Virus record (IMG/VR): IMGVR_UViG_3300030098_002348
Source: an uncultured virus (IMG/VR IMGVR_UViG_3300030098_002348)
Taxonomy: Duplodnaviria > Heunggongvirae > Uroviricota > Caudoviricetes
Direction: 5' to 3' (one strand)
DNA length: 20,000 nt
Under the pieces are notes generated by a model. The model had not been told where the DNA came from. It ran no database searches and was given only the letters and a program-made list of their open reading frames with translations. Below, in pieces: positions 1-20,000 of this stretch. The number at the start of each line of letters is the position of its first letter. Position 1 is the first letter of the stretch. The translations under genes were made by a program, and so were the position numbers.

Positions 1-1182
1 TCCTAAATTAGAAAATAAATCTTGCCACCTTGTTCTTATTGCATTTATGTTAGCAAATAATTCTGTTTCTACTTCAGTTGCTTTTTTACCATCTAAATGT
101 TTTCTAATAGTATCAGATACTTTAAATTTTTTCTTACTAGGATCTAGAAATTCAAAGGTAACTCTACCTTTTTTATCAATTGTTGGTTTACCAGTAAATA
201 AAAGATCATTTACTTCTTCTAAAAATACATTTCTATTTTTTGCAGATTGATTATTAGCCACAGTTCTCCATGCAGGAAATACGGCATCAATTAATCTATC
301 TGTATCTCTTGATATATTTTTTGCAAGAACAGTATCACCAGATCGTAAACCTTTTTCTGCTCTTTCTAATTTAAAAAATTCTTCTGTTTTTTTACCTCTT
401 GCTCTTAGTGCACCACCAATCTTATCATAAAATTTATCTAATAGGTCATTACTGTATTGTAATTCATTGCCCCGCTTTGCAAGATTTCTTATTATAGCTC
501 CTGTGCCACCAAGTATGCCTGTAAATAATGCACCCTCTGTTCCAAACTTTACTCTGTTTACAATATTTCTTAATGCTTCCTCTTCGCCTTCTAAGCCTTC
601 TGTTCTATCTAATTGTGTTGGTCCACCGAGAGATTCTCCTAACGTTCCTGCACTTTCTACGTCACCAATAAACACACCTTCTGCAACACCGCCTGCTGTT
701 GTGCCTGCAAAAAATTTTGCAGCTTTACCTTTTTTATTTAATTCTGCAGCAACGTCTGCACCTTTTCTTAATTTTTTACCGGCATCCCCTGTTATCGTAA
801 AATAATTACCAGCTTTTTTTGCTCTGATTGCAGTGTTGGCTAAACTAGATCCCACTTTAAAAGCAACACCTCCAGGTATACCTACATTAACCAATAGTTC
901 TGTAATTTTACCAGCAGTGGTTGCCTCTGCCATTTCGTCTAATTCTGTTAGATCATCAAAATATTTTTCTATTTCTGCTGCTTTATTTGTATCGTTTATA
1001 AGATCATATACACTTGCGCCCAAAGACATGACACCTTTTGGTATCTGTATAAGTCCTGAACCCATACCTGCAAAGATTGATTGTAGTGTGCCAATATCAG
1101 AATATTTATCTGCATCTGGTCTTAAATTTACTTCGCTTTCTTGGAGTGTGAGGTTATCGTCTACGCCTAATATTCTAGCCAT
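1..1182 (-). CDS. Large putative internal virion (ejection) protein, N-terminal part, truncated by window edge
   Basis: Not in the ORF track. Manual translation from ATG at 1182 (GGAGG upstream) gives MARILGVDDNLTLQESEVNLRPDADKYSDIGTLQSIFAGMGSGLIQIPKG... open for 394 codons to position 1. Gly/Ala-rich helical character and position after the other internal-type genes suggest the function. Confidence 0.75.
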   Translation of the reverse strand, partial: MARILGVDDNLTLQESEVNLRPDADKYSDIGTLQSIFAGMGSGLIQIPKGVMSLGASVYDLINDTNKAAEIEKYFDDLTELDEMAEATTAGKITELLVNVGIPGGVAFKVGSSLANTAIRAKKAGNYFTITGDAGKKLRKGADVAAELNKKGKAAKFFAGTTAGGVAEGVFIGDVESAGTLGESLGGPTQLDRTEGLEGEEEALRNIVNRVKFGTEGALFTGILGGTGAIIRNLAKRGNELQYSNDLLDKFYDKIGGALRARGKKTEEFFKLERAEKGLRSGDTVLAKNISRDTDRLIDAVFPAWRTVANNQSAKNRNVFLEEVNDLLFTGKPTIDKKGRVTFEFLDPSKKKFKVSDTIRKHLDGKKATEVETELFANINAIRTRWQDLFSNLG

Positions 1183-1192
1183 GGCTACCTCC

Positions 1193-2323
1193 TTATCTTA
1201 TTTGTTTTAATAAAACTTCATCGCTATTTGGATCTTTATAACCAACAAATATTTTTTGATTAAATACAACATACTCGCCATCTTTTGCAGAATATGCTTC
1301 AATAGTTGCAGCATCATCTTTCTCAAATACAGCATCTACTTTTTCACCAGACGCTCTAATTGCATCTCCTAATTGTGCTGGTGCCACATATCCACCTTGT
1401 GATTTACTTGTAACTTTAAATACGTTTTCTGCTACGGAGCTAGATTTATTAGCATATGCTAATGCTTCGTCGTCTGTCATTTTTAATACATTTTTAGCAA
1501 AATTATAATCTTTAGTTCTTACGGAATCAGAGTATTGTTTTGTATCAATTTTAGCTTTAAGTTTTAATTTTTTCTCATAATCTTCTAGATCAGTTTTTCT
1601 CTCGTATTCTTTTAATGCAGCTGCTTGTTTAATTTTACTAGCCTCACCATAAGGATCTGTAGCTCCTGCAGCAAATGCAGCATCTAGGGCACCTTGTACC
1701 CCTCCTTCAGTTAAACCCTTTCTAATGGCCTCTACGAGCGCGTAATTGCCCTTTTTAACGGCTCTATCATAGCCAAGCTTTTGTAATAACTCGCTGTCTG
1801 CCTCTGGAGCTTTTATTTTTCTATCAGGATCAGATAGTATTTTACCTCTATTTCTATCAGGTATTATTGTTTTACTTTTAGACGGGACTGTTTCTGTTTT
1901 AGTTTCATCTACAATTTTTAAAACATCTGAGGTATCAAACTCTGAAGGTTTAAACTGTATATCTTTGAAGGGATCAATATCTGCAGTAGTAATAGTTTCT
2001 TGATCTACCATTTCTATGTTTTTATTTTTAGGAACTACTGGACTTGTTGAGGCAAATAAATCTCCTCTTATAATAGGTGTTTTATATAAATCAACCATGC
2101 TAAAATCTGGTTCGCCTGCAATTGAAATATTTTTTTCTAATTGTTTTTCTAATAATTTTGGTCCTTTTAACACATCTGAACTCAAAGGTTTATCAAACGT
2201 AAAACCAAAAAATCCAGGAGGAGTTCCGTTTTGAAAACCTACTCTTGGTTCTTCAATACCATCCATGATCCCTTCTTTGATAGGGCCACCCATTCTAAAC
2301 ATTGGTCTATTTAAAACTTTCAT
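1193..2323 (-). CDS. Hypothetical phage protein, probable internal virion protein
   Basis: 376-aa ORF starting MKVLNRPMFRMGG; charged helical C-terminal half; start overlaps upstream stop (TAATG). Confidence 0.7.
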   Translation of the reverse strand: MKVLNRPMFRMGGPIKEGIMDGIEEPRVGFQNGTPPGFFGFTFDKPLSSDVLKGPKLLEKQLEKNISIAGEPDFSMVDLYKTPIIRGDLFASTSPVVPKNKNIEMVDQETITTADIDPFKDIQFKPSEFDTSDVLKIVDETKTETVPSKSKTIIPDRNRGKILSDPDRKIKAPEADSELLQKLGYDRAVKKGNYALVEAIRKGLTEGGVQGALDAAFAAGATDPYGEASKIKQAAALKEYERKTDLEDYEKKLKLKAKIDTKQYSDSVRTKDYNFAKNVLKMTDDEALAYANKSSSVAENVFKVTSKSQGGYVAPAQLGDAIRASGEKVDAVFEKDDAATIEAYSAKDGEYVVFNQKIFVGYKDPNSDEVLLKQIR

Positions 2324-3174
2324 TACGTTCTCGGTCTAAATGCTCCATAAATATTAGCAAACAAGTTACCAATACCAAGGGCATTAGATAATGCTTGTGC
2401 TGCAGGATTTGGTAATTGTTGTGGTATAGAAGGTGCTCCAACTCCACCAGATAATCCAGTCAAAGCTTGACCAAATCTTTCCAATCTTCCAAATGGTTCC
2501 ATTGCAGTAGCTTGTGCTAATTGTCGATCTGCTGTTAATTGTGTTTGACCAAGTCCCTGTCTTAATGCACCAAGAGATCCTAGTGCTGAAATATCTTGAC
2601 CTAGACCTGCTCTTGCAAAATTAGATAAACCTAATTGACCTGCAGCTAGTTGAGCTTGATTAGCAAAATCTTGTTGTCGTCTTGCGGCTGCATCTTGAAA
2701 ACCTTGTTGTAATAAACCAGCTCTAATTCCTGCTCTACCTGCTAATGTATCGGCATCAAACTGACCTAACATGGCACCCTCTCTACCTCCACCAAAAGCA
2801 CCTAAACCAACAGCTGCATCTTGAATAGATTGTCTGCCTGCGCCTCTTTCTAAATCAAACTGTCTTAGTGTTTCATCTATAACTTGTTGTTGAAATGGTG
2901 ATTGAAAAGCTGCTATTGATCCAGGCCCGGTCCCTGTTCCCGGTCCCGCTAATCCTGCTTGTGTTCCTAAAGCAGCTTGTGCTGCAGATAGAAACGGTTG
3001 AAAACTTCCTACACCTTGTTGTGCTAATCCTATTGCTTGAGTTTGTAAAGGATCTAAGCCTTCAACAAACTGTCGACCCATGAACTTAGATGGATCTAAC
3101 GGTGCACTATAAGCTGTTTTAGCTTGTTGAGCAAAATCGGTTACAAAATCTTGTAAATAATCAGGTACTGCCAT
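2323..3174 (-). CDS. Gln/Ala/Gly-rich putative DNA-ejection (pilot-type) internal virion protein
   Basis: 283 aa, Q/A/G/L-rich, with motifs FQSPFQQQVID and GAFGGGR and a hydrophobic Gly-rich C-terminus, typical of podovirus ejection proteins; TAATG coupling at both ends. Confidence 0.65.
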   Translation of the reverse strand: MAVPDYLQDFVTDFAQQAKTAYSAPLDPSKFMGRQFVEGLDPLQTQAIGLAQQGVGSFQPFLSAAQAALGTQAGLAGPGTGTGPGSIAAFQSPFQQQVIDETLRQFDLERGAGRQSIQDAAVGLGAFGGGREGAMLGQFDADTLAGRAGIRAGLLQQGFQDAAARRQQDFANQAQLAAGQLGLSNFARAGLGQDISALGSLGALRQGLGQTQLTADRQLAQATAMEPFGRLERFGQALTGLSGGVGAPSIPQQLPNPAAQALSNALGIGNLFANIYGAFRPRT

Positions 3175-4121
3175 TATACTACTCTACTCTCTAATTGTTT
3201 CATTGTGTCATACATTTTTTGTGCGCCAGCTTTTATGCTGCCATTGCCAGCACCTCTAACAGCATCAGCCGTCATTACAAACTCATTTTTGCTTAATCGT
3301 GCAGGTACGTCGTCTGCTTTTTCTTTTGATCCAATTGGAACAAAGCCACCATTTGCCCTGAAATCCATTTCTAACCCACCTAGATCCATAAGTCCACCTT
3401 TTTCAAACTTAGGTCTCATTAAAGATCCTGCTTTACTTCTATCGTATTGAGTAAGTTTTCCACCTTCTTTTTTAGGTGTTCTAACTTCTACACCTCCTGT
3501 GGGATAGTCAAATTTATTAAATCCTGCGGGTGTATCATAACCTTTTACTTTTGAATCAGGAACTGATCCACCATCAGCTGCAAAAAAACTTCTTTGTACA
3601 AATTCTTTTTGAGGCATGAACAATAAATCTGGATCACCAAAATTATAAAAATCTCTTGCTCGTTGGTTTAACAGAGCTATGGTTTCAGGAGTTTGAGTAA
3701 TATCTATATCCTCCTCTTCCACTTCTTCAAATTTAGGGGCAAGTAAATCTGGTTTTACGAAAGGCAGTAATCCACCTAATAGACTAGCTGTCGTACCAGC
3801 TCTAGCAATATTAAATTTGTTATCTTTAAAAAGCAAAGGATTTTGTTTGCTAAAAAATGTTCCTAAACCCGAAGCTAAATTTTCTCCACTAAAAAATCCT
3901 TTTGCTAAAGGATTAAATCTTGCAAAACCTGTACCACCTGCTCCACCTAAAGCACCTAATCCATAAGCTGCTAAGGCTGCTGTAAGAGCTGTTCTTCCAA
4001 GGGGGCTTTTGGCTACTTTCTTGACACCTCTAACGGCTTTTTTAATAGGTCTAGTTATTTTTCTAACTAAACTACCTAATCCATATAATTGTCGGGGTTC
4101 TTGCATTCTAGATATAGCCAT
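3174..4121 (-). CDS. Putative internal virion protein with C-terminal DDVPARLSKNEFV domain
   Basis: 315 aa; basic N-terminus (GLGSLVRKITRPIKKAVRGVKK), hydrophobic Gly/Ala stretch, several xxxGG motifs and C-terminal GGFVPIG..KADDVPARLSKNEFVMTADAVRGAG segment. Confidence 0.7.
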   Translation of the reverse strand: MAISRMQEPRQLYGLGSLVRKITRPIKKAVRGVKKVAKSPLGRTALTAALAAYGLGALGGAGGTGFARFNPLAKGFFSGENLASGLGTFFSKQNPLLFKDNKFNIARAGTTASLLGGLLPFVKPDLLAPKFEEVEEEDIDITQTPETIALLNQRARDFYNFGDPDLLFMPQKEFVQRSFFAADGGSVPDSKVKGYDTPAGFNKFDYPTGGVEVRTPKKEGGKLTQYDRSKAGSLMRPKFEKGGLMDLGGLEMDFRANGGFVPIGSKEKADDVPARLSKNEFVMTADAVRGAGNGSIKAGAQKMYDTMKQLESRVV

Positions 4122-4141
4122 ATTTTTACCTCAATTTATTG

Positions 4142-4170
4142 GTTTTACTTTGTTTTAGCGAACAAATCAA
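4142..4170 (-). promoter_or_regulatory. Putative sigma70-type promoter for the internal protein genes
   Basis: TTGATT (4170-4165), 17 bp, TAAAAC (4147-4142), just upstream of ATG at 4121. Confidence 0.4.
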
Positions 4171-4315
4171 GAGGTGGCATGATCACTTTTACGTCTTGAG
4201 CCATGTCTTCTGGCTTGTAACCTTTGGCCTCCCACTCGCTTTTTTCCTTAAAAACTTCTCCTGTTTTCTTGTGTCTGTACGTTTCTTCTACTTTTGCTGG
4301 TTTTAGTATCTTCAT
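4145..4315 (-). CDS. Small hypothetical phage protein (56 aa)
   Basis: Below the ORF-track cut-off. MKILKPAKVEETYRHKKTGEVFKEKSEWEAKGYKPEDMAQDVKVIMPPLDLFAKTK*; ATG overlaps the upstream stop (TAATG at 4315) and fills the gap. Confidence 0.8.
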   Translation of the reverse strand: MKILKPAKVEETYRHKKTGEVFKEKSEWEAKGYKPEDMAQDVKVIMPPLDLFAKTK

Positions 4316-4653
4316 TAGTCAGTTTTCTCCTTTAGTATGTTTAGATAACTAATACCTATATCCACACCGTCACTCACTGTACCTGCTGTAGTGTACTTCA
4401 ATATCTTACCGCCTTCTAAAATTAAAGGTAGGGTTAATATTTCAACACTAGTATTTACGGCTAATTGTTGGGTGTGAACAATAAATACACTATCATTCAA
4501 TATACTTATTGTTGGGGTATTAGATCCAGATTTGTTAGTTACTCTTAACGATCTTACAATTATTGTTTCATTGACTCCAGGAGAAAGCATGTTTACTGTT
4601 TCAGCTGCAGTTGTAGTTTTAGCATAAAATTTATATTGGTTTACTATTGCCAT
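4315..4653 (-). CDS. Small beta-rich hypothetical structural protein
   Basis: 112 aa; TIIVRSLRVTN...PLILEGGKILK...ISYL pattern resembles the 129-aa protein at 13062-13451. Confidence 0.7.
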   Translation of the reverse strand: MAIVNQYKFYAKTTTAAETVNMLSPGVNETIIVRSLRVTNKSGSNTPTISILNDSVFIVHTQQLAVNTSVEILTLPLILEGGKILKYTTAGTVSDGVDIGISYLNILKEKTD

Positions 4654-4820
4654 TATGCATCTAAAAAGAAACTTTTAGCTTCTATCTCCTGTTTTACTTC
4701 GTCTTGAAACGATGAGTTTAATTTTGTTATTACACCGTCAAGATCTCTAATTAACGATTGTAAATTTTGTCTACTATATTCTTCTTCTGCTCTAGTTAAT
4801 GATTGTACAATTTTAGCCAT
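4653..4820 (-). CDS. Small helical/coiled-coil hypothetical protein (55 aa)
   Basis: Below the ORF-track cut-off. MAKIVQSLTRAEEEYSRQNLQSLIRDLDGVITKLNSSFQDEVKQEIEAKSFFLDA*; GGAGG upstream; stop overlaps the next ATG (TAATG at 4653). Confidence 0.8.
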   Translation of the reverse strand: MAKIVQSLTRAEEEYSRQNLQSLIRDLDGVITKLNSSFQDEVKQEIEAKSFFLDA

Positions 4821-5508
4821 ATAAGTCTACTATACCTCCTCTTTTAAATGGAGTTCCCGCTGTATCATCAGTTCCTCCTCTACTTACGGACCCTTCAACA
4901 TTTGGACCACTAGTAGATCTTCCTGTTGGTCCAACATCACCTTGATAATCAGATGTGCCAATATTAGGGTCTGGTCGCCCAAATGGATTTTGTTTATCTT
5001 GTATGGCCTCTTTAACTTGATTAAAAGTTAGTCCATAGTTTTGTCGATAAAAATCATCTGCTTTTTGTTTATCTAAACTTCTTAATCCTTCTAGTGCGTA
5101 CGATCTAAAAGAACTTGTTCCTGGTTTTAAAAAATTACTTTCCAGTATTGTTGGTCCAACATTGTATCCAAATCTATCTCTAAAAAATCCTGTGCTTGGG
5201 TCTCTAAATACACCTATTGCTAATGGGTTAGGAACATTCGGCTGTGATGTTCTTGATAAAGCATTAAGTAAAAAACCTGCTCCAGGTATTCCAGATGCTA
5301 TTCCTGTAAGAGTGTTAATGGCTGGTCCTACAAACTGTTTTACCGGATCCATGAATCGATTATACATGCTAAACAATCCTTGAAAGTTTGGATCATCTTC
5401 GTCTAATTCATCTACAAATCCAAAATCTGTTTTATATGAATCAGGTAACTGAATCTCTCCAGACGCTATCATATCTCTAAACTTTTCAGCATCAATTCTA
5501 GTTGCCAC
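4813..5508 (-). CDS. Hypothetical protein, low-complexity C-terminus ending FKRGGIVDL
   Basis: 231-aa ORF with GTG start coupled to the upstream TAG; C-terminal xxxGG motif shared with the internal-type proteins. Confidence 0.65.
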   Translation of the reverse strand: MATRIDAEKFRDMIASGEIQLPDSYKTDFGFVDELDEDDPNFQGLFSMYNRFMDPVKQFVGPAINTLTGIASGIPGAGFLLNALSRTSQPNVPNPLAIGVFRDPSTGFFRDRFGYNVGPTILESNFLKPGTSSFRSYALEGLRSLDKQKADDFYRQNYGLTFNQVKEAIQDKQNPFGRPDPNIGTSDYQGDVGPTGRSTSGPNVEGSVSRGGTDDTAGTPFKRGGIVDLYG

Positions 5509-7679
5509 TATCTTCTACCTCCAGGGTGTATATCTAATCTAAATGTACCAAGTTTCCAATCTTGGTTAGTTGCTGTATTTGCCACCTTTAACGCTATAGA
5601 TCTAGCTCTTAATCTAGTGTCAACTTTTGTTGTGGTTGGGGTAGCTGTAAAATTAGTTGTCGTTGGTGTACTGTTTGGAAAATCTCTCGTTTGAAAACTA
5701 ATCTGTGTGTTGCCTGTTTGAGAAATAAAGTCAGGAATAAATCTACTAATTCTCATTATAAACTCACCATCTCCTCTTAGATCCATCATGCCTACAGTAT
5801 CTCCTCTAATTGTTCTTCTAGTAATATCAAAATCACCAGACGTTATAGTTCCAATAACTGCAGTAACAACTCCACCGGCATTTACTTGATCGGTCCCTGT
5901 TTCCTGCTGATAGTAGATTGTGCATCCATCCGTGTTACCTGTAACATCATACGAGGCGTTACTATCTGGATCATAGAACGTAGCATGAGGTCTATCAAAA
6001 ACAGCGGAGTCTTGCCAAGCTGCTCTAGGTAATGTGCCCGTAGTCCATATCGGTCTTCTAGGTGTAGAGTCTAAATAATTGTATGTAACAACTCTATCAA
6101 TTTGATCTGAGTTCTCTGTGCAATAAAACCAGTTTACTTCTCCAAATAAATTATTTAATCCAGCGTTAATTAAGTCTCTAGATGTAGCGTTAATATCATC
6201 ATACACATGGTCTTCAACTAAACTAGGTAGTGATTTTAATTGACCATCATAAGAAAAGAATCCGTTCTCTGACATCCAATAAGCTGTGCCGTCTACCTCA
6301 ATACATGCATTCTTACCAAATAATCCACAGTTTGTTCCTACTTGTTCAAACGAGAAAGTAAAAGGTTGGCCAACAAATTTCATAAGAAATAGTGCTGTAT
6401 CAGTCCAAATATAAATTGCATCCCGACCTCTAATAGCACCCATTATTTCAGAACCGTCAGCTAGTCTTTGTGTTCCAGCTGTGTTGGTTGCAGTAACAGT
6501 ATACGCATTGGTGCCAGAAATATTTTCTTGATCAGAAAATCTAATAAACATATCGTCTTGTGTAGTTGTATCACCAACTGTTGTTTCTGTTCCAAAGAAA
6601 ACTAAGTGACGATCTGGTGTAGAAACTAAAACGTGTCTTGATTTTGTAGGAGCGTTTGCAATAATTGTTGCTCTATTACCTGTAGCATTTGCTGCTGCAG
6701 CATCCCATTCAAAACATGCACCATTATATATTAATGCTATTAACTTTGTTCCAAAGTTGTCTAATACCCATAAACCTGGATCAATCGTAAAGTCAGCAGA
6801 TGATGGATCACCCCAAGCAACAAATTTAGAAATGTCTGTTACAGTTGCACCTGCACTATGTCCTGCTTTAGCTGTTCCATTAACTTCTCTCGAACCACCA
6901 CTTAAAATATTAGTTGTAGTGTTATTGCTTGTAAAACTTATATCCTCTGATCCTATTCTTATTTCACCAGACGCTGGAAAAGCTGCGCTATTGGTTAAAG
7001 GTATATCGGTTACGGTGTCGTTAATTGTAGAGGCTAAAGTTGTTGTAGATGCACCTAAAGCAGTACCAGACCATAAACCTGTGCCCCAACCAAAACCACC
7101 TAATTGTTGTGATGGTCCCACAGTGTAATATATTTTAACATCTGCAGAACCTGCATTTGTTAAAGCTGAACCGGACTCTACACTTGCCATCGTTATAGTA
7201 AATGTTGTAGCGCTTGGAATCGATGTCACCATAAATTTTTCGTCTTCAAAAGTAGAGTTACTAAAAGTAGACCCACTTAATCCAGTGACGTTGTCAAATA
7301 AAACAATGTCGTTTTCATTTAATCCATGAGATGAACCTACGGTTATGGTAACAGTATTTGAAGAAGATGTGCTGGTAAAGTTAGCTCCTGATATTGTTGT
7401 TCGTATAGGGTGGATATCATAAAAAATACCACCTGAATAAACGTATAGAATTCTATTAGTGCCTATGGCAGCATATTTAATACCAGCATTATCATCAAAA
7501 TGGTGTAGAGCTCTGGCTGCTCCAGTTAATTTATTTTCACCTAATTGTTGCCAACCTCCTATTTTTTCAGGAGTCCCATATCTAAATCTAACATTGTCAC
7601 CATCAAACCATTGGCCCTCGGCCCCGGTCTCCGTAACTTGTTTATTAAACCCTGGTGCAAAACCTAATTTCTGTAACAT
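5508..7679 (-). CDS. Putative tail nozzle / packaged-DNA stabilization (beta-propeller-type) protein with inserted accessory domains
   Basis: 723 aa with motifs MFIRFSDQE, AGTQRL..GSEI, IYIWTDTAL, GTNCGL, AYWMS..GFF.YDG and EVNWFY, characteristic of podovirus nozzle proteins; size and position fit. Confidence 0.7.
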   Translation of the reverse strand: MLQKLGFAPGFNKQVTETGAEGQWFDGDNVRFRYGTPEKIGGWQQLGENKLTGAARALHHFDDNAGIKYAAIGTNRILYVYSGGIFYDIHPIRTTISGANFTSTSSSNTVTITVGSSHGLNENDIVLFDNVTGLSGSTFSNSTFEDEKFMVTSIPSATTFTITMASVESGSALTNAGSADVKIYYTVGPSQQLGGFGWGTGLWSGTALGASTTTLASTINDTVTDIPLTNSAAFPASGEIRIGSEDISFTSNNTTTNILSGGSREVNGTAKAGHSAGATVTDISKFVAWGDPSSADFTIDPGLWVLDNFGTKLIALIYNGACFEWDAAAANATGNRATIIANAPTKSRHVLVSTPDRHLVFFGTETTVGDTTTQDDMFIRFSDQENISGTNAYTVTATNTAGTQRLADGSEIMGAIRGRDAIYIWTDTALFLMKFVGQPFTFSFEQVGTNCGLFGKNACIEVDGTAYWMSENGFFSYDGQLKSLPSLVEDHVYDDINATSRDLINAGLNNLFGEVNWFYCTENSDQIDRVVTYNYLDSTPRRPIWTTGTLPRAAWQDSAVFDRPHATFYDPDSNASYDVTGNTDGCTIYYQQETGTDQVNAGGVVTAVIGTITSGDFDITRRTIRGDTVGMMDLRGDGEFIMRISRFIPDFISQTGNTQISFQTRDFPNSTPTTTNFTATPTTTKVDTRLRARSIALKVANTATNQDWKLGTFRLDIHPGGRR

Positions 7680-7690
7680 ACTAATCCCAT

Positions 7691-7743
7691 ATATTAATCA
7701 GGCGAGAGATGGTGTGGTGGTGTATCTCTCGCCAGATTAGTAT
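7691..7743 (-). promoter_or_regulatory. Intergenic stem-loop upstream of the nozzle gene
   Basis: Perfect 10-bp inverted repeat GGCGAGAGAT (7701-7710) / ATCTCTCGCC (7724-7733) with a 13-nt loop, extended by TAATC/GATTA after one mismatch. Confidence 0.7.
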
Positions 7744-7752
7744 TCTACTATA

Positions 7753-8385
7753 TTATTTTGGTAATTTAAAGCCCTTAAACCATGCAGGTAGCCCTACGAA
7801 AGGCCGTTTATCAAATTCATTTTCTTTAGCCATCTTAGAGCCTTTTTTATTGTAGTGTAGAAATACCTGACCACAATGGTCACCTTTAAATTCTTCTCTC
7901 CAATGTTCTAAATCACATCCAGAGTATATAAGCATATCACCTGGTTCTAGTTTAATTTCAATACCAGCTTGTCTTTCTTTACCCGTTGGGTCTAAATATA
8001 TAGGCCACTCATCACCACCTAAATTTAAAGTTGTAGATATCTCACAACTAAATCTATCCTTATGTCTTTTTAATTCATCTCCTTTTTTATATATCCTAGA
8101 ATAAGAATATGTTTCTGATAATTTTAAACCTGTATGTTTTTCCATAATAGGTTTTACTTTTTGTAGTAAAGTTTCCATAACCATGTCACCATAATGTGAG
8201 TATGTATTTGGCACTTGAGTATCATTCCAAACTCCGAAGTACTCTGTAAATGGTGATATAAATTTTTGGTCAAACAAAAATCTTGCTACCCTTCTTTTGT
8301 TTAAGAAATAGGCATAACAAAAATCAGCCATTTCTCTATTTATTGCTTTTTTTAAAACACTATATTTATTTTTTTTGAACGACAT
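7753..8385 (-). CDS. 2OG-Fe(II) oxygenase-like protein
   Basis: Start re-called at ATG 8385 (MSFKKNKY, AAGGAG upstream) instead of 8442. Motifs RIYKKGDELKRHKDR (HxD), GDMLIYSGCDLEHWR (distal His) and QVFLHY. Confidence 0.75.
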   Translation of the reverse strand: MSFKKNKYSVLKKAINREMADFCYAYFLNKRRVARFLFDQKFISPFTEYFGVWNDTQVPNTYSHYGDMVMETLLQKVKPIMEKHTGLKLSETYSYSRIYKKGDELKRHKDRFSCEISTTLNLGGDEWPIYLDPTGKERQAGIEIKLEPGDMLIYSGCDLEHWREEFKGDHCGQVFLHYNKKGSKMAKENEFDKRPFVGLPAWFKGFKLPK

Positions 8386-9049
8386 TAAGTACTCCTTTCG
8401 GTATTGCTTGACAGTTCCAATGTATAAATCTAAATGGTTCATACCCTAAATCAACACTATATAAATGTGGCATGTAAGATGGAAAAAACATTATACGACC
8501 AGGCTGAACTTTAAAAAAAACTTGTGAGGTTGCTTGAGTTAATTTTGTTTTATCTTTTTCTGGTAAAAGATTCATTACGTTACCCGCTCTTGGATCTTCA
8601 AAGACCGGCATAGATGTTTTTTCACTAGCTTTTAAAAAATAAAATCCAGACATATGTCCATTCCAATGTGTATGTAAAGTGTGGTGTCCACCACCTTTTT
8701 TTGCAAATTCTTGAACCCACATTTCAGTCGTAAATACTTGATAATTAGTTAAATCAAAACCCATTTCATTTAATAAATTATGTGATGTTGCACCAATATA
8801 GTTTTGTAAATCTTTAAATTTAGGATCGTTAATTAAAGTTGTAGAATGAAACACATGGCCCATATCTTCTTTATTACCAAGTTTTTTGTTTCTTTCATCT
8901 ATTTCTTTTTTTAAATTTTTCTGAGCCTTTTTAATATAAATATCAGAAGCTTTATTTAATTTGTTTACAAATTTAGGTTGATCTGCCCACCAAATAGGAC
9001 ATTTAAAATATTCTTCTAAGTGTAATTGTTTTGGAAAAGTCATGCTCAT
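8366..9049 (-). CDS. Putative 2OG-Fe(II) oxygenase, TIGR02466/PF13759-like
   Basis: Motifs WVQ...HHTLHTH...SGFYFLK...FEDPR...PGRIMFFPSYMPH...RFIHWN (HxH...H). Confidence 0.8.
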   Translation of the reverse strand: MSMTFPKQLHLEEYFKCPIWWADQPKFVNKLNKASDIYIKKAQKNLKKEIDERNKKLGNKEDMGHVFHSTTLINDPKFKDLQNYIGATSHNLLNEMGFDLTNYQVFTTEMWVQEFAKKGGGHHTLHTHWNGHMSGFYFLKASEKTSMPVFEDPRAGNVMNLLPEKDKTKLTQATSQVFFKVQPGRIMFFPSYMPHLYSVDLGYEPFRFIHWNCQAIPKGVLNVVQKK

Positions 9050-9678
9050 CTAAACGGCCATCCTAAATTCCATATAACTAAACTATATCTTGATCCTTTT
9101 TTAACAGGACATACTCTGTGCCACACGAAACTTGGAAAAACCACTAAAGAACCTTTAGGTAATATTTCTGTGCATTTTTTTATGTTTCGTTTTTTATCTG
9201 GATCTGTGTTTCTAAAATCAAATTCTAACTCACCACCTTTGTAGTCTTTTGGATCTGACAAAGAAGCTGTTACAGATAATTTTCTTATCTTACCATGGTA
9301 AGGATCTTGTGTGTTTTGTACTTGGTAAGGTTTTTCCCAACTATCACAATGCCAATCATAAAATTGACCCTTTTCATATTTTGTAAATTGACAAGCCTCA
9401 GAAAAATCCCAAGTAAAATTCCAACCTGCTTCTGTATTTGCTAGATTAATATATGGTTGTATTTCATTGTAAATCCACCTATCACTCATCCACACAATAT
9501 TAGAATCTCTTTTTTGTTTTAAATCTTTAATTTGTTTTTTATTTAATTTTTTAGAATTATTAAAACCACCTGTAACGGCTATTTCATCAGAAATAGATTT
9601 ACCATATCTAACTATTTCATCACATATTCTTTCAGGTATTGCAGATTTATAATACCAGTAGTAATTTGTTAAGTTCAT
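9046..9678 (-). CDS. Prolyl-4-hydroxylase/PKHD-type 2OG-Fe(II) oxygenase
   Basis: Motifs QFTKY..GQFYDWHCD, RKLSVTASLSDP.DY.GGELEF and KGSLVVFPSFVWHRV.PV.KG.RYSLV.W (HxD...H...R). Confidence 0.88.
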   Translation of the reverse strand: MNLTNYYWYYKSAIPERICDEIVRYGKSISDEIAVTGGFNNSKKLNKKQIKDLKQKRDSNIVWMSDRWIYNEIQPYINLANTEAGWNFTWDFSEACQFTKYEKGQFYDWHCDSWEKPYQVQNTQDPYHGKIRKLSVTASLSDPKDYKGGELEFDFRNTDPDKKRNIKKCTEILPKGSLVVFPSFVWHRVCPVKKGSRYSLVIWNLGWPFR

Positions 9679-9722
9679 ATATCTTTATGAACTTAATATA
9701 ACATTTGTTATGAGACTGTCAA
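9669..9722 (-). promoter_or_regulatory. Sigma70-type promoter with overlapping 11-bp inverted repeat
   Basis: TTGACA (9722-9717), 16 bp, TATATT (9700-9695) preceded by TGn; inverted repeat TTAAGTTCATA (9669-9679) / TATGAACTTAA (9686-9696). Confidence 0.65.
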
Positions 9723-11573
9723 TGTTCCAGTTACTGTAAATGTAGCTATTTTCTCTCCCGTAGGACTATGAGTTGTAGATGAATTAGTACCAGGTGTTAC
9801 CTCAAAAGTAACTGAACTCGGACCCCTTACTACAACTATTCCTGATCCACCAGCTCCAGCACATCTTCCAGAGGCAGCACCGCCACCTCCACCACCACCG
9901 CCAGTGTTAGCGCTTCCAGCTTGTGCGGCAACTCCAGGGTCATTAGCTGATCCATTACCTCCACCACCAGAACCACCTTGAGTTGGTAATGGTTGTGGGG
10001 GACTTCCTGGGTGGTCTTTTGTACCACCACCTCCACCACCTCTAGTGACTGATGAGCCTGTAATAGATGATGCTAAACCATTTCCTCCAGAACCACTTGG
10101 TCCCGGTCCTCCAGCTGCACCGGCACCACCACCGCCTCCAGCTGTGCCTTCTGGTGTACCAGAAGCAACACCTCCTGGAAAACCTTGATTTGCAGTTCCA
10201 GCACCAACAGCAGGTGCTGAGGTTTCACATCTACCAGCTCCACCACCAGAACCTCCAGCAACACCAGCACGAGGAGGGGCTCCTCCACCACCTCCACCAC
10301 CACCGGTTGAAGTTATAGTTGAAAATACTGAATTAGTACCGCTACCGCCATCTGCGCCTGGCGCAGAATCTGGACCTGCTGCACCACCAGCTCCGACTGT
10401 AATATCATGAGTACCAGCACCTAAAAAAATTTGTGCTTCTGTGCTTGCACTTGGTCCACCTGGAGTTTCACTTCCAAAAGAATTTCTATATCCTCCAGCA
10501 CCACCTCCACCGCCTGGAGTTCCACCTCCGCCTCCGCCGGCGATTACTAAGAAACTTACATCAAAACCTTTTGCTGGCCAAGTTCCACATTTTACTGCTT
10601 GAAACTGTGATTGCATTGACCATACACCAGTTGCTTTATCTAATTCTTTAATTGCTGCAACACCAGATCCTCCGGCTGCTCCTGCATAACTATTAATATT
10701 TCCTGGTGGTCCACTACCAGGATAAAATACACTTCCTCCACCACCTCCACCACCAGTGTTGGCTGTGCCTGCTGTTCCAGCTTCTCCTGTTATAGGGCCA
10801 TCAGGTGCATTACCAGCGGGACCTCCGCCACCGGCTCCGCCTAAACCACCTCTTGTGTTTTGGTAAGTGGGTGTTCCATAAGAACCTGAACCACCGCCAC
10901 CACCACCGACTTTACAACTTGATAAAAAGGGTTGACCTGGAAAAGCTGTTGGGGCTATTCCAACACCACCGGCTCCAGCATTACCTCCAGGTGTAGTAGA
11001 TGCATTTCCACCGGCACCTCCCGCACCACCACCTCCGCCACCACCTTGGATGTTGGGTGATGAACAATTACCTTTACCACCTGGGTTACCAAAATTTCCT
11101 GGTTGAGGGGGAGTATTACCTGATGCGCCACAAGCGTTAGCTGTTGAAGCTCCACCACCACCCGAGCCACCTGCTTGTGCAGTGCATGTTGCTTCATAAC
11201 CACCTCTACCACCACCTTCTGAAGTGTATGTAGTTCCGCATGCAACTATTGTTGAATCTGTTCCTGAAGCTCCGCCACCACTACTTGGTCCAGCAGCTCC
11301 ACCACCACCAATTGTGGTTGCAATTGTTGCTCCACCAGTTGTAGGTAAATTAAATTCTCTTACACCGCCAGCTCCACCACCACCGCCTCTTTGACCTGGA
11401 CCTCCGCCACCACCTGCAACTAATAATGCAGTTATTTCTCTAGTTCCTGGCTGTGTAACATTTGAAAAATCTCCACTTGAGGTTCTTGTTTGAACAGTGC
11501 ATTTTCCAAAAGAAGTTTTATTAGAAACTCCTATTACACCACCATTTGCTGAGCCAGATTTATTTCTAGGCAT
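9708..11573 (-). CDS. Glycine-rich tail fibre/adhesin-like protein with two tandem Gly-rich domains
   Basis: 621 aa. Two units, each opening with LxxAGGGGG and closing with ANTGGGGGG...GAGGSG[VI]xx[IV], the architecture of polyglycine-II bundle domains in phage fibres. Confidence 0.8.
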   Translation of the reverse strand: MPRNKSGSANGGVIGVSNKTSFGKCTVQTRTSSGDFSNVTQPGTREITALLVAGGGGGPGQRGGGGGAGGVREFNLPTTGGATIATTIGGGGAAGPSSGGGASGTDSTIVACGTTYTSEGGGRGGYEATCTAQAGGSGGGGASTANACGASGNTPPQPGNFGNPGGKGNCSSPNIQGGGGGGGAGGAGGNASTTPGGNAGAGGVGIAPTAFPGQPFLSSCKVGGGGGGSGSYGTPTYQNTRGGLGGAGGGGPAGNAPDGPITGEAGTAGTANTGGGGGGGSVFYPGSGPPGNINSYAGAAGGSGVAAIKELDKATGVWSMQSQFQAVKCGTWPAKGFDVSFLVIAGGGGGGTPGGGGGAGGYRNSFGSETPGGPSASTEAQIFLGAGTHDITVGAGGAAGPDSAPGADGGSGTNSVFSTITSTGGGGGGGGAPPRAGVAGGSGGGAGRCETSAPAVGAGTANQGFPGGVASGTPEGTAGGGGGAGAAGGPGPSGSGGNGLASSITGSSVTRGGGGGGTKDHPGSPPQPLPTQGGSGGGGNGSANDPGVAAQAGSANTGGGGGGGGAASGRCAGAGGSGIVVVRGPSSVTFEVTPGTNSSTTHSPTGEKIATFTVTGTLTVS

Positions 11574-11582
11574 TGTGTCCTC

Positions 11583-12074
11583 CTATGCGGACACCCAAGC
11601 TGTGCCGTTCCAATCGTAAATTGTTTTGGTTTCCGCTGTATCGTCTGATTTAGTTGCTTCCCAACCTTTAGTGTTGTCAGCTTCGTATTTTGTTTCGTTC
11701 CACTTAATTATATAAAACCAAGTTGGTGGAGATTCGCCGTCATTTTCTATAGATGGATATGTTATTGGTGCTTGCCAATCGTCGTTATCATCTAAAGACC
11801 ATGAAGCAAAAGGTTGTGGTTCTAAAAATTTGTCTTTTACAGGATCATAAATATCTCCAATGCCTGCATATTTTTTTCTAAAATTATTATTGTAAGAAGT
11901 TTGTTTCCAATCACCACCTTTGAAAAAATTAACACACCAAGTTTCTCCGTCAGGGTGCATGTCTGAAGGAACACAGTCGTTTCCAACAACTACAACTCTT
12001 TGTACTACTTGATGTGAATCTGATGTAAATCCAGTAGGATCTGTCATTGTTTTTAATTCTGCGAAATGTGCCAT
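11583..12074 (-). CDS. Conserved hypothetical partner of Gly-rich fibres (possible chaperone or fibre component)
   Basis: 163 aa with MAHFAEL..VVQRVVVV..W.QTSYN.NFRK.YAGIG..YD...D.F..PQPF.SW pattern; lies between the two Gly-rich genes; AAGGAG RBS. Confidence 0.65.
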   Translation of the reverse strand: MAHFAELKTMTDPTGFTSDSHQVVQRVVVVGNDCVPSDMHPDGETWCVNFFKGGDWKQTSYNNNFRKKYAGIGDIYDPVKDKFLEPQPFASWSLDDNDDWQAPITYPSIENDGESPPTWFYIIKWNETKYEADNTKGWEATKSDDTAETKTIYDWNGTAWVSA

Positions 12075-12093
12075 ATTTATACTCCTTTTATCT

Positions 12094-12122
12094 TATATAC
12101 AAAATAATTTTGTTATAGTCAA
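12094..12122 (-). promoter_or_regulatory. Putative sigma70-type promoter
   Basis: TTGACT (12122-12117), 17 bp, TATATA (12099-12094); short palindrome ACAAAA-TAA-TTTTGT (12099-12113) lies mostly in the spacer. Confidence 0.5.
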
Positions 12123-13049
12123 TTAAGTGTTAGTCCAATTACCAGCTTTTACAAAGTCATATACTGTGTTTAAATCCCAAATTCCTGGTGCAGCCGCCGC
12201 TCGACCCTGTTGTTTTACAACAACAACACCAGATCCACCATTACCGCCAGATCCTGGGTTAGCATCTCCGTCTCCACCACCTCCACCACCAGTGTTAGTC
12301 GAACCATTACCACCGCCAGTTCCAGGATAAGATCTAGATCCTGCTCCACCACCACCTGTTCCTCCAGGGGCTCCAGAACATCCTTTATTTCCACCGCCAC
12401 CACCACCTGCAACTGCAGGTATAGGTGAACCTGGAAAAGTTGAACTTATGTCAACACCTGCTCCACCAGCAGCTGGAGCACTAGTATAATTAAATCCTGC
12501 TTGAGTAGCACCACCGCCACCACCACCGCCGTGATCGCCACCACTTACACCTCCACCTGGATTTCCTTGAGGAGGACTCACCGGAGGGGTATTTCCTGCT
12601 CCTCCTGCAGCGCAAGCAGAGCTTCCTCCACCTCCACCACCAGAACCGCCGGCATTTCCAGCTCTTCCTCCGGGCTCTTGTGATCCACCACCTCCACCGC
12701 CATGGGAAGTATATGTTGTGCATGAAACAACAAATGATGAGTTGCTTCCTGAATTACCAACGTTATTTCCTCCAACTCCACTACCTCCACCACCAATAGT
12801 GACAGCTCCCAAAGCAGCACCGCCGCTAACTGAAACACATGTAAATGATCTATAGCCACCAGCTCCACCGCCGCCGCCTCTTTTTCCTGAACCGCCAGCT
12901 CCTCCTGCAACTACAATAAAATCTATTTTTGAAGTTACTGGATTAGTTGTAACAGCTGAGGGTGTACTTGAAGTTACAGTTGTAATAATATCAGAAGTGC
13001 TAGGTGTAACACTTTGTGTTGGTCCAATTACTCCGCCATTTCCAGCCAT
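12123..13049 (-). CDS. Glycine-rich tail fibre/adhesin-like protein, single Gly-rich domain
   Basis: 308 aa; NGGVIG N-terminus, IVVAGGAGG...NTGGGGGG...GGSGVVVV core and GIWDL..VY..VK.G.W C-terminus; GGAGG RBS. Confidence 0.8.
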   Translation of the reverse strand: MAGNGGVIGPTQSVTPSTSDIITTVTSSTPSAVTTNPVTSKIDFIVVAGGAGGSGKRGGGGGAGGYRSFTCVSVSGGAALGAVTIGGGGSGVGGNNVGNSGSNSSFVVSCTTYTSHGGGGGGSQEPGGRAGNAGGSGGGGGGSSACAAGGAGNTPPVSPPQGNPGGGVSGGDHGGGGGGGATQAGFNYTSAPAAGGAGVDISSTFPGSPIPAVAGGGGGGNKGCSGAPGGTGGGGAGSRSYPGTGGGNGSTNTGGGGGGDGDANPGSGGNGGSGVVVVKQQGRAAAAPGIWDLNTVYDFVKAGNWTNT

Positions 13050-13061
13050 AATTTAAACCTC

Positions 13062-13451
13062 CTACGCGTCGTCTAATACTTCATATGATAAGAATAAATC
13101 TAAGTCTCCTGAAGCACTTGCTCCACCTTTTAAGATATCACCTTCCATAAGATAGATAGGTGTATCCGCAATGACTAACGTTGCGTCAGCCGGAACGGAA
13201 ACTGTTTTTGCTAAGTAAACGGTTGCAGATCCTGTAGCAGTGATTCCTGCTGCTCCATTACCTAAACCATCAACAAATAAATCGACGTTAGCTGCAGAAC
13301 TTCCATCTACGTTTGCAACTGTTATTCTGTTTATTTTTAAAATTTTATCAGAAGCAACCGTTAATAAAGTTGCAGTAGTTGTGTTAGATAAATTAAAACC
13401 TAAATTACCGCCACTAATTGTTGCTACATTTACTAGATTTGGATTTGCCAT
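13062..13451 (-). CDS. Small beta-rich virion structural protein (fibre-associated)
   Basis: 129 aa with MANPNLVNV..KIN.I.VANVDG...VSVPADATL...IYL.EGD...SYE pattern; AGGAG RBS. Confidence 0.7.
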   Translation of the reverse strand: MANPNLVNVATISGGNLGFNLSNTTTATLLTVASDKILKINRITVANVDGSSAANVDLFVDGLGNGAAGITATGSATVYLAKTVSVPADATLVIADTPIYLMEGDILKGGASASGDLDLFLSYEVLDDA

Positions 13452-13463
13452 AATTGTCTCCTT

Positions 13464-14117
13464 TTATCCGAAAATTAAAGCCATTGCAATAGCTTTTCCT
13501 GTTGTTATTCCTGCACTAGCAAAAGATAGTGTCCCAGCTCCATCAGAAACTAAGGCTTGACCAGACGCTGTAGCATCTGCACTAGGTAGGGTTAATGTTA
13601 CGCTAGAACCAATGGTTGCTGGCGCTTTTAAAGCAAAGAAATTAGAATCATCTGCATCCTTAAATTTTAAAGGGTTTTGATTAGATAATCCTATTTCTGA
13701 GGAATCAGCTAATACGTCTACAATATTAGTTCCATCAGAATATACTATTTTGTGTCCTTTATCTGTTGTTGCCCAAGTAGTTCCAGTTCCTGTTACAGTT
13801 TTTAATTGAACTGTTTGAGCCCCTGTTGAACCATTGTGAGCTATATAAAAATTTTCTACGCCGTCAGTAACAGTAACCACAGCTGATCCTGTTAATGAAC
13901 CTGTTAATTTCCAAACTCTATTTGCAATAGTTGCACCAGTTCCACCATCTGTTTTTGCCAAAGTAACTGTACCACCACTTGTTAAAGCTTGTTCTTGATA
14001 TCCACCTGAAATTTGTTGTACTATTTGTAAATTAGTGTTTGTTTTATTTCCCCATGTACCGGCGTTTTCACCAGTAGCCATTAGTTCAATACCTAAATTC
14101 GTAAAACTTGATGCCAT
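13464..14117 (-). CDS. Putative tail fibre-like structural protein
   Basis: 217 aa, Thr/Gly/Ala-rich; GENAGTWG.KTNTNL N-terminus, LKAPA...TLTLP..D....GQAL.SDG.GTLSF fibre segment, C-terminal TTGKAIAMALIFG. Confidence 0.7.
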   Translation of the reverse strand: MASSFTNLGIELMATGENAGTWGNKTNTNLQIVQQISGGYQEQALTSGGTVTLAKTDGGTGATIANRVWKLTGSLTGSAVVTVTDGVENFYIAHNGSTGAQTVQLKTVTGTGTTWATTDKGHKIVYSDGTNIVDVLADSSEIGLSNQNPLKFKDADDSNFFALKAPATIGSSVTLTLPSADATASGQALVSDGAGTLSFASAGITTGKAIAMALIFG

Positions 14118-14125
14118 AATTTCTC

Positions 14126-15451
14126 CTACGCTGCGTTAACATCTGTATATGATGTATTTCCTTCAAGGTCAACATTATTATAACTTGTATTTCCGTCAAT
14201 ATCAACATTAACATATGCTCTAATTCCTAATTGTCCAACACTAGATGTTGCTTCTAAACTAGGTAATCCTACAGTAATTTGATCTGGCGAAATAGCTCCT
14301 ACAGCAGAAGTTCCTACTCCAGCTGTGCTTATTGGCACCACTATTTCAGGAACAATTGAGCCCACGCTACTTGTAGCTACTTGACCCGATAGAACTTGAC
14401 CTATTGTTTCTCCTATAGATCCTACACTAGCTGTTAAACCACTTGGAGCAGTTAATCCAATTTCTACTGCATCAAGAATTATACCACCAGCACTAGCCGT
14501 TGCTCCACTTGGAGCTGTTATAGGAACCACTATTTCTTCTACGAATGATCCAACTGATGCTGTTGCTCCACTTGGAGCTGTTATAGGAACTGTTATTTGT
14601 GTAGTTATAGACCCTACACTTGAAGTTGCTTCACTTGGAGCTGTAAGTCCAACAGCCATTTGAACTGTTGTTAAAGAACCAACACTTACTGATGCACCTA
14701 CTCCAGCAGGTTGAACTAAATCATTAAATGAATCTCCATAAGGTTCTTCACCCCAACCGTTTCTACCCCATCCAACTAATGTTCCTGCATTTTCAAACTC
14801 ACCCACTTCTGCAGTCATTTGAGTTGGTGCTGTTAATTCTAGAGTAAGTCCACTAGCCCCCCAGTTTTCCACACCCCAAGAATCAGATCCCCAACCTGTT
14901 TCAGAAAATGCATCTACTGAACCTACTGCAGATGATAAACTAGAAGGTGCTGTTAATGTAAGATCAACAGAATTTTGATCGCCCCATTCATTTTGACCCC
15001 ATTGCAACATTCCCCATGCATTTGCATCTACGGTGTTTGCAGTCCATCCCATTCCAGAGTGGTAGTTACAATAATAATAAAGAGTTGGTGCAGATGAAGC
15101 AACAGTAATACTTATTTCTCTTGTAGTTGCTCCATTAAAATTAGATAAATTTACATATTCACTTTTTGTTTTTGTAACACCATCTAGTTTATAAACAACT
15201 CCGGTCTCATAAGTGGTGCCTCCGCCATGTGTTCCATTTGCGGTTGCAGAAAATAATAATGGATGCCCATCTACTGAGCTATCAGAGAGATCAAATTTAT
15301 ATGTATAACCTTCCGCAAGATATAAAGTTACATCTGCAGTCGCAGTTGAACCATTTATTGCATACTTATTAGATGAACCAAAGTTGTGATATGGGTGATT
15401 TGATGGATTACCGCCAACAACCGTGACTGCAAATGTTCGGATTTCCGACAT
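14126..15451 (-). CDS. Modular virion protein: cupredoxin-like N-terminal domain, WG repeats and ~21-aa repeats
   Basis: 441 aa; GHP...LYYYCNYHSGMG motif, three WG clusters, and repeated TAPSxATxSVG units. Confidence 0.7.
   Translation of the reverse strand: MSEIRTFAVTVVGGNPSNHPYHNFGSSNKYAINGSTATADVTLYLAEGYTYKFDLSDSSVDGHPLLFSATANGTHGGGTTYETGVVYKLDGVTKTKSEYVNLSNFNGATTREISITVASSAPTLYYYCNYHSGMGWTANTVDANAWGMLQWGQNEWGDQNSVDLTLTAPSSLSSAVGSVDAFSETGWGSDSWGVENWGASGLTLELTAPTQMTAEVGEFENAGTLVGWGRNGWGEEPYGDSFNDLVQPAGVGASVSVGSLTTVQMAVGLTAPSEATSSVGSITTQITVPITAPSGATASVGSFVEEIVVPITAPSGATASAGGIILDAVEIGLTAPSGLTASVGSIGETIGQVLSGQVATSSVGSIVPEIVVPISTAGVGTSAVGAISPDQITVGLPSLEATSSVGQLGIRAYVNVDIDGNTSYNNVDLEGNTSYTDVNAA
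14499..14590. repeat. 29-bp exact direct repeat, 63-bp period, within a coding repeat array
   Basis: GTTGCTCCACTTGGAGCTGTTATAGGAAC at 14499-14527 and 14562-14590, encoding VPITAPSGAT. Confidence 0.9.
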
Positions 15452-15464
15452 AAGGATTTACCCC

Positions 15465-15896
15465 TTATGCTATTCGAACTATAGCTGTTGTGGCTGCTGC
15501 GTTTGGAAACTGGATCGTAAACGTTCCTGAAGAAACTGTTTTGTCCCCTCCAAAAGCTACTGCACAAACTGCAGGGTCTCCAGTTGCAGAATCATTAAAT
15601 ATTAAACATCCATTAGCTGTAAACGTTGCAGACGTAAAACTAGTATCTGCAAAATCACAAACTGCTGTTGTGCCATCTGCTACAGGTGTAACACTTGTTA
15701 AGGTGTTTCCTTTTGCAGTGTATCCAGTACCTGTGATTTCTTCAGATGTTGTGTATGCAGTTGTTCCTGCGCCTAAAGTTGCAGAACTTGTGTAAAGAGC
15801 TAATCTAAATGTATTACCAGTAGAAGCTGTGAAGTTGTGAACTCCTTTTAAAATTTCTACTTTAAAACTTGTGCATATTGCCGATGTTATTGCCAT
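15465..15896 (-). CDS. Putative virion structural protein
   Basis: 143 aa with MAITSAICTSFK.E.L...HNF...F.LALYT...GY.A.G..L...DFAD...FGGDKT...GTFTIQFP pattern; AGGAG RBS. Confidence 0.7.
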   Translation of the reverse strand: MAITSAICTSFKVEILKGVHNFTASTGNTFRLALYTSSATLGAGTTAYTTSEEITGTGYTAKGNTLTSVTPVADGTTAVCDFADTSFTSATFTANGCLIFNDSATGDPAVCAVAFGGDKTVSSGTFTIQFPNAAATTAIVRIA

Positions 15897-15909
15897 AGTT
15901 GTTCTCCTG

Positions 15910-16662
15910 TTACGGTGAAGGTGACTGCACTGGTATTCTTACTGTTCCATCAGTGTAATCATCTCTTCTACGTCTTCCGATTTGCACTCCTGCAAACTTC
16001 TGTACCTCTTGTTTATATTTATTTTCGTATAATGTCAACATGTCTGCGGGACCTTTTAAAAAGCCATATGCCTCGACTAAACATGCATATAATAGCCCAC
16101 TTGGAAAATACTGGCTAATATATGTTCCACTTGTTTCTGTAACCAAGCTTTTGGGCATCATTGTATAGTAGATTCTAAACTTATAATTTTGATCAGGGGT
16201 AGGAGCTACATACATGCCACCAGATGTCGTGCTAGTTGTTCCAGTTGCTCCACCAAACATGGCGTAATATTTAGGTAAACCAGTAGTATCTTGATTTGTT
16301 AAATCACCCTCTGTGCCAGTTAAACGTCCTACATACTCTGATAAATATGTTTGATCTTTCTTTTCTAACCAAACACCCTGACCAGTGGTAGCTGAGGTTG
16401 AGTTGAACACTTCAATTCCTCTAACAAATACTGCACCTGTAGCACCTTTAGTGCCTTTACCAGGGACGTTTATATTATTATCATCTGCCACCAATTGGCC
16501 TTCACTTACAAATCTATAAGCATCAATTGGAACATCATAAAAAATTCTAAATTCAGCATCTTCAATAAACCTATTTATAATAGCTGCTGTTAATACACTA
16601 TCTCCTACTTCTGTGTAGTTTCTAATATCGGTTACTAAATTTGCGTAATTAAATCCTGACAT
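15910..16662 (-). CDS. Putative head-tail adaptor/connector-like protein
   Basis: 250 aa; helical N-terminus (Y..L..DI.NY.E...FI..AE.RI), G.PKYYA, APTPD, LLYACLVEAY.FLK and C-terminal RRRRDDY.DG. Confidence 0.6.
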   Translation of the reverse strand: MSGFNYANLVTDIRNYTEVGDSVLTAAIINRFIEDAEFRIFYDVPIDAYRFVSEGQLVADDNNINVPGKGTKGATGAVFVRGIEVFNSTSATTGQGVWLEKKDQTYLSEYVGRLTGTEGDLTNQDTTGLPKYYAMFGGATGTTSTTSGGMYVAPTPDQNYKFRIYYTMMPKSLVTETSGTYISQYFPSGLLYACLVEAYGFLKGPADMLTLYENKYKQEVQKFAGVQIGRRRRDDYTDGTVRIPVQSPSP

Positions 16663-16665
16663 AAT

Positions 16666-17496
16666 TTATGCTCTTTGATTTACAGGTCCTGCAAATGCAA
16701 AGAATCCTCCTCCTGTTTCCGTGCTCGCTGCATTCGATACTAAACTAATAGTAAATTTATTACTATAGCTCTGAGTTGAATTTGCATCATTTGTAGCTGT
16801 CTCAGAAACTTTTGTTATTATATACGATCCAAAAACTTTTGCACCTGAATTATGACTAGATGCTGTGGTATTTGAATAAGTTCTACCATATGCAGGGGCC
16901 GAAGTTCCTCTAACACACCCTGTTAAATTATTGCTAGATCTACCAGTATATTCAATAGTTTCGTCCTCAATATCTCCAAAATTTGGTGAACTAGAATCAG
17001 TATTTGTTTTTTTAATAACAATAAAACCACTAGTTGGAAACTCACTTGCATCCGTTAAAGTTATTGTTGTAGCGTCTGACGTAATATTACCGTTTAAGGT
17101 AGTCTCTAATTGAAGTGTGTTGATAGCTACACCTCCAACTGGTTTTTTAACTTCAGTGAATCTTAGAGCATCTCCCGTGGACCAAGGATTACTATCCTGT
17201 AATACCTCATTCTCACCCGTAAAAACTGTTACAGTTTTAGATGCAGCCGTCATGACAAACGGATTATTTCTTAAAACAATAGGTGTAGGAAAAGCTGTTC
17301 TACTTGGTTTTGGATGTTGTAAAGCTTGTGGGTCAGCGCTAGTAGGTAATGGTTGTAGCTGTGGTTGTTTTGGTTCAAACTCAGATATGTGAACCCAAGA
17401 ACCATTCCATTCTTGAACCATTTCGGTATATGGAAATCTTAGACCAGATCGGTCTGAAATCATGTATGCATATTTTCCAGATGCAAAACTTCCCAC
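16666..17496 (-). CDS. Hypothetical structural protein with inserted beta domains
   Basis: 276 aa, GTG start coupled to the upstream TAG; N-terminal FASGK....ISDRSG.RFPY.EM..EWNG..VH.SEFEPKQPQL motif. Confidence 0.7.
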   Translation of the reverse strand: MGSFASGKYAYMISDRSGLRFPYTEMVQEWNGSWVHISEFEPKQPQLQPLPTSADPQALQHPKPSRTAFPTPIVLRNNPFVMTAASKTVTVFTGENEVLQDSNPWSTGDALRFTEVKKPVGGVAINTLQLETTLNGNITSDATTITLTDASEFPTSGFIVIKKTNTDSSSPNFGDIEDETIEYTGRSSNNLTGCVRGTSAPAYGRTYSNTTASSHNSGAKVFGSYIITKVSETATNDANSTQSYSNKFTISLVSNAASTETGGGFFAFAGPVNQRA

Positions 17497-18440
17497 TAGC
17501 CTACCTCCGGATAATATACTTTTGGACTAATAAATGTGCTTACTGGAGATCCGTCTTCTGCAAGAGCTCTAGCAAGTTCATCCTCATACAATAGTTTTAA
17601 CTCTTGCACTCTTTGTGGAGCATATTTAATTGCAAGATAATAGGCTAAGCCTGAAGTCATGCAAGGGACAAATCTAAACGGCACATCTGTAGCGTTAGTA
17701 TAAGCACCAACATCCTGTATTCTTTGTGTGTAATAAAAATTTATACAATATCCAGTTTGAGCTTGTGTGCTACCGGGAGTTAAATATAAAGTTATAGTGA
17801 CTCTATCTATAAATCTTTGTACAAAATATTGACTCGGTGTTCCTTTATCTGTCTTATTTGAAAAAGCTTGATATTGCGATCTACTAATTTTTGTGAGTGG
17901 CGCATCTACATTTTGATCGTTTCGATAATTAGCTTCTAATACATCATTAACACCAGGAGCAAATTGTAAAACACTATCACCAGAAGTATGGGTAGCTGCA
18001 GTTGTACCATTAACACCTCTAACACATCCAGTTAAATTTGAAGAAGATATTGCTGAATAAGTTATCTCTTCATCATTTATTTTTACAATTCCTGATGAAG
18101 CAAGATTAGCGACAGAAGCTAAACCAATAGTTGTGACTGTTGCATTTATACCTGCAGATAAAGTTGTTGTGATACCTGCGCTTGTGCCATCACTTGGTGC
18201 TCTAAACAAAATATATTCTGCTTGTCCATCCACCATTTTAATACTTTGATTTTTAACTTCCCAATAGTGTAGACCTCTGTTACCCCATTCAGAAAAAAGA
18301 ATATTTAAAGATCTTCTGGCTGTTTTTAGTTGATAGCCAGAAACTCCCTGCATACCAATTCTTTCGTATGCCTCCTCAATAATCTCTTCAACTGGAAGGG
18401 TCTTTCCAAAAATGTAAGAACCCGAAGTAACGTTAGCCAC
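17496..18440 (-). CDS. Putative head-tail adaptor (head completion) protein with ~70-aa insertion
   Basis: 314 aa, GTG start with GGAGG; motifs IIEEAYERIG...GYQLKTARRSLNILFSEWGNRG, ISRS.Y....NK...G.PSQY and DVP.RF.P....GLAYYL. Confidence 0.7.
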   Translation of the reverse strand: MANVTSGSYIFGKTLPVEEIIEEAYERIGMQGVSGYQLKTARRSLNILFSEWGNRGLHYWEVKNQSIKMVDGQAEYILFRAPSDGTSAGITTTLSAGINATVTTIGLASVANLASSGIVKINDEEITYSAISSSNLTGCVRGVNGTTAATHTSGDSVLQFAPGVNDVLEANYRNDQNVDAPLTKISRSQYQAFSNKTDKGTPSQYFVQRFIDRVTITLYLTPGSTQAQTGYCINFYYTQRIQDVGAYTNATDVPFRFVPCMTSGLAYYLAIKYAPQRVQELKLLYEDELARALAEDGSPVSTFISPKVYYPEVG

Positions 18441-18449
18441 TTAAACCTC

Positions 18450-18773
18450 CTATCCAGCTGTTAAATTTGGACCAGAAAATTTATCTGTAAGTAAAGTATA
18501 AGCTGCAACGTTTGTTTTGGTTTTACAAAAAATTCCTTTTGGAAATAAAATTCCGTCTTCAGGAAAATTAAAATTAATTACATCACCTGTTGGAACATCT
18601 GCAAGAAATAAAGTTGTTCCTGAATTTGATGTTGTTGTAAGTTCTAAAACACCTGCACCACCACCATCAGAAGCAATAATTATACCTCTTAATCTTACTG
18701 GTGGCTCTATAATAGCTGTTGCGCCTGCAGCGGCATCAGATCTAGTAGCCTGTATATCAGTTTTTGCTGCCAT
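18450..18773 (-). CDS. Small beta-rich hypothetical virion protein
   Basis: 107 aa with RLRGI...G...L......F...P.DGILF..GI pattern; AAGGAG RBS. Confidence 0.7.
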   Translation of the reverse strand: MAAKTDIQATRSDAAAGATAIIEPPVRLRGIIIASDGGGAGVLELTTTSNSGTTLFLADVPTGDVINFNFPEDGILFPKGIFCKTKTNVAAYTLLTDKFSGPNLTAG

Positions 18774-18789
18774 TTATTTTCTCCTTAGT

Positions 18790-18816
18790 AAATTAAAGGT
18801 GCCCCCGAAGGGGCAC
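18790..18816 (-). terminator. Rho-independent terminator with UUCG tetraloop
   Basis: Minus strand GTGCCCC-TTCG-GGGGCAC followed by CTTTAATTT, just downstream of the stop at 18827. Confidence 0.8.
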
Positions 18817-18826
18817 TCTAATTATA

Positions 18827-19771
18827 TTAGTTAGTGTCGTTAACCTGTTGAGTCCAATAAATGTTTAACACACCTTCTCCGGCTGTTAATGCATCATCAG
18901 TCTTAGCAGTGATAACTACTGCTTTGTCCATCTCAAAACCAGCAGCATCGTCATCTGAAACATTTAAACAATTTTTCATCTGAGCAACTGTTTGGTCCAT
19001 TCCAGTTGGAATGTGATGCGAAGCAATGGCTTTTACATCGTTATCAGCATCACCTGCAAAGTAGTCAAGATCTAAACTGTTTAGAGTAGCTCCTGCTGCT
19101 TGTGCAACGTTAGCACCGATTTGCATGTCAAAGCCAGCTGTATCGAAAGCTTCGTTAACTACAAATCTAATATCGTTAATTCTAGAAAATTTAGGAATTA
19201 CAATATTGTTTGCTAAGTTTTTGCTAGATGAAGTTGATGATTGACCAAGTGGGTATTCGTTAAATAACGATCTACACACAACTGAAATTAATCCAGTTTC
19301 GATTACACCAACCGATAAAGTGCCTGCAGTACCAGAACCATCAATGTCTATAGCAGTTACAGTTTTGAAAGTTTTAGCAGAAGTTGCAACGTCAGCATTT
19401 GCCATTGTTACATCTTCAGTTTGTGCGTTGTCTAAAACATCTGTTCCAGTAATTGTTGCAGTTCTTGCAGAGTCATTACCAGCAGATGTTAAAGTAATTA
19501 CAGACGCCATTTCAAAACCACCATCAGAAGTTATTCCAGGTACATTTTGAGTTGAGTCAACTAATGTAACAGAAGTTGTACTAGCTCCGTTAGAACCAGT
19601 TACAGCTAATTTGTCAGCATCAGTTGTTACAGTAAAGTTACTGTGATTTACAGGAAAAGACGCGTGACATTCTACGAATGCAACGTTTCTTACATTATCA
19701 GAAATTGTACTTCCTGTAGTGTTTTGTATTCGGCCAACGTTAATTGGTCCCGAAAAGTTTGTTCTTGCCAT
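18827..19771 (-). CDS. Putative capsid-associated (decoration/fibre) protein
   Basis: Start re-called at ATG 19771 (MARTNFSGP; GGAGG at 19784-19780) instead of 19786; 314 aa, Thr/Ala/Asp-rich beta protein; own promoter and terminator suggest high expression. Confidence 0.6.
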   Translation of the reverse strand: MARTNFSGPINVGRIQNTTGSTISDNVRNVAFVECHASFPVNHSNFTVTTDADKLAVTGSNGASTTSVTLVDSTQNVPGITSDGGFEMASVITLTSAGNDSARTATITGTDVLDNAQTEDVTMANADVATSAKTFKTVTAIDIDGSGTAGTLSVGVIETGLISVVCRSLFNEYPLGQSSTSSSKNLANNIVIPKFSRINDIRFVVNEAFDTAGFDMQIGANVAQAAGATLNSLDLDYFAGDADNDVKAIASHHIPTGMDQTVAQMKNCLNVSDDDAAGFEMDKAVVITAKTDDALTAGEGVLNIYWTQQVNDTN

Positions 19772-19779
19772 AATTAAAT

Positions 19780-19856
19780 CCTCCAAGGTTAGATCATGTA
19801 GTCTCTTGGCCGTCGACTATACGCGTCTACATGAAATATTATTAATTTGTATAGTG
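19780..19856 (-). ncRNA. Candidate cis-regulatory structured leader RNA (three interleaved helices)
   Basis: Pairings 19855-19849/19822-19816 (7 bp), 19834-19827/19801-19794 (8 bp) and 19809-19805/19787-19783 (5 bp, overlaps the SD). Confidence 0.6.
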
Positions 19857-19861
19857 TGGTT

Positions 19862-19890
19862 TTTATACAACAGTTTTTAGTAGAGCGCAA
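19862..19890 (-). promoter_or_regulatory. Putative sigma70-type promoter
   Basis: TTGCGC (19890-19885), 17 bp, TATAAA (19867-19862); predicted start near 19855 coincides with the first leader helix. Confidence 0.55.
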
Positions 19891-19937
19891 GAGGGCCTAT
19901 AATGTGGATTGGATTTTTCCAACGATGTAGCTTTTTA

Positions 19938-20000
19938 TTAAGTAGCTACAGAAACTTGAGGAGCCGCATCATCTATTTTAAGCTGCAGATCAGCTTTTTT
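19938..20000 (-). CDS. 3' end of an upstream gene (truncated)
   Basis: Open frame KKADLQLKIDDAAPQVSVAT* ending in TAA at 19940-19938. Confidence 0.55.
   Translation of the reverse strand, partial: KKADLQLKIDDAAPQVSVAT

Follow-up and report, generated by a model that had tools for sequence, protein, structure and literature searches.

What would three crossing helices in a leader RNA do for the virion gene behind them? The question is raised by a 20,000-nt stretch of DNA from an uncultured virus of the Caudoviricetes (the window), near the end of which the initial annotation had described three perfect helices interleaved in the order A-B-A'-C-B'-C'. Every segment is present exactly as it was described, on the minus strand, which is the coding strand (Table 1). 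The arrangement is that of a kissing-hairpin (K-type) pseudoknot. Hairpins A and C have complementary loops, and the pairing of these loops gives helix B, whose two strands are separated by only 29 nt in one chain. The duplex energies in the window are -5.6, -8.7 and -4.3 kcal/mol for A, B and C, respectively. Past the 3' strand of helix C (C', CTTGG) come AGG, 8 nt, and then the start codon ATG at 19771-19769 (- strand).

Table 1. Features of the leader and its surroundings in the window, in 5' to 3' order along the minus strand
Feature	Position	Strand	Basis or remark
-35-like box TTGCGC (TTGCRC in relatives)	19885..19890	-	conservation; putative promoter
-10-like box TATAAA	19862..19867	-	17 nt past the -35 box, 6 nt ahead of helix A
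Helix A, 5' strand ACUAUAC (DNA ACTATAC)	19849..19855	-	19855 is the putative first transcribed base
Loop L1, 14 nt in the window	19835..19848	-	variable, A/U-rich
Helix B, 5' strand TCATGTAG, within the loop of hairpin A	19827..19834	-	sequence and covariation
Junction J1, ACGC	19823..19826	-	sequence, 100 leaders
Helix A, 3' strand (A') GUAUAGU (DNA GTATAGT)	19816..19822	-	sequence and covariation
Junction J2, CGACGG, separating the two hairpins	19810..19815	-	sequence, 100 leaders
Helix C, 5' strand CCAAG (CCUAG in most relatives)	19805..19809	-	sequence, covariation and haplotypes
Junction J3, AGA	19802..19804	-	sequence, 100 leaders
Helix B, 3' strand (B') CTACATGA, within the loop of hairpin C	19794..19801	-	sequence, covariation, haplotypes and RNAalifold
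Loop L3, TCTAAC	19788..19793	-	variable, A-rich
Helix C, 3' strand (C') CUUGG (DNA CTTGG)	19783..19787	-	sequence and covariation
Shine-Dalgarno core GGAGG	19780..19784	-	first two bases are paired at the outer end of helix C
Downstream gene, 314 aa, MARTNFSGP...	18827..19771	-	virion-module protein
Intrinsic-terminator-like hairpin with T run	18799..18816	-	10 nt past the stop codon

Could such an arrangement arise by chance? When the 92-nt leader was shuffled 3000 times with dinucleotides preserved, one shuffle reached a kissing arrangement of 20 bp. Among 1992 real 92-nt tiles of the window, taken from both strands, three reach it, and two of these are the element itself, read on either strand. 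The third (about 1969-2060, - strand; 7+7+6) lies inside a coding sequence and is roughly what chance would give. The nested fold of the leader is ordinary (MFE -14.5 kcal/mol, z = -0.31). Nested folding of the single sequence was set aside as a test, for the method is blind to pseudoknots and its best fold differs from the conserved one. The single sequence of the window is unusual, yet alone it is suggestive and borderline, not decisive. The case for a real fold lies in the covariation among relatives.

Covariation among relatives of the leader

Where are the relatives found? A blastn search of 19600-20000 against phage records gave two matches, at 77.6% identity to Pelagibacter phage HTVC027P and at 81.0% to phage 023Pt_psg01, and each of them spans the non-coding stretch. 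In the three-way alignment of these with the window, the three helices are kept via changes on both sides. By covariance model R1, the window and both phages each have the leader once, with next best matches at E 0.06-0.7. For a larger sample, viral contigs were scanned with a 14-mer from the conserved upstream region rather than from the leader, to avoid bias towards the helices. This first set has 122 loci (L001-L122), of which 113 carry the family promoter word and the other 9 are chance matches. It gave 103 distinct leaders, and four of them with a different leader and a different gene (L070, L095, L103 and L115) were left out; the remaining 99, all on HTVC027P-like pelagiphage contigs, were joined with the window into an alignment of 100 leaders (A2). 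A second set was gathered via the leader core instead of the upstream word, and 124 of its 130 loci are distinct and usable. Contigs of Pelagibacteraceae single-cell genomes, including one of 59.5 kb, carry the leader core too (L127-L136). Genome bins labelled with unrelated taxa contain it as well (L127-L136), and these are probably mis-binned phage contigs. Judged by comparison of these sequences, the fold is conserved across hundreds of ocean phage contigs, from phages that infect SAR11.

The initial annotation had named the absence of compensatory changes in homologous leaders as evidence against the fold; such changes are abundant. The structure as first drawn, plus one extra pair, gives 21 pairs and 2100 pair cells in A2. 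Standard pairs fill 99.8% of the cells, and 14 of the 21 pairs show changes on both sides, in 207 cells. None of 500 shuffles reached the observed value for four of five measures, and 2 of 500 did for the fifth. When the 3' partners are slid by 1-3 columns, only 17-39% of cells pair. Helix B has the strongest signal, with compensatory changes in all of its 8 pairs and 99.9% of cells paired; the numbers are 3 of 7 pairs and 99.7% for helix A, and 2 of 5 pairs and 99.8% for helix C. A mutual-information scan over all column pairs, which uses no structure, puts helix B pairs in 6 of the 7 top places and also recovers pairs of A and C, and RNAalifold picks helix B unaided. Note that many contigs are closely related, so cell counts overstate the number of independent events, and haplotype counts and slid controls are safer guides. 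Helix B has 38 haplotypes in A2, and 37 are fully paired. The sole exception is in L054 (677-769), an aberrant leader that has extra bases inserted around A' (ACGTGAA...GCGCGTTACGG) and in which one pair of helix B is broken. The second set agrees: of its 124 loci, 121 have helix A paired, 121 helix B and 123 helix C, and 45 haplotypes of helix B occur among them. At its far end helix B gains 0-5 further pairs and thus reaches 8-13 bp overall, so that its stability is untuned.

Does the constraint act on DNA or on RNA? There are 28 G-U or U-G cells and a single A-C cell. Therefore it acts on the coding-strand RNA, as the initial annotation had it, and not on DNA.

The helices are joined by three junctions, which had been pointed out as G+C-rich. 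They are indeed so, and in the 100 leaders they are also conserved, with near-fixed length and sequence. J1 has 4 nt in 93 leaders (ACGC in 69, ACGA in 18, ACCC in 6), J2 has 6 nt in 83 (CGACGG in 72), and J3 has 3 nt in 95 (AGA in 82, GGA in 11). The loops are different in kind: L1 varies over 7-17 nt and is 96% A+U, and L3 varies over 5-8 nt and is 64% A. A conserved core in which helices covary and unpaired bases are kept is thus present, as in riboswitches. Two further pairs may flank the helices. Positions 19824 and 19815 (- strand) are G:C in 93 leaders, C:G in 6 and G:U in 1, where all six C:G cases belong to one B haplotype and may represent a single event. Positions 19810 and 19804 (- strand) are G,A in 83 leaders and C,G in 14. 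Tentatively, with these two pairs formed, the A' strand and the C strand would each be closed off as a loop-like segment; either change may be one evolutionary event. A steric objection to having 19824:19815 alongside helix A was dropped, since kissing complexes include fully paired 7-nt hairpin loops.

Promoters and the 5' end of the leader

Where does the transcript begin? The initial annotation had placed the 5' end of the fold at a predicted transcription start, and the comparison of promoters supports this. In A2 the -35-like box is TTGCAC in 64 leaders and TTGCGC in 36, and the spacing from TTGCRC to (A/G)TATAA is fixed in all 100. The distance from the -10 box to helix A is constant in 98 of the 100, though the sequence of this spacer varies; it is 7 nt counted from ATATAA, which equals 6 nt from TATAAx. 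By its conservation, the TTGCRC-17-TATAAA region would be a promoter. A scan of the window with the E. coli promoter consensus does not list the conserved TTGCGC-17-TATAAA site. It instead places a promoter inside the leader (19845-19816), a call that we take as spurious.

Five loci of the second set (L135, L163, L184, L214 and L246) have another upstream context, and their leader and gene type are unchanged. Here a capsid gene and a strong intrinsic terminator come first; a TTTACA-like -35 box, sitting inside the terminator hairpin, is separated by 17 nt from TATAAT or TATATT, and ACTATAC follows after a further 6 nt. The -10 box of this unrelated promoter ends 6 nt ahead of helix A in all five loci. 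Two unrelated promoters keep an equal distance, and we therefore infer a transcription start at or adjacent to the first base of helix A. Probably the transcript starts at the first paired base itself. Are there RNA sequences that bear on this point? A near-identical relative (L100) was found, as contigs only, in 24 runs of 16 studies, with 15 of the runs recorded as RNA. The leader is covered in the contig sets of four runs (X3, X4, X10 and X9), and some RNA-library contigs bridge the promoter; contigs cannot show ends, nor do they prove transcription as such. There may also be read-through transcripts from the capsid operon, in which helix A would be internal.

A second leader gives a comparison. 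This sister leader, behind the same promoter, precedes a different gene (MTTHF...) on 45 distinct contigs (among L257 onward), and it is also the one carried by the four leaders left out of A2. The 5' strand ACTAAG, at its very start, forms 5-7 bp with the loop of a downstream hairpin of 8-10 bp, and a short G+C hairpin presents AGGAG in its loop. From the sequences, a common logic would hold for both leaders: the 5' end is tied into a pseudoknot, and the ribosome site lies beside a short G+C helix.

The ribosome-binding site, the downstream gene and possible roles

According to the initial annotation, the fold sequesters the Shine-Dalgarno site. One part of this stands: C' overlaps GGAGG in the window, and in 97 of the 100 leaders it runs directly into AGG or AGA, so that it overlaps GGAG(G/A). 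The other part does not hold as well. Of the 5 GGAGG bases, only 2 are part of helix C, both in its outermost pairs. Moreover, three leaders (L021, L047 and L119) read CTAGG-AAAAGGAG, with the ribosome site 4-5 nt downstream of C', and they retain A, B, C and the junctions intact. In these leaders the site has moved and the fold is kept; therefore the fold is independent of covering that site. A conserved alternative pairing, which might serve as an expression platform, was not found in the leader alignment, nor was there a signal for pairing of L1 or L3 with the spacer or start region (13, 51 and 114 of 200 permuted partners were as good). The word 'sequestering' thus appears to overstate the sequence evidence, and a constitutive role would fit at least equally.

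What kind of gene is placed behind the leader? It had been called capsid-associated, and it does lie in the virion module next to the capsid gene: two small genes after it in HTVC027P, and directly after it in L135 (Pfam Phage_capsid_4). More virion genes follow downstream of the terminator on the same strand. The 314-aa product has no Pfam or PHROG family and no tblastn match among phage records. It has more than 800 metagenome relatives, none of them named, and an exhaustive search against cluster representatives gave 190 matches. Every gene behind this leader begins with M-A-x-T-x-F-x-G-P, and the remainder varies in length and sequence; for example, the counterparts have 172 aa in HTVC027P and 156 aa in L135. 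Residues of about 48-160 recur, often in multiple copies, in flagellins, FlgK hook-associated proteins and beta-helix proteins, which suggests that this central domain may be a surface-exposed module. An AlphaFold model of the product has a mean pLDDT of 75 and a disordered N-terminus; with Foldseek it gave TM values of 0.1-0.2 against PDB, and only uncharacterised phage proteins against BFVD. As for expression, the HTVC027P counterpart, gp62, is listed among the late genes (Table S3, PMC12753301). In the final sample of the time course it reaches 28,568 TPM, where the capsid gene has 74,585, gp61 36,186 and the next gene, gp63, 9,428 (PMC12753301). At the third-last time point gp62 exceeds the capsid gene, 12,786 to 10,371 TPM (PMC12753301). 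The main text of that transcriptome paper does not mention a promoter, non-coding features or gp62.

Then what is the leader for? Our preferred reading, at a probability of about 0.45 still a tentative one, is that the leader acts constitutively, shielding the 5' end and setting how strongly a late, highly expressed virion gene is translated. In this view, HTVC027P-like phages of SAR11 (Pelagibacter) carry a cis-acting 5' leader of about 85 nt that would start at the first transcribed base. Hairpins A (7 bp) and C (5 bp) have their loops paired via B (8-13 bp), with the three short G+C-rich junctions holding the structure. As the 5' end would be paired in a locked pseudoknot, it would be hidden from the decay enzymes that depend on it, namely RppH, RNase E and possibly RNase J, and the ribosome-binding site would be fixed in place at the foot of the weak helix C. 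The outcome would be a long-lived late virion mRNA with a defined translation rate, whatever variable gene body follows. The sequences show the fold, the strand on which it acts, its conservation, its one copy per genome and its constant distance to two kinds of -10 box; the transcription start, the decay protection and the translation effect are what we infer for the leader. The account in PMC3997798 gives the enzymatic background: RNase E cuts more than tenfold faster when the 5' end is accessible than when it is base-paired, and Bacillus RppH requires at least two unpaired 5' nucleotides.

The constitutive role is favoured because helix A would stand at +1 under two promoters, because the sister leader uses a matching 5'-end logic, and because the fold persists when the ribosome site leaves helix C. 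Several points speak against it. A plain 5' hairpin would suffice as a shield, which leaves the elaborate fold and the near-invariant unpaired junctions unexplained. By their sequence, the ACGC, CGACGG and AGA junctions look like a binding pocket. In addition, C' overlaps the ribosome site in nearly all leaders, and the helix C stem is short in every case, a trait it shares with pseudoknot riboswitches. Read-through transcripts with an internal helix A, if present, would weaken this reading as well.

These points lead to the reading proposed at first, an effector-driven translational switch, which we consider possible but somewhat doubtful. A metabolite or a protein would bind at the A/B/C junction, for example free unassembled gene product through its conserved N-terminus, and it would stabilise helix C and limit access of the 30S subunit. 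The unpaired junctions, near-invariant and constant in length at 4, 6 and 3 nt where the helices covary freely and the loops vary, are what such a switch would be expected to show. So are the overlap of C' with GGAG(G/A) and the constantly weak helix C of 5 bp (-4.3 kcal/mol). The leader always travels with the M-A-x-T-x-F-x-G-P N-terminus, the rest of the protein being variable, and where a different gene occupies the same place, the leader is different too. The layout, in which the 3'-most pseudoknot strand touches the ribosome site, resembles those of SAM-II, SAM-V and preQ1-II. However, the paired part of GGAGG is limited to two bases at the end of helix C, the fold stays intact in the three leaders whose ribosome site is outside it, and a conserved alternative pairing was not found. 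An aptamer that has to start exactly at +1 would also be unusual, and the leader has no Rfam match and no known ligand or protein. A special form of the switch, in which the junction is the pocket of a new riboswitch class for a small metabolite of the infected SAR11 cell, is unlikely. If true, a metabolite would set the output of a variable virion-surface protein in very abundant ocean phages.

Might the leader act on transcription instead? The put RNAs of phage HK022 are promoter-proximal structured RNAs that modify RNA polymerase. A put-like leader would make the polymerase read through the terminator into the tail genes, and several facts fit: the leader comes directly after the promoter, a terminator stands behind the first gene with further virion genes on the same strand, and the transcript level in HTVC027P drops only about threefold across this terminator. 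But a partial terminator alone accounts for the threefold drop, so close a connection with the ribosome site and start codon would not be expected, and there is no likeness to any Rfam family; we regard this reading as quite improbable. Still less credible is pairing of B with B' between molecules, to give dimers or rings, as the loops of the phi29 packaging RNA do, or a role of the RNA itself in trans as a small RNA. Covariation cannot separate pairing within a molecule from pairing of identical molecules, and the gene sits in the head module; yet B and B' are close together in one chain, the RNA continues straight into the coding region, and there is one copy per genome with no terminator between leader and gene. 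Finally, a DNA-level feature (operator inverted repeats or a recombination site) or a chance arrangement could be suggested by the palindromes ACGCGT and GTCGAC in the leader region and by the location at the border of a variable gene, but from the sequences it appears all but refuted, as the tolerance of G-U over A-C fits only a one-strand RNA, a paired change abolishes both palindromes in 6 leaders, and the 45 helix B haplotypes stay complementary. Even taken together, the transcription-acting, intermolecular and DNA-level readings are unlikely.

Comparison with known structured RNAs

Is the leader new? It had been left without a family in the initial annotation, and Rfam 15 gives no match either, for the window at 19000-20000 (E up to 10) or for 20 related loci (E up to 1). 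By sequence, it would be a new RNA family, while the kissing-hairpin pseudoknot itself is a known kind.

Among the closest known systems are the stabilisers at the 5' ends of the ompA, papA and aprE leaders. As would be the case here, the first transcribed nucleotides of a highly expressed message are paired in them. These stabilisers are simple local hairpins, whereas here the 5' strand closes a hairpin that is locked by a second one, with conserved junctions. The flaviviral xrRNAs, as they are described, are similarly a protein-free viral fold, in which interleaved pseudoknots wrap the 5' end and block 5'-dependent decay. However, xrRNAs lie in the 3' UTRs of eukaryotic RNA viruses, are organised around a three-way junction, and the enzyme they face is Xrn1; they are unrelated to the leader in sequence, and the analogy is one of principle only.

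On the side of regulation, SAM-II, SAM-V and preQ1-II are compact pseudoknots without a separate expression platform, with the 3'-most strand touching the ribosome site and with conserved junction bases, and SAM-V is a riboswitch of SAR11. The leader of the window differs from them in being a kissing-hairpin and not an H-type pseudoknot, in pairing only 2 ribosome-site bases, and in having no Rfam match. The rpsO (S15) leader and the alpha operon leader (S4, a double pseudoknot) are pseudoknotted leaders through which a protein controls translation of its own message. The pseudoknotted 5' leader of phage T4 gene 32 is described as a further case of such control (PMC10690425). Compared with the three, both topology and sequence are different here. 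The gene downstream encodes neither a single-strand-binding nor a ribosomal protein; it is a virion-module protein without Pfam or PHROG family, and not the single-strand DNA-binding protein gene found behind the T4 leader.

Might the leader have been seen before? From viral contigs, Fremin et al. 2023 compiled over 10,000 candidate structured RNAs (PMC10690425). Some marine entries in their catalogue are assigned Pelagibacterales hosts by prediction and have hundreds of members; DNAVirus_3593, of 112 nt, has 348 sequences (PMC10690425). The main text names no pelagiphage motif, and the leader core was not found in the supplements, the two alignment files excepted (PMC10690425). The leader may already be among these candidates, unnamed. 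In the literature library searched, no paper joining 'pelagiphage' and 'pseudoknot' was found.

Pelagiphages are among the most numerous viruses of the sea, and post-transcriptional control of their gene expression is almost unknown. The leader has strong comparative support, and with about 85 nt it is small enough for structure determination. It gives a direct test of how phage mRNA persists and is translated in a slow-growing host, for which the sister leader with its matching 5'-end logic is a natural comparison. It could also become a compact expression module for marine alphaproteobacteria.

Some minor features of the window are worth recording. Upstream of the promoter, at 19938-20000 (- strand) and running off the window, is the end of a small ORF with the conserved C-terminus ...APQVSVAT*. 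It corresponds to gp61, which has 40 aa in HTVC027P; the protein is conserved in both complete relatives and is unannotated in 023Pt_psg01. A conserved hairpin GTAGCT/AGCTAC (19949-19944 with 19932-19927, - strand) spans the stop codon of this ORF. A second conserved hairpin pairs TTGGA (19922-19918) with TCCAA or TCCAC (19913-19904), and it is TTGAA/TTCAA in relatives. These hairpins, in the region 19904-19949 between the small ORF and the promoter, have no U run after them, and their covariation is biased because part of the region is fixed by the search word. Elsewhere, the G+C content of 10001-12000 is 47.5%, compared with 32-43% in the other 2-kb bins of the window.
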